From contig OY970323.1 in assembly GCA_963716985.1 (NCBI GenBank), forward strand, positions 32,001 through 96,000: a stretch of DNA of 64,000 nucleotides, given 5' to 3'. The number at the start of each line of letters is the position of its first letter. Positions within the stretch are counted from its first letter, which is position 1. The notes under the pieces are model-generated. The model searched no databases. It was not told the DNA's origin and worked only from the letters and a program-made list of their open reading frames with translations. The translations under genes were made by a program, and so were the position numbers. Shown here one piece after another: positions 1 through 64,000 of the stretch. The stretch is from an uncultured bacterium (GTDB taxonomy: Bacteria > Chlamydiota > Chlamydiia > Chlamydiales > SM23-39).

Positions 1-1046
1 AGCTCCTTGGCTGCTTGTCCTCGTTTTTGCAGCTCTTCGATGAGTTTCTTCACTTTTTGCGACTCTCCCTTCTTGGCCATAAAAAGGGCATCGGGAGTTT
101 CGACAATAAGAACATCTTCAAGGCCAATGGTAGAAATGAGCCTTTTTCCTCCAATGATGAGACTATTTTTTGTGTCGATATCGACGATGTTTCCCACCTT
201 GACATTGGCATTTTGATCCTTGTCTAAAACATCGTAAACGCTATCCCAAGAGCCCACGTCCGACCAGGAAACGGGCAGAGGGCAGAGAAGGATATTCTTG
301 GACTTTTCCATCACGGCATAGTCAATGGATATTTCGGGCATCTGATCAAATGCATGAAAGAGACTAAGATAATCTCCCTGTACATGCGCATACATTTGCG
401 GCACATGGGCCTTGAGCTCCTTCCAAAAAATCTCGGGAGTAAAGAAAAAAATGCCCGCATTCCAATAATAATTTCCTTCGAAGAGATACTGCTTGGCCCT
501 TTCGAGATCCGGCTTTTCCACAAAACTCTCTACTTCAAAGAAGAGAGAGTTTTTTTTCTTTCCCACCCGGATATACCCATATCCCGTATCGGGCCGATTG
601 GGCAATATGCCGAATGCGACGATTTTATTTTTGATCTTTTTCTCTTTGACTTTTTCAAGATAAGAAAGAAATACCTCTTCCGGACTGATCAAATGATCGG
701 AAGGAAGAACGAGGATGGGAGTGTCGGGCCTCGCCCCCAATTTTTCTTCGATATAGCGAACAGACAGAGCGATCGCCGGAGCGGTATTTTTTCGATAAGG
801 CTCGACGAGTATGCAAATTTTTCTATCGGGATCGACTTGCGCCAGCTGCTTTTCCACAAGGTGCGCATAATGGGCATGGGTCACCACAAGGATCTTTTCG
901 ACAAAAGGACAATCGATAAAGCGCTTGACCGACTTTTGCAAAAGAGATTCCTGGTCCTTAAAAACCAAAAACTGTTTGGGATAATCAAGTCTTGAAAAAG
1001 GCCAGAGCCTCGTGCCTCCGCCGCCTGCCAAAATGACAACCTTCAT
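1..1046 (-). CDS. manC: Mannose-1-phosphate guanylyltransferase (ManC-like), 3' end outside window
   Basis: Minus strand from ATG at 1046 reads MKVVILAGGGGTRLWPFSR..PKQFL, later EP..KNTAPAI, FVEKP, WNAGIFFF, SIDYAVMEK, WSDVGSWD. Absent from the ORF track because no stop lies inside the window. Confidence 0.9.
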   Translation of the reverse strand, partial: MKVVILAGGGGTRLWPFSRLDYPKQFLVFKDQESLLQKSVKRFIDCPFVEKILVVTHAHYAHLVEKQLAQVDPDRKICILVEPYRKNTAPAIALSVRYIEEKLGARPDTPILVLPSDHLISPEEVFLSYLEKVKEKKIKNKIVAFGILPNRPDTGYGYIRVGKKKNSLFFEVESFVEKPDLERAKQYLFEGNYYWNAGIFFFTPEIFWKELKAHVPQMYAHVQGDYLSLFHAFDQMPEISIDYAVMEKSKNILLCPLPVSWSDVGSWDSVYDVLDKDQNANVKVGNIVDIDTKNSLIIGGKRLISTIGLEDVLIVETPDALFMAKKGESQKVKKLIEELQKRGQAAKE

Positions 1047-2149
1047 AATCCCTCCTGAAACGCTTGGACTTTTTGATCGACAAACGCTTGGAACTCTTTT
1101 TTGAATCGCTCAGTTGAAAATTTTTCTGCATGGCGTCGTATACGCATGGGATCGAACGATTTTTTTTCAAATAACTCGACAGATTCCATGAGAGAGCCGA
1201 TCTCCTGCTGCGAGTAGAAAAGGCCCGTTTCCCCTTCTATGATCGTTTCCTTTACGGCGCCCCTTCCAAAGGCAATCACCGGAGTGCCGCAAGCTTGCGC
1301 CTCTACGGGCAAGATGCCAAAATCTTCCACGGCTGCAAAAACAAACGCCTTGGCTCTCTGCAGATATTCTTTCAAAACCGAGTCGCTTTGATAGCCCAAA
1401 ATCTCAATGTTTTTTGCCGATTTTGCACGAACTTTTGCCCTATCCGGCCCATCGCCGATAACCACCAGCTTCCTGCTCGGCATTTGAGAAAAAGCTGCGA
1501 CAATGAGGTCCATTTTCTTATAAGGAACCATCCGCGAAGCGGTGAGATAGAAATCTTCTTTTTGCGTCGCTAATGTAAAGCTCTTTACATCCACCGGAGG
1601 ATAGATCACATCCGCTTGCTTGCCATAAATTTTCCGGATGCGCCCGGCAACAAATTTTGAATTTGCCACATAAGCATCTACTCTAGAAGAAGAATGAGCG
1701 TCCCACATGCGCAAATAATGCAAGAAAAGCCGTGCCGCTGCTTTTGTTCCAAGAGATAGTCGCGCTTCTTGAAGATATTGATGGTACAAATCCCAAGCAT
1801 AGCGCATCGGGGTATGGCAATAGCAAATATGCAACTGCTCCCCATGGGTCAATACTCCCTTTGCAACGGCATGAGAAGAAGAAATCACGCAATCGAAGTT
1901 GGAAAGGTCGAACTGTTCAATTGCCATGGGGAAAAAGGGCAGATAAAAACGATATTTGGCTTTAGCAAAGGGAAGTTTTTGAATGAAAGAGGCATGAATC
2001 TCTCTTTTCTCGAAATAGGTCTTTTGCAATTGTTTTTCATCTTGGAGCAGACAGTAAATCGGAGAGGGAAAAAGTTCGTGGATCGATTGTAAAACTTTTT
2101 CTCCGCCGCCAATTCCAACAAGCCAATCATGAACAAGTGCTGTCTTCAT
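1043..2149 (-). CDS. Glycosyltransferase family 4 (WbaZ-like mannosyltransferase)
   Basis: VHDWLVGIGGGEKVL N-terminus, YCHTPMRYAWD, EDFGILPVEAQACGTPVIA (EX7E) motif. Likely start MKTALV at 2149. Confidence 0.9.
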   Translation of the reverse strand: MKTALVHDWLVGIGGGEKVLQSIHELFPSPIYCLLQDEKQLQKTYFEKREIHASFIQKLPFAKAKYRFYLPFFPMAIEQFDLSNFDCVISSSHAVAKGVLTHGEQLHICYCHTPMRYAWDLYHQYLQEARLSLGTKAAARLFLHYLRMWDAHSSSRVDAYVANSKFVAGRIRKIYGKQADVIYPPVDVKSFTLATQKEDFYLTASRMVPYKKMDLIVAAFSQMPSRKLVVIGDGPDRAKVRAKSAKNIEILGYQSDSVLKEYLQRAKAFVFAAVEDFGILPVEAQACGTPVIAFGRGAVKETIIEGETGLFYSQQEIGSLMESVELFEKKSFDPMRIRRHAEKFSTERFKKEFQAFVDQKVQAFQEGL

Positions 2150-3248
2150 GCAAAAGCTCCTCAATGATCGCTAGATGTTGTGCGGCACTTTTTTTCCATG
2201 AGAATTGCTCGATTCTCTTTTTTCCGGATGCAATCAAATGCTGCCTTAAGTGAGTATCCCCAAGAATCTTGACCATCGCATCTTTCATTGTCAGGGGATC
2301 ATAGGGATCGATATAAAGAGCAGCATCTTCACAAATTTCCGGAATACTTGCAATACGGGAAGCAATGACAGGACAAGAACTTGCCATCGCTTCCAAGGGG
2401 GGGAGTCCAAATCCCTCATAAACGGAAGGGAAAACCAGAGCGCACGATCGATGGTAGATCATAGGCAGGTCTTCATCAGGGATATTTTTGAGCCAAAGGA
2501 CCTTCTCCCGAATGTTCCCAAATCGCTCCATGAGCTCTTCAAACAACTTCCCAAACCCTTTCCCTACAATGACTAAAAAAACATCCCTCTTCTCCCTTGC
2601 GAGGAGTTGAAAGGCTTGCAAAAGACCGAGCAGGTTTTTATGCGGCTTTACATTTCCGACAAAAAGGAAATATTTTTGGGGAAGAAGGGAGAGAATCTTT
2701 TCGTTTTTTTCCGGTACTTTAGAAAATTGTGTAGGGGAAACGCCGCAATAAACAACGGAGGTCTTTTTAAAAAATTTTGGAAAAAATTTCTCTATCTCTG
2801 AAAGAGTAAAAAGGGAAACTGTCACAACGCGATCCGCCTTTCGCATGGCTTGAGAGATCACAATTCTTGCATAGATTTTTTTCATCCAATGCAACTGTGA
2901 AAAAAAAGCCAAATGATAGAGGTCATGAATGGTAATAAGTCTCTTTTTGGCACGAATGGGAAAGAGAGGCGCATTGAAATGGGGAGACCAAAAAAGATCG
3001 CAGGGAGGAATCAATTGCGGCAGGTGGATCTGCTCGCGCAGGGAGTAGATCGGATCTTCGCAAAAAATAAGGGGATAGGAAAGCAGCCAAGGAGAGGTTT
3101 TCAAGGCGTTCTGTGAAACAATAAGAGTTAGGTCCAAATCCCCTTTCGACAAAAGAGGAATCAGATTCTTTAAATAGGTTCCGATCCCAGAATGCTCGAT
3201 CATGCGAGCGTCGATACAAATTTTTTTCATTTCAAATTTTTCGGTCAT
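2127..3248 (-). CDS. Glycosyltransferase family 4 (group 1)
   Basis: IDARM..SGIGTY, GNVKPHKN, FPSVYEGFGLPPLEAMAS motif. Confidence 0.9.
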   Translation of the reverse strand: MTEKFEMKKICIDARMIEHSGIGTYLKNLIPLLSKGDLDLTLIVSQNALKTSPWLLSYPLIFCEDPIYSLREQIHLPQLIPPCDLFWSPHFNAPLFPIRAKKRLITIHDLYHLAFFSQLHWMKKIYARIVISQAMRKADRVVTVSLFTLSEIEKFFPKFFKKTSVVYCGVSPTQFSKVPEKNEKILSLLPQKYFLFVGNVKPHKNLLGLLQAFQLLAREKRDVFLVIVGKGFGKLFEELMERFGNIREKVLWLKNIPDEDLPMIYHRSCALVFPSVYEGFGLPPLEAMASSCPVIASRIASIPEICEDAALYIDPYDPLTMKDAMVKILGDTHLRQHLIASGKKRIEQFSWKKSAAQHLAIIEELLHEDSTCS

Positions 3249-3326
3249 GCAAAAAAATTAACGGCTCAAGAATAAAAAGCCAAAGGAATTCCTCTGAGCC
3301 AAACAAAGGGATCTCGAAAGATTTTT

Positions 3327-3355
3327 TTGATTTATTTCAAAGCGCGCTTTATAAT
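3327..3355 (+). promoter_or_regulatory. Sigma70/sigma66-type promoter TTGATT-N17-TATAAT
   Basis: TTGATT at 3327-3332, 17-nt spacer, perfect TATAAT at 3350-3355. A GGAGG Shine-Dalgarno follows at 3369-3373. Confidence 0.7.
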
Positions 3356-3361
3356 TTCGCA

Positions 3362-3680
3362 AATTCTTGGAGGCTTTGTCAATCACCCCTCCCTAAAGGG
3401 AGAGGCTTGTTATGAAACACGCCTTGGTTGACCAGACTAAGTACCGTAGTTTGACAAACGTTTAAGGGTACTAAGTTGTATAGAGGCCACAGACCTACCT
3501 TGGGATGCTTCCTCAGTTCCAAGTTCTAGAAACTCTGGTTGCAGACAAGCGACAGGGTAAGCACGAAACGGATTAGAGTACGTGCCGCTATACAACATTG
3601 TCGAGGGGAGAGAACATTGCAAGTCAGCTTTGTTCCGTAACAAGGCCCTTACGGGCATTGATAGGGGGAGCAATCCCCCT
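3362..3680 (+). ncRNA. IscB omega-RNA / HEARO-like RNA with predicted ~16-nt 5' guide (3362-3377)
   Basis: Ordered motifs typical of HEARO/IscB omega-RNAs: GTCAA..CCCC, GGCTTG, GTTGACCAGACTAAG, ACCTTGGGATGCTTCCTCAGTTCCAAG, CAGGGTAAGCACGAAACGG, ACAACATTGTCGAGGGGAGA, AGGCCCTTACGGGC. Both RNA ends are estimated. Confidence 0.75.
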
Positions 3681-3758
3681 GTTTTTAAACTTTAACAACA
3701 AAAGGAGCAGCGTTTCCTCCCACCCCTAAAGGGATGGGGTTCCGCGCTGTCAAATAGG
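3378..3758 (+). mobile_element. Non-autonomous IS200/IS605-superfamily (IscB-type) element carrying only an omega-RNA
   Basis: Starts GTCAATCACCCCTCCCTAAAGGGAGAGGCTTG and ends with the sister hairpin CTCCCACCCCTAAAGGGATGGGG (3717-3739) followed by ATGA. No iscB or tnpA ORF inside. Confidence 0.8.
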
Positions 3759-4481
3759 ATGAAAAAAATCATTCTCTGTTTTTCTTTCTCCCTTTTCTTT
3801 TTCATTCAGAATTTAGGCGCCCTTGCAAATCCCGAAGAGTATCGATATCTCGATGCGCTTGCTCTGCAATCAGGAGCAGATAAAGCATCTAATTATCACA
3901 ACTATACGGAAGTCTATGCACAATATTTTGCACCTCTCAAAGACCGTCCGATTAAGTTTTTGGAAATAGGAATCTACCAGGGAAGCAGCGTGAAGTTATG
4001 GGAGTCCTACTTCAAACAAGCAGACCTCCATTTCATCGACATTACCTTTAGTGAGGTTCAATATTATTCTCCCCGCTCCCATTACCATTTGGCCAATCAA
4101 GAAAATCCTCGCGATTTAGAGAAATTTATCCGTGCAGCCGGAGGAGATTTCGACATTATTCTTGACGATGGGGGCCATACGATGAATATGCAGATCGTCA
4201 GTTTTAAAACACTCTTTCCGCACTTAAAAAGCGGAGGACTCTACATCATCGAAGATCTCCACACCTCCTACTGGCCCTCTTTCGGCGGAGGAGAAAACCG
4301 CGGAACTACGGTTTCTTTTCTCAAGAGCTTGATCGATGAATTGAATTTTGTCGGGAATCGCACCACACGCGCAAGCCATCGCGATCTCGCCCCTTCGCTT
4401 CTCGACAGCCTCTCTCCCTATCAGAGAGAAATAGAATCCATTCATTTTTATGATAGCCTGGCCATCATCATCAAAAGGTAA
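3759..4481 (+). CDS. Class I SAM-dependent methyltransferase (MycE/Mtf-like sugar O-methyltransferase) with signal-peptide-like N-terminus
   Basis: DK..HNYTEVY, FLEIGIYQGSS, FDIILDDGGH, LKSGGLYIIEDLHTSYW. N-terminus MKKIILCFSFSLFFFIQNLGALA. Confidence 0.8.
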   Translation: MKKIILCFSFSLFFFIQNLGALANPEEYRYLDALALQSGADKASNYHNYTEVYAQYFAPLKDRPIKFLEIGIYQGSSVKLWESYFKQADLHFIDITFSEVQYYSPRSHYHLANQENPRDLEKFIRAAGGDFDIILDDGGHTMNMQIVSFKTLFPHLKSGGLYIIEDLHTSYWPSFGGGENRGTTVSFLKSLIDELNFVGNRTTRASHRDLAPSLLDSLSPYQREIESIHFYDSLAIIIKR

Positions 4482-4529
4482 TCAGAGCATAGACTGCCCC
4501 GCTAGTCAAATAGGTGATGTGTAAGCTGA

Positions 4530-4800
4530 AGGCCCCATTGTCATCTGATGCCTAGCGGATTAGTTCTAATCTGCCAATTTCCAGGAAACTAATATTCTTG
4601 CCAATATTCCAATTGCTAAATCCATGGCTCCCAAAGAAATTATTGCTGCTTGGATTGTCACAGTTCCCTGTATGAGATAGATCATTGCTCCTACTAAAAG
4701 AACTTGGCGAAAAAATTCGAGAAGTTTCTCCGATATCTTAAATGCTACTGTTTTTACCTGCTTGCTATACGAATCGGATCCCCAAACATAAAAAGAAAAA
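4530..4800 (-). pseudogene. Possible degraded membrane-protein gene fragment
   Basis: Minus strand reads protein-like FYVWGSDSYSKQVKTVAFKISEKLLEFFRQVLLVGAMI, then in another frame LIQGTVTIQAAIISLGAMDLAIGILARILVSW. No start codon or family recognised. Confidence 0.25.
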
Positions 4801-4908
4801 TCGGGCCATTTTTTGGCTGGATGAAAAAAAAACCACTAAATCGCAAAAAGTAAACAAGATAGAAAAATTCTACTCTTGGGCAGTTTTAGAGCAACCTTAT
4901 TTTTAGCA

Positions 4909-6882
4909 TCAAAAATATAGAGCAATTTCTGCTACTACCTGATGCGATTGGTATTGAGATCCAATTCCCCCCTGGTATGTCAAACTGCCACGAGGATACT
5001 GGTGACATTTAGGTGAAAATAAAAAGCCCAATTCCCAACTACCCATGTTTTGCGCATGGGTCAATGTCGTTAAGTTCAAAAATTGAGGAATCCCAATGAG
5101 AAAGGAGGTAATTCCGTTATTGAAACCTTTTTGATATGCATAACTTCCCTTCTGACGAAGCGTCAGAGTTCCCCAAGGCCATCGCAACATCTCGTTGAAG
5201 CGCAATCCTGATTCGCATCGCAAAAAAGAGCACCATTTTCCTGTTTGTCCAAAATCTAGGACACCCGTTCCTTTTTCTCTGAATCGATGCTCCCATGTAG
5301 AGACCCAGTCCACCGTTGCAAAAGGCTCGATGCCAAACCAATCGGCGCTCTTTGCAGTGATATAATCATAACCAATCTCACAATGTGGCACTACTTGCCA
5401 TCCATGGGCCGTAGAACGAGCCGATCCGTAAAATCCGGGAAAATCGATGATCCTCCGATTACGGTTATGATAATATCCTCCAAAACCGGCTACATCGAAA
5501 TACCACTTTTGCACCTTGCAAGTGGCATATAATCCGGTCGCTCCTTGGTCAATATGAATCTGCCCCAACCCGCCTTTTTCATGAATATGCGAGCGTGCTA
5601 TAGCAATTGCCGCTCCCCAAGGAACTCTATGGTGCAGGTCCAAGCCTAGGACAATGCCTCCACTTCCGCTGGTAAAGGCCGGCGTTTGGTGCTGCGCCGC
5701 ATTACGTGCCAAATCGCCAAACAGCTCAAACCAAGGAGCGTATCGAACTTTGCTCTGAGATAGGCAATACCGCCATCTTTTGTCATCGGATGCAAGAGTT
5801 TCTTCTTCAGATGGTGCATTCCGAGATGAATAGCTTAACCATCGATTTTGACTCATGTGAAAGTTTACTTTCTGACTCATGAGCAATTGATTGATCTGCG
5901 CTGAAAAAGTTCCGATCGCATTACGGATTGGCGATGCTTTTTGCAGGGCATCGATTAGATCGCTCTGACTATCGAATAAGTAAATGGTCGGCTGCGACCC
6001 ATAACGGTTGAGGTAATTTGCAAGATGAAGTGAATTTCCTTTTAAATTTTGAAGAGGTATTTGAAAAAAGATTGCGATTCCCCAAAGATAGGTTCCTGCA
6101 GGTCCGCCGGTTGTGACTAAAGTAGCATTGGGAAAAGGTTCATTGAAATTCATCGAGTAGACGTTTCCATTGTTCACAAAATAAGCAACTTGGTGATCAA
6201 ATGCCACGCCATTGCCGGCTTCAGGCATCGAAGAAAACGTGATATTTGACGACTGAAGATTGACTACATAGAGAAGTCTATCTGCTCCCGTCGCAAAGAC
6301 CATATTTTGATTGAGAGCGACAAAAAGCAGCGGAACAGGAGCTGGTGTAGTTGTTACTTGAGCTGGAGTGCTGGGAGATCTAAGATCGAGCGAATAGAGA
6401 TGTCCATTAAAAGCTCCTATGTAAGCAATTTGACGATCCAAAGCAATTCCATTTAAGATAGTGGGTGCAGGTCCGGCTGTGATGATAACAGGAGCGGGGG
6501 AGGAAGAATTGAGATTCATCGAATAAACATTTCCATCGAACCCAGTCAAATAAGCCGTTTGACCCTCAACCGCCATTCCCGAAATGTCGACGGTATGTGG
6601 TGCAACCAAAGTCAGTGTGTTGGAAGAGTTAAGTTGCATAGAATAGACAGTTCCATCATCTCCCAAGAAATAGGCTTTTTGATTTATTAAAGAAATATGA
6701 TGGAGGGGATTAGGAGCTCCGCCACCTGTCGTGAGAAGCTCAGGGGTTGGAGATGAGTTATGTAAATCAATCGAGTAGACATTGCCGTCTTCACCGCAAA
6801 CATAGGCAACATTCGCATCGGCTTGAATCGCACACAAAAAAACTGTAAGAAAACTAAAAATGCTTGCTTTAATTTTTTTCAT
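4909..6882 (-). CDS. Autotransporter (type Va) with beta-propeller-like repeat passenger
   Basis: Signal peptide, about six ~40-aa repeats (AYxxGxDGNVYSMxL..P....TTGG.AP..L.GIA), and an aromatic-rich C-terminal beta-barrel ending in F. Confidence 0.8.
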   Translation of the reverse strand: MKKIKASIFSFLTVFLCAIQADANVAYVCGEDGNVYSIDLHNSSPTPELLTTGGGAPNPLHHISLINQKAYFLGDDGTVYSMQLNSSNTLTLVAPHTVDISGMAVEGQTAYLTGFDGNVYSMNLNSSSPAPVIITAGPAPTILNGIALDRQIAYIGAFNGHLYSLDLRSPSTPAQVTTTPAPVPLLFVALNQNMVFATGADRLLYVVNLQSSNITFSSMPEAGNGVAFDHQVAYFVNNGNVYSMNFNEPFPNATLVTTGGPAGTYLWGIAIFFQIPLQNLKGNSLHLANYLNRYGSQPTIYLFDSQSDLIDALQKASPIRNAIGTFSAQINQLLMSQKVNFHMSQNRWLSYSSRNAPSEEETLASDDKRWRYCLSQSKVRYAPWFELFGDLARNAAQHQTPAFTSGSGGIVLGLDLHHRVPWGAAIAIARSHIHEKGGLGQIHIDQGATGLYATCKVQKWYFDVAGFGGYYHNRNRRIIDFPGFYGSARSTAHGWQVVPHCEIGYDYITAKSADWFGIEPFATVDWVSTWEHRFREKGTGVLDFGQTGKWCSFLRCESGLRFNEMLRWPWGTLTLRQKGSYAYQKGFNNGITSFLIGIPQFLNLTTLTHAQNMGSWELGFLFSPKCHQYPRGSLTYQGGIGSQYQSHQVVAEIALYF

Positions 6883-7106
6883 TAAAGGGGTTTATCCATT
6901 TTCTATACGGATATAGGCAAGCAGCTTTTTTAGCCATCCTTTTTACATTTTTTCCTCCTAGCACTTTACTTCACGACCTATCTGATTTCCTATTTTCTGG
7001 GCATGCAGCCGATCGTTATAAAACGCTATTATGCCGAAAAGCCTCTCCTTGCAAAATAACTCCATTCATCTGAAAATCTCCTCAAAAGAGCAACTCCTGA
7101 AAAAGA

Positions 7107-8150
7107 GTGGATAAAATGGCGCCGCAGATCACAGCAATCCTTCCGACTTTCCGAAGGCCTCAATTCCTAAAACAAGCAATAGAAAGCATACTCGATCAAA
7201 CATGTAAGGATTTCCTCATTTGGGTATTCGATAATGCATCCGAAGATGAAACCGAAGAGGTAGTGAATGCATTTTCAAAAAAAGACCCTCGCGTCCATTA
7301 TTTTTGCCATAAAAAAAACATCGGCATGCAATCGAATTTTCGCTTTGCACTGCAACGTGTCCGGACGCCATTTGTCTCGATCGTTTCCGATGATGATTTT
7401 TTGTTCCCCTGGTTTTACAAAGAGGCAATGGAAAAGCTGACCCAGTTTCCAAAGGCTGCTTTCTTTTCCGGAACAACGGTCATTCTGGACAAGAAGGATC
7501 GATTCTTGAACTGGGAAAAAAATCAGATCAAGGAGGGATACTCTCCTCCTCTGGATAAACATTTTCTTTTGCCCACCACCTATTGGATCTCCTCTCTTTT
7601 TCGCACATCGATCAGTCAAAAAATGAATTTTCAGACAAATTTGATTTCATTTGATTTGGATTTTCTTGCCCGCATCTGTTGCCAATATCCCTTTTATGTA
7701 TCTTCAAGGCCCTGCGCCGGCTATCGAAGCCATCCCACATCTTTTTCTGTGAATTTGCAGCCCAAAGAATTTTTCGCCTCTTTTTTATATGCAAAAAAAA
7801 GGATGCATCAAGAATCGAACATCAAGAAGCATATGAGAACGCAAATCGATGGCTACCTGAGCCGGTTCTATCAGCATTCTTTTTTTATGCAGGGAATAAA
7901 ATCCATTGCGCAAAAAGACTTTGCTGCCTCTCTGACAGCCGCTGATATTTTACAAAAAACTTTTCAAGATTCCTTCCGCAGCTTACTCTTGAAATGCGGC
8001 GCAACCGCATGCAAAAAAAGTTCTTTTTTTTATCGACTTGCCTGCCTTCTTCTTTTTGTCCGACGATGGATCCTGATTTCCTTTAGGAAAAGAGGATTGA
8101 GTAAAGAATGCAACTGCTGGATTGAAAAATATAGGATGGAACGCTCATGA
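7107..8150 (+). CDS. Glycosyltransferase family 2
   Basis: ILPTFRRP..L.QAIESILDQT, FDNASED, KNIG, SDDD motif. Confidence 0.9.
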   Translation: MDKMAPQITAILPTFRRPQFLKQAIESILDQTCKDFLIWVFDNASEDETEEVVNAFSKKDPRVHYFCHKKNIGMQSNFRFALQRVRTPFVSIVSDDDFLFPWFYKEAMEKLTQFPKAAFFSGTTVILDKKDRFLNWEKNQIKEGYSPPLDKHFLLPTTYWISSLFRTSISQKMNFQTNLISFDLDFLARICCQYPFYVSSRPCAGYRSHPTSFSVNLQPKEFFASFLYAKKRMHQESNIKKHMRTQIDGYLSRFYQHSFFMQGIKSIAQKDFAASLTAADILQKTFQDSFRSLLLKCGATACKKSSFFYRLACLLLFVRRWILISFRKRGLSKECNCWIEKYRMERS

Positions 8151-9979
8151 AATTAAAAATTCTGCAGCAATGGAAATCAGATCCGATCTGGTCTTTGTTT
8201 TTTGAAAAAAAAGGAGTCCTTCTAGCTGTTCTCATTCTGTTTTTAAACCTTTTTGCGGCATTTTTCGAAGGGGCCTCTTTCGGCTCGATTCTTCTCGCAT
8301 TTTCTTCTCTGAGTGGAATCGAATCCATGAACGTATCTTCGATTCCTGTGCTTAAAAACCTTCCTTTGCAACACATCTCTCAAAACTATCTTTTCACTCT
8401 TTTTGTCATTTCCGCCGTGATGCTGCAAACATTGCGCAGCGGCATTAGCTATGTTGCCCAGTACCTTTCGGCAAAACTCTCGTTAAAAATTCAGATGGAG
8501 GCGCAGGTAAAGGTATATGAGCAAATCTTGCGATTTACCTTTCCCTTCGTCAGCCAATATAAAGTCGGGGATCTGGTCAAATATGCAGACGCGCCTGCAG
8601 CCGTCATCCCCATTTTTTTTTATTATGCCAATCAGATCATCGTCTCTTCCTGCATGATCCTGGTCGCAGTGGGAACGATGTTTTATTTGAATATTCCCTT
8701 AACTTGCGTGGCCTTTTTTCTTTTTTCTTCATTTGGCTTTTTGCAGCGCATCATCATTCGCAAAATCGTCCAGCTTTCCAAAAACCTGACCGATCACATC
8801 ACGGAGTTTTCCAAACATGCGGTGCAGAGCCTCTATGCCATGCGGGCCATCCACACATTCAATCGACAAGAAAGTTTTTTTAAAAAAATTGTTGGCACCC
8901 TGCAAGAGATTGTTTTTTCCAGTCAGAAAATCAATCTCTGGAACAATGCAATACCCGCCATCAATGAGATTGTAGGGATTTTGCTGGTCGGCATCCTTCT
9001 GGTTTTTGGAGCCTTTTTCTTAAAAGATTCTTCCAAAAACTTTCTGCCGATTTTGATGACCTTTCTTCTGGTCTCCTATCGATTGTCCACAAAAGTACAA
9101 TTTGTCATCGGCGGGATCGGAGGGATTGCGGCACAGACCGGCTACTTGCTAAGGCTTAAGGAAATACTCGATGAAAAAGGAAAGGAATTTATCAGCAATA
9201 AAGGGGAAAAGTTTTCTCTCTTAAAAAAGGAAATTGCATTCAAAAACGTTTCTTTGAGCTATTTGAAAAACAAGCGCTTTGCCATTCAGAATTTTTCACT
9301 CGTGGTCCCGAAGGGAAAAATTATTGCTCTTGTGGGAGCATCCGGCGCCGGAAAGTCTTCCCTTATCGATCTCATCATTCGACTGTATGATCCGACAGAG
9401 GGACAAATTTTAGTCAACGGCGTCGATCTTCGCTCTTATGAATTGGGAAGCTGGAGGAAAGCGCTCGGAGTCGTTAGCCAAGATACCATTATTTTTAATG
9501 AGTCGATCGAAGAAAACATCCTTTTTGGCCATCCGAAAGCAACAAGTAAACAAATCATCGAAGCCGCAAAGCTCGCTCACGCCCATGAATTTATCCAACA
9601 GTTGCCGCAAGGGTATCAGACCTCTGTTGGCGAGAGAGGATATCGCCTATCGGGCGGCGAGCGGCAAAGGCTGGCGCTGGCCCGTGTGTTCTTACGAGAT
9701 CCGCAAATATTAATACTCGATGAGGCAACTAGTAGTCTGGATAGCCACTCAGAGCGGATGATCCAAGATGCGATAGAGGTTTTTATTCAAAGAAAAAAGA
9801 CCATTTTCGTCGTGGCCCATCGGCTCTCCACCATTTACAAGGCCGATGAGATTTTGGTTTTGCATGACGGACAAATAATCGAAAAAGGAAATCATCAAGC
9901 TCTGCTTGAAAAAAAGGGCTCCTATTTTCAGTTTTGGTCCTTGCAATCTCCCGAAAAATCCTTACAAAAAAGTCTATGA
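8147..9979 (+). CDS. ABC transporter, fused TMD-NBD (MsbA/PglK/HepA-like glycan flippase)
   Basis: Multiple TM segments, Walker A GASGAGKS, signature LSGGERQR, Walker B ILILDEATSSLD, AHRLST. Embedded among GT2 genes. Confidence 0.9.
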   Translation: MKLKILQQWKSDPIWSLFFEKKGVLLAVLILFLNLFAAFFEGASFGSILLAFSSLSGIESMNVSSIPVLKNLPLQHISQNYLFTLFVISAVMLQTLRSGISYVAQYLSAKLSLKIQMEAQVKVYEQILRFTFPFVSQYKVGDLVKYADAPAAVIPIFFYYANQIIVSSCMILVAVGTMFYLNIPLTCVAFFLFSSFGFLQRIIIRKIVQLSKNLTDHITEFSKHAVQSLYAMRAIHTFNRQESFFKKIVGTLQEIVFSSQKINLWNNAIPAINEIVGILLVGILLVFGAFFLKDSSKNFLPILMTFLLVSYRLSTKVQFVIGGIGGIAAQTGYLLRLKEILDEKGKEFISNKGEKFSLLKKEIAFKNVSLSYLKNKRFAIQNFSLVVPKGKIIALVGASGAGKSSLIDLIIRLYDPTEGQILVNGVDLRSYELGSWRKALGVVSQDTIIFNESIEENILFGHPKATSKQIIEAAKLAHAHEFIQQLPQGYQTSVGERGYRLSGGERQRLALARVFLRDPQILILDEATSSLDSHSERMIQDAIEVFIQRKKTIFVVAHRLSTIYKADEILVLHDGQIIEKGNHQALLEKKGSYFQFWSLQSPEKSLQKSL

Positions 9980-11010
9980 CGAATCCCTTAATTACAACGA
10001 TTATTCCCACATATAGACGTCCGAAATCCTTAACGCAGGCCATCCAAAGCGTTTTAGAGCAAAGCTTTACTTGCCTACGTGTATGTGTGTATGACAATGC
10101 CTCCGGAGATGAGACGAAAGAAGTTGTGGAAGAATGGATAAAAAAAGATGCCCGCGTTCACTATTTTTGCCATGAAAAAAACATCGGCAGCAATGCAAAT
10201 TTCCACTTTGGACTTGCGCAAGTAAAGACTCCCTATTTTTCCTTCCTGTCCGATGATGATTTTCTCTTTCCTGCGTTTTACAAAGAGGCGATCGATCAAT
10301 TGCAAAAATTCCCTAACGCTGCCTTTTTTGGAGGATCTACGCTTTTTATAGATGAAAAGGGAAAAGTTCTCGAGCTGCAAGGAATAAACCTAAAAGAGGG
10401 GTATCACCCTCGTTCCACCATTTTCCCAAGCAACAACTGGAGCTCGCATCTCTTCCGTACAAAAGAAGCCAAGCAAGTGGATCTCAACCCCGAGATCTAT
10501 TTTCTGGATGCAGCTTTTATGATACGAATGTACTCTCATTATCCCCAAGTGCTCTCTTTAACCCCTTGCGCGGTATTTCGAAGACATCCTCTGGGACTTT
10601 CTTCGCAATGCTCTTCGCAAGAGCTCCATGACCATTATCAAAAACTAATCCATGTTTTAAATGAGGATACTCATATTTCCGAAACAATGCGGACAACTGC
10701 TAGAATCGTCGTAAAAAATTTGCTCAAAGGTCAAATTTTCTCTAAAAGCTTGCGATTCATTGTGGAGAAAAACTACCAAAAAGCTTGGAGCGAAAGACTT
10801 TTGCTCGAAAAACTCGTGCAAGACAAACAAAAAAGCTTGTCTTTAGGCCTTCTTCTCATGCTTTGTCAAAAGAGCTGCTTTGTCCATCAAATCTTTTGCT
10901 ACTTGCTCCATTTTTTACGCTTGCTCAAGAACAGAAAGAAGAAAATCACTCTTCCAGATGGGTGTCTTTCCGTCCTGGAAAAATTTACATACTTTGAGGC
11001 GGAAGTGTAG
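9976..11010 (+). CDS. Glycosyltransferase family 2
   Basis: IIPTYRRP, YDNASGD, KNIG, LSDDD. The ATG at 9976 overlaps the ABC gene stop (ATGA). Confidence 0.9.
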   Translation: MTNPLITTIIPTYRRPKSLTQAIQSVLEQSFTCLRVCVYDNASGDETKEVVEEWIKKDARVHYFCHEKNIGSNANFHFGLAQVKTPYFSFLSDDDFLFPAFYKEAIDQLQKFPNAAFFGGSTLFIDEKGKVLELQGINLKEGYHPRSTIFPSNNWSSHLFRTKEAKQVDLNPEIYFLDAAFMIRMYSHYPQVLSLTPCAVFRRHPLGLSSQCSSQELHDHYQKLIHVLNEDTHISETMRTTARIVVKNLLKGQIFSKSLRFIVEKNYQKAWSERLLLEKLVQDKQKSLSLGLLLMLCQKSCFVHQIFCYLLHFLRLLKNRKKKITLPDGCLSVLEKFTYFEAEV

Positions 11011-11124
11011 ATTGGAAGAGATCTTTCATCGATCAATTTTGGCTGGCAAAATTTTTCCATTTTTCGCATACTTGTACTATGAGTTTTTTTACGTTGCGTA
11101 CATTTTGATCCCAATGATCTCATA

Positions 11125-11185
11125 CAAGAGGAGATGCGCTTTTTCCCGCCCCTAAAGGAGAGGATTTTTTCGCGCAGTCAATCGC
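11125..11185 (+). mobile_element. Degenerate right end of the same IS200/IS605-type element as 3378-3758
   Basis: 27 of 34 nt match 3699-3732 without gaps, then CGCGC(A/T)GTCAA, again directly before ATGAAA. Confidence 0.6.
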
Positions 11186-12385
11186 ATGAAATTTTCTGTC
11201 TTATTACCCACTCGAAATCGCTTAGAATTTTTAAAATATTCGCTTCAGTCCGTTCTCTCCCAGGATTATCAGAACTGGGAAGTGATCCTTTCTGACAATT
11301 TTTCTGATCAAGATATTCAAGGATATATCCAATCGCTCAATGAGCCCAGAATCAAATATTCGAGAACCGAGAGTTTTTTATCGGTCACTGAAAACTGGAA
11401 TAGAACCATTGAAAAAATCACCGGCGATTACGTGATTATGCTGGGAGATGATGATTGCCTCATGCAAGGCTATTTCACCACCATTTGCAATCTCATGAAA
11501 CAATATCCCGACCCCGATTTGATCTATACAAGCGGCTATCTTTATGCTTATCCCGGAGTGGTCCAAGAATTTCCTCAAGGATTTCTGAGAAAATCGGGAA
11601 ATGCAAGATTTTTTCAATCTCGACAAGAGCCTTTTTGGATCAGGCAGGAAGAGGCGTTTCAATTGGTCTCCCATTCGTTGAATTTCGAGATGTTTTTTCT
11701 TTATAACATGCAGTATGTTTTGATCAGCAATGCCTTGATAAAGAAGATCCAAAAAAACGGGAAGTTTTTCCACTCCTCCTATCCCGACTATTATGCGATG
11801 AATGCACTCATGTTGCATGCAGAGCGCATTCTTGCCTGTCCTGATTGTTTAGTAATTGTCGGCATTTGCCCCAAGTCTGCCGGAGCGTTTTTCTGGAATC
11901 AGAAAGAAAAGCAAGCAGCAGAATTATTAAATGATTCTTCCCCTCTTGAAAAACAGATGGAGTCGATCGTTCTTCCGGGCGCTGCCATGACCACTTCCTG
12001 GCTCCTAGCCATGGAAGCATTAAAGGAAAATTTCAAAGATTTTTTTCCGTTAGAGGTGAATTATAAAAGATATAGAACCCTGCAAATTTTAGAATTCTAT
12101 AAGAATTGGACAAAAAATGGTGCTTATGACGAGGGACAGCTCTCTCTTCTTTGGAAAAAAATGGAGAGGAAAGAAAAACTATTTTATGGAGCACCTCTTC
12201 ATCTGATCTCTTTTTTCCTCCGCGCAATTGGAAAACTATTCGGGAAAAAATTTGTCAAACAATTAGTCACTGTTGCAAAGGGTTCCCCGAAACATTTCTA
12301 TCAAGAGATTCCTCAAAATTTTGCAACGATTCAGGAGGTTTGGAATCATCTAAACCCACCAACCAAAAACAGCTTTCTCTTATAA
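11186..12385 (+). CDS. Glycosyltransferase family 2
   Basis: MKFSVLLPTRNR, SDNFSD, GDYVIMLGDDD. Confidence 0.9.
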   Translation: MKFSVLLPTRNRLEFLKYSLQSVLSQDYQNWEVILSDNFSDQDIQGYIQSLNEPRIKYSRTESFLSVTENWNRTIEKITGDYVIMLGDDDCLMQGYFTTICNLMKQYPDPDLIYTSGYLYAYPGVVQEFPQGFLRKSGNARFFQSRQEPFWIRQEEAFQLVSHSLNFEMFFLYNMQYVLISNALIKKIQKNGKFFHSSYPDYYAMNALMLHAERILACPDCLVIVGICPKSAGAFFWNQKEKQAAELLNDSSPLEKQMESIVLPGAAMTTSWLLAMEALKENFKDFFPLEVNYKRYRTLQILEFYKNWTKNGAYDEGQLSLLWKKMERKEKLFYGAPLHLISFFLRAIGKLFGKKFVKQLVTVAKGSPKHFYQEIPQNFATIQEVWNHLNPPTKNSFLL

Positions 12386-12405
12386 AGGCTTAAAAGATAC
12401 CCTTC

Positions 12406-13440
12406 ATGGAAAAGCTACTCATTACTACCGTCATTCCAACATTCAAACGGCCCCGCTTACTAGAGCGAGCGCTTTCGAGCGTTTGCAGCCAAACAATGCC
12501 CCATTTCCAGGTATGCGTTTACGATAACGCCTCCAATGACGGAACAGAAGCGGTGGTGAAGGAATTCTTAAAAAAAGATTCTCGCGTCCAATATCATTGC
12601 CATCCACAAAACATCGGGATGATGAACAACTATCAATATGCGCTCTCTCGCATTACGACGCCTTTCTTTTCCATTCTTTCCGACGACGATCTTTTGTTTC
12701 CCTGGTTTTACGAAACTACCATGCGCGGATTTTCGCAATTTCCAGAAGCTTTTTTTTCTGCTTCTTCCGCGATTATCATGTCCTCTGAAAAAAAAACATT
12801 AAGAGTTCCCCTGGATCTCTGGAAGAAAGAGGGCTTTTTTCAGCCGCCCTCTGCTCTTGCTGAAATGATCTCTCAATATCCTGTACCTACATGCATAATC
12901 TTTCGGCGAGAAGTATTGGACTTAATACCCATTGATACAGCCAATCTCCTCGTTTGGGATTGTGATTTTTTGATTCAAATCGCTTCCCGCTTTCCCATTT
13001 TTACCATCAAGCAGCCTTGCGGAATTTTCATGCAGCACCCCTCCTCCTTTTCCTTTTCTCAAAACATAAAGCTTTGGAGAGTTTCCTTCGCAAAAATGAA
13101 AGAAAAATTTATTGCCCACAGCTCGCTACCTTTCTTCATAAAGATTAAAGTGGGCCGCCTCTTTGGGAAAGAAATCAAACAAATGGATCGAGGAGCGATC
13201 CTTGTCAACCTCTTTCATAAAAATTTTAAAAAAGCTCTTCTTTATGCACTAAGATATAAAAAATACCATGGATGGAGCATCAAGACCTTTCTTTTTTTGA
13301 TCACAACCAGAGCTTGCCTCTTTTTTTCCCCTACTTTGTATCTGCTCATCTTCCTTCGCGGCATCAAGCGTCTTTTTAAGAAAAAACTCTTTCCTCCGCA
13401 GAATCTCGCCGCCTATGATCATTATGCAAAATGGCTCTAA
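12406..13440 (+). CDS. Glycosyltransferase family 2
   Basis: VIPTFKRP, YDNASND, QNIG, LSDDD. Paralog of the genes at 7107 and 9976. Confidence 0.9.
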   Translation: MEKLLITTVIPTFKRPRLLERALSSVCSQTMPHFQVCVYDNASNDGTEAVVKEFLKKDSRVQYHCHPQNIGMMNNYQYALSRITTPFFSILSDDDLLFPWFYETTMRGFSQFPEAFFSASSAIIMSSEKKTLRVPLDLWKKEGFFQPPSALAEMISQYPVPTCIIFRREVLDLIPIDTANLLVWDCDFLIQIASRFPIFTIKQPCGIFMQHPSSFSFSQNIKLWRVSFAKMKEKFIAHSSLPFFIKIKVGRLFGKEIKQMDRGAILVNLFHKNFKKALLYALRYKKYHGWSIKTFLFLITTRACLFFSPTLYLLIFLRGIKRLFKKKLFPPQNLAAYDHYAKWL

Positions 13441-13604
13441 AAGAAAAAATTTCCCATAAGGTTTTTTTCCTTCGCAGAACCATCCAATCGTTAAAAAATA
13501 TTTAGGACAGAACAATCGGCGCTCTCTTCAAACGAAATCGCAAAAGCCACTCTATTGTCTTGGAACAAATGCTTCATCGATGGAAAAGTATCTGATCGTT
13601 TAGA

Positions 13605-14507
13605 TCACCCAATAGATCGTTGATCTTTCCACCATTCGATCGTCTGCTCCAACGCATGAAAGAGCTCATATTTTGGGCGCCATGGAACTTCCTGAAAAAG
13701 CCGCTTAGCTTCGGCAATCATCGGCAAGAAACTGCCCTCATTTTTTCTGAATCGAACCAAATCGATCGCATCCATTTTTTCTGCAATTGATGCAACCATC
13801 TGCTTGATAGAAACATTTGTGCCGGAAGCAATATTGACCGATCCCTGGACCGAACTGTCGAGCAGGCAAACAAAGGCTTCGGCAACATCTTTCACATATA
13901 AAAAATCGCGCTCCAGATCGCCCTGCGCACAAAGGAACTCTTTGCCCTGTAGAAGGGAAGAGATGAGGGAAGGAATCAATCGCTCTTTTTGCTCGTGAGG
14001 GCCAAAGAGATAAAAAATTCTCCCCCAGGCAAAACTCAATCCTTGCAAATGGGAAAATTGCGCAGCCATTCGATGTAAAGCAGATTTACAAGTCCCATAT
14101 AATCCTTGGGACTGAAGCGGCATTTCATCTTCTCTGCATAAAGGGTTTTTCCAGTCGTATTCCGCACAGCTTCCGGCCATCACAGCCCGCTTTCCGCCGT
14201 GATGAGCAAAGCTTTTTAACAAATGTAGGCTTTGCCCAACGCAATCGAGATTCTCCGGAGCATTCCAATAGAGTCCATGCTTCGCATACCAGGCCAGATG
14301 CAAAAGAAACTCGGGCTTTACTCTCTCGAGAAAGGAATCGATCTGCTCGGCATGGGAAAGATCGATTTTTTCCCAAAAAACAGAGGAATCTGCTCTTGGT
14401 ATTTCATTTCTGGTAATCGCAAATACCTCAAATCCTCTTTCCAATAAAAAAGGAATGCAGTGGCGACCGATAAATCCACTGCTTCCGGTAACAAGAACTT
14501 TTTTCAT
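13605..14507 (-). CDS. NAD-dependent epimerase/dehydratase (NDP-4-keto sugar reductase, abequose-synthase-like)
   Basis: VTGSSGFIG, HLAWY, GSCAEY, YGTCK (YxxxK), RDFLYVKDVA. Confidence 0.85.
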   Translation of the reverse strand: MKKVLVTGSSGFIGRHCIPFLLERGFEVFAITRNEIPRADSSVFWEKIDLSHAEQIDSFLERVKPEFLLHLAWYAKHGLYWNAPENLDCVGQSLHLLKSFAHHGGKRAVMAGSCAEYDWKNPLCREDEMPLQSQGLYGTCKSALHRMAAQFSHLQGLSFAWGRIFYLFGPHEQKERLIPSLISSLLQGKEFLCAQGDLERDFLYVKDVAEAFVCLLDSSVQGSVNIASGTNVSIKQMVASIAEKMDAIDLVRFRKNEGSFLPMIAEAKRLFQEVPWRPKYELFHALEQTIEWWKDQRSIG

Positions 14508-15034
14508 AAGGGAAAGTCCGGAAAGATTTGGTCTTTTGCCGAAAGGATAGGAGAGGGATCGGGCCAGGAAATCGCAAAAGCCGGGTCATTCCAGCGAACT
14601 CCTCGCGCAAGAGAGGAAACGTAGGGTGCAGACATCTGATAAAAAAGCTCCGCATGATCGCTTAACGTTTGAAACCCATGCGCAAACCCCGCCGGGATAT
14701 ATAGGATGTGCCGATTGTCTTCGTTCAAGAGAAAGCTCTGCCACTTTTTGAACGTAGGAGATTCGGGCCGAAGATCTATGATCACATCAAAAATCGCCCC
14801 CCTGATGCAGCGCACGCATTTGACCTCTTCCGCGGGCTCTATTTGATAATGCATGCCGCGCAATGTGCCTTTTTTTCGGTTATACGAGAGATTGCATTGA
14901 ACAAAATTTGCCTGCAAGCCATGCGTTGCAAACTCTTCTTGGCAAAAGGACCTCGCAAAAAAACCCCTTTCATCTTCTAAAAGCTCATGTTCAATAAGAA
15001 TGGCATCCTTTAATAAGGTGGGCAGAAACTTCAT
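14504..15034 (-). CDS. rfbC: NDP-4-keto-6-deoxyhexose 3,5-epimerase (RmlC/RfbC family)
   Basis: DERGFFAR, GTLRGMHYQ, DVIIDLRP, IPAGFAHGFQTL, RWNDP. Confidence 0.9.
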   Translation of the reverse strand: MKFLPTLLKDAILIEHELLEDERGFFARSFCQEEFATHGLQANFVQCNLSYNRKKGTLRGMHYQIEPAEEVKCVRCIRGAIFDVIIDLRPESPTFKKWQSFLLNEDNRHILYIPAGFAHGFQTLSDHAELFYQMSAPYVSSLARGVRWNDPAFAISWPDPSPILSAKDQIFPDFPL

Positions 15035-16290
15035 GGAAAAACCTCAAGCTTTGGGATAGCCACAACAAATTTCCCTCCCCATGAGCGGATATGCGACATT
15101 TGGTCCATGATCTCATTTTTTATATTCCAAGGCAGTATCAAGAGATAGTCGGGCTTTTCCATTTTCAAATCCTCCGGCTTCTTGATAGGAATATGCGTTC
15201 CTGGCAAAAAACGCCCTTGCTTATGGGGGCTAATATCGACGGTAAAGGGAAGAAGGCCTGGAGTCACCTGACAAAAGTTCAACAGGGTATTTCCCTTAGC
15301 CGGAGCCCCATAGCCTGCCACCTTTCGATTGTTTTTCTTGCAATCCTTCAAAAACTTTAAGAGGTCTTCTTTGACGGCTTCGACCTTATTAGGGAAGGAA
15401 AGATAGGACTCTTTGCAAGCCAATCCCATAGAGGTTTCTTTTTCCCGCAAGAGGCCCACAGAGGGCAATATCTCTTTTGTAAGATCCTTGGTATGTTTCG
15501 CATAGATTCGTATCGATCCCCCATGGGTGGGAATCTCCTCTACATCGAACAGGGTCAGGCCGTGCGCGGCAAAAACCTTTTCAACGGTCAGAAAGCTAAA
15601 ATAGGAAAAGTGTTCGTGATAGATCGTGTCAAACTGCACGTTTTGGATCAGCTGTAAGAGATGCGGAAACTCCATCGTGACAATCCCCTTGTCGTTCAAA
15701 AGGATCTTCATCCCTTCGACAAAGTCGTTGAGGTCGGGCACATGGGCCAGAACATTATTGCCAATGATCAGATCGGGCAGTTTTTTTTCTTTCTTCAGCT
15801 CTTTGGCCAGCTCTGTGCCAAAAAATTTTGCAATGGTGGGAATGCCGGAGGTGCGAGCAATTGCAGCCACATTTTCAGCAGGCTCAATGCCAAGAATGGG
15901 AATGCGGAACTCCTTAAAAAATTGCAAGAGGTACCCATCGTTGCTCGCAAGCTCCATCACAAAATGGCAAGAGGTCAGGCCAAACCTTTTCACCATTGTT
16001 TTCACATATTCCTGACAATGCGCAAGCCAGCTGCTTGAGTAAGAGGAGAAGTAGGCATAGTCCTTAAATATTTCTTGCGGGGATTGAAATTCCTGCAGCT
16101 GCACCAGAAGGCAGGAGGGGCAAAGGAGTGCATGAAGAGGATAAGCGGGCTCATCTTTCCCCAAGTCGTTTGCAAAAAGATAGGAGTTGGAAAGGGGGGT
16201 TTTTCCTAAATCGCAAAAAGTTTGCAATTTTTTTTCTCCGCAAAAGCGGCATCTTGTTTCCATTACACTGTTTTTCAAAGTCTTTTTCAT
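15031..16290 (-). CDS. NDP-hexose C-methyltransferase (TcaB9/EryBIII/NovU type)
   Basis: Zn-binding CRFCG..CPSC, ELASNDGYLL, GNNVLAHVPD, FDTIYHEHFSYFS, THGGSIR, GYGAPAKGNTLLN. Confidence 0.9.
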   Translation of the reverse strand: MKKTLKNSVMETRCRFCGEKKLQTFCDLGKTPLSNSYLFANDLGKDEPAYPLHALLCPSCLLVQLQEFQSPQEIFKDYAYFSSYSSSWLAHCQEYVKTMVKRFGLTSCHFVMELASNDGYLLQFFKEFRIPILGIEPAENVAAIARTSGIPTIAKFFGTELAKELKKEKKLPDLIIGNNVLAHVPDLNDFVEGMKILLNDKGIVTMEFPHLLQLIQNVQFDTIYHEHFSYFSFLTVEKVFAAHGLTLFDVEEIPTHGGSIRIYAKHTKDLTKEILPSVGLLREKETSMGLACKESYLSFPNKVEAVKEDLLKFLKDCKKNNRKVAGYGAPAKGNTLLNFCQVTPGLLPFTVDISPHKQGRFLPGTHIPIKKPEDLKMEKPDYLLILPWNIKNEIMDQMSHIRSWGGKFVVAIPKLEVFP

Positions 16291-16324
16291 GATGTTTTTG
16301 GGTTGATGGTGAAAGAACAATTCG

Positions 16325-17332
16325 TCAGCAGCAAGAAAAGGATCGCGTATGTTTTCTCTCCTTAGAAAAAAATCTCTGATACCATTCGATCGTTTGCTGC
16401 AATCCCTCTTCGATAGAAAAGTGCGACTCCCAGCCAAGAATTTTTTTTGCTTTTTCAGAACTGAGGAATTGATGTGCTATCTCTGCCTTTGCGATCCCTA
16501 AAACGTTCGGTTGTAGATGGGGAACATTCATGAGCTTTTGAATCATCGCGACAATTTCCAACACAGAATAGGGACGGTTGGGGCCGAAATTAAACGCTTC
16601 TCCGCTAACCCCTTTTTCGCCGCTTTTTTCTGCCATTTTTAAATAGGCATCGACCGCATCTGCAACAAATAAATAATCGCGGGTCAGTGTGCCGTCGCTT
16701 CGAATTACAGGCGACTCTTCGTTAATAAAACTCTGAATCGTTCCGGGAACGATGCGGCTCCAATTCAAATCTCCTCCACCAAAGATATTTCCGCACCTTG
16801 CGACCACTAGGGGGAGATGAAAGGTATGAAAGTAGGAAAGAGAGAGTAAATCCGTGCAAGACTTGGAAACGTCATAGGGATGCGATCCTCGAAGGGGCAT
16901 GTTTTCGGTATAGGGAAGAAGCGCGCTTGTCCCATATGCTTTATCGCTAGAAGCAATCACAATTCTTTGCACTTTTTCCCTACATTCGCGGCACGCCTCC
17001 AAGAGAAGATAGGTGCCTCGGATATTGGATTCAAAAGTCTCCAAAGGGTCTCTAAGAGCTGCTCCGACAATGGTCTGCGCTCCCAAATGAATGACCGTAT
17101 CAACCTCATGCTGCACCAAGGCTCTTTTTATCGATGAGCCATCTTCAAGTCTTCCTTGAACAACAGAAATGTCATAAATTTCTTGGCTGCGAATCAGCTC
17201 GCTCTGCGGATCCCAATCGCGAATCAATGCAACGACATAGGCCTTTTCCTTCAAGAGTCTTTTGATCAGCCAAGAGCCTACAAGGCCGGTGGCTCCCGTG
17301 ACAAACACATGCTTATCCTTCCAAAAACTCAT
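16325..17332 (-). CDS. rfbG: CDP-glucose 4,6-dehydratase-like SDR
   Basis: MSFWKDKHVFVTGATGLVGSWL, ASSDKAYG, PYDVSKS, RCGNIFGGGD. Start overlaps the rfbF stop. Confidence 0.8.
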   Translation of the reverse strand: MSFWKDKHVFVTGATGLVGSWLIKRLLKEKAYVVALIRDWDPQSELIRSQEIYDISVVQGRLEDGSSIKRALVQHEVDTVIHLGAQTIVGAALRDPLETFESNIRGTYLLLEACRECREKVQRIVIASSDKAYGTSALLPYTENMPLRGSHPYDVSKSCTDLLSLSYFHTFHLPLVVARCGNIFGGGDLNWSRIVPGTIQSFINEESPVIRSDGTLTRDYLFVADAVDAYLKMAEKSGEKGVSGEAFNFGPNRPYSVLEIVAMIQKLMNVPHLQPNVLGIAKAEIAHQFLSSEKAKKILGWESHFSIEEGLQQTIEWYQRFFSKERKHTRSFSCC

Positions 17333-18156
17333 CGCGCAGCTTCCTCTTTTTTCATTTTCAAGAGTAGATCTTTGTTCTTCTCTTTTTTTTCCCAAATCTT
17401 CCAAGGAGCATTGCCCTTTTCCCAAAGATCTTCCAAGAGTTTGTGTTCCCGAAGCGTATCCATCGCCTGCCAAAAACCCTCGTGTTTGTAAGCCATCAAT
17501 TTTTGATCTTTTGCGAGATTTTCCAAAGGCTCTCGCTCCCAAGCAGTAGAATCGTCCTTAATATAATCGATTACTTCGGGCTCGAGAACAAAAAAACCTC
17601 CATTGATCCAACCTTCTCCGGTTTGCGGTTTTTCTAAAAATTCCACTACCCGGTCCCCCTCAAAGGAGAGCCCTCCAAAACGTGCGGGAGGACGGACGGC
17701 CGCGACCGTCGCTAAAGCGCCATGGCTTTTATGGAAGAGAAGCTCGTTTGCAATATTCAGGTCCGTCAACCCATCTCCATAAGTGAAGAGAAAGGTTTCG
17801 TTTCCGATCCATTTTTTCAATCGTTTGAGTCTTCCTCCCGTTTGGGTTTGCAAGCCCGTATCGACAAGATGGACGATCCAAGGAGGCGGCTCTTTTTCAT
17901 AAAGCCTCTCTTTACCGGTCGACAGATCGATCGTCACGTCGCAATTCAGGGGATAATAATTTAAGAAAAACTCTTTGACCATTTCTCCCTTATATCCAAG
18001 AGCAATGATGAATTCATTGATCCCATAAAAAGAATACAAACTCATGATATGCCAGAGAATGGGCATACCTCCGATCTTGATCATGGGTTTTGGACAACTT
18101 TCGGTTTTTTCTGCAAGACGCGTGCCAAGCCCACCGGCTAGAATGACAGCCTTCAT
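17329..18156 (-). CDS. rfbF: Glucose-1-phosphate cytidylyltransferase
   Basis: ILAGGLGTRL..PKPM, PILWHIM, VDTG..TQTGGRLKR, TYGDG, WINGGFFV, GFWQAMDTLRE. Confidence 0.95.
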   Translation of the reverse strand: MKAVILAGGLGTRLAEKTESCPKPMIKIGGMPILWHIMSLYSFYGINEFIIALGYKGEMVKEFFLNYYPLNCDVTIDLSTGKERLYEKEPPPWIVHLVDTGLQTQTGGRLKRLKKWIGNETFLFTYGDGLTDLNIANELLFHKSHGALATVAAVRPPARFGGLSFEGDRVVEFLEKPQTGEGWINGGFFVLEPEVIDYIKDDSTAWEREPLENLAKDQKLMAYKHEGFWQAMDTLREHKLLEDLWEKGNAPWKIWEKKEKNKDLLLKMKKEEAAR

Positions 18157-18443
18157 AACTTCCCTATTTTTTGAAACACATCTTCAACTTCTTCCGCCGA
18201 AATACCAAAAATTCCTGCTTCAATGCCTTTATACAGACTGATCACATGCTTTAGATCAGCGCTCTGGCGGTCATTTGTTCACATATTTTAAGACTCTTTT
18301 CGAGCCTTGAAAAGATTATAGGACAAGAATACGGCTTAAAACAAGCGCAATTCCTTCCATCATAAAAGACAGAAAGATTTTTCAGCCCCGAGAATTTTAT
18401 CTTAACGAGATCAGATCTTCCCAAAAGAAAAATGAACAAATTT

Positions 18444-19631
18444 TTAACAACTTTTCTCCCCGTTTTTGGGTAAAAAGTGCACGATTTCCTCTACATAGCC
18501 TTTGCGCATCCAATAGGGATATCGCTCGATTTGCGCATCTTTCTTCCTCTCGCTTATTAGCTCTTTCACCGTAAAAGGATTGATTTCGTGATTGATCGAC
18601 AAAAACATACCGGAAACACTTTCTATTCGATTCCAATATTCACGCGCACTCTTTGGATCCATTTCCGTAAGCGAGTCCACATTTACAATGAGATCATAAT
18701 AAGCAGTGGTTTGGCCAAAAAACTCTTGGGGAGTAAGGATTTTTATTCTCTCTTCCGGATGCGATGCTTCTTCTCCGGAAAGGATCACCTGGGTTTCCCC
18801 CAAAGTTGCAGCTAAAAAATAACCGGAAGCCATTGAGGTAAAGGGAAGGTCCACAATGGTATAATCGTTCATTCCAAAGAGTCGTGCATAATAGGCCGTT
18901 CGTCCTACCCCAGCGCCGATTTCAAGAACGCGCGGATGGGGAACCCCTTGAAGAAGCTGTTTGATACGCCATGCTTGATAAAGTGCTTGGGGCACTCGAT
19001 AAGAAACAACACCCTTCGTTGTTTGCACACCCTCTTCATCGGGATAGGGATTGGGAAAGGAAATTTCCTGCCCCAAAAACTCCTCAATACTCTTCACAAC
19101 GTCATCAGCTGTCCAAGATGTAGGCAAAGAAATACTTTCGGGATTATATAATCGAATCGCGCCGATCGCTTCGGCAAACCGCATCAACCCATCAAGACAA
19201 ACCGCGCCATGACCATATCTGCTTTCAGAAGAAGAAAAACTAGTCATTACAGACTTCGCAAGATTATCAATCCCCCAAAAAAAATCTGAAGAAGCGGGAT
19301 TTCTAAGAATATCGCCTGCCTCAACAACATCGCCCTTCAGAAAAATTTGATGAATCGGCAAGTGCTTTTCATTGAAAATGCTCTGCCACATGGAATTTCC
19401 ACGATTTTCCACCACTTCTGCAGATCGTCGATAAGATTCTAGGAGACGCTTGACAATCGAAAGGGCATCAACTTTTGTCTCTATGTTTGCTCGACCAGCC
19501 ACTGAATCTATCCCATTTAAGAGACGAAAAACAGGCGGCTCTCCACCGTTCAAAAAAGGTCTTTTTAAAAACATCCTCAACAATCGTTTCGCTATTCGCT
19601 TCGATTGTGCAACCCACATGCCCATCGCCAT
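18444..19631 (-). CDS. Putative sugar O-methyltransferase
   Basis: VLEIGAGVGRTA, YTIVDLP, DLIVNVDSLTEM. Located in the glycan locus. Confidence 0.7.
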   Translation of the reverse strand: MAMGMWVAQSKRIAKRLLRMFLKRPFLNGGEPPVFRLLNGIDSVAGRANIETKVDALSIVKRLLESYRRSAEVVENRGNSMWQSIFNEKHLPIHQIFLKGDVVEAGDILRNPASSDFFWGIDNLAKSVMTSFSSSESRYGHGAVCLDGLMRFAEAIGAIRLYNPESISLPTSWTADDVVKSIEEFLGQEISFPNPYPDEEGVQTTKGVVSYRVPQALYQAWRIKQLLQGVPHPRVLEIGAGVGRTAYYARLFGMNDYTIVDLPFTSMASGYFLAATLGETQVILSGEEASHPEERIKILTPQEFFGQTTAYYDLIVNVDSLTEMDPKSAREYWNRIESVSGMFLSINHEINPFTVKELISERKKDAQIERYPYWMRKGYVEEIVHFLPKNGEKSC

Positions 19632-19761
19632 CCTCTCATAATTTATTAAAATCTTCTCCTGAAAGAGAAATTCTTTGCAATTGATAAAGCTTAAAAGAAA
19701 CTTGCCTCCAAATAATTCTAGAAGAATGGCGGCGCATCATGACAAAAAAACATTAAACCCA

Positions 19762-20961
19762 TCAAAGAAGAAGCTGCTTTGCTTTCGAAAAAACGTCTTC
19801 TTCTTTTAAGAGCAAAAGACAGTTTCGAGAAGAGCATCGATTATTGAAACAAGGAAAGCATTCCATCGGAGCATGAAGAGTTCTTGCACTCGGCGGACAC
19901 CAATGAAGGGGAGAATTCATCCCGGAAAAAAGAACGAGTGTTGGAGTTCCAAAAGCACAAGCAATGTGCACCAAGGCCGTATCGATCGAAATCAATAGCT
20001 TTGCATTTTGAATGCAAACAACGAGCTCTTGCCAATCTAGCGCATCGCATAAGCTTTGTGCTTTCGACAGGCCCTGCATCACAGAGGCGATCTTTTCTTT
20101 CTCGACAGATCCCCTTCCCGTAAAAACCACAAAAACATCCTCATCTGCGAATCTTTTTGCAAGATTTTTCCACTTCTCTAAAAGCCACTCTTTTTTTTCA
20201 ACGCCCGATCCTATGTGAAGAATCACATACCCCTTTTCTTGAGCCGGAAGCGAAAGCTTTCTAGAAAGAGATGCCGTTTCTTTTTCTCCTACCGGACTGA
20301 GAGAGGGTTGGATATCTTGCAAAAAAAGCTCTTGGATCCCAAGTTTTTTGAGAAGATCCTTATAATATCCGGAAACGTAATGCTCCTGATCGCTCCAGTT
20401 CATAGGATCGGTTAGAAGAGAGCCAAAGCCTCCGCTCGCATAGCCGATGCGGCAAGGAATGTGCGCACATGCGATGAGAAAAATTGCATTGGGAAAATGA
20501 AAATTAAGATCGATTGCGGCGTCATAGCGAATTTTTCTCAGCTCGCGATAGGCGCGAAAAAAACTTTTGTAATAGCGAATAACTTTTTTCCAAAGAGGTT
20601 TCTCGGATCGGTTATTTTTCCAATGGTCTAGAACGTGCAGATGATCAATGTCGGGATGACCTTCTAAAACAACTTGGGACCAGGAGCCTAAGACAAAGCC
20701 AATGGCTGCATGCGGAAATGCTTTTTTTACAACGGGAAGAACCGATGTGGCAATCACCAGATCGCCCAAATGGCCCGTGTGGCAAAAAAGAATCTTCCGG
20801 TAAGAAGTTTTGGGCAAAGGCCTTTTGGAAATTGTGAAGAGAGAAAAAAAACCATCCGTTGTCTTTAAGAAAAGATAGAGCAGGGGATGTTGGACCAGAT
20901 ATCTGCCCATAAGAGGAGAGCGTTTTTTTTGCCGACTACTCCAAAATTTCGATATTTTCAT
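19762..20961 (-). CDS. Glycosyltransferase family 9 (heptosyltransferase-like)
   Basis: [44 protein letters not shown]. Confidence 0.9.
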
Positions 20962-22918
20962 AGGATCTCAATAGGTCTCTAAAATGGGCGGCATCTTCGA
21001 ACCGAAGCTCTTTTGCAGCTATTTTCATCTCCTTGCGATACTCTTTGATCTTCTCCTCAATCACTCCGATCTTATCCTTTTTATTGTAAAGCTGCTTGAC
21101 TTCTTTTTCTTCCGGGGCCATCCCAAAGGTTTCTTCAAGGTCTTCAATGCGCGCCTTTTGAATCGTTTGGGGGACAATGCCATGCTCTTTGTTATACGCT
21201 TCCTGAATCAATCGTCTTTTTTCCGTGATTTCGATCGCTTCTCGAATCGCATCGGTTTTGCGATCGGCATACATAATCACGCGGCCCAAAACATTGCGCG
21301 CGGCCCTTCCGCAGGTTTGAATTAATGCCGTCTCGCTTCGTAGGAAACCCTGCTTGTCTGCGTCGAGGATCGCAACGAGCGTCACTTCGGGAATGTCGAG
21401 TCCTTCGCGCAAAAGATTGATGCCCACCAAAACCTCGAAATGTCCCAGACGGAGTTCTTTGATGATATGGATTCTCTCCAAGGTGTCCACATCGGAATGG
21501 AGATATTTGGCGCGCACTCCGATTTCCGTTAAAAATTTCGTCATGTCTTCGGCCAATTTTTTGGTGAGCGTTGTCACCAGCACACGGCCCTTCTTTTCTG
21601 TTTCTTTGCGAATTTCTTCCAAAACATCGTCGATCTGCCCCTCGGCTTTTTTGACTTCAATGGAGGGGTCTAGAAGGCCTGTGGGACGAATGATCTGCTG
21701 CACCACCTCTCCTCCGGCCTCTCCAACCTCCCAAGGGGAAGGAGTGGCTGACACGTAAACGACCTGATGGATTCGCTCTTGAATCTCTTCAAATCTTAAG
21801 GGCCGATTGTCAAAGGCAGAGGGAAGACGAAAGCCAAACGCAACAAGCGCCTCTTTGCGCGCTCTGTCTCCATTATACATCGCATGCATTTGGGGAATCG
21901 TCTGGTGCGACTCGTCCACAAAAAGCAAAAAGTCTTTCGGAAAATATTCGAGAAGACAGGGAGGAGGATCTCCTGCCTTGCGATGAGAAAAGTGGCGGGA
22001 GTAATTCTCAATTCCCTTGCAAAAACCAATCTCCTGAATCATCTCAAGATCGTAAAGAGTTCTCTCTTTGATGCGCTGTTTTTCCACGAGTTTTTCTTCT
22101 GCTTCGAATTGGGCGATGCGCTCTCCCAATTCTTTGCGAATCGATTCAATTGCAGAAATGCGCACATCTTCGGGCGTCACATAGTGAGATCCCGGATAGA
22201 CGGAAAGGCGATCGACCAATCTTTTTGTCTTTCCGGTCAGAGGATCGATCTCGCTGATTTTTTCCACCTCATCGCCAAAAAATTCGATGCGATAGCCAAG
22301 GTCCTCTTCGTAGGCAGGAACTATTTCGACCACATCTCCCCGCGCACGAAAGGAGGCGCGCACAAGGTCCATGTCGCTTCGCTTATAATGCATCTCCACA
22401 AGATGGAGCAAAAGATCATCCCTGCGAATTTGCTGTTTGATGTGCAAAGAAAGCACCATTTTTGCGTAATATTCGGGCAGTCCCAAGCCATAAATGCAAG
22501 AAATGGAAGAGACGATGATCACGTCTTTTCTTTCAATCAAAGAGCGCGTTGCGCTCAAGCGCATCTTATCGATGCGATCGTTGATTGCCAGATCCTTTTC
22601 AATATAAGTATCGGTTCTGGGAATGTAGGCTTCGGGCTGGTAATAATCATAATAGGAAACAAAATACTCCACCGCATTGTCGGGGAAAAAAGATTTGAAT
22701 TCCTGATAGAGCTGCGCGGCAAGCGTCTTATTGTGAGCTAAGACGAGGGTGGGCTTTTGCACATTTTGGATCACGTGCGCCATGGTAAAAGTTTTGCCGG
22801 AGCCGGTGATCCCTAAGAGAACCTGCGCCCTCTTTTCATCGACAATGCCGCGTGTGATTTTTTGAATCGCTTGAGGCTGATCACCGCGAGGGATAAAAGA
22901 AGTGTTTAAACGAAACAT
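20936..22918 (-). CDS. uvrB: Excinuclease ABC subunit B
   Basis: [46 protein letters not shown]-terminal UVR domain. Confidence 0.98.
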
Positions 22919-23038
22919 GGGACATCAAATTTTTCCCTTCAGCATAGCGCGTATGAGGGAAAAAGAAGAGACCTTTTTTATGAAGACGAGCGAGAACACC
23001 ACCAGCCTCGTGCTGGTGGATGAGAGCTCGCCCATTAA

Positions 23039-23408
23039 CTAACCTCGTGATTTTTGAGTTTCAATGTATTTTCTCACGGAATCTTCTGTGATATGCCCAA
23101 CTGTTGCATAATATGTGCCCTTGCTCCAAAGTCCAGATCCCCAAAATTTTCTACTTTTCAGTTGAGGGAATCTATTGAAAAGATGTACGGCGGAGATAGA
23201 TTTCAATGTTTTGGCAATTGCAACGGGTGCAGTTTGGGGAGTGGCCCGGACAAAAATATGTACATGGTCTGGCATAATAATGAGCATATGCTTCTGCTAA
23301 GACCTTTTTCCATTCAATTTCAATGGCATCTTTTAGAATCTGATGACAATATTTTGGGCACCAAATGATGTGATATCCAAGAAAAAATTTTGCGTGATTT
23401 GTTGCCAT
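23039..23408 (-). pseudogene. tnpA: IS200/IS605 Y1 transposase, frameshifted and internally deleted
   Basis: NHAKFFLGYHIIWCPKY in one frame; MPDHVH (HUH)..LWSKGTYYATVG..VRKYIETQ in another. Confidence 0.9.
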
Positions 23409-23437
23409 CGCCAACCTATAAGTACAATACATTACCC

Positions 23438-24574
23438 ATGAAAAGAACGGTGCCAATTCCAATCACACTCAATCCCTCTTCCTTTCTGCCTCTTATGGAG
23501 TGCTGTGCTCATATTTTCAACGACCATGTCGATTGGGCGCTCGAAAACAAACCATGTAATAAATCAAAGGCTCATGCAGCCCTCTATGAACAGATGAAAG
23601 AAAAACATCCGGATGTCCCGACAGCATTCATACAGACCGCTCGAGACACTGCCATGGAATCGGTCAAGGGCACGTCTTTTAAAAAAAGACCCCGGAAGAA
23701 AAAACATTCCGGCCTTCGCTTTGACAAACGAACGATGAACTTGCGGGGAGAACAACTCACTTTGTCGAGTATGGGTAAAAGAGAAAGGGTAATACTGAAC
23801 ATACCCGATTACTTCCGTCCTATTTTCGATTCTTGGAAATTAAAAGGCGCTACATTAACTTATAGCGTAAAAACAAAGCAATTTTGGATCCGTCTTGTCT
23901 ATGAAACAGAGTCGCCCGCTCTAAAAACAGAGGGTAAGGTTTTTGGGATCGATCGGGGGATACGGCAACTCGCAGTTACTTCCGAGGGACAATTTTTTTC
24001 AAATAGTACGATTCGCGCATCCCAGCGCCGTTATTTGTACAACAGGAAGACAGCTCAGGCAAAAGGCACTCCTTCTGCTCGTAGTCGATTAAAGGCTATG
24101 AGTGGAAAAGAGAAGCGGTTCAGCCGTGACGTCAACCACCGAGTTACCAAGCAGCTTGTAAGTTTAAGCGATGTAAAAACCTATGTTCTTGAAGACTTGA
24201 AGGGCATACGTAACAAGCGTCGAGGAAGAAAACTCAATAAGAGATTGGGCAGTTGGCCTTTTCATCAGTTTGGTTTTTTTCTTACTTATAAGGCGGAAAT
24301 GCTTGGCAAAGAGGTTGTCTATGTGGATGCATATTATACAAGCAGAAAATGCAGCTGTTGCAAAACAATTCAAAAGAACAACAGGAAGAAATCAAAATAT
24401 CACTGCAACCAATGCAATTTTCAGCTTCACGCAGATTGGAATGCTGCGATCAACATAAGAGATAGTTACATACTCTCTTCTACGCAAAAAGTGTCTGAAG
24501 AGCAGGCTGCTGTCATCCAGCCATATGTGACGATCGGAAACGGTCAGTCACAAGCCTATTGCCTTGTGCAGTAG
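23438..24574 (+). CDS. tnpB: RNA-guided endonuclease TnpB
   Basis: RuvC-I GIDRG, RuvC-II VLEDL, Zn finger CSCC..CNQC, RuvC-III HADWNAAINI. All three catalytic acidic residues are present. Confidence 0.93.
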   Translation: MKRTVPIPITLNPSSFLPLMECCAHIFNDHVDWALENKPCNKSKAHAALYEQMKEKHPDVPTAFIQTARDTAMESVKGTSFKKRPRKKKHSGLRFDKRTMNLRGEQLTLSSMGKRERVILNIPDYFRPIFDSWKLKGATLTYSVKTKQFWIRLVYETESPALKTEGKVFGIDRGIRQLAVTSEGQFFSNSTIRASQRRYLYNRKTAQAKGTPSARSRLKAMSGKEKRFSRDVNHRVTKQLVSLSDVKTYVLEDLKGIRNKRRGRKLNKRLGSWPFHQFGFFLTYKAEMLGKEVVYVDAYYTSRKCSCCKTIQKNNRKKSKYHCNQCNFQLHADWNAAINIRDSYILSSTQKVSEEQAAVIQPYVTIGNGQSQAYCLVQ

Positions 24575-24603
24575 GTAGTTGACTGCAAAGCTCTTTTTTT
24601 CAC
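24430..24603 (+). ncRNA. Predicted TnpB omega-RNA (reRNA) with 3' guide TGCAAAGCTCTTTTTTTCAC
   Basis: Inferred from the known TnpB architecture: scaffold overlapping the tnpB 3' end and the right end, guide taken from the flank after 24583. The 5' boundary is approximate. Confidence 0.55.
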
Positions 24604-26214
24604 ACGCCTCATTTCCTGCCCCATGCGGCCCAGCTCATATCCTTCAAAATCGACAAATCGAAAAAATCTTTCAAACGCCGGGAGTACAATGCAAACTTGG
24701 CGCACCATTTCTTGGGCAACGGCGCGATAATTCGGATGGCCCGCGGGAGAGGATCTAAGCTCAGAGAGCCATTGAAGAGAGCGTAAATTGACGTGGAAAT
24801 ACCAGCGCATATGATAGGCCATCGGAACAACGTATTGCGCCTCTTCCGGAAGCTCTGTCGCAATGAGATCGTAGGCCTTTTTTGCCTCTTCCATAGCTTG
24901 AACATATTCTTTTTCCATCGCACTTCCCACAATTTCACGAGGCAAGAAATACCCATAATGGCAGCCGAGAAGCTGCCTTTCCTGAGTCAGCATGCGATGG
25001 CGTTGCAAATCCCGATAGATGCCGAAATCGGCCACTATCTCAAAAGTAAAAGAGGCCCTTTCGAGTGCGCGCGGAGATTTATGGCGGCGATTCTCTCTAG
25101 AAAAACACGCGGCATCTAAAATGCGCGCCACATCCTCTTCGGGAATATGGCGAACGTAAGATTCAAGATCGGAAAGGCTTGCGTCTAAATGTTCAAAGAG
25201 GAGCGCAGATGCTACTTTTGCGGGAGCGTCAGGATCGTGCGCAATGAGAAAAACGCCCGCATCTCTTCTCTCGGGAATGTTGGGCCTATGGGTTTTTGCA
25301 AGCAGATGCAACTCCTCTCTCATCTGTTCGGAAAAATCGACATAGGCCTGTGTGTATTTGCTCGCAGGATCGGCCCTCTTGACAAATGAGGGAATTGTCT
25401 TGGTCAATTCTCCCAGCATCTCTTTCGAAATCTCCCGTAGCTCGGAGAGATTGTGAACGCTGAGCTTGCGAATGACATGTTCAAAAAACCGGCCATTGCC
25501 AAAAAGGCCCAGATTAGTCAGGCTGCTTGCCGGAAGAAGTCCGCGCAAGCAGTCCAATACCTTGGCGCGAAGAGCAGCCGTATAGGCAGCCTTCGATACG
25601 TGGCTGTCTTTCGGAAGTTTTTCTTCCATTTGCAGAGTGAGTGGCGGAATCAGTTTGCTATAGGTTTCAAAAAGCCGATTGCACGTTTGCAAGTAAAGAT
25701 CGCGATAGGCAGAGGTCATGAGCACGGGTTCTTTATAAAAGAGGTACTCTCCATCTACCTTCTGATCGAAATAAATATACCTCGTAGACTTCTCGAGCGG
25801 CGAGCCGCCAATGCGATTGTCCTCAAGGCCCTTGGCGCCAATCATCGAGATATTTTCAACCGCAAGATGCGCGCCTCCAAGCTCGGCAATGGAATCATCT
25901 CCAAAGCCATCCAGGATGCGATCGTAAAAATCATGGGCTTTTTTGATCGCCGTCATCTGCTCTTCTTCTGCATTTTCGGAAGAAGAAAGAGTGGGGCCGA
26001 CAATCGAGGAAAAAGCAGAATCTTCGTTGAGAATAAACTCTTTTAAAAGAAGGGACCTTAATCCCAGGTTGGACCGAGAATAGCGAGAAAAAAGAGCTCC
26101 CTTGATCACTTCGGGAAGATTGCGCAAAACAAAAACGTTCCCCGAGGTGTTAGAAACAAAACCGCTCAATACTTTTTTTTGATGCTCGGTAAACTCCTCC
26201 AGACCTTGCGTCAT
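24556..26214 (-). CDS. thyX: FAD-dependent thymidylate synthase, chlamydial tandem-domain type
   Basis: GALFSRYSRS, GFGDDSIAELGGAH, LEKSTRY, second domain RDLQRHR..ELRSSPAGHPNYR. The last 8 residues are encoded by the IS end. Confidence 0.92.
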   Translation of the reverse strand: MTQGLEEFTEHQKKVLSGFVSNTSGNVFVLRNLPEVIKGALFSRYSRSNLGLRSLLLKEFILNEDSAFSSIVGPTLSSSENAEEEQMTAIKKAHDFYDRILDGFGDDSIAELGGAHLAVENISMIGAKGLEDNRIGGSPLEKSTRYIYFDQKVDGEYLFYKEPVLMTSAYRDLYLQTCNRLFETYSKLIPPLTLQMEEKLPKDSHVSKAAYTAALRAKVLDCLRGLLPASSLTNLGLFGNGRFFEHVIRKLSVHNLSELREISKEMLGELTKTIPSFVKRADPASKYTQAYVDFSEQMREELHLLAKTHRPNIPERRDAGVFLIAHDPDAPAKVASALLFEHLDASLSDLESYVRHIPEEDVARILDAACFSRENRRHKSPRALERASFTFEIVADFGIYRDLQRHRMLTQERQLLGCHYGYFLPREIVGSAMEKEYVQAMEEAKKAYDLIATELPEEAQYVVPMAYHMRWYFHVNLRSLQWLSELRSSPAGHPNYRAVAQEMVRQVCIVLPAFERFFRFVDFEGYELGRMGQEMRRVKKRALQSTTYCTRQ

Positions 26215-26310
26215 TGGACAGCTCCTTTTTTTTGTAACCAAAACCAAACCATTCAAGGTTCGAGAAGAAAAGAAATCCTAGCACTATAAAAGAAAGAGTG
26301 AAAATTAAAA

Positions 26311-28461
26311 TCAATTTAAATCCTCTCTCTCCTCATGTAAAATAGGAAATAAAGACTTGCCCGTTTTTGCTCGCGCGCCCACATCTCTGAGCCAGGCCGA
26401 CATTCCATAGCCGATTTTGGAGCGGCTGCTTTTATTCATGAACCAATCGAGCGGCATAGAAAAAGAAAACCCCTTATCAAAATAACGCTTCCCATTCACA
26501 CGATCGCCGCCGTCCGTCACCGTTATCCAAAGAGAAAAATGAAAGCCCGAAGAAAAATACCGCGTCCATTCCAAGCGCATTCCCTTATCTCTGGCCAAAA
26601 ATTGACCTAAAGTGACCTTAAAATAGGTCTCCAGGGGACGAAAATCATAATAAAATTCCAAAAAATATTGCAGCCCAACGTAAGGCACATGGTGGAGAAT
26701 ATTGTTCTGAGAAAGCTTTCGAACCTTTGTTTGAAAAGAGAGCCCCGAATATTTTCGTTTCATCACGCTTGCTATCTCGCATCCGACCGCCCATGAGGAG
26801 GAAACGGGATAATAAAGAGCCTCAAAAGCCGCCCCCGCATAGGCAATCTCAAAATATCCAAGGCTGGATCTTGCAAAAAAACCATGAGAGCAATTCCAAT
26901 GTTTTTGCAAATAGGCCGTTTGGAGGTGAAGCGACTGTTTCTGATTGTAGCGGACCGTGTCCGAGCGCACTTGCAGAAGATGGGATGGATTCAGAAAATC
27001 CCGCCCCCCCATTCTCCTCGTGCTGGAAGAAATAATATAGGAGGCGCAAAGATCATAATAAATCTGATCCATGAGATACCCTTGCGGTCCCGTGATTAAA
27101 TGCAGATCATATTTGAACTTTCCGCTCGTACTTCCAAAATAGGAAATAAATCCCGGCCTGAACGTCCAAAGCCAGATCGATTTTTTGCGATGATAGAGAA
27201 GAGCATCTTCATAAAATGTGGGAGTACGTGACGCCTCTCTCAAAGGAGTAAGAAGATGCAGCTCGTAATCTCCCATTTCTCCTTTTGCCCAACGCTCCAG
27301 ATCTTTCATGCGGAAGAGATATTCATGAACAGCAAGTCCATCAGCTTCCACTACCACAGTCACGGTTGTAATATCTCTTGGCGTTAAGGAAGAGCAAAGG
27401 CGCTCAATCCTCTCGCGCACCCTCCCCTCTTCTCGATAGGAAACATTGACCACCTTCATCCAAAGATGTTTGTTTTTCTCCGCATCCACTCTGAGATAAA
27501 GAGTCATGAGATCCAGGCCTTGTTCATGAAAAGCATGACACAGCTCTTGTGTCAGCTCTTCTTCACAGCGCCTGCCTCCTAAGGGCTCCACATCCACCGG
27601 GGCCGTATAAAGCGGAGGGTCTTTAAATTTAGGGAAAAGACCTCTCGCTTTGCCAATGTTGTAGTCAAAAGCAGCGAGTGCCGCAAGATCGTTTCCCCGA
27701 AGGGAACTTGCTGCAAGCCGGAAACCGGGACCTACTTGATACTGGATGCCCGCATTCACGCGAGAGCGCACCCTCCTTCCCCCGGGATGTTCCGCAATGT
27801 GATGTTTGTAGTCATTGGCATCATATTCGATCGCAAAAGAAAGCCCCTTAAAAAGGCTTCGATCAAAAGGGCTCCAAACAATTCCTCCGAAAGCACCTCG
27901 GATGCGTCCGCATCCCCAACCGAGCGTGAGCTCCAGGCGCTCTTTCAAAAGCTCTTGGGTCGCAACCGCATAAAAGCTATGAAATCTTTTCGACCCCAAA
28001 AAATCATTCATTCCTAAAGCAAATTCGGGCAGATAGGGAATGCCATCCTCTTTTCGCAAAAGAGCGACCTTAATGTTGAGAGAGCGTTCGGCATCATCTC
28101 CAAATCCAAAACGGCCAAAGTTGGTTTCGGGAATTCCCTTAAAAACCCAATAATTTCCCGTAAGCTCCACGTGATGAAAATACTGAAAAGCAACGCTATA
28201 GACTCGATAGGGGGGAATATAGGAAAAACCAAGGGCAGCGCTTCCTTCCGCAAGCATGCGGGCAGACGGCATGGTAAAAATGCCTCCCTGCATTTGATCA
28301 TTTAAAAGAACGGGAAGCCTTTCATGAATCTTCTCGTCGATTTGCAAAACGCTCTCTAAATCTCTGAAAAGCTTCTCCTCCTTTTGCAACGGACAAATCT
28401 CTTCTTCGCCAAAGATAACAGATGAAAAAAGGGGGAGTGCCAACAAAAAAACCCATCTCAT
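26311..28461 (-). CDS. YjbH-domain outer membrane protein
   Basis: Signal peptide, GIFTMPSARM, EYDANDY, GYFEIAYAG, GQFLARDKG, YFDKGF. Confidence 0.85.
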   Translation of the reverse strand: MRWVFLLALPLFSSVIFGEEEICPLQKEEKLFRDLESVLQIDEKIHERLPVLLNDQMQGGIFTMPSARMLAEGSAALGFSYIPPYRVYSVAFQYFHHVELTGNYWVFKGIPETNFGRFGFGDDAERSLNIKVALLRKEDGIPYLPEFALGMNDFLGSKRFHSFYAVATQELLKERLELTLGWGCGRIRGAFGGIVWSPFDRSLFKGLSFAIEYDANDYKHHIAEHPGGRRVRSRVNAGIQYQVGPGFRLAASSLRGNDLAALAAFDYNIGKARGLFPKFKDPPLYTAPVDVEPLGGRRCEEELTQELCHAFHEQGLDLMTLYLRVDAEKNKHLWMKVVNVSYREEGRVRERIERLCSSLTPRDITTVTVVVEADGLAVHEYLFRMKDLERWAKGEMGDYELHLLTPLREASRTPTFYEDALLYHRKKSIWLWTFRPGFISYFGSTSGKFKYDLHLITGPQGYLMDQIYYDLCASYIISSSTRRMGGRDFLNPSHLLQVRSDTVRYNQKQSLHLQTAYLQKHWNCSHGFFARSSLGYFEIAYAGAAFEALYYPVSSSWAVGCEIASVMKRKYSGLSFQTKVRKLSQNNILHHVPYVGLQYFLEFYYDFRPLETYFKVTLGQFLARDKGMRLEWTRYFSSGFHFSLWITVTDGGDRVNGKRYFDKGFSFSMPLDWFMNKSSRSKIGYGMSAWLRDVGARAKTGKSLFPILHEEREDLN

Positions 28462-28625
28462 CAAATTTCCGTCTCGGATCAAAAAAAGTTGCTGCGCGCT
28501 TAACTCTATATCACGAAAAATCTTGCAAATCAAGAAAGATGGAGAGATAGAAACGGAAAAAAATAATTTGCAAGCAACGTAAAAAACAATTAAGATTTTC
28601 TCTTTTAAAAATAGATGAGACTCGC

Positions 28626-29390
28626 ATGGAAAGAAAACGACTGACCTCTTTATTAATGATCCTGACATTTTCTATTTTTGGATTACTGCTTGGTTCCGAT
28701 TTGTTTGCAAAAGACAAACAAAAAAGAGGCTTCTCCAGAGAAGAGCTTCTCATTGCCCACGTAAAAAACTCCTTGCATCAAGCAGAGAAAACTGCATTTT
28801 CTCTCAATTCCGCCATTCTGCATATCGATAGCCGATCAAGCCCCAAGATCGGGTGCTTTCTTAACCACCTCTGCACTCTTGCGGATACTTGCTATTTAGA
28901 GATCGGATGCCGGAAAGGAGCCACCCTCGCTGCGGCCCTTTTTCATAATGAATCCAACGTCGCTCACGCCATTGCCATTGATCTCTGGGCAGAAAAGGAA
29001 GAGACAAGGGCAGATTTCTTGCACAATATAGAAACCTTCATTCCAAACGCTCATTTGAGAATCTACGATACCGACTGCTTTCAGATCAAAAATTCAGAAG
29101 TTTTTCCAAGGGCCGTCAACATCTACTTTTATGACGGAAGCCACAAAGCGCCCGACCAAGAAATGGCCTTCACCTATTTTAATGACGTTTTTGACGATCT
29201 ATTCATTGCGATCGTCAATGATTGGAATTCTCCCGGAGTAGAGCTTGCCTCTAGAAATGCCTTTCAAAAACTTGGATATCAGATTCTTTATGAAAAAAAA
29301 CTCAATCCGAATATCAACCGAGACCACTCTTTTTGGAAGAATGAATTGTACATAGCAGTAATCAAAAAAAAGTCTTGCAACTGCTATTAA
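28626..29390 (+). CDS. Class I SAM-dependent methyltransferase (Methyltransf_24-like) with signal-peptide-like N-terminus
   Basis: YLEIGCRKGAT, AIDLW, IYFYDGSH, IVNDWN. Hydrophobic N-terminus ending DLFA. Confidence 0.75.
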   Translation: MERKRLTSLLMILTFSIFGLLLGSDLFAKDKQKRGFSREELLIAHVKNSLHQAEKTAFSLNSAILHIDSRSSPKIGCFLNHLCTLADTCYLEIGCRKGATLAAALFHNESNVAHAIAIDLWAEKEETRADFLHNIETFIPNAHLRIYDTDCFQIKNSEVFPRAVNIYFYDGSHKAPDQEMAFTYFNDVFDDLFIAIVNDWNSPGVELASRNAFQKLGYQILYEKKLNPNINRDHSFWKNELYIAVIKKKSCNCY

Positions 29391-29653
29391 AAACCGTTCT
29401 TAAAAATCCGTGAAAGCCCAACACTTTTTGCGATGATGCCGATTGGAGCAAAATAGCCGTCGCTTCCCCACCTATGGCTTAAAGGAACTTGGATAGCCAT
29501 TTTTTCCCAACTTCAATCCGGCAAGATTCTATTTGCTCCTCAAGGAAAACCACCGAAAACCCAACCCCTTTCTCGCCCTGCCAACGAAAACACATGTCGT
29601 TGATTATCAATGTCGTTTTTCATCAATAGGCGATAGAATTGCCTTTCTTTTTC

Positions 29654-29682
29654 TTGTAAATTAATGGTTTTTTGCCTATCAT
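29654..29682 (+). promoter_or_regulatory. Candidate greA promoter TTGTAA-N17-TATCAT
   Basis: Near-consensus -35 and -10 hexamers with a 17-nt spacer, about 90 nt upstream of the greA ATG. Confidence 0.4.
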
Positions 29683-29773
29683 AATTTTCATTAAAAAGGG
29701 CTCTCTTGTTTTTTATGAACCAAAAAAAGTTTCATTTTAATTTTAAAAAAGAGGCCAAGGGCATGGAAATCCA

Positions 29774-31930
29774 ATGAGTTACTTACAATCCTTTCGTGAA
29801 AGAATCGCATCCGATGACTACACGGGATTTTTAAAACTTTGGGAAGAATATTGCTATAGCGATGAACCAAACGGAGTCGAATTAAAACAGGTTCTTATAG
29901 AAACGAAAAATTCCGATCTCAGAGAGCCCTTCGGCAACCACGTCAATCGTACGATTCCTCTTTGGCGAGAAATTCAAGACCCCTCTCTTCGCCATGAAAT
30001 TATCAAATTGATCTTCGATATCGAGACCACCAATACGGAAGAGCTGGCAGAGCTTGCTTATGTCTACTTGCAAGAAAAATATCCCGAAGATCCTCTTTTC
30101 GAAGAAAAATTAAAATTAGTCGGCCTGCGTTCGAGAGACAACTTCCAGGGAGCCATTAGCAACTTTGAACTTCTTTCGCACATCGGAAAGGGAAAATTTG
30201 TCTTCCATAAAGCCGGATGGGGCACAGGAGAAATTCTCGATTTTTCACAAGTCCGAGAAGAAATGACCCTGGAATTTGATTTTGTCATGGGGCCGAAACA
30301 GCTCTCTTACGAGAATGCCATGAAAACCCTGATCCCTCTGTCCGACGACCATTTTCTTTCCAGGCGTTTTGGCAATCCCGATCTTTTAGAAAAAGAGGCT
30401 AGAGAAAATCCGACGGATATCATTTACCTTCTCCTCAAGGATTTGGGGCCGAAAACCGCTGCAGAGATCAAGGAGGAAATGGAAGAGCTGATCATTCCCG
30501 AAAAAGAGTGGGCGAAATGGTGGCAGACGGTAAGAACCAAGCTCAAAAGAGACACAAGAATTCTCTGTCCCGAAAATCTTAAGGAACCTTTCCGGCTGCG
30601 AGAGGGTGAAATCACCCACGAAGAGGCGCTCTATAAATCTCTGGAAACAAAACCCTCTATTGAAAATACCATCCAGATGATTCATGGCTACTTTCGTGAT
30701 TTTTCCAAAGCGCAGCACAACCAGGAGCTCAAATCCAATCTCGAGATCAAACTTAAGGAGCTGCTTGCCGAAAAAACCCTGTTGGACCATCAGAAGATTC
30801 AGGTGATTCTTCTCTTAGAAGAAATTGGCCATGCCGAAACCCTTCCCCTTCTCACTCCCTTGATCGAACAATCCCAAAACCTTGTGGACTTGGTCAAAAG
30901 CATTGAAATTTTAGCCTTCAAAAAACGATTTCTCTCCCTTGTTCAAAAAACACGCAGCGACTGGCAGGATCTCTTCTTTACCCTTTTCTTTACACTTCCG
31001 CAAAACACCCTGCGCGATTTTCTCTTCCATGAGTTGGAAAGCAACATGTCCGCCGATGTTTTGAATAAAAAAATCAACGAGCTTGCCCACAATTCTATTG
31101 CCTATCCCCACGTTTTTGTCTGGTATTTTCAGCGATTGCTTGAAAAGAAAAGCCACATCCCTTTCAGCGATACGAAAGGACACATTCGCTTCTTTGAAAA
31201 CTTTCTCATCCTTCTCGACCACCTCGATCAAAAAATAGAGTTTCGAGAGCTGGCAAAAAAAATGATTCATATCTTGACCTCTCACCGCTATCTCGTCGTG
31301 CAACAAATCATGCAGATCGCATCTTACGATGAAGTGAAGGAATTTGTCCTTCTCTCCACCAAATGCCGTCTCCTTACGGATTCCGACATTAAAATCATTC
31401 GATCCTTGGCAGAAGTGGTTTATCCTTTGTTAAAAGAAACAAATGCCCCTGTCGAAAAAGAAGAAAACTTGATTCTCTGGTCGACAGAGCAAGCCTATCT
31501 GAAAATGACAAAACGCATCGAGAAAATTGCAACCGTTGACACCATCCAGAATGCGAAAGAAATCGAAGAGGCCAGAGCACATGGAGATTTGAAAGAAAAC
31601 GCCGAATATAAGGCCGCTCTCGAAAAAAGAGCGCGCCTTCAATCAGAACTCCAAAACCTTTCCAATCAGATGAACCGCGCCTGCATTATTACACAAAACG
31701 ACATCGATGTTTCTCGAGTGGGCATAGGAACCGTCATAGAATGCATGGATCACAATAAAAAGAAAAAGAGCTTTACCATCCTCGGCCCTTGGGATGCCAA
31801 TCCGGAAAAAAACATCCTTTCTTTCCAATCTAAGCTCGCACTCTCTATGCAGGGGTTAAAAGAGAAAGAGACTTTTGAATTTCAGGGAGAAACCTATACG
31901 ATCCTTTCTATCAAAAGCGTTCTGTCTTAA
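29774..31930 (+). CDS. greA: Transcription elongation factor GreA, chlamydial long form
   Basis: C-terminal EARAHGDLKENAEYKAA and TILGPWDA; ~560-aa N-terminal extension typical of Chlamydiae. Confidence 0.95.
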   Translation: MSYLQSFRERIASDDYTGFLKLWEEYCYSDEPNGVELKQVLIETKNSDLREPFGNHVNRTIPLWREIQDPSLRHEIIKLIFDIETTNTEELAELAYVYLQEKYPEDPLFEEKLKLVGLRSRDNFQGAISNFELLSHIGKGKFVFHKAGWGTGEILDFSQVREEMTLEFDFVMGPKQLSYENAMKTLIPLSDDHFLSRRFGNPDLLEKEARENPTDIIYLLLKDLGPKTAAEIKEEMEELIIPEKEWAKWWQTVRTKLKRDTRILCPENLKEPFRLREGEITHEEALYKSLETKPSIENTIQMIHGYFRDFSKAQHNQELKSNLEIKLKELLAEKTLLDHQKIQVILLLEEIGHAETLPLLTPLIEQSQNLVDLVKSIEILAFKKRFLSLVQKTRSDWQDLFFTLFFTLPQNTLRDFLFHELESNMSADVLNKKINELAHNSIAYPHVFVWYFQRLLEKKSHIPFSDTKGHIRFFENFLILLDHLDQKIEFRELAKKMIHILTSHRYLVVQQIMQIASYDEVKEFVLLSTKCRLLTDSDIKIIRSLAEVVYPLLKETNAPVEKEENLILWSTEQAYLKMTKRIEKIATVDTIQNAKEIEEARAHGDLKENAEYKAALEKRARLQSELQNLSNQMNRACIITQNDIDVSRVGIGTVIECMDHNKKKKSFTILGPWDANPEKNILSFQSKLALSMQGLKEKETFEFQGETYTILSIKSVLS

Positions 31931-31978
31931 AGTCCTCTGGCTGAATAAGCCGTGCTGGTTCGAGTCCAGTTCCGAGCA
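31926..31978 (+). pseudogene. Orphan 3' half of a tRNA-Leu(TAA)-like gene
   Basis: Anticodon loop CTTAAAG, long variable arm GGCT-GAATA-AGCC, T-arm GCTGG-TTCGAGT-CCAGT, acceptor strand TCCGAGCA. No D-arm or 5' acceptor strand; greA coding sequence lies there instead. Confidence 0.75.
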
Positions 31979-32081
31979 TTTTTGCGAGAGAAAGAAACCC
32001 AAGAATTTGGCTTTCGTCTGGGCGAGAAGTGAGGAGCTTTGTCGACGAACCGGCGGGAAGCCCGAAGTCCAGTTCCGAGCA
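31963..32081 (+). repeat. 16-bp direct repeat of the tRNA 3' end (AGTCCAGTTCCGAGCA)
   Basis: Exact copies at 31963-31978 and 32066-32081. Confidence 0.85.
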
Positions 32082-32366
32082 ATTAACAAGAGATCCATAC
32101 CTTCAAGAGAAAAAAATCAACGAAGCGATGGCCCGGATATTCGCAAACTCCACTACAGCATTATCTGGCGTCCAAATGGGCGTGTTGTTAACAATGTATG
32201 ATGTCAACGAAACGCTTGGACTGCCGGAATCAAGCGTAATGGTTATCAATATGAACTTGACCCAAGCACTTAAGATTGTGCTCAAGAGAAAGAAATCCGA
32301 TGCCAGAAAGAAGGTTGCACTAAATATCTCTAGAACGGATCTTCCATTTTTAAAGACGCTAAAAAT

Positions 32367-34123
32367 CTAGAATAAGGCTTTTGCCTCCAATTCTTTACGC
32401 TCGGAAACAAGCTTTTTTCTAGTGACTATAACCATCCCCTTACAGGGCAATGCATCCGGTAAAGAAACTCCAGCCTTTTCTAAAAGAAATTTTCCCATTG
32501 GCCGTGGTTCCGGAATCTTTTGATATGCAATTTGAGGAGCATGCACTTCCATGGTGCAAATAGATTTTAACTCTTCTATTCCTTCCTCAACGGTCAATTC
32601 TACATCTTTCCATAAACGTCTCAGCTGATAGGCAAGCATATAACTCAACATCACTATAAAAACATGAGCTCTGGTGCGACTAGTGCTCTGTCATAGTTAA
32701 AATTTAGGATTATAAGTTTGGCAACGGTCGGCATAAACTCAAGTCAATTTATCCTAAAATTAAAGGGTGACAGAGCACTAGCCTTTCGAACAAAAATGCC
32801 TCGCATTTCCAGAAAGGTCGTTTTCATGGTTCTGAATGCAATTTCTACTTCTGCCAGGTCTTTATATCTGTCATGAATTTCTGTAGCGGAAAGATCTGTC
32901 CTGTCGGTTTTGATGACGTAACATCCATCCAAAAAGGCTTCTTTTGCTTTTTTTTCTGCATCTTCTGTGATAGAGAATTTTCTTTCTTCGTTTGCAACAA
33001 AAACCCATTGATCGATACTCAGCTTTGAGGCTTTTCCTAAAATTTTTTTCCGAGAGCTTTCCAGAGAAGCTTTTTTATGCAGCGACAAGTAGAGATTTTC
33101 TTTTTCAACAAACTCTTGCAAGCTCTCCAATTTTTTCTCCCTGGAATTTTTGACCTCATCTGCCCGGACAGGATTGCGTCGCAAAACATAGCGGATGCCA
33201 TCGCTTTCTACTTCAAAAACCTTCTCCTCGAAAAAAGAAAACTGAATAACACCTTCTTTCATCAACGTATTGATTTCCGGCTTCGTGATGGCGGTAATGT
33301 AATGAAAATTTTCGTCTTGCAAAGATTCAATTTGTGCCCGTTTTAACATGCCCCGATCACCTACAAAAGTAACCTCTTTTACACCAAATCGATTCGCTAC
33401 TTTTTCAATTTGATTTTTTACCGTTTTGGTGTCATTTGTATTTCCCCGAAAAACTTCGGTAGTAATCGGCCAACCATCGGCGTCTGTCATAAGGCCAATC
33501 ACGATTTGCTTTTTGTTTTTTTTGCCATCGCGATTATAGCCGTAATCGCCAAGTTCATTTTGCTCTCCTTCCAGATAGCTGCTTGTCACATCATAAAGAT
33601 AAAAAGAGGGAACTTTATCTCTATATTTTTGAAGAAAAAGTTCGTTTTCAATTCGTGGTTGCTCTTTTTCGGCAAAATCCATTGCTTTGTAAAGATCCTC
33701 TTCCGTGAAAGCATCTAAATCAAGAACGTCGCATCCTGCATGAAAGTTGATCATGCGTGCAGCAGAAAGGCGTGAACCCTGATTTAAAAGTCTGGCATAG
33801 ATAAGCCAGAGCACCAATTTGGCATGTTGTGAATCTCCCAATGCTTGAGTAATCCCGATTTGTTTTGCTAATTGATGCAACATCCAGACAGCGCCGATAG
33901 AAGATCCTTGTCTCAGTTTAAAAGCAGTTCCGGAATCTGCCTGAGGCTCTTTTTTGCCATATTTCAAAGCTTGTTTCAATTCTGCGATTTCGTTGTCAGA
34001 ACACTTAGAAAGATTTGCAACTGTATCGTGTCTTACCGTACCGTTTACGCGATAAGAGTTGCGCAAGAGTATGCGCCGATAGGTTTTTCCATTTTTGGTA
34101 TAGGTTGAATCGTCGACAAACAT
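32367..34123 (-). pseudogene. IS1634 transposase interrupted by a MITE
   Basis: YDVTSSYLEG, YGYNRDGK, VGDRGM, VEIAFRTMK. Removing 98 bp of MITE rejoins VRKAS-RTRAHVF into one 552-aa frame. Confidence 0.9.
32680..32781. mobile_element. 102-bp hairpin MITE, copy 1 (CTAG/TA target, IS630-like ends)
   Basis: Ends CTAGTGCTCTGTCA...TGACAGAGCACTAG with internal inverted repeats. Near-identical copy at 62752-62853. Confidence 0.9.
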
Positions 34124-34261
34124 GTGTTTTTGAAAAAGTTTTTTAATGTGACTACAATTTTACTTTTAAAAAAATTTTTTGCAAGAATAAAAATGTAGTG
34201 ACCACAATAAAAATTCAAGCCTATAATTATCAAGTTCTTAAAAAATTTCACGTGGAAGATC

Positions 34262-34404
34262 CGATAGAGAGTCCATGAGAGCCTACCATTTTGTTTTACT
34301 GAACCAAATAGTATGCGCGAAGCGGCACTCTCTATCAACTTTTTATTTTACAGATTGAAGCAAATGACTTTGGGCTATCAGATCGACAAATGTACAAAGT
34401 CGAG
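34262..34404 (-). mobile_element. Truncated left end of the IS701-family element (inverted copy of 40218-40360)
   Basis: 143-bp reverse complement of 40218-40360 with one mismatch seen. Includes the terminal IR and the first five transposase codons. Confidence 0.9.
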
Positions 34405-34467
34405 GGAAAGTAATGAAGTTGAGCATTGCCAGAAGTTTATTATCAACCCTTTCGGCTGCTAATGCTC

Positions 34468-35421
34468 TTAAGAAGAGGTTGGAGGGATTATGGGCGTGCC
34501 CCTACAAGGACTTTTCTTATTCTTTTTCTCTAAAATCCACACAAAAGTATTAGGAATTCCATGAGCTGGAATTTCTTTTCTTACCTTATAGTGAGACTGC
34601 TCAAACATTTGCAAGGTTTCTTCATAAGTTCTCGTGCGGATTCCCAACAAGCCATGCACATAATCAAACCCCGGTAACATACCAGGACAGGCGGCAGATG
34701 GAGATACATTATCCACGTAGAAAAAGACCTCCAAGTTTGGAAACTTTTGTAAATAGGAGTTCATTACTCGAGTACATGTTTTTGTCGGGATGTCGTGCAT
34801 GACAAAACATTGTAAAAGAATTCCAACATTGGGCCTTCTTTTTTTGATGCTTATAATGTCATCTTTTTCAATTTGGATGATTTTGGCCGATTCTTCATTC
34901 AACAGGGAATTCCCAAATTCAATTGCTTTGGCATTCACCTCAATTCCTATCCCTTTTAATCTGGTTTTTTTGCAAATGTCCAGTAATTTTGTGCCAGACC
35001 CACAACCTAAATCACAGACCGTTCCATGTTGAGAATGAATTTTTTTTAATTCTCTAGATGCTTCAGCAACAGCCTTTCCATTGATAAAGCGATTTGAAGC
35101 ATTTATCTTTTTTGAAAAGAACTTTTCTTGATTGGCAATAACAGATCGATATCCTTCGTAAATAAGGCCAATGGAGCCCATATGAGAAAGAACTTCTTTC
35201 CCAAAATTTGTTATGTGGTAGGCGTCGTTTTTCTTAAGTAAGATTCCAGTTTTTTCTAGCGTTAAAATGGCTTTTTCAAGCGCCAGTGCGTTTGAAGGAG
35301 AGGAGGTTAAGTTTTCTTTGATCTTTCCTTCTTTTAAAATTCTGTCTATCAGCCCCAAATGATTTAATAGAGAAATAGCATGACATGCAACACCTGCAGA
35401 AATAAATACTAATGGATCCAT
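34468..35421 (-). CDS. SAM-dependent methyltransferase, MppJ/MrsA-like (2-oxo-acid C-methyltransferase family)
   Basis: N-terminal HTH-like region, TVCDLGCGSG, LLQCFVMHD and GFDYVHGLLG, resembling the two His-containing motifs I recall for MppJ. Confidence 0.6.
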   Translation of the reverse strand: MDPLVFISAGVACHAISLLNHLGLIDRILKEGKIKENLTSSPSNALALEKAILTLEKTGILLKKNDAYHITNFGKEVLSHMGSIGLIYEGYRSVIANQEKFFSKKINASNRFINGKAVAEASRELKKIHSQHGTVCDLGCGSGTKLLDICKKTRLKGIGIEVNAKAIEFGNSLLNEESAKIIQIEKDDIISIKKRRPNVGILLQCFVMHDIPTKTCTRVMNSYLQKFPNLEVFFYVDNVSPSAACPGMLPGFDYVHGLLGIRTRTYEETLQMFEQSHYKVRKEIPAHGIPNTFVWILEKKNKKSPCRGTPIIPPTSS

Positions 35422-35467
35422 AGAGCAGCTCAGATCATCGATTTTTGAATTTTCCTCGGGATAATAA

Positions 35468-36379
35468 CTATGGCTCGCTATTCACCGAAGGATTAATGAC
35501 AATAAAATCATCCTCACAGACAAGTTCATATAACCCGCTATCTTTCTTGCAAGACAAAATAAAATCCTCTATTTTTTTGTAAATAATTTGTTTTTTCTCG
35601 TCAGAAAGTTCAAGAAATTTTTCTGGCAAAAAACAATCATCGATTGTAAACAGAGTCACTACACGACGAAAATCTTCGTATCGAAAAGATTTAAAAATAC
35701 TACGAACGGGAAAAGTTTTGTGAAAAATTTTCAGTTTTTTCAAAACTTTTTCCGCCTCAAAACTGCTAGAATAACGAGAGCAAATTGAAGTCCGCAATTT
35801 ATGCCAATCTCCTCTAGGAGCAACAAGGACAACAAGACCTCTTCCTCCAGGGGAAAGGGAGCGATATATTGTTTTTAAAAAAAAAGCCCAATCCTTTCGA
35901 GCTATGTGATATAAAACATGCGAACAAAGAATAAAATCAAAAACTTTTTCAAGCCCTTCATCTTGGAAGTTTCCAATTTTAGCAAAAAACCCAAATTTTT
36001 CATATGCAGATTTATAGACAGGGTTGGGTTCAATAACTGTTGTTGAATCAAAGTATGTGGCCAAAATTTTTGTAATTTTCCCTGGCCCAGCACCAATGTC
36101 TAAAAATGTTTTTTTTGAGTTTAATTGTGGAAAAATTTTCGATCGCACAAATCGCACCAATAGGTCTTTATGATTGGTATTGTTGATAAAAACATCTTCC
36201 ACACCTCCATATTCACTTTCCTCAAAGTTACTAACGAGTAGTTGTTTATTAAAAATTCTTGTTTTTGAGGCATTTAGAAAAAAAATAATTTTTTTTAAAA
36301 AACTCATCTTACCCGGACCTGGAAATTTGTTATTTAATAAAGACAGAATGATTATGCAAGAGAATTGGATTTTATTCAA
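35468..36379 (-). CDS. Class I SAM-dependent methyltransferase
   Basis: FLDIGAGPG, IEPN, FDFILCSHVLYHI, LSPGG. The true start may be at 36307. Confidence 0.85.
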   Translation of the reverse strand: MNKIQFSCIIILSLLNNKFPGPGKMSFLKKIIFFLNASKTRIFNKQLLVSNFEESEYGGVEDVFINNTNHKDLLVRFVRSKIFPQLNSKKTFLDIGAGPGKITKILATYFDSTTVIEPNPVYKSAYEKFGFFAKIGNFQDEGLEKVFDFILCSHVLYHIARKDWAFFLKTIYRSLSPGGRGLVVLVAPRGDWHKLRTSICSRYSSSFEAEKVLKKLKIFHKTFPVRSIFKSFRYEDFRRVVTLFTIDDCFLPEKFLELSDEKKQIIYKKIEDFILSCKKDSGLYELVCEDDFIVINPSVNSEP

Positions 36380-36388
36380 GAGACAAAG

Positions 36389-37369
36389 CTATATGTCCGC
36401 GTTGTTTTTTATTTTATTATTACGGTCGCTTGCATATATCGCCATCAAGCCACCTATTGTTATAATAACAGATCCTATAATTGTGGTAGTTGAAACAATT
36501 GTTTGGTTAATCATCCAATTAAAGGTTTCATTAAAAACAGGAAGAAAAAAGCTTACTCCTGCAATGATTTGAACTTCTGTGTAATAAAAAGCCTCAATGA
36601 AACAAAATAAGGTTAATGCAAACAAAAAGCCCGAAAACATCATCATCATAATGGCGTTCCAGCTTGGAACATTCCAACCATTATATATGTCCCAAAAAAT
36701 TGTCCCAGTTCCAAAAATAGCAAACCCTATAAGCGCTTGATAAAAACCTATCCTTAAGGGCGGATCTTTTTGCACCATAAATCTAGTAAGAAAAATTACA
36801 AAAGCTAAAAGAATTCCAGACACAGTCCCTAAGGAAGCTCCAACAACGTCCTGAGCAGAAGAATTATACAAATACACAAAAACAACGGCGGCAATGCCAA
36901 TAAAAACCCCAGCAATCGCAATCCAACTCACATACATCCCAAGAAAAAGCAAAATTAACACAACCCATAACGGATCAGTGCTATAAAGCATTGAGTTGTC
37001 AACGCGATGGGCCCAAAATCTTGAAAGAATATAGAACAACACACAAATAATCGAAAAAACCGCTCTAAAAACAATAAACCAAGGAAGTTTACATTTAAAA
37101 AAATGCCGTCCTTTCGCAAGGCAAAAGGGGAAAAAAGAGAGCATCATAAAAAAGTGAAAAACAGTAAATTCGAAAAACACTATAGAAAGAGAGTTTGATG
37201 TATTGTCTCTTTTAGTAACCAATTGAAACAAAGTTGTAAAAACAGAATACAAAATAAAACCAACAAGCGTTAAGACAACGCCTAAGTGTCTCTTATCAGC
37301 CCGTACCTTAGGAATTTGCTCCCTATAGCTTTCTGCGATTCGAACAAGTTTTCGATAACCTATCAGCAT
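36389..37369 (-). CDS. DMT/EamA family transporter
   Basis: About 10 hydrophobic helices in two repeats; PLWVVLILLFLG..VSW..IAGVFIG pattern. Confidence 0.8.
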   Translation of the reverse strand: MLIGYRKLVRIAESYREQIPKVRADKRHLGVVLTLVGFILYSVFTTLFQLVTKRDNTSNSLSIVFFEFTVFHFFMMLSFFPFCLAKGRHFFKCKLPWFIVFRAVFSIICVLFYILSRFWAHRVDNSMLYSTDPLWVVLILLFLGMYVSWIAIAGVFIGIAAVVFVYLYNSSAQDVVGASLGTVSGILLAFVIFLTRFMVQKDPPLRIGFYQALIGFAIFGTGTIFWDIYNGWNVPSWNAIMMMMFSGFLFALTLFCFIEAFYYTEVQIIAGVSFFLPVFNETFNWMINQTIVSTTTIIGSVIITIGGLMAIYASDRNNKIKNNADI

Positions 37370-37533
37370 CTAAATTCCCTAGAAAATTTTTGAATGTTAT
37401 AAAAATAATTTAGCTATGTCAAGAAAAATAGAAAAAAAAGGACTCTTTTTTGAAATTTTCTGGCCAAATTTCCCTTGAAATACATTGAAGAAAATGAGAA
37501 AATGGACGAATTAATAAAAAACTGGAATGTTTC

Positions 37534-38223
37534 ATGCCATCAAAAAAATTCTGGACAAGAGTATCCTTAGACCATCTCCATACTCTCAAAAAAATAAACT
37601 CCGAAATCAAGGTTTGTCTTTTAGGATATTCTTTCGTAACACTTCCCGGAGTATTTTCTCCATCATGTTCTTCTGACACTGAATGGTTTGCAGAAAAGCT
37701 TATTCCTCATATTAAAAAATTAAGTTTTTTAGAAATCGGAACTGGCACAGGAATAATTGCAGCTCTTGCAGCTCTCAGAGGAGCCTCCAAGGTCGTTGCG
37801 ACTGACATCAATCCTCAGGCAATAAAAAATTCGATTTTGAACAAGAGATTGCACCATTTAAATTTTTCGATAAGAAAAGGAAGCGTGTTCGATCCAATTA
37901 AGCATAATGAACGTTTCGATATAATCTTCTGGAATCACCCATTTACATACTCCGAAGAAAAAAAATTCAAAAAGGACATGCTAGCTTTGGCCCTTTTTGA
38001 TTATAAATATGAATTTTTAAAAGAATTTCTGAAAAAAGCAAGGTCTCATCTTAAAAAAAATGGTAAAATTTTTCTAGGCAGTGGAAACATCGCGAATATA
38101 AAATTATTTAAAAAAATAGTAAAACAAGAAGGTTTCAAAATAACCTTGCTGGAAAAATCCATTGTCCCCGCATATAAGACCAGAAAAGTAAAAATGGATG
38201 TTCGTCTTTATGTCTTGGAATAG
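37534..38223 (+). CDS. Class I SAM-dependent methyltransferase (HemK/MTS-like)
   Basis: PGVFSP..SDTEW, LEIGTGTG, ATDINP, FDIIFWNHPF (NPPF-like amine-methylation motif). Confidence 0.85.
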   Translation: MPSKKFWTRVSLDHLHTLKKINSEIKVCLLGYSFVTLPGVFSPSCSSDTEWFAEKLIPHIKKLSFLEIGTGTGIIAALAALRGASKVVATDINPQAIKNSILNKRLHHLNFSIRKGSVFDPIKHNERFDIIFWNHPFTYSEEKKFKKDMLALALFDYKYEFLKEFLKKARSHLKKNGKIFLGSGNIANIKLFKKIVKQEGFKITLLEKSIVPAYKTRKVKMDVRLYVLE

Positions 38224-38335
38224 GTACATTTCCTCTATTAAAACTGTCCTGGTTTGACTGCGGGAATCGCATGTTATAGCTGTTAAATAGTTTTTAGCGT
38301 GAACGTGTTTTAAATTTCAGATAAATTATTGGAGT

Positions 38336-38911
38336 GTGGATATGCCTATCGCAAATTTTGTTGAGTTTGAGGCATCGAAAACCCTGGTGCTTTTAGATGG
38401 AAAGAAAGTAAGTTTGGTAGTCCCTCCTAGTGAAATTCAAGCCAGAATCAAAGAAGCGGCATCTTGGATAGACAATGAGTATAGAGGCAAAGATCTAGTA
38501 CTCGTGATGATTCTGAAAGGTTCCATTTGCTTTGTCTCGGATTTAATGAAAGAAATCAACATCCCTTTCGAATTAGAGTATGTTCGTGGCAAAAGTTACT
38601 ATGCGAATACCCGAGGTCATTTTACCCTTTCTTTGGTAGAACAATTAAATCTCGAGGGTAGGCACGTTCTTCTTCTTGACGAACTTTTTGATTCTGGGAA
38701 CACATTAACTTTAACCGTCCCTGTTTTGATGAAAAAAAAACCAGCCTCATTGAAAACGATGGTCTTATTAATTAAACCTGAATCTGAAAAAGTAAAAGAT
38801 GCTCTTTTCCCTGACAAGGCACTTATTACAATAGGAAATCGTTTCGTTATTGGTTATGGTCTAGATTATTTTGAAAAATATAGAGGATTACGTGGTATTT
38901 ATGCGCTCTAG
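38336..38911 (+). CDS. hpt: Hypoxanthine phosphoribosyltransferase
   Basis: ILKGSICFVSDL, KSY, VLLLDELFDSGNTL (PRPP loop), FVIGYGLDY.EKYRGL. Confidence 0.88.
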   Translation: MDMPIANFVEFEASKTLVLLDGKKVSLVVPPSEIQARIKEAASWIDNEYRGKDLVLVMILKGSICFVSDLMKEINIPFELEYVRGKSYYANTRGHFTLSLVEQLNLEGRHVLLLDELFDSGNTLTLTVPVLMKKKPASLKTMVLLIKPESEKVKDALFPDKALITIGNRFVIGYGLDYFEKYRGLRGIYAL

Positions 38912-39095
38912 TACAGCTTAACAAAATAATTTTTTATCATATGGTCGGATAGAGTTTTTTGAGTTTTATCTTGGCGTCACTCGTTGTAAACTGCCAATCA
39001 CGGCGAATCGTTGCCTCGTTCCTGGCACGCTCCCAAGGTTTGACTTCTTGCACCAGCTTTTCTTGAGTAGGGATTCTTCTGTTGAGACACTGCCT
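38909..39095 (-). pseudogene. IS630-family transposase C-terminal remnant with one terminal end
   Basis: RQCLNRRI....WERARN....DWQFTTSDAKIKLKKLYP. The end abuts CTAG at the hpt stop codon. Confidence 0.8.
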
Positions 39096-39223
39096 TGGTT
39101 CTTGGGAACATCTGTATTTTAAGAGCATCTTTCTCACCATTCCCAAAAGGCCTTTTGCCGACAAGGGCAAAGATTTAGTTTTTTTGACAGGAATGGAAAA
39201 TTTTGATAGATTCGGCTTGATAG

Positions 39224-39664
39224 GTGTTTCAGATGGCTTTAATGAGCACATGGAGTTTTTTTTATTGTGGAGCTGCCTCCATCACATGGTGCTTAGGAAC
39301 CATGATGGGTATGATGTTTATTGAATCGATAAGAGATATTCATAAGAAACAGCGACTCCTTGCAAAATTCCAATTCAAAAGCTTGCGGCTCATTTTTCTT
39401 ACATGTTGGACCATATCCTGGCTGTTTTCTCTTTTGATTTTTCAAACTGGAAAATTTCACTTGTTGAACATGATTATCGGGGCACCCTTATTTCTCGTTA
39501 CTGCGCTTTCAATTTGGCAATTGGCCAAAAAATTACCCAAAAGTCCGATGAGTCCTCATGAAAGAAAGAAAATCTTTGTGCAATTTATTGTCGGAACCAT
39601 TGCGCTTGCATTTTTGATTCTGTTGCAATTATTTTCAGGTATCTCTAATGGGAGCTACATTTGA
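39224..39664 (+). CDS. Membrane protein fragment, unknown family
   Basis: Several hydrophobic segments; the 5' part appears truncated next to the IS630 remnant. Confidence 0.35.
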   Translation: MFQMALMSTWSFFYCGAASITWCLGTMMGMMFIESIRDIHKKQRLLAKFQFKSLRLIFLTCWTISWLFSLLIFQTGKFHLLNMIIGAPLFLVTALSIWQLAKKLPKSPMSPHERKKIFVQFIVGTIALAFLILLQLFSGISNGSYI

Positions 39665-39794
39665 TTGTTTTGCTCGTAAGCGGAGAGGGGATGAAAATAA
39701 GCAAAACCCCAAAAGAAGCAGCCACCTTGATGATAAAGAGTATAACCTGCAAGTCGATCTAACCTCTCTTCACCAAGATGCATTTCACTCTCGT

Positions 39795-40217
39795 TCATTC
39801 ATAGCTCTTTTTCATATTTGTCTGAATGCATCTAGCTACGGATGCTTTGGAAATGACCGTAGTAGCTGAGAAAAGATTTTTAATGCCAATAATCATCAGC
39901 ATTTGCTCGGGAGCGGAAAAATGATCCAGTCCAAGCATATGCACATAAGTGGGCGATGCAATGCCTGTAGCTTGAAGGGAGATCACTAAAGACAAAACCG
40001 TGATGATCATCGAAAATATCCGATAGTTTTTAGGATCTCTTTTATCCACAATAATTCCCTGGATTGGAGCTACAAGCGATTGACAGCCAAGAAAAACAAA
40101 AAAGATCCATGCAGGAGAAGCAACTTTCAATGCCATGTAAATTAAAGCAACATCAACTGCCAGATCTATCAGCATATCAAACATCGCTCGAATCGAAACA
40201 GGCTCGGAAAATAGAAT
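39795..40217 (-). pseudogene. Membrane protein (MFS-like) truncated by IS701 insertion
   Basis: Hydrophobic helices with QSLVAPIQGIIVDKR (MFS motif-A-like). The frame runs into the IS terminal repeat. Confidence 0.45.
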
Positions 40218-41739
40218 CTCGACTTTGTACATTTTTCGATCTGATAGCCCAAAGTCATTTGCTTCAATCTGTAAAATAAAAAGTTGATAGAGAGTGCCGC
40301 TTCGCGCATACTATTTGGTTCAGTAAAACAAAATGGTAGGCTCTCATGGACTCTCTATCGTCAAACATTTTAGCAGTACTCATCCCTTTTTCAGTACTTT
40401 TTTCAAATCCTTCTTGGAAAAAAGCTCTGACCTTATTACTTGGCACGCTTTTATGCACTGGCAAGAGAACCGTGTGCGCGGCTCTGCGCGCAATGGGTCT
40501 TGAGCATCAGGCGGGTTTTTCAAAGTACCATCACCTTTTAAACCGGGCGGAATGGTCGTCACTCAAGGCAGCGAAAATCCTATTCTTTATGTTGCTTATC
40601 TTTGTCTCCGATCAGCATCCTTTGGTTCTGCTCATTGACGAGACATTGGAGCGCAGGCGTGGCAAGAAGATAAAAGCAAAGGGCTATTATCGAGATGCGG
40701 TTCGATCGTCACAGTCTCGAGTGGTCAAAGCCATGGGTTTGAAGTGGCAGGTTATGGCGCTCTCTGTGAAATTGCCGTTTATGTCGAGAGCACTTGCATT
40801 GCCTTTTTTGAGTGCACTGGAGCCTTCTAAAAAATGTGATGAAGCGAAGAAACGTCGGCACAAAACCTCATTAAAATGGGCGAGTCAGATGGTCTTACAG
40901 GTGCGTCGATGGGTAGGTAAGGCGCGATCACTAATTCTTGTTGGCGATGGAGGATATGCTGCGGGACAGTTGGCTCTGAACTGTATCTGTTCTGGGGTGA
41001 CTCTTGTTTCGCGACTGAAAATGAATGCAGCCCTGTTCGATTTCCCGGCCGAAAAGCGTCCCGGTCAAAGGGGACGTACAGCACAGAAGGGCGTCAAATT
41101 GAAAAATTTTAAAGAGATGCTATCTCTGAAGGGATTGCCCTGGAAAGAAATGGAAGTAGTCGGTTACGGCGGAGAGAAACGGGTAGCTCGCGTGCTGTCT
41201 AACACATGTATGTGGGGAGCCGATGGAGTGACTCCTATTCCCATCCGATGGACTTTGGTGGTGGATCCTACAGGAAAACTTGATCCTCTACCTCTTATGA
41301 GCACAGATCCACTCATGACGGCAGAACGTATGATAGAATTATTTATCGATCGCTGGGGACTTGAGGTCACATTCGAGGAAACACGTGAACATCTTGGCGT
41401 AGAGACCCAGCGGCAATGGTCGGATCGAGCAATAGCCCGATCGACTCCCATACTGATGGGGCTATATAGTTGTGTATGCCTAATGGCAAATCGATTGGGA
41501 CAGGTAAAGTTGCTGAAAGTAGAGGCAACTGCTTGGCACCAAAAAGAGCACGTCACATTTTCCGATATGTTGAGGGCCGTGCGCATGGTAATATGGAGGG
41601 ATAATTTAATTTCCGGGAAGGCTAAAATCACCCCTTCCGTGGAAAATATTACTCCGGAAATGGTGGATTGGATGGATGATATAGTAAGGCGAGTGCTTCA
41701 GGCGGCCTGAGCTAAGCCGCTAAAAGTTGCAAAGTCGAG
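40218..41739 (+). mobile_element. IS701-family insertion sequence, apparently complete
   Basis: Inverted repeats CTCGACTTTG(T)A at 40218 and T(G)CAAAGTCGAG ending at 41739 enclose one transposase ORF. Confidence 0.85.
40346..41710 (+). CDS. DDE transposase (IS701/IS4 superfamily, DDE_5-like)
   Basis: LLIDETLERR.G, VGDGGYA, RWGLEVTFEE.REHLGVETQRQWS. Confidence 0.9.
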   Translation: MDSLSSNILAVLIPFSVLFSNPSWKKALTLLLGTLLCTGKRTVCAALRAMGLEHQAGFSKYHHLLNRAEWSSLKAAKILFFMLLIFVSDQHPLVLLIDETLERRRGKKIKAKGYYRDAVRSSQSRVVKAMGLKWQVMALSVKLPFMSRALALPFLSALEPSKKCDEAKKRRHKTSLKWASQMVLQVRRWVGKARSLILVGDGGYAAGQLALNCICSGVTLVSRLKMNAALFDFPAEKRPGQRGRTAQKGVKLKNFKEMLSLKGLPWKEMEVVGYGGEKRVARVLSNTCMWGADGVTPIPIRWTLVVDPTGKLDPLPLMSTDPLMTAERMIELFIDRWGLEVTFEETREHLGVETQRQWSDRAIARSTPILMGLYSCVCLMANRLGQVKLLKVEATAWHQKEHVTFSDMLRAVRMVIWRDNLISGKAKITPSVENITPEMVDWMDDIVRRVLQAA

Positions 41740-42842
41740 AGAACAGCTTTATGAAATGGGAATCGACATTTCCCCGGCGCAACTCAGCAATATTCTGATT
41801 CAGAACAAAGAAAGCTTTCACCAAGAAAAAGAAGAGATTCTCAAAGCCGGCCTGGTTTTCAGTAAATTTCTTAATGCAGATGATACGGGTGCAAGACACG
41901 ATGGGAAGAACGGATACTGCACAGCCATCGGCAGTCCTTTGTTTACCTACTTTGAAAGCACAGGTTCTAAAAGTCGAATCAATTTTTTAAAAATCTTGCA
42001 GGGCAAGGAAGAATTGTATGCTCTAACGGAAGAGGCCATAAATTATGCTTTCGAGCATGGGATTGGAGAAAAATCTCTCGCAGCTCTGGAGAAGCATAAA
42101 GGTAAACAATTTCAAGAAAGCGCTTTTTGGGAAAATTTTCTTAAAAAACAAAAAATCGAATCTGAAAAAGATCGTAGAATTGCTACTGAAGCGGCTCTTT
42201 TAGGCGGGGCTTTGGAAAAAGGAGTCAACCCATTTCTGATTACGATAAGTGATGCTGCAAGACAGTTTGCAATTTTTCTAAATGGGCTTTGTTGGGTCCA
42301 TGAAGAACGTCATTATCGAAAACTGATTCCTCTATCAGATGTTGAAAAAATAGAGCTTGAAATGGTTCGTTCAGATATTTGGGATTTTTATGAAGCGCTG
42401 AAAGAATACAAGAAAAAACCGACTCTTGTCCTGCAGAAAACTCTTGAAGATCGATTCGATCAGATTTTCGGCAAAGCATACAAAAGTGCAGCCATAAATT
42501 CACTTCTTGCGAATACCCGGTCAAGAAAAGACGGGCTCTTGCTCGTCCTTAAGTATCCATTTATTCCTCTTCATAACAATGACTGCGAAAGAGATATCCG
42601 TGAATATGCAAAGCGGAGAAAGATCTCTGGAGGCACACGAAGCGAAGCTGGCCGCAAAGCCAGAGACACTTTTGCAAGTCTCAAGAAAACCTGCATGAAA
42701 TTAGGCATCAGTTTTTGTGACTATTTGAAAGACAGGCTTGTAAATGCAAAAAAAATTCCCCGGATGAAAGATCTTATTGAACAAAAATCACAGGCATCGC
42801 CGGCAAGTTTTTAGTTTTTCCCAGACGTTTTTGAGAACTTAC
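41740..42842 (+). pseudogene. IS66-family TnpC-like transposase, 5'-truncated, with right terminal repeat
   Basis: NADDTG, ISDAARQF, LCWVHEERH, PLHNNDCERDIR, RKISGGTRS..G. The element ends in TTAC (reverse complement GTAA) at 42842. Confidence 0.85.
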
Positions 42843-43097
42843 GATTCACCCTACTGTAAGGGTGGTCTTGTTAGTGAAGACAACTTATCATAGCAGCCTC
42901 GTGTCGCACTGGTATTTGCAATCCCATTTAGAATGGGCTAAACTTTCGTATGACGATGTTGTCATAAAATCTCCTTTGTTGACCGTCAAGCCAACAAAAA
43001 AGATACAACATCGTCTTTTGTCTTTTCACTGAATCTAAAGGCCAAGCCTTGAGAGTCCACTGGTCAAACCAGTGGCTTACCTATCAGCCAGTTAGAC
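42843..43097 (-). mobile_element. Internally deleted IS200-type element (both ends plus first 18 tnpA codons)
   Basis: End hairpins CCACTGG-TCAAA-CCAGTGG (43057-43075) and CACCCT-ACTGTA-AGGGTG. Mini-ORF 42888-42965 reads MTTSSYESLAHSKWDCKY, matching the TnpA N-terminus. Confidence 0.8.
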
Positions 43098-43145
43098 TTA
43101 AAAATCTTTTGGCGTAAAGATTGATTTGAGTATGCTGATATTCGA

Positions 43146-43790
43146 ATGCAAAGGATCTTTCAAATGCCTCTTCCTAAAAAAGGATTAACCCCCCTGGTGA
43201 TTGCCTCGTCGAATGTGCATAAAATTCGAGAAATCAAAGAAATGCTCAAAGAAACACTTTCGATCGATCTGCTCTCGCTAAGAGACTTCCCTCATTATCA
43301 ATCGCCGGAAGAAACGGCCGATTCCTTTAAAGGAAATGCAATCTTGAAAGCCACCCAAGCGGCAAAGAGCTTAAAACATTGGGCTCTTGGCGAAGATTCG
43401 GGACTTGTCGTTCCTGCGCTCGGAGGCGAGCCGGGAGTCTTTTCTGCACGCTATGCCGGCAACGATGCTTCCGATGCGGACAATCGAAATAAGCTTCTTT
43501 TCAAAATGCAGCATCTCATGGACACAGACAGAGACGCCTATTTTGCATGCTGCTTTGCTCTGGTCTCTCCCGAAGGCTCTTTAAAAAAAACCGCTTGCGC
43601 CACTTGCGAAGGAACCATTCTTCCTCAAGAAAAAGGCGGCAGCGGTTTTGGATATGACGCGCTCTTTATTAAGCATGGCTACAATAAAACCTTCGCTGAG
43701 CTAGAATCGAGCCTCAAAAACAAAACTTCTCATAGAAGAAAAGCGCTCGACAAGATGCTCACCTGCTTGGAAGAGATCTTTTGTTCTTAA
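43146..43790 (+). CDS. rdgB: Non-canonical purine NTP pyrophosphatase (HAM1/RdgB)
   Basis: IASSNVHKIRE, EDSGL, PGVFSARYAG, GFGYD, SHRRKAL. Confidence 0.95.
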   Translation: MQRIFQMPLPKKGLTPLVIASSNVHKIREIKEMLKETLSIDLLSLRDFPHYQSPEETADSFKGNAILKATQAAKSLKHWALGEDSGLVVPALGGEPGVFSARYAGNDASDADNRNKLLFKMQHLMDTDRDAYFACCFALVSPEGSLKKTACATCEGTILPQEKGGSGFGYDALFIKHGYNKTFAELESSLKNKTSHRRKALDKMLTCLEEIFCS

Positions 43791-43905
43791 GAATATGCGG
43801 GAAAGCATTTTCTTCGACCTCCCTCAAGGGCAGCAACAGATTTCCGTTTTAAAAAAACCACTTCTTTTCTAAATTTACATTCATTTTTTCAAGAAAGGAG
43901 AAACC

Positions 43906-44766
43906 ATGTCGGTCGAATCTCTCTCTTCTCCCGAGGATCTCGTAGCGCAATGTGCGGATCCTACTTTCTCTGATACGGATCTACCGGATAGCTCCTTGCT
44001 TTTTCAAAGGAGGATCGTCGATCTTTCATTGAAAGGAAAGAACACGGGAATAAGCCATTCTTTTTCTCTCTCTCATCTCTTCAAAAAATGGACCAACAGC
44101 TCGCCGGACCCTAAGACCCACCCCTCGCTCGGTGATTTGAATTTGGATGAGTTTTCGATTACGCCATCCAAGTGTTATGATTTAGAGCGACCGGAACTCG
44201 AGAGGGGAGAAATTGGCTTTATCAACGGCATTCTGACAGAATATCGCGAAGCTGAACAACATGCTTTTTTTCTCTCCTCCCTGGCAAAGGGGCGCAACAT
44301 TCACGGAGTCTATAAAGCAAGGAGGCCTTTGCATCTGGAGCTTCTTGAGAGTTTTTCTCCACTCGACACACCTCCCGTTTTTCTTCTGCAAAACCAGTGG
44401 AGATGTTTTTTTTCAGCGCATCCCGATCTCAAATATTTGCAAATCTGCCATAGCCAAGGAGCTCTTCATGTCAAAAAAGCGTTGATGGGACTAACGGACG
44501 AAGAGAGAAATAAAATCATCGTGGTTGCAATCGCGCCGCAAGAGCTGATCCCTAAAAATCTTTGCTACAAAGCCGACCATTATCTGAGCAGCGGCGATTT
44601 CATTCCCTTTTTGAGAACAAAAGAGAGCGAAGAGAGCCTTGCAAACGTACACATACGAGCGCCCGGCAAAAAAGCCCATCTTTTAGACCATGATTTTGAA
44701 AGTTTTTCCTATCGAGAAGCTCTCAGATTCCATATCGAGAGCTACATGGAGCATCCAGAGGGATAA
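43906..44766 (+). CDS. Hypothetical alpha/beta-hydrolase-like protein (chlamydial DUF687-like)
   Basis: IGFINGI, CHSQGA nucleophile-elbow-like motif, DFIP, DHDF. Ser-rich N-terminus. Confidence 0.55.
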   Translation: MSVESLSSPEDLVAQCADPTFSDTDLPDSSLLFQRRIVDLSLKGKNTGISHSFSLSHLFKKWTNSSPDPKTHPSLGDLNLDEFSITPSKCYDLERPELERGEIGFINGILTEYREAEQHAFFLSSLAKGRNIHGVYKARRPLHLELLESFSPLDTPPVFLLQNQWRCFFSAHPDLKYLQICHSQGALHVKKALMGLTDEERNKIIVVAIAPQELIPKNLCYKADHYLSSGDFIPFLRTKESEESLANVHIRAPGKKAHLLDHDFESFSYREALRFHIESYMEHPEG

Positions 44767-44773
44767 TCTTTCA

Positions 44774-45064
44774 TCAAAAGCGAATCTCGAATGCTCGGAA
44801 CTTTCTTTCTGTTTCAGAAAAAAAGCATTCCATGCGTGCAATGTTCTCTCTGTTTTTTTGATCGATCCTTTGCAAGAGCTCCTCGAGCAGATGTTTTTCT
44901 CCGATTGCCAAAAGCTCAACGGAGCCGTCGGAGTTGTTTTTCACCCAGCCGCCAAGATGAAGATCGGTGGCCATTTTTAAAATTGAGGAGCGAAACCCCA
45001 CTCCCTGCACTCTTCCAAAAAAACGAGCATGCAGCTCAAACCTCTTCAACACACTCCACCTCAT
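44774..45064 (-). CDS. acyP: Acylphosphatase
   Basis: GRVQGVGFR and GWVKNNSDGSVE signatures. Confidence 0.93.
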   Translation of the reverse strand: MRWSVLKRFELHARFFGRVQGVGFRSSILKMATDLHLGGWVKNNSDGSVELLAIGEKHLLEELLQRIDQKNRENIARMECFFSETERKFRAFEIRF

Positions 45065-46034
45065 TTTGATCTGTAAAAAGAAGAATCGCTTCTTTCATCT
45101 CTTCGATCGTCCTCGATTGATTGCAGGCAACGCGCAATTTCTTAACGCCTCTGAGCCCCTTCAAATAGGCGCAGGCGATTCGCTTCATTTGAAAAATGAC
45201 CTTTTCCGGCGGATAATACTCTTCTAAATAGGAAAAATGCAGAGCTAATATTTCCAAAGGAGAGGGAGCGTGAAAAGGAATTCCTAAAAAGGATGAGCGA
45301 ATCTCTTGCACGATCCAGGGAGCGGTTAGAGCCGACCGAGCAACCATCAAACCGTCGCAGCGGCTCTTCTCAAAGAGTAGGCGGGCAGATCGTGCATCTT
45401 GCACATCGCCGTTGCCAAAGACCAAGATTTTCTTGGCGCACCTTTTTCCCTCTTCAATATGGGAGGGATTCGAAAGCCCTTCATATTTTTGACACCTCGT
45501 CCTTCCGTGAATCGTAATCGCTGAAGCCCCCTCCTCCTCTGCTATCTGCACAAGTTCGGATACGCAAATATGATTTGCATCCCAGCCGCTGCGCACTTTG
45601 ATTGTAACCGGAATTTTTACGGAAGAAACAATCGCAAAGATCATTTTTCGCAAAAGAAGAAGGTCGCGAAGGAGCGCAGAGCCGCTTCCGTCTTTTGTGA
45701 CCTTATCTACGGGACATCCGCAATTGAGATCGATCAGATCAAACCCAAGATCTTCTATGAATTTTGCAGCCTCTGCGGCAATCACAGGATTGCTTCCGCA
45801 CATCTGGGCGCCCAATGGGTGCATCCGGCTTCCATATTCGAGCATGCGAAGCGTTTCTCCGCACCTTCGCACAACCGCTTCGATCTTCACCATTTCGCAA
45901 AAGAAAAGGCCCGGGCGGAACTGAGAGGCAATGCGGCGAAAGGGCAGGTCCGTATGTCCGGCCATCGGAGCATAGAAAATGTTATTGGGCAAAAGCAAGG
46001 ACCCCAAGCGAAACTCTTCTTGATAACGGCTCAT
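45036..46034 (-). CDS. dusB: tRNA-dihydrouridine synthase
   Basis: APMAGHTDLPFR, IDLNCGCP, PVTIKVRSGW, IHGRT, GNGDV. Confidence 0.93.
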   Translation of the reverse strand: MSRYQEEFRLGSLLLPNNIFYAPMAGHTDLPFRRIASQFRPGLFFCEMVKIEAVVRRCGETLRMLEYGSRMHPLGAQMCGSNPVIAAEAAKFIEDLGFDLIDLNCGCPVDKVTKDGSGSALLRDLLLLRKMIFAIVSSVKIPVTIKVRSGWDANHICVSELVQIAEEEGASAITIHGRTRCQKYEGLSNPSHIEEGKRCAKKILVFGNGDVQDARSARLLFEKSRCDGLMVARSALTAPWIVQEIRSSFLGIPFHAPSPLEILALHFSYLEEYYPPEKVIFQMKRIACAYLKGLRGVKKLRVACNQSRTIEEMKEAILLFTDQNEVECVEEV

Positions 46035-46282
46035 GAAAAAAACCGCAAAAGAAACTTTTCTAAAAATTGCAACGCAAAAAAAGCCAAGAGGGGACTCAAA
46101 TCCACCATTCCGCCGATGGGAGGTATCATCCTTCTGAAAAGATGCAAAAAAGGCTCTGTATAAAAGGCGATAAACTGCATCCACTTAGAATTGCGAAAGG
46201 AGGGGAACCAAGATCCCATCACGCGCAAGAAGATAAGAACCGTATAGACTTTGAAAATCAATTGTATGATCGCTGCAATCAT
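46031..46282 (-). CDS. yggT: YggT family membrane protein
   Basis: SWFP, TEPFL..FRRMIPPIGGMVDLSPLLAF. Confidence 0.9.
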   Translation of the reverse strand: MIAAIIQLIFKVYTVLIFLRVMGSWFPSFRNSKWMQFIAFYTEPFLHLFRRMIPPIGGMVDLSPLLAFFALQFLEKFLLRFFS

Positions 46283-46425
46283 GGGCAATCCCTTAAGTGT
46301 TAACCTTGTTATTATAATGGTTTTTTTCTATTAGAAAAAGCCCAAATCCGAAGTCTATAATTTTTTTTACCATTCCATTCTTTCTCTCCAACCTCTATTA
46401 TAGTGAAAATTTTTTTCGGTTTTTT

Positions 46426-47850
46426 ATGGAAACAGTTGGACTCGAGCTTGGTAAAAATCTTTTTCGCATCGCCCATTTGACCAAGAGAGGATCCTCTATC
46501 GCCATCTCTTCGCTTCAAGAAGAGGCGAATGTAAAGCTGCTTGACCTCGACCTTTCAAAAAAAAGAATCGTCACGGGACTCGACCCCTCGGACCTCCTCC
46601 TCAAACCCCTGCTCATTAAACTGCAAAGGCCCAGAGATCTAAAAAAAGCCCTCCCATTTCAAACACAAACGCTCACCTCCCTTCCCTACGAAGAAGCTCT
46701 TTTTATTCCCCGCTGCGTCCGCAAAGATCAAGAAGGATTCCACCTTCTCTATTTCATCACCCTGAAAGAAGCAGTAAGGGCTCATTTGGAAAAACACGCT
46801 CCCTTTTCTCTGGATCCCGATCTTGTCTCTGCCACCCCCTTGGCCCTCGCAAGATTTGCGGAGTTTCTCTTTCCCTCTCTCTCTTCTTTCTATCTGCTCC
46901 ACATCGAGCAGGACCGCGTCCTTTGCCTCAACATTGAAAACCATCTTCCCACGAAAGTGATGACATTCGATAGCGAAGAAAATTTGCAAAAGGGAAAAGG
47001 GAAAAACCCTTTGGAAATGAACGACTTCTTCAAGCAAAGAATCGAACATGTCTTTGCCTCATTCGGGGCGAAGGAAAAACTTCCCCTGCTTCTCACCGGA
47101 GAAAAAGAACTTGTCCCGGCAAGCGAAGATTTTTGGGCCTCCTCTTTTTCCTCTACTCTTTCACACGTTCTTCCAATTCCGGAAAAGGAGGGCCGCTTTG
47201 CCATTGCCATTGGCCTATGCCTGGATGCTTTGAGCCCCAATCCACTCTCTTTTCGGCAACAAGAACTCACACCAAAAAAACACCTCTCTTCTTTGGGTAA
47301 AAAAATCGTTTTCTCGCTTCTTTTTCTTCTCTCTCTCTTCGTTTTCTTGGGAATCGGCGGAGAGTTTTTTTTCAAAAAAAGAAGGGCTCTTTTCGAAAAA
47401 AAAATTGAGGAGCTGTCCCAAGCTGAAGTTGGGGAAAAAAAATCTCTCTCTGCTCTCGAAAAAATCCTCAAAAAAGAGGGCAAAGACTTTCCCTTCTACT
47501 TACAAGTTCCCCCGGCTTCTTCCGTTCTTTATTGGCTGAAGGCGCACCCCGTTTTTGGGAAGGAAGCGGAAAACAAGCCTCTTTTTGAACTGACAAATTT
47601 TCATTATGAACTTTTGGAAATGCCCACCCTTCAAGATCCTCAAAAACCAAGTATTGCCCATGTGGAAATAGAATTTGTTGCATCCGATCTTTTTTGGGCG
47701 CGAGCATTTCATGAATCGCTCCTTGAAGAAAGTCCATTCTTGGACAAAAAAGAAGTGGAATGGGAAGCGCTGTCGGAAAATCGATACAGGGCCTCCTTTT
47801 ATTTAAAACCCCTCTCGTTGAAGGACCTTTATGATGCAAAAAACCTTTGA
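46426..47850 (+). CDS. Conserved chlamydial hypothetical protein with one TM segment
   Basis: Long ORF, first of four overlapping or adjacent genes ending in ygfA; VGLELG start and single TM helix. Confidence 0.65.
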   Translation: METVGLELGKNLFRIAHLTKRGSSIAISSLQEEANVKLLDLDLSKKRIVTGLDPSDLLLKPLLIKLQRPRDLKKALPFQTQTLTSLPYEEALFIPRCVRKDQEGFHLLYFITLKEAVRAHLEKHAPFSLDPDLVSATPLALARFAEFLFPSLSSFYLLHIEQDRVLCLNIENHLPTKVMTFDSEENLQKGKGKNPLEMNDFFKQRIEHVFASFGAKEKLPLLLTGEKELVPASEDFWASSFSSTLSHVLPIPEKEGRFAIAIGLCLDALSPNPLSFRQQELTPKKHLSSLGKKIVFSLLFLLSLFVFLGIGGEFFFKKRRALFEKKIEELSQAEVGEKKSLSALEKILKKEGKDFPFYLQVPPASSVLYWLKAHPVFGKEAENKPLFELTNFHYELLEMPTLQDPQKPSIAHVEIEFVASDLFWARAFHESLLEESPFLDKKEVEWEALSENRYRASFYLKPLSLKDLYDAKNL

Positions 47851-48475
47851 AACGATTGGCAAACTCTCCCTTCGCCGGCATTTTTTTTCCTTTTTTTCTT
47901 TCGGGCTCATTGTCTGCTCGCTTTGTTTTTTTTCTTTTTTTGTTTTAAAAAAAAGAGAGCTCGAAGAGTTGTCCCATCGTATGGAAAACATTTATGAAAC
48001 TAGAAACAGTACTCTCGAAAAAAGAGTTTTGAAAAAAAACTTTTTTTCCCGCTATCGAGCATGTGACCCTCTTTATCTCGAAAAGCATGTGGAAACCCTC
48101 GGATTGCTTTCCCGCGAAATCGAAGAGCTCTACTCTCTTCTGAATCATCCCGCCTTCTGCATGAGAGAATCGCTGCATAAGCGGCTGCAATTTTTAACAA
48201 GCCCGCGCAACCGGATTGTTTTCCAAGAAGAAAATACCCAACGCTCCCGCCAGATGAAAGAAGCCCAAGTTTCTTTCCTTCATCCGGTGGAGATGGACCT
48301 GGATGATCTGGAAAAGACGCTCTCTCTCATCGAAGGGGTCGTGATCCAAGACCCGCTTCCTTTGGGAAGGCCTCAGCTCATCATTCAAAAGTTGGAAATG
48401 AAAAAAAAGCAGAAAGAGGAAGAAAAAGAAACCTTTGTCATTCAAATGCAACTTCTCAAAAGGGAATTTTTATGA
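47831..48475 (+). CDS. Conserved chlamydial hypothetical membrane-anchored protein
   Basis: N-terminal TM followed by a coiled coil; RPQLII motif; overlaps both neighbours. Confidence 0.65.
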   Translation: MMQKTFETIGKLSLRRHFFSFFSFGLIVCSLCFFSFFVLKKRELEELSHRMENIYETRNSTLEKRVLKKNFFSRYRACDPLYLEKHVETLGLLSREIEELYSLLNHPAFCMRESLHKRLQFLTSPRNRIVFQEENTQRSRQMKEAQVSFLHPVEMDLDDLEKTLSLIEGVVIQDPLPLGRPQLIIQKLEMKKKQKEEEKETFVIQMQLLKREFL

Positions 48476-49737
48476 AAAAAATTTGGACGTTTTTTCTTTT
48501 CGCATCCCTTTTCGGGTGCCACCCTAAAGAAAGCAAAGAGAATCTTTCTTGCATTCAGCTCATCAATCGCAACGGCTTTAGCGAAACCATCGGCACAAAG
48601 GAGCGGCTGACCGCCTTCCAATCGATGAACTTTCAAGCGCCGCAGCCCTATTCGCAGGTCTTGCGCATTTATAAGAAAACGGAAGAGGGGAAAACCCCCT
48701 CCATTGTGACCACCTACCATCCCAATGGACTTCCCCATCAATATCTTGAAATCATCGACGGCCGTGCATTTGGGGCCTATCGAGAGTGGCACTCGAACGG
48801 ACAATTAAAGATCGAGGCGCGAGTAGTGGGGGGCTCCGCCGACCTTTCCTCCTTTTCGCAAAAAGATTGGCTTTTCGACGGCGTTTGCAAAAGTTTCGAT
48901 GAAGAGGGGCATCTTCTCTCGGAAATCCCTTATGAAAAGGGCGCTTTCGAAGGAGTTGCTATCTATTACTTTCCCGATGGCGTCATGCAAAAAAAGATCC
49001 CTTACGCGCAAAACGAGCTCCATGGCAACTGGATCGAATTTTCTCCCACAGGCATCTTATTGCAGCAAAGTTCCTATGTGAAGGGAAAAAAAGAGGGCAT
49101 TTCGATTGGTTTTTGGGAGAATCAAAAACCCTGTTTTTTTGAAGAATATGACAGGGGACTCTTGAAAAAGGGAGAATATTTTTCTTCTTTTTCCCAATCG
49201 ATGGGCGGTGTGGAAAATGGAAAGGGGGTGCGCGTTGTTTTTCAAAAAGAGGGGTTTTATGAGCTCGTCGATTATCAAAATGGACTCGCGGAAGGGAAGG
49301 TAGAGCGTTACAACAACAATGACGAACTGCTTCACCTTTTTCATGTACAAAACGACCAAAAGCAGGGAGAAGAAATCTTCTTCTGGCCAAAAATCGATTC
49401 GCAAAAACCAATTCCCAAGATCTCTCTCTTTTGGGAAGAGGGAATGATCCATGGCTCGGTCAAGAGCTGGTATGAAAACGGCTCTTTGGAGAGCCAAAAA
49501 GAATTGCGCAGAAACAAAAAAAATGGCCCCTGCACCTGCTGGTATCCAAACGGCTCTTTGATGATCGTGGAGGAGTATGAAGACGATCTTCTTCTAGAAG
49601 GAAAATATTTCAAGCCCTATCAGTCCATTTTCGTTTCTTCGGTTACTAGAGGGGAGGGAGAGGCGACGCTGTTTGATAAAGAGGGGATTTTTTTAAGAAA
49701 AATTCGCTATTATAAGGGAAAGCCCCAAGAGCAATAA
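48472..49737 (+). CDS. MORN-variant (YwqK-like) repeat lipoprotein
   Basis: Lipobox LFGC; repeated Y/W-x-x-N-G and G..EG motifs. Confidence 0.8.
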   Translation: MKKIWTFFLFASLFGCHPKESKENLSCIQLINRNGFSETIGTKERLTAFQSMNFQAPQPYSQVLRIYKKTEEGKTPSIVTTYHPNGLPHQYLEIIDGRAFGAYREWHSNGQLKIEARVVGGSADLSSFSQKDWLFDGVCKSFDEEGHLLSEIPYEKGAFEGVAIYYFPDGVMQKKIPYAQNELHGNWIEFSPTGILLQQSSYVKGKKEGISIGFWENQKPCFFEEYDRGLLKKGEYFSSFSQSMGGVENGKGVRVVFQKEGFYELVDYQNGLAEGKVERYNNNDELLHLFHVQNDQKQGEEIFFWPKIDSQKPIPKISLFWEEGMIHGSVKSWYENGSLESQKELRRNKKNGPCTCWYPNGSLMIVEEYEDDLLLEGKYFKPYQSIFVSSVTRGEGEATLFDKEGIFLRKIRYYKGKPQEQ

Positions 49738-49738
49738 A

Positions 49739-50278
49739 GTGGATACCAAAGAAACCATTCGCAACACCCTTCGAGAGATCAGAAAAAATATCAAACCGAA
49801 AAGGCGCGAAGAGGCAAGGAAAAACGCCTTTCTTTTTCTGAAGGTGCGGCTGGCTCAGTTTCAAAGGATTCTCTCCTTTGTAAGCACGCAAGAAGAACTC
49901 GACCTGACCCCTCTCAACGAATGGCTCTGCTCCGAAAAAAAACTCTACCTTCCCAAAATCCATGAAAACCATCTGCTCGTCTTCCAGGTCAAAGATCTTA
50001 AGACTGAGCTGCTTTTCCATTCTCGCTTTCCCATTCAAGAGCCCAATGACAAACTCTGTAAGGAAGTCTCTCTTTCCGCGATCGATTGCATTCTTGTTCC
50101 CGCAATTGCTTTTGACGCGAAAAGATACCGCTTAGGATTTGGAAAGGGATTTTACGATCGTTTGTTGGAAAAAAGCCACGCCCATTCCATCGGGATCGGA
50201 TTTAAGGAACAGATGAGCCCCTCGTTACTTCCGATAGAGCCGCATGATCAAAAACTCTCTGAGCTTGCCCTATTTTGA
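49739..50278 (+). CDS. ygfA: 5-formyltetrahydrofolate cyclo-ligase
   Basis: IDCILVPAIAFD..YRLGFGKGFYDRLL, PIEPHD. Confidence 0.93.
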   Translation: MDTKETIRNTLREIRKNIKPKRREEARKNAFLFLKVRLAQFQRILSFVSTQEELDLTPLNEWLCSEKKLYLPKIHENHLLVFQVKDLKTELLFHSRFPIQEPNDKLCKEVSLSAIDCILVPAIAFDAKRYRLGFGKGFYDRLLEKSHAHSIGIGFKEQMSPSLLPIEPHDQKLSELALF

Positions 50279-50683
50279 AGGAGGGCAGGCGGGACAGGGC
50301 GGACATTGAGGGCATTTCGGCTTTTCTTCTCCCTCTTGTTTTGGCTGACAGAAATGAAGCCCCGGACAGGCCATCGCCCGCACGTTGGCGGCTGTCGAAA
50401 CGTCATTGCACATGGAAAAGTTCTCGCCATGGGAACACCTCCAAATCACCGTATAGGGCGTTTGCGAAGAGGAGGGAGTGGTGGGAATCTTTAAGGGAGT
50501 TGTCGACACATTTTCTGCCCAATTGGCCTGCTCGCCCGGCTGCACGACAGTCTGCCCCAAATAGACGCCGCTGGCAGAATAGACAACAGCCGTTAATTCG
50601 TAAGGGGTATCATTATATAAGACAAGAGAGCTTGCCCCTACCGAAAAGGCAAAAAGTAGAAATAAGAAAAAAAGTTTTTTCAT
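50270..50683 (-). CDS. Small secreted Cys/Pro-rich protein
   Basis: Signal peptide MKKLFFLFLLFAFSVGA and CPQCPPCPACPP tail. Start overlaps the oppA stop. Confidence 0.7.
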   Translation of the reverse strand: MKKLFFLFLLFAFSVGASSLVLYNDTPYELTAVVYSASGVYLGQTVVQPGEQANWAENVSTTPLKIPTTPSSSQTPYTVIWRCSHGENFSMCNDVSTAANVRAMACPGLHFCQPKQEGEEKPKCPQCPPCPACPPSK

Positions 50684-52260
50684 CGAGAGACCTCCACCCA
50701 TTTGAACTCCACATATCCTAAAGGAGATACGTAAACCCCTTTTATCTCATTTTTCTTTAAATAACAAAGAGATGCTTGATAGATCGGAATGATGGGCATC
50801 TCCTTCATGAGAACTTCTTGCGCTTCTTGCAAAAGCTGCTCCCTCATTTTTTTATTGGTCATATCCTCCGATTGGTCCAGAAGATGAATATACTCCTGGT
50901 TTTGCCAGAAGGTATGATTGCATTTTCCGTCTTTGTATTTAAAGAGCTCCAAAAAATTGATGGGATCGTTGAAATCGGCAAACCAGGAAGAAATGGCCAG
51001 CTGATAATTTCCTCTCGCAACCGCATCATAAAAAATCTTCGGCTCTACTGCCTGCAGCTCGACCGTCAGCCCAAGCGATTCTTTCCACTCTCTTTGAAGG
51101 GCCTGCGCAATCAGATGATTGACCTCTTGGGAAATATAAGAAAGTTTGATCGGAAGAATCTCTTCTTTTTTCATTCCGGTTTCTTGAAGAAATTCCTGAA
51201 AAAAAGTCGCAGCAGATGTTTCTCTTTGGCCTGCTTGTGAAGATAATAGAGCTGATGGGACAAGATCTGCCGTTGGAAGCTGGCCTCCGGGCAAAAGATG
51301 GGAAATCATAAACGAGCGATCGATCGAAGAAGAGAGCGCTTTTCGAAAGGATCTACATCCCAACAATCCCTTTGCATTCTCATCCGCAGTATTGACTCTT
51401 AAAAAGATGGTTCCCGAATAAAGAGCCGTGGAGAAAAGAGGACTCTGTTTCAAATTTTTCAAAGCATCCAAAGGGAGTGTGGAGAAGGGAGATCCTGCCC
51501 AGTCCAGATCGCCGGATTCAAACATCGAAAGCTCCACTTCGGGAGACACCATAATGAAAAAAATGGAGGGAAGCTTTACGTTTTTTTCATCCCAATAAGC
51601 GGCATTCTTTTCTACCCTCAAAAGATCTTGATGCTTCCATTGTTTCAGACAAAAAGGACCGTTGCAAATGAAGCCCTCTGCTTCGGAACACCAGGACTTT
51701 TTGGCCTCTTCTGCTTTTTTAGGAACCGCAAAGCTAATCGGCGTTGAAAGAATTTCTAAAAAATAGGGAGCCGCATGTTCCAATTCAACGATGAGGGTCT
51801 TGTCGTTCGGGGTATGAATGGCAATTTCGTCTACGGAAATCTTTCCTTCCTTAGCAGCCCTGGCCCCTTTTATTATATAGAGCTGTTCTGCGCGGGGAGA
51901 GGGAAACTGGGGATCCAATGATTTTCTCCAGCTATAAGCAAAATCATGTGCAGTGATCGGATCGCCGTTGCTCCAAAAAGATTCTCTGATCGTAAAAATA
52001 TATTGTTTGCCATCCGAAGAAACCTCGATCTTTTCCGCCAAAGCGCTCTCCGGCCTTCCTTCTCTGGAAACGCGTGTTAATCCTTCGAATAAAACACGGC
52101 ACATGCCACTTGAATTCAGATCTCTGGCTTTTCTTGGATCCAAGGTAATCGGCTCAGAACCTATATTGACACGCAAACCGCCTTTTGCCACAATCGAAGT
52201 TTGTTGTTGCGAACAGCTGGCAAGAAGTAAAAAAAGAAAAAGAGTTCGTAAAATTTTCAT
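50680..52260 (-). CDS. oppA: Oligopeptide ABC transporter substrate-binding lipoprotein
   Basis: Lipobox LASC, EPITLDP, LFEGL, WSNGDPITAHDF, NGPF, WFADFNDP. Confidence 0.92.
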   Translation of the reverse strand: MKILRTLFLFLLLASCSQQQTSIVAKGGLRVNIGSEPITLDPRKARDLNSSGMCRVLFEGLTRVSREGRPESALAEKIEVSSDGKQYIFTIRESFWSNGDPITAHDFAYSWRKSLDPQFPSPRAEQLYIIKGARAAKEGKISVDEIAIHTPNDKTLIVELEHAAPYFLEILSTPISFAVPKKAEEAKKSWCSEAEGFICNGPFCLKQWKHQDLLRVEKNAAYWDEKNVKLPSIFFIMVSPEVELSMFESGDLDWAGSPFSTLPLDALKNLKQSPLFSTALYSGTIFLRVNTADENAKGLLGCRSFRKALSSSIDRSFMISHLLPGGQLPTADLVPSALLSSQAGQRETSAATFFQEFLQETGMKKEEILPIKLSYISQEVNHLIAQALQREWKESLGLTVELQAVEPKIFYDAVARGNYQLAISSWFADFNDPINFLELFKYKDGKCNHTFWQNQEYIHLLDQSEDMTNKKMREQLLQEAQEVLMKEMPIIPIYQASLCYLKKNEIKGVYVSPLGYVEFKWVEVSR

Positions 52261-52314
52261 GCTTTTGCCTTTTTGAAGACTATCTTCTTAAATTTATCCC
52301 AAAGAGAAGAATTA

Positions 52315-53115
52315 ATGCACCACCTCTTTGTCCTATCATCTCTTCCAACGCCCGTCTTGAACACGCCCCATTTCTCTTGCGTCTTCGGCGGAAAAAATCG
52401 CGACCGCCTCCTTCTGGATGAAAAGGGGCATATGCGCGCTTTGGAATTCGTGGCGCTGAGCGGCACGCTTTTTCAAGTTCTTGAAGAATTTCCAGACTTT
52501 ATTCTGCGGGTAGCAATTCCCGGCTATTCTTCTCAGGGCATTTTTTTTATCGACTCGCGCTTCACCCGTCCTTGTGGGCCCGAAAAAGAAACCTTCTCTT
52601 CTTTGCCAAAACCAGATCTATTGCTCGCTCGACTTGAAAAACTTTTGGGAGTTTCCTATCTTTGGGGAGGAAATTATAGTCCCGGCATTCCGGAAATTTT
52701 CTCTTTTTACCCCCCCGCCGTAGCACTCGACCCCATAACAAAAAACCACTGGATGCTGAAAGGGGCTGACTGTTCGGGCATTCTTTATGAAATTACTGAA
52801 GGAAAAACACCGAGAAACACCTCCTCTCTCGTCCATTTTGGAGAGCCGGTTCCCATCGAGGGGTTGGAAATAAACCGCCTACCCTCCCTTTTGCGCCCGC
52901 TTGATCTGATTGTTTATGTGGGCCATTTGATCATCGTTTTTGATTCTTCTTCTACCATTGAAAGCCGCGAACGAAAGGGGGTAGTCAAAACTCCAATTGG
53001 AGAGAGGTTGGAAGAACTTTTTGCCACGCGAATACCCTCTAATTCATGGCCGATAGGGGAAAAAACAAGCAGACCTTCTTTTGTCATACGCCGCTTTCTG
53101 AAGGAAGACTCTTGA
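52315..53115 (+). CDS. NlpC/P60 (C40) family peptidase
   Basis: YLWGG, GADCSG (catalytic Cys), PRNTS, GHLII (catalytic His). Confidence 0.85.
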   Translation: MHHLFVLSSLPTPVLNTPHFSCVFGGKNRDRLLLDEKGHMRALEFVALSGTLFQVLEEFPDFILRVAIPGYSSQGIFFIDSRFTRPCGPEKETFSSLPKPDLLLARLEKLLGVSYLWGGNYSPGIPEIFSFYPPAVALDPITKNHWMLKGADCSGILYEITEGKTPRNTSSLVHFGEPVPIEGLEINRLPSLLRPLDLIVYVGHLIIVFDSSSTIESRERKGVVKTPIGERLEELFATRIPSNSWPIGEKTSRPSFVIRRFLKEDS

Positions 53116-53184
53116 AAGAAAGCGGTCTTCCGTGTTTTTTAGCAACTCTGCATATTGAAGTCCCCCCTGTCCCATCTGGAAGAG

Positions 53185-53218
53185 GAAAAGAGCCTCCAAA
53201 AGTTTGGAGGCTCTTTTC
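53185..53218. terminator. Perfect 16-bp inverted repeat, probable intrinsic terminator
   Basis: GAAAAGAGCCTCCAAA-AG-TTTGGAGGCTCTTTTC downstream of the NlpC/P60 gene. Confidence 0.75.
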
Positions 53219-53547
53219 TGAAATACTGAAAAAATGCCAGAGGGTCGGAATTTTTCAAGAATTTCGCTGCCTTTCGTTTTTCGAACAACAAAAATTCTCC
53301 ATTGCATCGAGTAAATGGCTTTACACTTGCCACAACAAATTGATCGTTAGAACATTAAGCCAAAAAAAATACACACAGGGCGTGTGTGAATATTTTTCAA
53401 AAAAGATTGATTTAGAGACTTTTGCGCTTCACAAAAAAAAACAATTGCTTGCAAAAAAAAATTTAATATGAGATACGAAAGGTAAGAAAAAAAAGCACGG
53501 TCGTTCGTGCACTAACAAACTTCCATTTAAGAAGGGGGAACAACCAA

Positions 53548-54582
53548 ATGAAATCAAAACTATTTAAACTCTTGCCGCTAGTGCTCTTTTCGCTCGCAGC
53601 AAGTGGCTATTGTAACACCGCCCCTGGCGAACAGCCTTCTGGCTACGATCAGGGAAATCCGATTCAAGCGAACCAAATGGCAAGTGGCTATAACTCACCT
53701 GCTCGAATCGATGTTGAAGGCGCATGGGATTTTTATCTCACCGGCAGCCTCATCTACTGGCAAGCCAGGATGGATGGACTGAGCCTGGGATCCTATGCGA
53801 ATTTGCCGAAGAGTGGCAAGGTTTTGAATACTGAGTTTGAATACAAACCCGGATTCAAAGTAGGCCTTGGCATGAATTCCACTTTTGACAATTGGACTTT
53901 CTATGGGGAGTATACCTGGATTCGCAATGAGTCGGATACTTCTCACACAGTTCCATTAACAGCTACATCAACTCCATTTTGGAATACACCATCTTTCACC
54001 AATGTAAGCAGCGAATGGGAACACCACAATAATATCGCCGATTTTATTATGGGCAGATCGTATTATGTGGGAACCCACTTAACCTTCATGCCATTTATTG
54101 GCGCCCGTGCTTACTGGATGGATCAAGATCTTGATGTAACATATACAGTATCGCCCACCACTTCTGCATTTTCGCATGGCGATGTTGACTCTTGGGCGAT
54201 CGGCGCTCGCACCGGCATCCAAACAAGCTGGCTTCTTGGAAAAGATTTCCGCTTGATTGGCAATGTTGCAGGAAGCTTGGCCTATCAGAAACTTGAAGCC
54301 GAAATCCAGGCGTATTCGGTAACTGGCGCAAATGCTTTTAGATACCAAAATGATCATGGACAAATCACTCCAAACATCGAAGGCGCCCTCGGACTCGGCT
54401 GGGGAGCTTATTTCTCCAATCGCGAATGGCACTTCGATTTTGCAGCTCTCTATGAGTTCCACTATTTCTGGAATCAAAATGCTATGCGCACTCTGTTGCA
54501 AGAAACAACATTAGTAGGCGCAGCCGGTTCTGGCGATTTGATGTATCAAGGCCTTACACTAACTGCAAGGCTTGACTTCTAA
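53548..54582 (+). CDS. MOMP-like porin (Legionella MOMP / Lpg1974 family), paralog 1
   Basis: Signal peptide, YNSPARID, FEYKPGFKVG, HFDF...YEFHYFWNQN, terminal GLTLTARLDF. Confidence 0.85.
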   Translation: MKSKLFKLLPLVLFSLAASGYCNTAPGEQPSGYDQGNPIQANQMASGYNSPARIDVEGAWDFYLTGSLIYWQARMDGLSLGSYANLPKSGKVLNTEFEYKPGFKVGLGMNSTFDNWTFYGEYTWIRNESDTSHTVPLTATSTPFWNTPSFTNVSSEWEHHNNIADFIMGRSYYVGTHLTFMPFIGARAYWMDQDLDVTYTVSPTTSAFSHGDVDSWAIGARTGIQTSWLLGKDFRLIGNVAGSLAYQKLEAEIQAYSVTGANAFRYQNDHGQITPNIEGALGLGWGAYFSNREWHFDFAALYEFHYFWNQNAMRTLLQETTLVGAAGSGDLMYQGLTLTARLDF

Positions 54583-54605
54583 TCGTTGATCGAAAAAAAA
54601 ATTCA

Positions 54606-54643
54606 GCGCCAGGAGGGATTCTTTCCTCTTGGCGTTTTTTTTT
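54606..54643 (+). terminator. Rho-independent terminator
   Basis: GCGCCAGGAGGGA-loop-TTCCTCTTGGCGT hairpin followed by a T-run. Confidence 0.85.
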
Positions 54644-55041
54644 GTCTGCACGGCAGGTTGAGTTACGCAAGGAACTCCCGATTCGCGTGGTGCAGGAAAA
54701 AAAGCCGAAGAAATATCGTCCCTTTCATCAGAATGTTTGCCAAAAATTTTCTGCATCAGAATTCTCTCTTCTCCGCTCCGTTGACGGGCCAGCCAAAATT
54801 TCTCCGCCGTCCTTGCTCACAATTTTATGAAAATGAATTCTTCTGAGATGTTTTACGACTCTGTTGCACGATCATTTTTTTCACAAAAAGTTCCCGCTTC
54901 TCTCCCTGAAGAACAAAAATCAGGAAAGTGGCTTTGCTCATTTGTTCTTGAACAAATTTCCAAAAAACATCTATAGTGTCTAAATAGTGAATAATTTTTC
55001 GTTTCAGAAAAACGCTTCGAATAAATATGGAGAAAAAAAAC

Positions 55042-56127
55042 ATGAGATCTTTTCTTTCAAAGGCTCTTCCTACGCTAACGGCTGCTCTTTTATCAGTGGC
55101 TTCAGTAGCAAGCGCTGACAATAAAGTTACCTATGATCAAGGATATCCGGTCGACGAAAGTCAGATGAAGGGTATCTATAACTCCCAAGCAAGCATCGAC
55201 GTAGAATCTTCCTGGGACTTTTATGTAAATGGCGGTTTTATCTACTGGTTTGCCAAAGAACAGGGCTTGGACTTTGGAGTGATGCAAACGCCTCGACTAT
55301 CGATAACGGGCTCTACCTATGACATGCTCGATTTTCCGTTCGAATATAAGCCCGGATTCAAAGCGGGAGTCGGAACCCATTTTGACTATGATGATTGGAA
55401 CGTTTATGCACAATATACGCGTTTGATGTTCCGAAAAAGTCACTATGTCGTAGATCCCGTGACCACCTCCGACCTTTTTTCAACGTGGGATTCTTCTCCT
55501 TATCTCACAAATCCCTACTTTGATCTTAAAACATGTTGGAAACTCAGCTTTAACATTGTCGATCTGGAATGTTCCCGTCCTTACTTTGTTGGGAAGAAAC
55601 TCTCCTTTACTCCTCATGCAGGTCTGCGAGGCGGTTGGATCAACCAAAGATACAATCTTACGGGCGGTGAGAAAACGCTCTCTACCCTGAGATCCTTGAA
55701 TAAATCCAACACATGGTTAACGGGCATTAAAGCCGGAGTAGATACCAATTGGACCATCGGCGGCGGATTTAGATTTCTCGGAAATGCTGCAGGCAGCTTG
55801 AACTATCAGCATTGCGAGGCAAATCAATTCATTGATACCTATGTTACCGCGCTCGGACCTAGCAGCACACATACCGTGATCAAAAGAATAGGAGATGAAA
55901 AAGGACAAATCACTCCCAATTTTGAAGCAGCGCTTGGCATGGGATGGGGAACCTATCTTGATAACAATAACTGGCATTTTGACATCACTGCAGCCTATGA
56001 ATTTACCTATTATTGGAATCAAAACAAAATGCGCAGCTTGAATGATGCAAGCTCCAATTTTATCGATGGCGATGCCGGCGATTTGATGTTGCATGGTCTC
56101 ACTATGAATGCAAGAGTTGATTTCTAA
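55042..56127 (+). CDS. MOMP-like porin, paralog 2
   Basis: Same motifs: FEYKPGFKAG, YEFTYYWNQN, GLTMNARVDF. GGAG lies upstream of the ATG at 55042. Confidence 0.85.
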   Translation: MRSFLSKALPTLTAALLSVASVASADNKVTYDQGYPVDESQMKGIYNSQASIDVESSWDFYVNGGFIYWFAKEQGLDFGVMQTPRLSITGSTYDMLDFPFEYKPGFKAGVGTHFDYDDWNVYAQYTRLMFRKSHYVVDPVTTSDLFSTWDSSPYLTNPYFDLKTCWKLSFNIVDLECSRPYFVGKKLSFTPHAGLRGGWINQRYNLTGGEKTLSTLRSLNKSNTWLTGIKAGVDTNWTIGGGFRFLGNAAGSLNYQHCEANQFIDTYVTALGPSSTHTVIKRIGDEKGQITPNFEAALGMGWGTYLDNNNWHFDITAAYEFTYYWNQNKMRSLNDASSNFIDGDAGDLMLHGLTMNARVDF

Positions 56128-56182
56128 TCGGTGCGCCATGAAAAAAGATTTAAAAATAGATGATCAAAAATGGAGAAAAAAC

Positions 56183-57253
56183 GTGAAACGCTCAATTAAG
56201 TTTTTTTATTTTGTTGCAGCGATCCCTCTTCTCTTATCGATGGCCTCAGCAAAAGAGCCCGTTATGGAAAAGAGCACCCCTTCTTTTGAGCAGGGACAAA
56301 CTGCAAAAGAAACAGAGATGACATGCGGGTACAATGCATCGTCAAGAATCGATGTCAACGGAGCTTGGGACGTCTTTATCAACGGATCTTATATCCTTTG
56401 GCAGCCCAGACAATCCGGCTTGGAGATTGCAATCAAACATGCTACATTACCTGCCAATACATCAAGTGATGTTCCAATGGATTTTGATTTCTTTTCCGGA
56501 TTCAAAGTTGCATTTGGCACAAACCTGAATCATGATAATTGGATGGCGATCGCAGAATATACGCGCCTTCATACACGCAATCATGTTTCTTCCACGGTAG
56601 ATGGCGTAAACTATATTTTGATGCCTCTTTGTGCGCCCTTCACAGGTTCTGTCACCGCTCCTGCTTCATTATCGGCAGACGGCCATTGGCAGCTCAAATA
56701 TGATATGATTGATCTTTCCTTTTGCCGCCCTTGCTATGTCGGTACCCACCTGACTTTCAAGCCCTTTTTTGGTCTGAGAGGCGGTTGGATCGATCAACAT
56801 TTGGATGTTCGCTATGTGACTTTGACAGGTTCGACTGTTGATTCCTGGAACAAGGAAAATACCTGGCTCATTGGACCAAGAGCCGGTATTGGAATGAATT
56901 GGCTTCTTGGCGCCGGATTTAGGTTGCTCGCCAATGGCGCCGGCAGCTTGAACTATCAGAATTTAGAGCCTCGTCATACGGAAAGTGTCGGCACAGTAAT
57001 GGTCGTCACTACCGCTAAAGAAGAAGACCATCAACTCTGCCCGAACCTAGAAGGAGATTTTGGTTTTGGTTGGGGAACCTACTTCGACAACAACAACTGG
57101 CATTTTGATCTTTTGGCTTCCTATCATTTCGAAGTCTACTGGGATCAGAATAACATGCGCAGTTTGCGCGATGAACTCAATGGCGGCGTCTATTCAAAAC
57201 CAGGCGCTCTTAACCTGCATGGTCTAACAGTAACCGCACAACTCGATTTCTAA
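56183..57253 (+). CDS. MOMP-like porin, paralog 3
   Basis: YNASSRID, GFKVAFG, YWDQN, GLTVTAQLDF. GTG start after GGAG. Confidence 0.85.
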   Translation: MKRSIKFFYFVAAIPLLLSMASAKEPVMEKSTPSFEQGQTAKETEMTCGYNASSRIDVNGAWDVFINGSYILWQPRQSGLEIAIKHATLPANTSSDVPMDFDFFSGFKVAFGTNLNHDNWMAIAEYTRLHTRNHVSSTVDGVNYILMPLCAPFTGSVTAPASLSADGHWQLKYDMIDLSFCRPCYVGTHLTFKPFFGLRGGWIDQHLDVRYVTLTGSTVDSWNKENTWLIGPRAGIGMNWLLGAGFRLLANGAGSLNYQNLEPRHTESVGTVMVVTTAKEEDHQLCPNLEGDFGFGWGTYFDNNNWHFDLLASYHFEVYWDQNNMRSLRDELNGGVYSKPGALNLHGLTVTAQLDF

Positions 57254-57278
57254 TCGCAGTTTCCAAACACAATATGCA

Positions 57279-57314
57279 GCGGGAAGAGGGAATCTCCTTC
57301 TTCCCGTTTTTTTT
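57279..57314 (+). terminator. Rho-independent terminator
   Basis: GCGGGAAGAGGG..CCTTCTTCCCGT hairpin plus T-run between the convergent porin and glk genes. Confidence 0.85.
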
Positions 57315-57324
57315 GACTAAAAAC

Positions 57325-58296
57325 TTAGATATTTTTCCTAGAATATATAGCCGCCCCTAGCAAAGGCGCTCTCTCATTGAGAATCACCTTGATGGGAATA
57401 TGGCGCAAAAGATCGGAAAACCGCCCCTTGTCCGCAAAAGAAGAAACAAAAGAACTCTTTTTCAGAAAATCAGGCAGAAGGGGGGCCATGCCGCCTCCTA
57501 TATAAACTCCTTGCAGAGCTAAAAACTTTAAAGCCAGATTACCCGCCTCTCTTCCATAGAGGGAAGAAAACCAGAGAAGCGCCTCTTCACAAAGCAGATC
57601 TTCTTTTTTAAGCGCTTTTTCTAGAATAAAAACGCTAGAGCCGCGCTCCTTCCAATGGCCTTGGGAGGCAGTTGTTTTTTTTTCCTGTTTTTTTTGCAAA
57701 AACGAAAGAAGAAAAACAAGTCCCGGCCCTGAAAGAATTCGTTCGTAAGAAACATGCCCATAGTGTTTTTTGAGCTCGCAAAAAAGCTCCCACTCTCTCT
57801 CATCGCTAGGAGAAAAATCAGAGTGGCCGCCCTCGCTTGCAAAAGGAATGAGTGTTTTTCCATTCCAAAAAAGCCCCGCCTCTCCAAGTCCCGTTCCGGC
57901 GGAAATAAGAGCTGCATTTGCGCCGGCTCTCACAACGCCCTTTTGGAGAACAAAAAAATCCTTTTCCTCAAGAACGGAAATTCCATATGCATTGGCTTCG
58001 AGATCATTGAGCAGGTCGACTTTTTCAACATTCCCTATTTTTTGAATGTTTTTTGCATCCACAACCCAAGGCAGGTTGGTGGCCTTCACCTGTCCGTTTA
58101 AAACAGGGCCTGCAACCCCAAGGCAAATGCGAGAAATTTTTCCGCGCCTCTTCTTCAGATATTCTTGTAAAAGCTCATCAAAAGAAGCAAACTGTGCACT
58201 GAAAAAAAACTCTTCTTCCTTGAGCTCAATCTTTCCTCTTCCGGCAACGAGAGCCAAACGAACCTTGGTCCCGCCGATATCTCCAACTAAAATCAT
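57325..58296 (-). CDS. glk: Glucokinase
   Basis: GDIGGT, AGPV, TNLPW, NDLEA, GTGLG, SEGGH, ERILSGPG. Confidence 0.95.
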   Translation of the reverse strand: MILVGDIGGTKVRLALVAGRGKIELKEEEFFFSAQFASFDELLQEYLKKRRGKISRICLGVAGPVLNGQVKATNLPWVVDAKNIQKIGNVEKVDLLNDLEANAYGISVLEEKDFFVLQKGVVRAGANAALISAGTGLGEAGLFWNGKTLIPFASEGGHSDFSPSDEREWELFCELKKHYGHVSYERILSGPGLVFLLSFLQKKQEKKTTASQGHWKERGSSVFILEKALKKEDLLCEEALLWFSSLYGREAGNLALKFLALQGVYIGGGMAPLLPDFLKKSSFVSSFADKGRFSDLLRHIPIKVILNERAPLLGAAIYSRKNI

Positions 58297-58394
58297 TTTT
58301 TACCTCTTTACCCATTGAAGCAAATTGCGGGCCAATTTTCACTATCTTTTCAAATCCATGCAAATTATCATAAGGAAAAGAAAGGAGCAGTTCT

Positions 58395-59447
58395 ATGTCG
58401 AGCGACAATCTGGAAAAAAAGAAGGCGTTGCAATTGGCCATTTCCCACATCCAAAAACAGTTTGGAGACGGGTCGATCATGACCTTGGGGCAGCATCCCG
58501 ACAATCGAGGGGTGGATATCATCAAAACGGGGGCTGTTTCTTTGGATATCGCACTCGGAATTGGCGGTGTTCCTAGAGGAAGAGTCGTTGAAATCTACGG
58601 CCCCGAATCTTCCGGAAAATCCACGCTGGCTCTTCATATCGTAGCCAACGCACAAAAAACCGGCGGCCTTGCTGCGTATATTGATGCAGAACATGCTCTC
58701 GATCCTTTCTATGCAGCTCGCATTGGGGTGAATATCGATGAGCTGATGATTTCGCAGCCCGACAGCGGAGAAGAGGCTCTGAACATCGCAGAAATCCTTG
58801 CCCGGTCCAACGCGATCGACGTCGTTGTGATTGACTCGGTGGCCGCCCTGGTTCCCAAGTCTGAGCTCGAAGGCGAGATTGGAGATTCCTTCATGGGCCT
58901 GCAGGCTCGAATGATGTCGCAAGCGCTTCGGAAATTAACCTCGACTTTGGCAAAGAGCAAAACCTGCGCGATTTTTATTAACCAGATCCGAGAAAAAATC
59001 GGCATCATATTTGGAAACCCCGAAACCACAACAGGTGGAAGAGCCCTCAAATTTTATGCCTCCACGCGTTTAGAAATTCGCAGGGTTTCTTCGATCAAGG
59101 TAGCTGAGAATAAAGAGATCGGAAACCGCGTTCGCGTCAAAGTAGTGAAGAATAAAATGGCGCCTCCCTTCCAGACCGCGGAATTCGACATTCTCTTTGA
59201 CGAAGGAATTTCCCATACGGGAGCGTTGATCGACATTGGCGCAGAATATGGCATTCTAGAGAAAAAGGGCACCTGGTTTAGCTACAAAGGAACCCGCTTG
59301 GGGCAGGGAAGAGATGCCGTGCGATTGGAACTCAAAGAGCATCCAGAGATTGTGGTCGAGCTCGAAAAAGAGATTCTTGCGAAAGCAAAAGAAAAGCGCC
59401 CGCTCGCCGAAACAAAGGCAAAGGCGGAAGAGCCTCAAAGCGTTTGA
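58395..59447 (+). CDS. recA: Recombinase A
   Basis: [43 protein letters not shown]. Confidence 0.99.
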
Positions 59448-60286
59448 GAGAGCAAAAGAGCGATTTCTTGAAAGGCCTTTGTAAAAAGGCCCATTTCTTT
59501 GAGTGCGCGGACAAAGGCTTTGATTTCTTTCCGAACAAGAGCTCGCGCTTTTTCCTTTCCAAGAAAAGACGCCATGTTTTTTCGATTCTCTCTCTTTAAA
59601 TCCTCTTCAAGATCTTGCAAATCGTCGGCGATTTGAAACGCCATTCCCAAATGAAACGCGATCTTCTTGACTTTTTTCACAGAGGAAAGATCGCCTCCGC
59701 CAAAAATCCAGCCCAAAAGAAATGCGATCTCAAAAAGGGTGATCGTCTTTTGATAGATGATTTGACAAATCCCTTTAAAGGTGGGTTTCGATAGGCTCAA
59801 ATCAAGGAACTGGCCTCCGGTGGCGCCATTGATCCCCGCAGCACTCGAAGCCTCTTCTAGGGCCAAAACAAGGCGTTTTCCAAAAGAGCGATCTTTGATC
59901 TTTTTCGCGTTTTTCACGATTCTCTCGTAGCCCATGGAGATGAGAGAATAGCTCGCAAGCAGTGCCGTGTTTTCTCCAAATGCTCGATGAAGAGAGGGCT
60001 TTTCTCTTCTCATCTCTTCGTTATCCATGCAGGGAAGATCATCGGCGATCAGAGAGGCCGTGTGAAAAAATTCAACGGCCAGAGCAGAGGACATCACATT
60101 CCAATTTTTTCCAACAGCCTCTGCGACGCACAAGACAAGAAGAGGCCGCAAACGCTTTCCTCCGCTGGAAACAGAGTAGAGGCAAGCGCCATGCAAGGGA
60201 TTTTTTTCTTTGAAAGAGCGAAAGTATCTTTGCACTTCTGCTTCGAATTTTTTTCTAAATCTTTCGAGAAAAGGGCGCTCCATCAA
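59435..60286 (-). CDS. ispA: Geranyl/farnesyl diphosphate synthase
   Basis: [35 protein letters not shown]. Confidence 0.92.
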
Positions 60287-60981
60287 AAAGATTTCCCTTT
60301 AGAAACAATCACCAAACGCTCTTCCTTTTTTACGATGGAGTCAGGAGGAATAAATCCTTTTAAAGAAAGCAGGGGATGGCAAAAGCTATTCTTTCCGACA
60401 AAAGTTCCGGGACTTAAAACGCAATTGCATCCGATTTGTACGCCGTCGCCGATCATCGCTCCCAGCTTATTGGTTCCGGTTGCGATCTTTTTTCCTCTCA
60501 AAGAACAGACGATCTCTTGTCCGTCAAGACGGTAGTTGGCGCATGTAACGCCCGCGCCCAAATTCACCTTGCGGCCTAAAATCGAATTTCCAACATAAGC
60601 AAAGTGGGCAGCATGCGCATAGGGAAGTAGAAGGGAGTGCTTCACTTCGGTGCCGTGGCCAATCACGCAGTGATCGGCAATCAAAACGTTTTCCCGAAGA
60701 TAGGCAGAGTGGCGAATCGTGCAATGAGATCCAATGACGCAAGGTCCTTGAATATAGACGCCCTCTTCGATTTTGGTTCCCTTGCCGATCGAAATCAAGG
60801 ACGGGTTTTCCAAATGAACGGAAGAAGGAATGTTTGTCTCAATCTTTCCAAGGGAGAGTTTCGAAAAATAAGTATCAAGCAATAAAAGGGGAGAAAAGAC
60901 GGCAAGGCCCTCTTCCCAAAGAGAAGAAAATCCGCAATCTTCGAGAGAAAAGTACTGAGAAATATCCAGCTCTTGATCCAT
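60283..60981 (-). CDS. glmU: GlmU-like left-handed beta-helix acetyltransferase (chlamydial single-domain form)
   Basis: Hexapeptide repeats, HFAYVGNSILG..VNLGAGV.CAN, KLGAMIGD. Confidence 0.75.
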   Translation of the reverse strand: MDQELDISQYFSLEDCGFSSLWEEGLAVFSPLLLLDTYFSKLSLGKIETNIPSSVHLENPSLISIGKGTKIEEGVYIQGPCVIGSHCTIRHSAYLRENVLIADHCVIGHGTEVKHSLLLPYAHAAHFAYVGNSILGRKVNLGAGVTCANYRLDGQEIVCSLRGKKIATGTNKLGAMIGDGVQIGCNCVLSPGTFVGKNSFCHPLLSLKGFIPPDSIVKKEERLVIVSKGKSF

Positions 60982-61069
60982 AATTTAGCTCGAATTTTAA
61001 GGCCTTAAGTGTACAAGAGAATTCCTTTCTTAAGGAAGAAAAAGGTGAACATTTCCGCAGTGCTTCTAT

Positions 61070-61230
61070 AAAAACAATTTATAATGAATATCTTCTTCTT
61101 CTATCGGTGTGGAGATGTTGATAACACCGCCTTTTTAGAAGGGAAATTTTCTTGTTGATAAGTTGTGGACAAATTGTTGAGATCTGCCGGATATGAACAA
61201 AAAAAATTTTATCAACAAATCTATGAACAA
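61070..61230. other. Probable replication origin (oriC) / DnaA-box cluster
   Basis: TTATCAACA-type boxes at 61116, 61153 and 61209, TGTGGACAA at 61164, degenerate boxes at 61108 and 61175, with an adjacent (CTT)n run and AT-rich stretch, between divergent genes. Confidence 0.65.
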
Positions 61231-61246
61231 GATGTTTACGAAAAAA

Positions 61247-62371
61247 ATGGCCATCTGTCCCCATCGATCAAACTGCAGCGGATGTGCAAAAGATGCGCAT
61301 CTATTGCCCCCGCCGATTTGGCAAGAGATGAAAGCCTATTTTTTAAATCACGGCTGCACGCCCGAGTTCTTTTCTCAAGAGCTCACAGCCTGGCGCTTGC
61401 GTGCAAAGCTTGCCGTGCGAGAGCAAGCAGGTGCGCTAAAAATCGGACTTTTTCGAAGAAACAGCCATGAGGTTGTGGAGATGCCAGATTGCCCTGCGCA
61501 CCATCCCCGGATCAACGAATCTGTTTTCGAATTAAAAAAAGAAATGCACCAGGCGCACATTCTTGGATATGAGGAAACAACGAATCGAGGAGATGTCCGC
61601 TATATTCAATTGACCGTTGAGAGATCCTCGCAAAAAGTGCAGCTGGTTTTGGTGTTCAACTCTCCTTGTCTTACTTCTAAAATGGAGGCATTTGCAAAAA
61701 CTCTCTTTGAAAAAAGCTCTCTTTGGCACTCCATTTGGATCAATCTGCAACCGGCAGCTACGAATACCATCTTTGGACCCACGTGGCATCATCTACAAGG
61801 TGAAGAGTTTCTCCGAGAAACAATTTTAGGGGAAGCGATTGCCTTTCATCCGGCGGCTTTTTTTCAAGCCCACATGGCGCTTTTTGAGACAATGATCGAA
61901 TCGATACGAAAGAATATTCTAACGACGCCCTCAATTGCGGAATTCTACGCGGGAGTGGGTCTGATTGGAAAATGCTGTAAGAATAGGGCCGCACACATTG
62001 ATCTCGTAGAAGAAAATCCTTTTGCCGAAAGCTCTTTTTTTGCCTCTTTGAAAAAAGAGGAAGAAAAAACATTTTCCTATTTTTGCTGCGATGTGGATCA
62101 AAAAATCGATCTTTGCAAGGACGCAAAAACCATCATTGTTGATCCTCCTCGCCAAGGGATATCTTCGGCCCTCTTGCAAGCAATCTGTCAAAAAGAGAGC
62201 GGACAGCTTGTTTATTTGAGCTGTTATTTTCCCTCTTTTCGAAGGGATGTAGAACAACTTGTGCAACAAGGATGGACGATCGAAAAAGCAGAAGGGTATC
62301 TGCTCTTTCCCGGGTCCGATCATGTGGAAATTCTTGCTTTTTTGAAAAAAAATCTTTCTGAAAGTTTTTGA
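61247..62371 (+). CDS. RNA (uracil-5)-methyltransferase, TrmA/RlmD family
   Basis: Fe-S motif CPH..NCSGC, AFFQAH, YAGVGLIG, VDPPRQG, YLSC, FPGSDHVE. Confidence 0.9.
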   Translation: MAICPHRSNCSGCAKDAHLLPPPIWQEMKAYFLNHGCTPEFFSQELTAWRLRAKLAVREQAGALKIGLFRRNSHEVVEMPDCPAHHPRINESVFELKKEMHQAHILGYEETTNRGDVRYIQLTVERSSQKVQLVLVFNSPCLTSKMEAFAKTLFEKSSLWHSIWINLQPAATNTIFGPTWHHLQGEEFLRETILGEAIAFHPAAFFQAHMALFETMIESIRKNILTTPSIAEFYAGVGLIGKCCKNRAAHIDLVEENPFAESSFFASLKKEEEKTFSYFCCDVDQKIDLCKDAKTIIVDPPRQGISSALLQAICQKESGQLVYLSCYFPSFRRDVEQLVQQGWTIEKAEGYLLFPGSDHVEILAFLKKNLSESF

Positions 62372-62379
62372 ATCGCACT

Positions 62380-62960
62380 TTCTTTGTTATATAATCTAAT
62401 ATAATCTTATATGGTTGAAAATGTAGGTATTGGTATAGGGAAATTGTATGGCGTGGCATGAGGCGCACACGAACCGGACGGGAAAAGTCCGTCCGGGATC
62501 GTTTAACCGTCCATCGATTTTGGTAATCAGCAAAGACCTCATCTGTTCCTGCGGAGTTAAGGGCCAGAAGGGATGTTTGCCTGCTGAGAAAATCGAGCAG
62601 CGAAAAATCTGCGCAGGAGCAACGCATCGATGTCTGCCTCTGAATAGAGGCCAATCATTAGGTATATTTTAACCAAAGAAAAAGGTGTTTTTAGGATGCT
62701 TCCGGTGATTTCAATATACCTCAAGCGGCTTGGGATGGCCAACTTATCAGTCTAGTGCTCTGTCATAGTTAAAATTTAGGATTATAAGTTTGGCAACGGT
62801 CGGCATAAACTCAAGTCAATTTATCCTAAAATTAAAGAATGGCAGAGCACTAGACTTTTTGAAGCGTTTACGTGAGGCAGCATTTGGCATAAAAAACCAT
62901 TGCTTCTTTGTTATATAATCTAATATAATCTCATATAGTTGAAATTGCAGGTATTGGTAT
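62380..62960 (+). repeat. 57-bp imperfect direct repeat (62380-62436 and 62904-62960) of the fic upstream region
   Basis: TTCTTTGTTATATAATCTAATATAATCT...AGGTATTGGTAT occurs twice with a few mismatches. Confidence 0.85.
62752..62853. mobile_element. 102-bp hairpin MITE, copy 2
   Basis: Matches 32680-32781 except three substitutions near the right end. Confidence 0.9.
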
Positions 62961-64000
62961 GGCAAAAACCCATCGTTTTGAGCAAAGGATTGCTTCTATT
63001 TCTCCTGAAATTTGGTCTAAAATTGCACAGATTGATGAATTAAAAGGCCAATGGATTGCGGGAGTTAACTTAAGTCCTCAAGTTTTAGGACGGCTCAAAC
63101 GTTCTGTATTAATTACTTCCTCTGGCGCTTCCACTCGCATTGAAGGAGCCAGGCTTTCTGATGAGGACGTAGAGAAACTTATGCGTGGGATCGATATGCA
63201 AAAGTTTACAGATCGCGACAAAGAGGAGGTAAGGGGATATTTTGAATTATTGGAAAATATTTTTAACTCATGGAAGTCCGTTAAATTTTCCGAAAATGCG
63301 ATTAAACATTTGCACAAAGAGCTTTTGAAATATGTGAAAAAAGATGCAATCCATCGAGGAGATTATAAGAAAGGAGAAAACAAAGTGCATAGGATTGATG
63401 CAGCGGGCAAGTCTGTTGGTGTGCTTTTTAACACAACGCCGGCGTATCTCACTCCAAAAGAGATGCAGGAATTGGTGGAATGGACGCAAGAATCTCTGTT
63501 AAAGAAGAAATACCATCCACTGGCTATCATAGGCAATTTTATCGTTGAGTTTTTGCAAATTCACCCATTTCAGGATGGGAATGGCCGCCTGAGCCGCATT
63601 TTGACCAATCTGCTTTTGCTTCAATCGGGCTATTTGTATATACCCTATATTTCGCATGAAAAGTTGATTGAAGATAACAAGCCGGACTATTACATGGCTT
63701 TGCGAAAGAGCCAAAAAACCTTTAAATCTAAACATGAAAATATTGTGCCCTGGCTGGATTTTTTCTTGACGATCTTCTTTGGCCAATCAAAAATGGCTCT
63801 CGAATTACTATCTCGAGAAAATGTAGAGAAAATTCTATCGGTTAAACAATTGATTGTCTGGCAGTATATGCAAACGGTTGATGAAGCGACACCTGGTGAA
63901 ATTGCAGAAGGTACAAAAGTGGCAAGACCTACAATCAATCAAGCGCTTGATAAATTAATCCGTCTCAAAAAAGTCGAACGCATGGGTCTTGGTCGCAGCA
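62959..64000 (+). CDS. Fic family protein (class II, N-terminal inhibitory motif) with C-terminal HTH; 3' end outside window
   Basis: Read directly from ATG 62959: MAKTHRFEQR..., STRIEG inhibitory motif, HPFQDGNGRLSR catalytic motif, TPGEIAEGTKVARPTINQAL HTH. Confidence 0.92.
   Translation, partial: MAKTHRFEQRIASISPEIWSKIAQIDELKGQWIAGVNLSPQVLGRLKRSVLITSSGASTRIEGARLSDEDVEKLMRGIDMQKFTDRDKEEVRGYFELLENIFNSWKSVKFSENAIKHLHKELLKYVKKDAIHRGDYKKGENKVHRIDAAGKSVGVLFNTTPAYLTPKEMQELVEWTQESLLKKKYHPLAIIGNFIVEFLQIHPFQDGNGRLSRILTNLLLLQSGYLYIPYISHEKLIEDNKPDYYMALRKSQKTFKSKHENIVPWLDFFLTIFFGQSKMALELLSRENVEKILSVKQLIVWQYMQTVDEATPGEIAEGTKVARPTINQALDKLIRLKKVERMGLGRS

Follow-up and report, generated by a model that had tools for sequence, protein, structure and literature searches.

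The closest described relatives of the element reported here are ISC transposons, of which ISC1-1_MA, ISC2-1_HM and ISC2-1_MS, together with their IS605B partners, have an N/ATGA target (Kapitonov, Makarova and Koonin 2016, PMC4810608). ISC elements have a 5′-GTCA end and subterminal hairpins, insert 5′ of ATGA without duplication and are mobilised in trans by a Y1 TnpA. The present element shares these structural and insertion properties and is predicted to be mobilised likewise, but carries no iscB. Read-in transcription and PATEs with omega-RNAs are established (Meers 2023, bioRxiv 10.1101/2023.03.14.532601). PATE-like elements and stand-alone omega-RNAs (Meers 2023; Hirano 2022, PMC9581776) have in common with it the absence of genes, the presence of both ends, a guide (predicted for the present element) drawn from the 5′ flank by read-in transcription, and a bias to transcribed sites. 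In the group, four bases at the hairpin foot set the target by the IS608 rule, under which the first two guide bases pair (He 2011; Morero 2018). A hairpin-shortened ribosome-binding site is known from T4 genes 38 and 25, where the SD-AUG distance falls from a non-functional 22 or 27 nt to a functional 5 or 11 nt, respectively (PMC3014915). Thus element class, ATGA target and stand-alone omega-RNAs are already known. Statements on these papers refer to the sections drawn on here.

The window, by which we mean the whole stretch of 64,000 nt of DNA analysed, contains a gene-less element of 381 bp directly before the start codon of a methyltransferase gene (Table 1). An initial annotation had described promoter hexamers, a GGAGG, this element with twin CCCTAAAGGG hairpins and the ATGA, and all were recovered: TTGATT at 3327-3332 and TATAAT at 3350-3355 with 17 nt between them, GGAGG at 3369-3373, and CCCTAAAGGG in both ends at 3391-3400 and 3724-3733. 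Its description of the element as free of open reading frames also held, in that no iscB lies inside; there is one minus-strand TTG frame of 78 codons (3437-3673). The proposed identity as a HEARO-like, IscB-type omega-RNA was borne out by a covariance match over the whole Rfam model (105 bits against a cut-off of 83, E 1.4e-20).

Table 1. Features of the insertion locus, with positions in the window.
Feature	Positions	Strand	Basis
Putative host sigma-70-type promoter, outside the element, TTGATT-17-TATAAT	3327..3355	+	Kept in G001
Original 5′ leader including the old SD; predicted omega-RNA guide	3362..3377	+	Sequence; IscB biology
Guide-side end (RE), comprising the GTCA cleavage motif, a TAAA-loop hairpin at 3386-3405 and the transposase guide at 3406-3409	3378..3409	+	
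HEARO / omega-RNA scaffold	3378..3615	+	Rfam RF02033, 105 bits, model 1-211
GCAA-loop hairpin and T-run, terminator-like	3660..3686	+	Predicted from sequence
Element-encoded SD AAAGGAG, 5′ foot of the end hairpin	3701..3707	+	7 bp complementary to host 16S 3′ end; -8.1 kcal/mol
TAM-side end (LE): basal stem 3707-3713/3744-3750 around TnpA hairpin 3719-3738 and guide 3739-3742	3707..3750	+	
Last 8 nt of the element, which with the hairpin folded would space SD and AUG (inferred)	3751..3758	+	
ATGA: insertion target, predicted TAM and host gene start	3759..3762	+	Empty site in G001; N/ATGA target in Kapitonov 2016 (sections drawn on)
Host class I methyltransferase, 240 aa, Methyltransf_24, sugar O-methyltransferase-like	3759..4481	+	Domain and structure matches

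Judged by its sequence, the element is a non-autonomous (PATE-like) IscB/ISC member of the IS200/IS605 group with an N/ATGA target, all tested features fitting except the fourth guide base. The RE guide reads CAAG on the bottom strand and fits TGAC by the IS608 rule. The LE guide is GAAC in this copy and GAAA in five of the nine two-ended copies of the genome; GAAC fits the rule at guide positions 1-2 and differs at position 4, where the rule also has a pair. Subterminal hairpins at both ends are common to this element and the iscB-bearing ones, and BLAST against two iscB elements gave 96.6-96.8% identity over about 60 nt at the 3′ end and about 80-82% over 66 nt at the 5′ end. Here and elsewhere among chlamydial genomes, the scaffold of gene-less copies is followed by a tetraloop hairpin with a T-run, whichever of the two omega-RNA subfamilies they belong to; neither of the iscB-bearing full copies has one between omega-RNA and iscB. 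This terminator-like hairpin could end a discrete omega-RNA, and in front of rpsF, which lies behind another copy, it must be leaky or bypassed. No outward promoter was found in the 3′ module by eye or by promoter scan.

The host promoter was the sole promoter-like site in positions 3150-3900, where 1.1 would be expected by chance; the call has value because it is conserved in a congeneric genome (G001) as TTGATT-17-TACAAT. G001 holds an orthologue of the methyltransferase gene without the element, encoding an 84% identical protein and syntenic with a divergent GT4 gene. Its empty junction, which had been predicted as a compact arrangement of ribosome-binding site and start, reads ...CAGGAGGGGTC directly followed by ATGAAAAAAATC, and it keeps the promoter, GGAGG and the same ATG. 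This confirms that the element was inserted at N/ATGA between the ribosome-binding site and the start codon. Insertion 5′ of the 4-bp target without duplication is seen from empty sites in G001 here and for five other copies, although the flank has diverged between the species and single-base precision comes from sibling copies that share both boundaries. In total, G001 was empty at 6/6 two-ended copies checked (of nine), with an ATG at the aligned position.

As the initial annotation proposed, the promoter, kept in G001, is placed to supply a guide from the 5′ flank. It would drive both the omega-RNA and the methyltransferase mRNA. The guide role of positions 3362-3377 is predicted because of what is known of IscB biology (Meers 2023, bioRxiv 10.1101/2023.03.14.532601). 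The last 10-16 nt of this guide followed by ATGA occur nowhere in the genome, and the last 8 nt followed by ATGA occur once; the empty site would therefore be the sole target in trans. In one contig (depth 3.3), the old SD carries G>A at 3373, possibly an error.

The methyltransferase gene sits in a polysaccharide gene cluster, among glycosyltransferase genes. The Methyltransf_24 domain, this setting and the sugar-type relatives agree with the earlier label of glycan methyltransferase, of which the activity on glycans is plausible only. Solved relatives at E ≤ 0.01 were just two, 8ia9 (demethylmacrocin O-methyltransferase) and 3ssm. By eye, the N-terminus encoded at 3759-3830 is hydrophobic and signal-like, which is unusual in a SAM-dependent enzyme; such an N-terminus is also seen, likewise by eye, in the adenylate kinase encoded next to another copy.

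The genome, a single contig, yielded 11 HEARO matches, nine of them above cut-off (control genomes 0/14). Its gene content and the labels on its nearest iscB relatives suggest a chlamydial host. Two copies carry a full 442-aa iscB, of which the one scanned scored 437.7 bits against NF040563, so that the iscB in trans supposed earlier does exist. The omega-RNA studied here shares about 62% identity with those linked to iscB and 77.5% with that of another gene-less copy; tblastn found no iscB of its own subfamily in this genome. Searching the genome with a profile of the 75 nt that precede the target, made from eight copies and excluding the target itself, gave 42 matches at E ≤ 10, of which 23 had E < 0.01; these 23 comprise nine two-ended copies and 14 orphan ends. 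The initial annotation had asked whether all further copies end before ATGA; ATGA adjoins 22 of these 23 TAM-side ends. Frames of at least 79 codons are opened by 20 of the 22, the exceptions being a tRNA gene and a 28-codon frame. Genes behind family ends include rpsF (S6), adk (adenylate kinase), V-ATPase E and the T3SS stator. Rough gene calling puts 712 of the 21538 genomic ATGA at starts, and starts make up 23% of start and non-coding sites together for ATGA and 33% for ATGAAA. Relative to these fractions, 20/22 at starts has binomial p values of 2e-11 and 3e-8, respectively. Placement at ATGA start codons is a family habit and not specific to the methyltransferase.

Several further loci were observed. 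In the window, a decayed orphan end of this family, with GAGGAG (about 11120-11185), stands directly before the ATG of a GT2 gene at 11186, which belongs to the same polysaccharide cluster as the methyltransferase. An IS605-type element at about 23054-24574, with a split tnpA on the minus strand and a 378-aa tnpB-like frame, has an end that abuts ATAA and is without an SD, and provides a negative control within the window. Elsewhere in the genome, a gene-less copy (L003, G000:C1:1919569-1919223, minus strand) ends a few bases before a tRNA gene (assigned by eye), and its omega-RNA may be co-transcribed with the tRNA and trimmed by tRNA processing. In another genome, a HEARO copy in which no TAM-side end is visible (L122, G128:C20) is followed shortly downstream by a ribosomal protein gene that looks L14-like by eye.

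At the other end, four of 11 guide-side ends in this genome are at apparent ATGA stop/start overlaps with a long upstream frame in phase (G000:C1:1491365, 389379, 166141 and 1818584). At these insertions the element's first hairpin gives an in-frame stop after six codons (three cases) or 11. A set of 153 metagenomic and viral guide-side ends had 12, 22 and 19 open upstream frames in the three phases, showing no enrichment, and in-frame stop rescue was rejected as a general rule.

Insertion removes the canonical SD. The host 16S 3′ end reads CCUCCUUU, and host SDs peak at positions -13 to -9. With the element taken out, the old SD forms a duplex of -8.7 kcal/mol with the anti-SD; in 23/23 inserted copies, the window -20 to -3 reached no better than -2.9 kcal/mol. 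At the hairpin foot, pairing with the anti-SD was -5.6 kcal/mol or better in 18/23 copies, including 9/9 two-ended ones. For this copy the SD-AUG distance is 51 nt in linear form and about 8 nt with the hairpin folded, as predicted. The end region has a predicted folding z of -4.0, and its stem (3707-3713 with 3744-3750) leaves 8 nt before the AUG. A strong SD too far from the AUG, none at canonical spacing, and a stable predicted hairpin between them are therefore all present.

Comparison of the ends showed that stems vary by compensatory changes and AGGAG stays at the foot. In some lineages GGAGG lies instead in the 3′ arm of the hairpin, at canonical spacing, which suggests that the foot SD and the 3′-arm SD are two solutions to one need. 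Other details were less clear-cut. The last G of AAAGGAG falls inside the basal stem, and weak pairing between the AUG region and codons 4-6 is predicted for this copy. In orphan ends, 6/42 SD positions had changed compared with 69/280 hairpin positions, a noisy alignment in which SD retention is only slightly above that of the hairpin. A wobble-strand check (G-U against A-C pairs) gave 2 vs 3, not favouring the RNA strand.

The SD could also be compared between ends of different target. Viral-contig ends were collected with patterns covering only the hairpin and guide, blind to both SD and TAM. The AAAA-guide pattern gave 120 matches, 56 with hairpin and basal stem, of which 49 were at ATAA (48 distinct); the GAAA-guide pattern gave 119 matches, 66 with hairpin and basal stem, of which 63 were at ATGA (55 distinct). 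The IS608 rule held in these ends. With a threshold of ≤ -6 kcal/mol, and with a few duplicates remaining, an SD was found at the foot in 27/55 ATGA-type vs 6/48 ATAA-type ends, and at the foot or canonical position in 36/55 vs 7/48. A control window further upstream also showed an excess (9/55 vs 1/48), so composition contributes. After clustering at 80%, the counts were 13/35 vs 2/28 for the foot and 20/35 vs 2/28 for foot or canonical position.

The same contrast was found in chlamydial genomes, with an SD in 16/17 and 7/9 ATGA-type ends (23/26 in all) vs 0/15 ATAA-type ends, and it recurred within one genome holding both types (G167). The ATAA set consisted of 20 hand-picked hairpin-like matches from four genomes, less five with a weak hairpin; the pattern was loose and matched 222/401 genomes, mostly by chance, and only these 20 were used. 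For the first ATGA set 20 ends were picked, two dropped and one found at ATAA; for the second, 20 of 30 loci were dropped as non-elements or edges and one had no target. Since the elements are related, all ATGA/ATAA counts are not independent and are inflated by kinship. SD presence was equal for iscB-type (5/7) and tnpB-type (5/7) ends, and full iscB elements from other phyla gave the same picture by eye. An earlier end detector had required the predicted TAM, and its ends are illustrative only.

Frames of at least 80 codons followed 18/35 viral ATGA ends vs 42/206 background ATGA, and 11/17 and 6/9 ends in the two chlamydial sets. Within the viral loci, SD and ORF were not associated, long frames occurring at 12/27 ends with an SD and 6/8 without. 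One genome shows a young expansion (G269:C1, L720-L728), with 20 pattern matches and near-identical ends. Five of the eight ATGA sites fetched there open long frames, and one further copy is at ATAA. This genome suits measurement of insertion preference before selection.

The explanation that we judge best, and reasonably probable, is that of a PATE-like IscB/ISC element in which the TAM-side end serves as a portable split ribosome-binding site, with the gene remaining translated and the element a fixed resident. The non-autonomous element would insert 5′ of ATGA and so cut off the canonical SD of the host gene. Survivors would pile up at start codons, both because intragenic ATGA insertions would be purged and because IscB-type elements would depend on a host promoter for read-in transcription. 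The hairpin required by TnpA at the DNA level would also form in the mRNA, placing AAAGGAG some 8 nt before the host AUG. The element's SD would then replace the one lost, and the methyltransferase would still be translated. Its output is probably changed, and lower, owing to the terminator-like hairpin, which, lying ahead of the SD, would reduce read-through if it is not leaky. This copy most likely stays in place and does not toggle. On a wider claim our judgement is evenly balanced: that ATGA-targeting IS200/IS605-group elements (IscB and TnpB, across phyla and in phages) made the left end a portable ribosome-binding site, split or in the 3′ arm, with the target as host start codon and insertion translationally silent, and that at stop/start overlaps the other end would return an in-frame stop.

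A rival reading is that of an ordinary ISC/PATE remnant, for which start codons would simply be tolerated, transcribed ATGA sites, AGGAG an inherited by-product of the C-terminal iscB codons or of end structure, and the gene translated without an SD or poorly. Consistent with a by-product, AAAAGGAGC belongs to the iscB reading frame in both full copies, where it encodes K-R-S, and the hairpin loop is formed by the iscB stop. Host genes are often without a strong SD (359 + 652 of 1812 with three or fewer matches), an orientation bias to transcribed sites has been described (Meers 2023, bioRxiv 10.1101/2023.03.14.532601), and the lack of SD-ORF association in viral loci is as a remnant would have it. 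The young G269 copies point the same way, since only 5/8 are at long frames and filtering after insertion therefore matters. We nevertheless consider a remnant rather unlikely: the SD persists in gene-less and tnpB-type ends, tracks the target motif and not the nuclease, and occurs at either of two functional positions, and the start enrichment exceeds the non-coding expectation. A domesticated attenuator, in which the terminator-like hairpin and an alternative fold of SD and anti-SD (AGGAG with TTCCT) would set or regulate methyltransferase output and be the reason for the copy's retention, possibly via IscB on the omega-RNA leader, appears very unlikely. The element is absent from G001, copies sit before unrelated genes and a tRNA gene, and the bridging fold is the one predicted as stable. 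In its favour are the hairpin and T-run common to gene-less copies of both subfamilies, the contact of IsrB with the SD-bearing terminal hairpin of its omega-RNA (Hirano 2022, PMC9581776), and a foot complementary to the element's own TTCCTCC arm in 23/55 ATGA-type vs 2/48 ATAA-type ends. This own-arm pairing could be an alternative fold. Because ATAA-type feet so rarely pair with their own arm, a general need of DNA structure does not explain the motif.

The initial annotation had favoured a dedicated, reversible switch of glycan methylation, in which excision by TnpA would restore the ribosome-binding site, and IscB with this omega-RNA would cut the empty allele and restore the insertion. 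The empty site is indeed an intact SD-start unit, both element ends and two full-length iscB genes are present, expression could be lower with the element in place because of the terminator-like hairpin, and excision with restoration driven by IscB/TnpB has been shown for Geobacillus elements (Meers 2023). Separation from the old SD, however, cannot simply mean "off", because the same arrangement precedes housekeeping genes (rpsF, adk, V-ATPase E) and the T3SS stator gene, and the element supplies an SD of its own. For the supposed excision by a TnpA in trans, no intact IS605-type tnpA was found among the four Y1_Tnp matches. Two of these are identical IS200-type genes with intact domains and different ends, and the other two are the halves of the split IS605-type gene of an ATAA-type element. 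Given the low identity of this omega-RNA to those linked to iscB (62%), the failure of tblastn to find an iscB of its subfamily, and a left-end guide of GAAC, not GAAA, we regard such a switch as highly improbable and have abandoned it. No excision joint was seen in contigs of four runs or studies at depth 2-6, in three of which the junctions were bridged, contigs being prone to drop rare variants.

The two IS200-type tnpA genes (L012 and L013; G000:C1:757416-757772, plus strand, and 1970077-1970433, minus strand) have a peculiarity of their own. Both seem to be interrupted right after the ATG by a group II intron-like element with a 449-aa RT frame, which starts with GTGCG after the SD-ATG; L013 has 265 extra bases downstream. 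TnpA would therefore need splicing. An Rfam search at gathering thresholds did not call a group II intron at these genes.

The split ribosome-binding site proposed here differs from that of T4 genes 38 and 25 in that the predicted hairpin is a transposon end of 44 nt, much longer, and the site is mobile and would serve any following gene. To our knowledge, such a 44-nt bridge would be the longest hairpin-bridged ribosome-binding site, compared with T4. IStrons, which combine IS605 with a group I intron, likewise limit the harm of an IS200/IS605 element to the gene it lands on; in the present case there would be no splicing, and rescue would occur at translation initiation and need a target motif that is the start codon. 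The sections drawn on from the PATE-like reports (Meers 2023; Hirano 2022, PMC9581776) describe neither systematic start-codon placement nor a terminator-like hairpin, nor an SD in the TAM-side end. In the portions searched, "start codon" has no occurrence in PMC4810608, which describes no ribosome-binding site in an element end, and "ribosome binding" has none in Meers 2023; "ATGA", "start codon" and "ribosome" have none in a 2026 OMEGA review. No prior account of start-codon placement or of a ribosome-binding site in an end was found in the literature, although Weinberg 2009 (HEARO), Altae-Tran 2021 or supplements, including that of Meers, may mention start codons. The use of the target as host start codon, and a transposon end carrying a ribosome-binding site that would rescue the gene, thus appear new in the literature searched.

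If true, this would account for the ATGA TAM that many IscB/TnpB elements have and for the frequent use of ATGA as an IscB target. It would represent a new means by which an insertion sequence does no harm in a gene-dense genome, even when it lands in front of ribosomal-protein or ATPase genes, and a splicing-free counterpart of IStrons. It would also be a natural source of rewired 5′ UTRs; in this genome, orphan ends remain before about a dozen genes.
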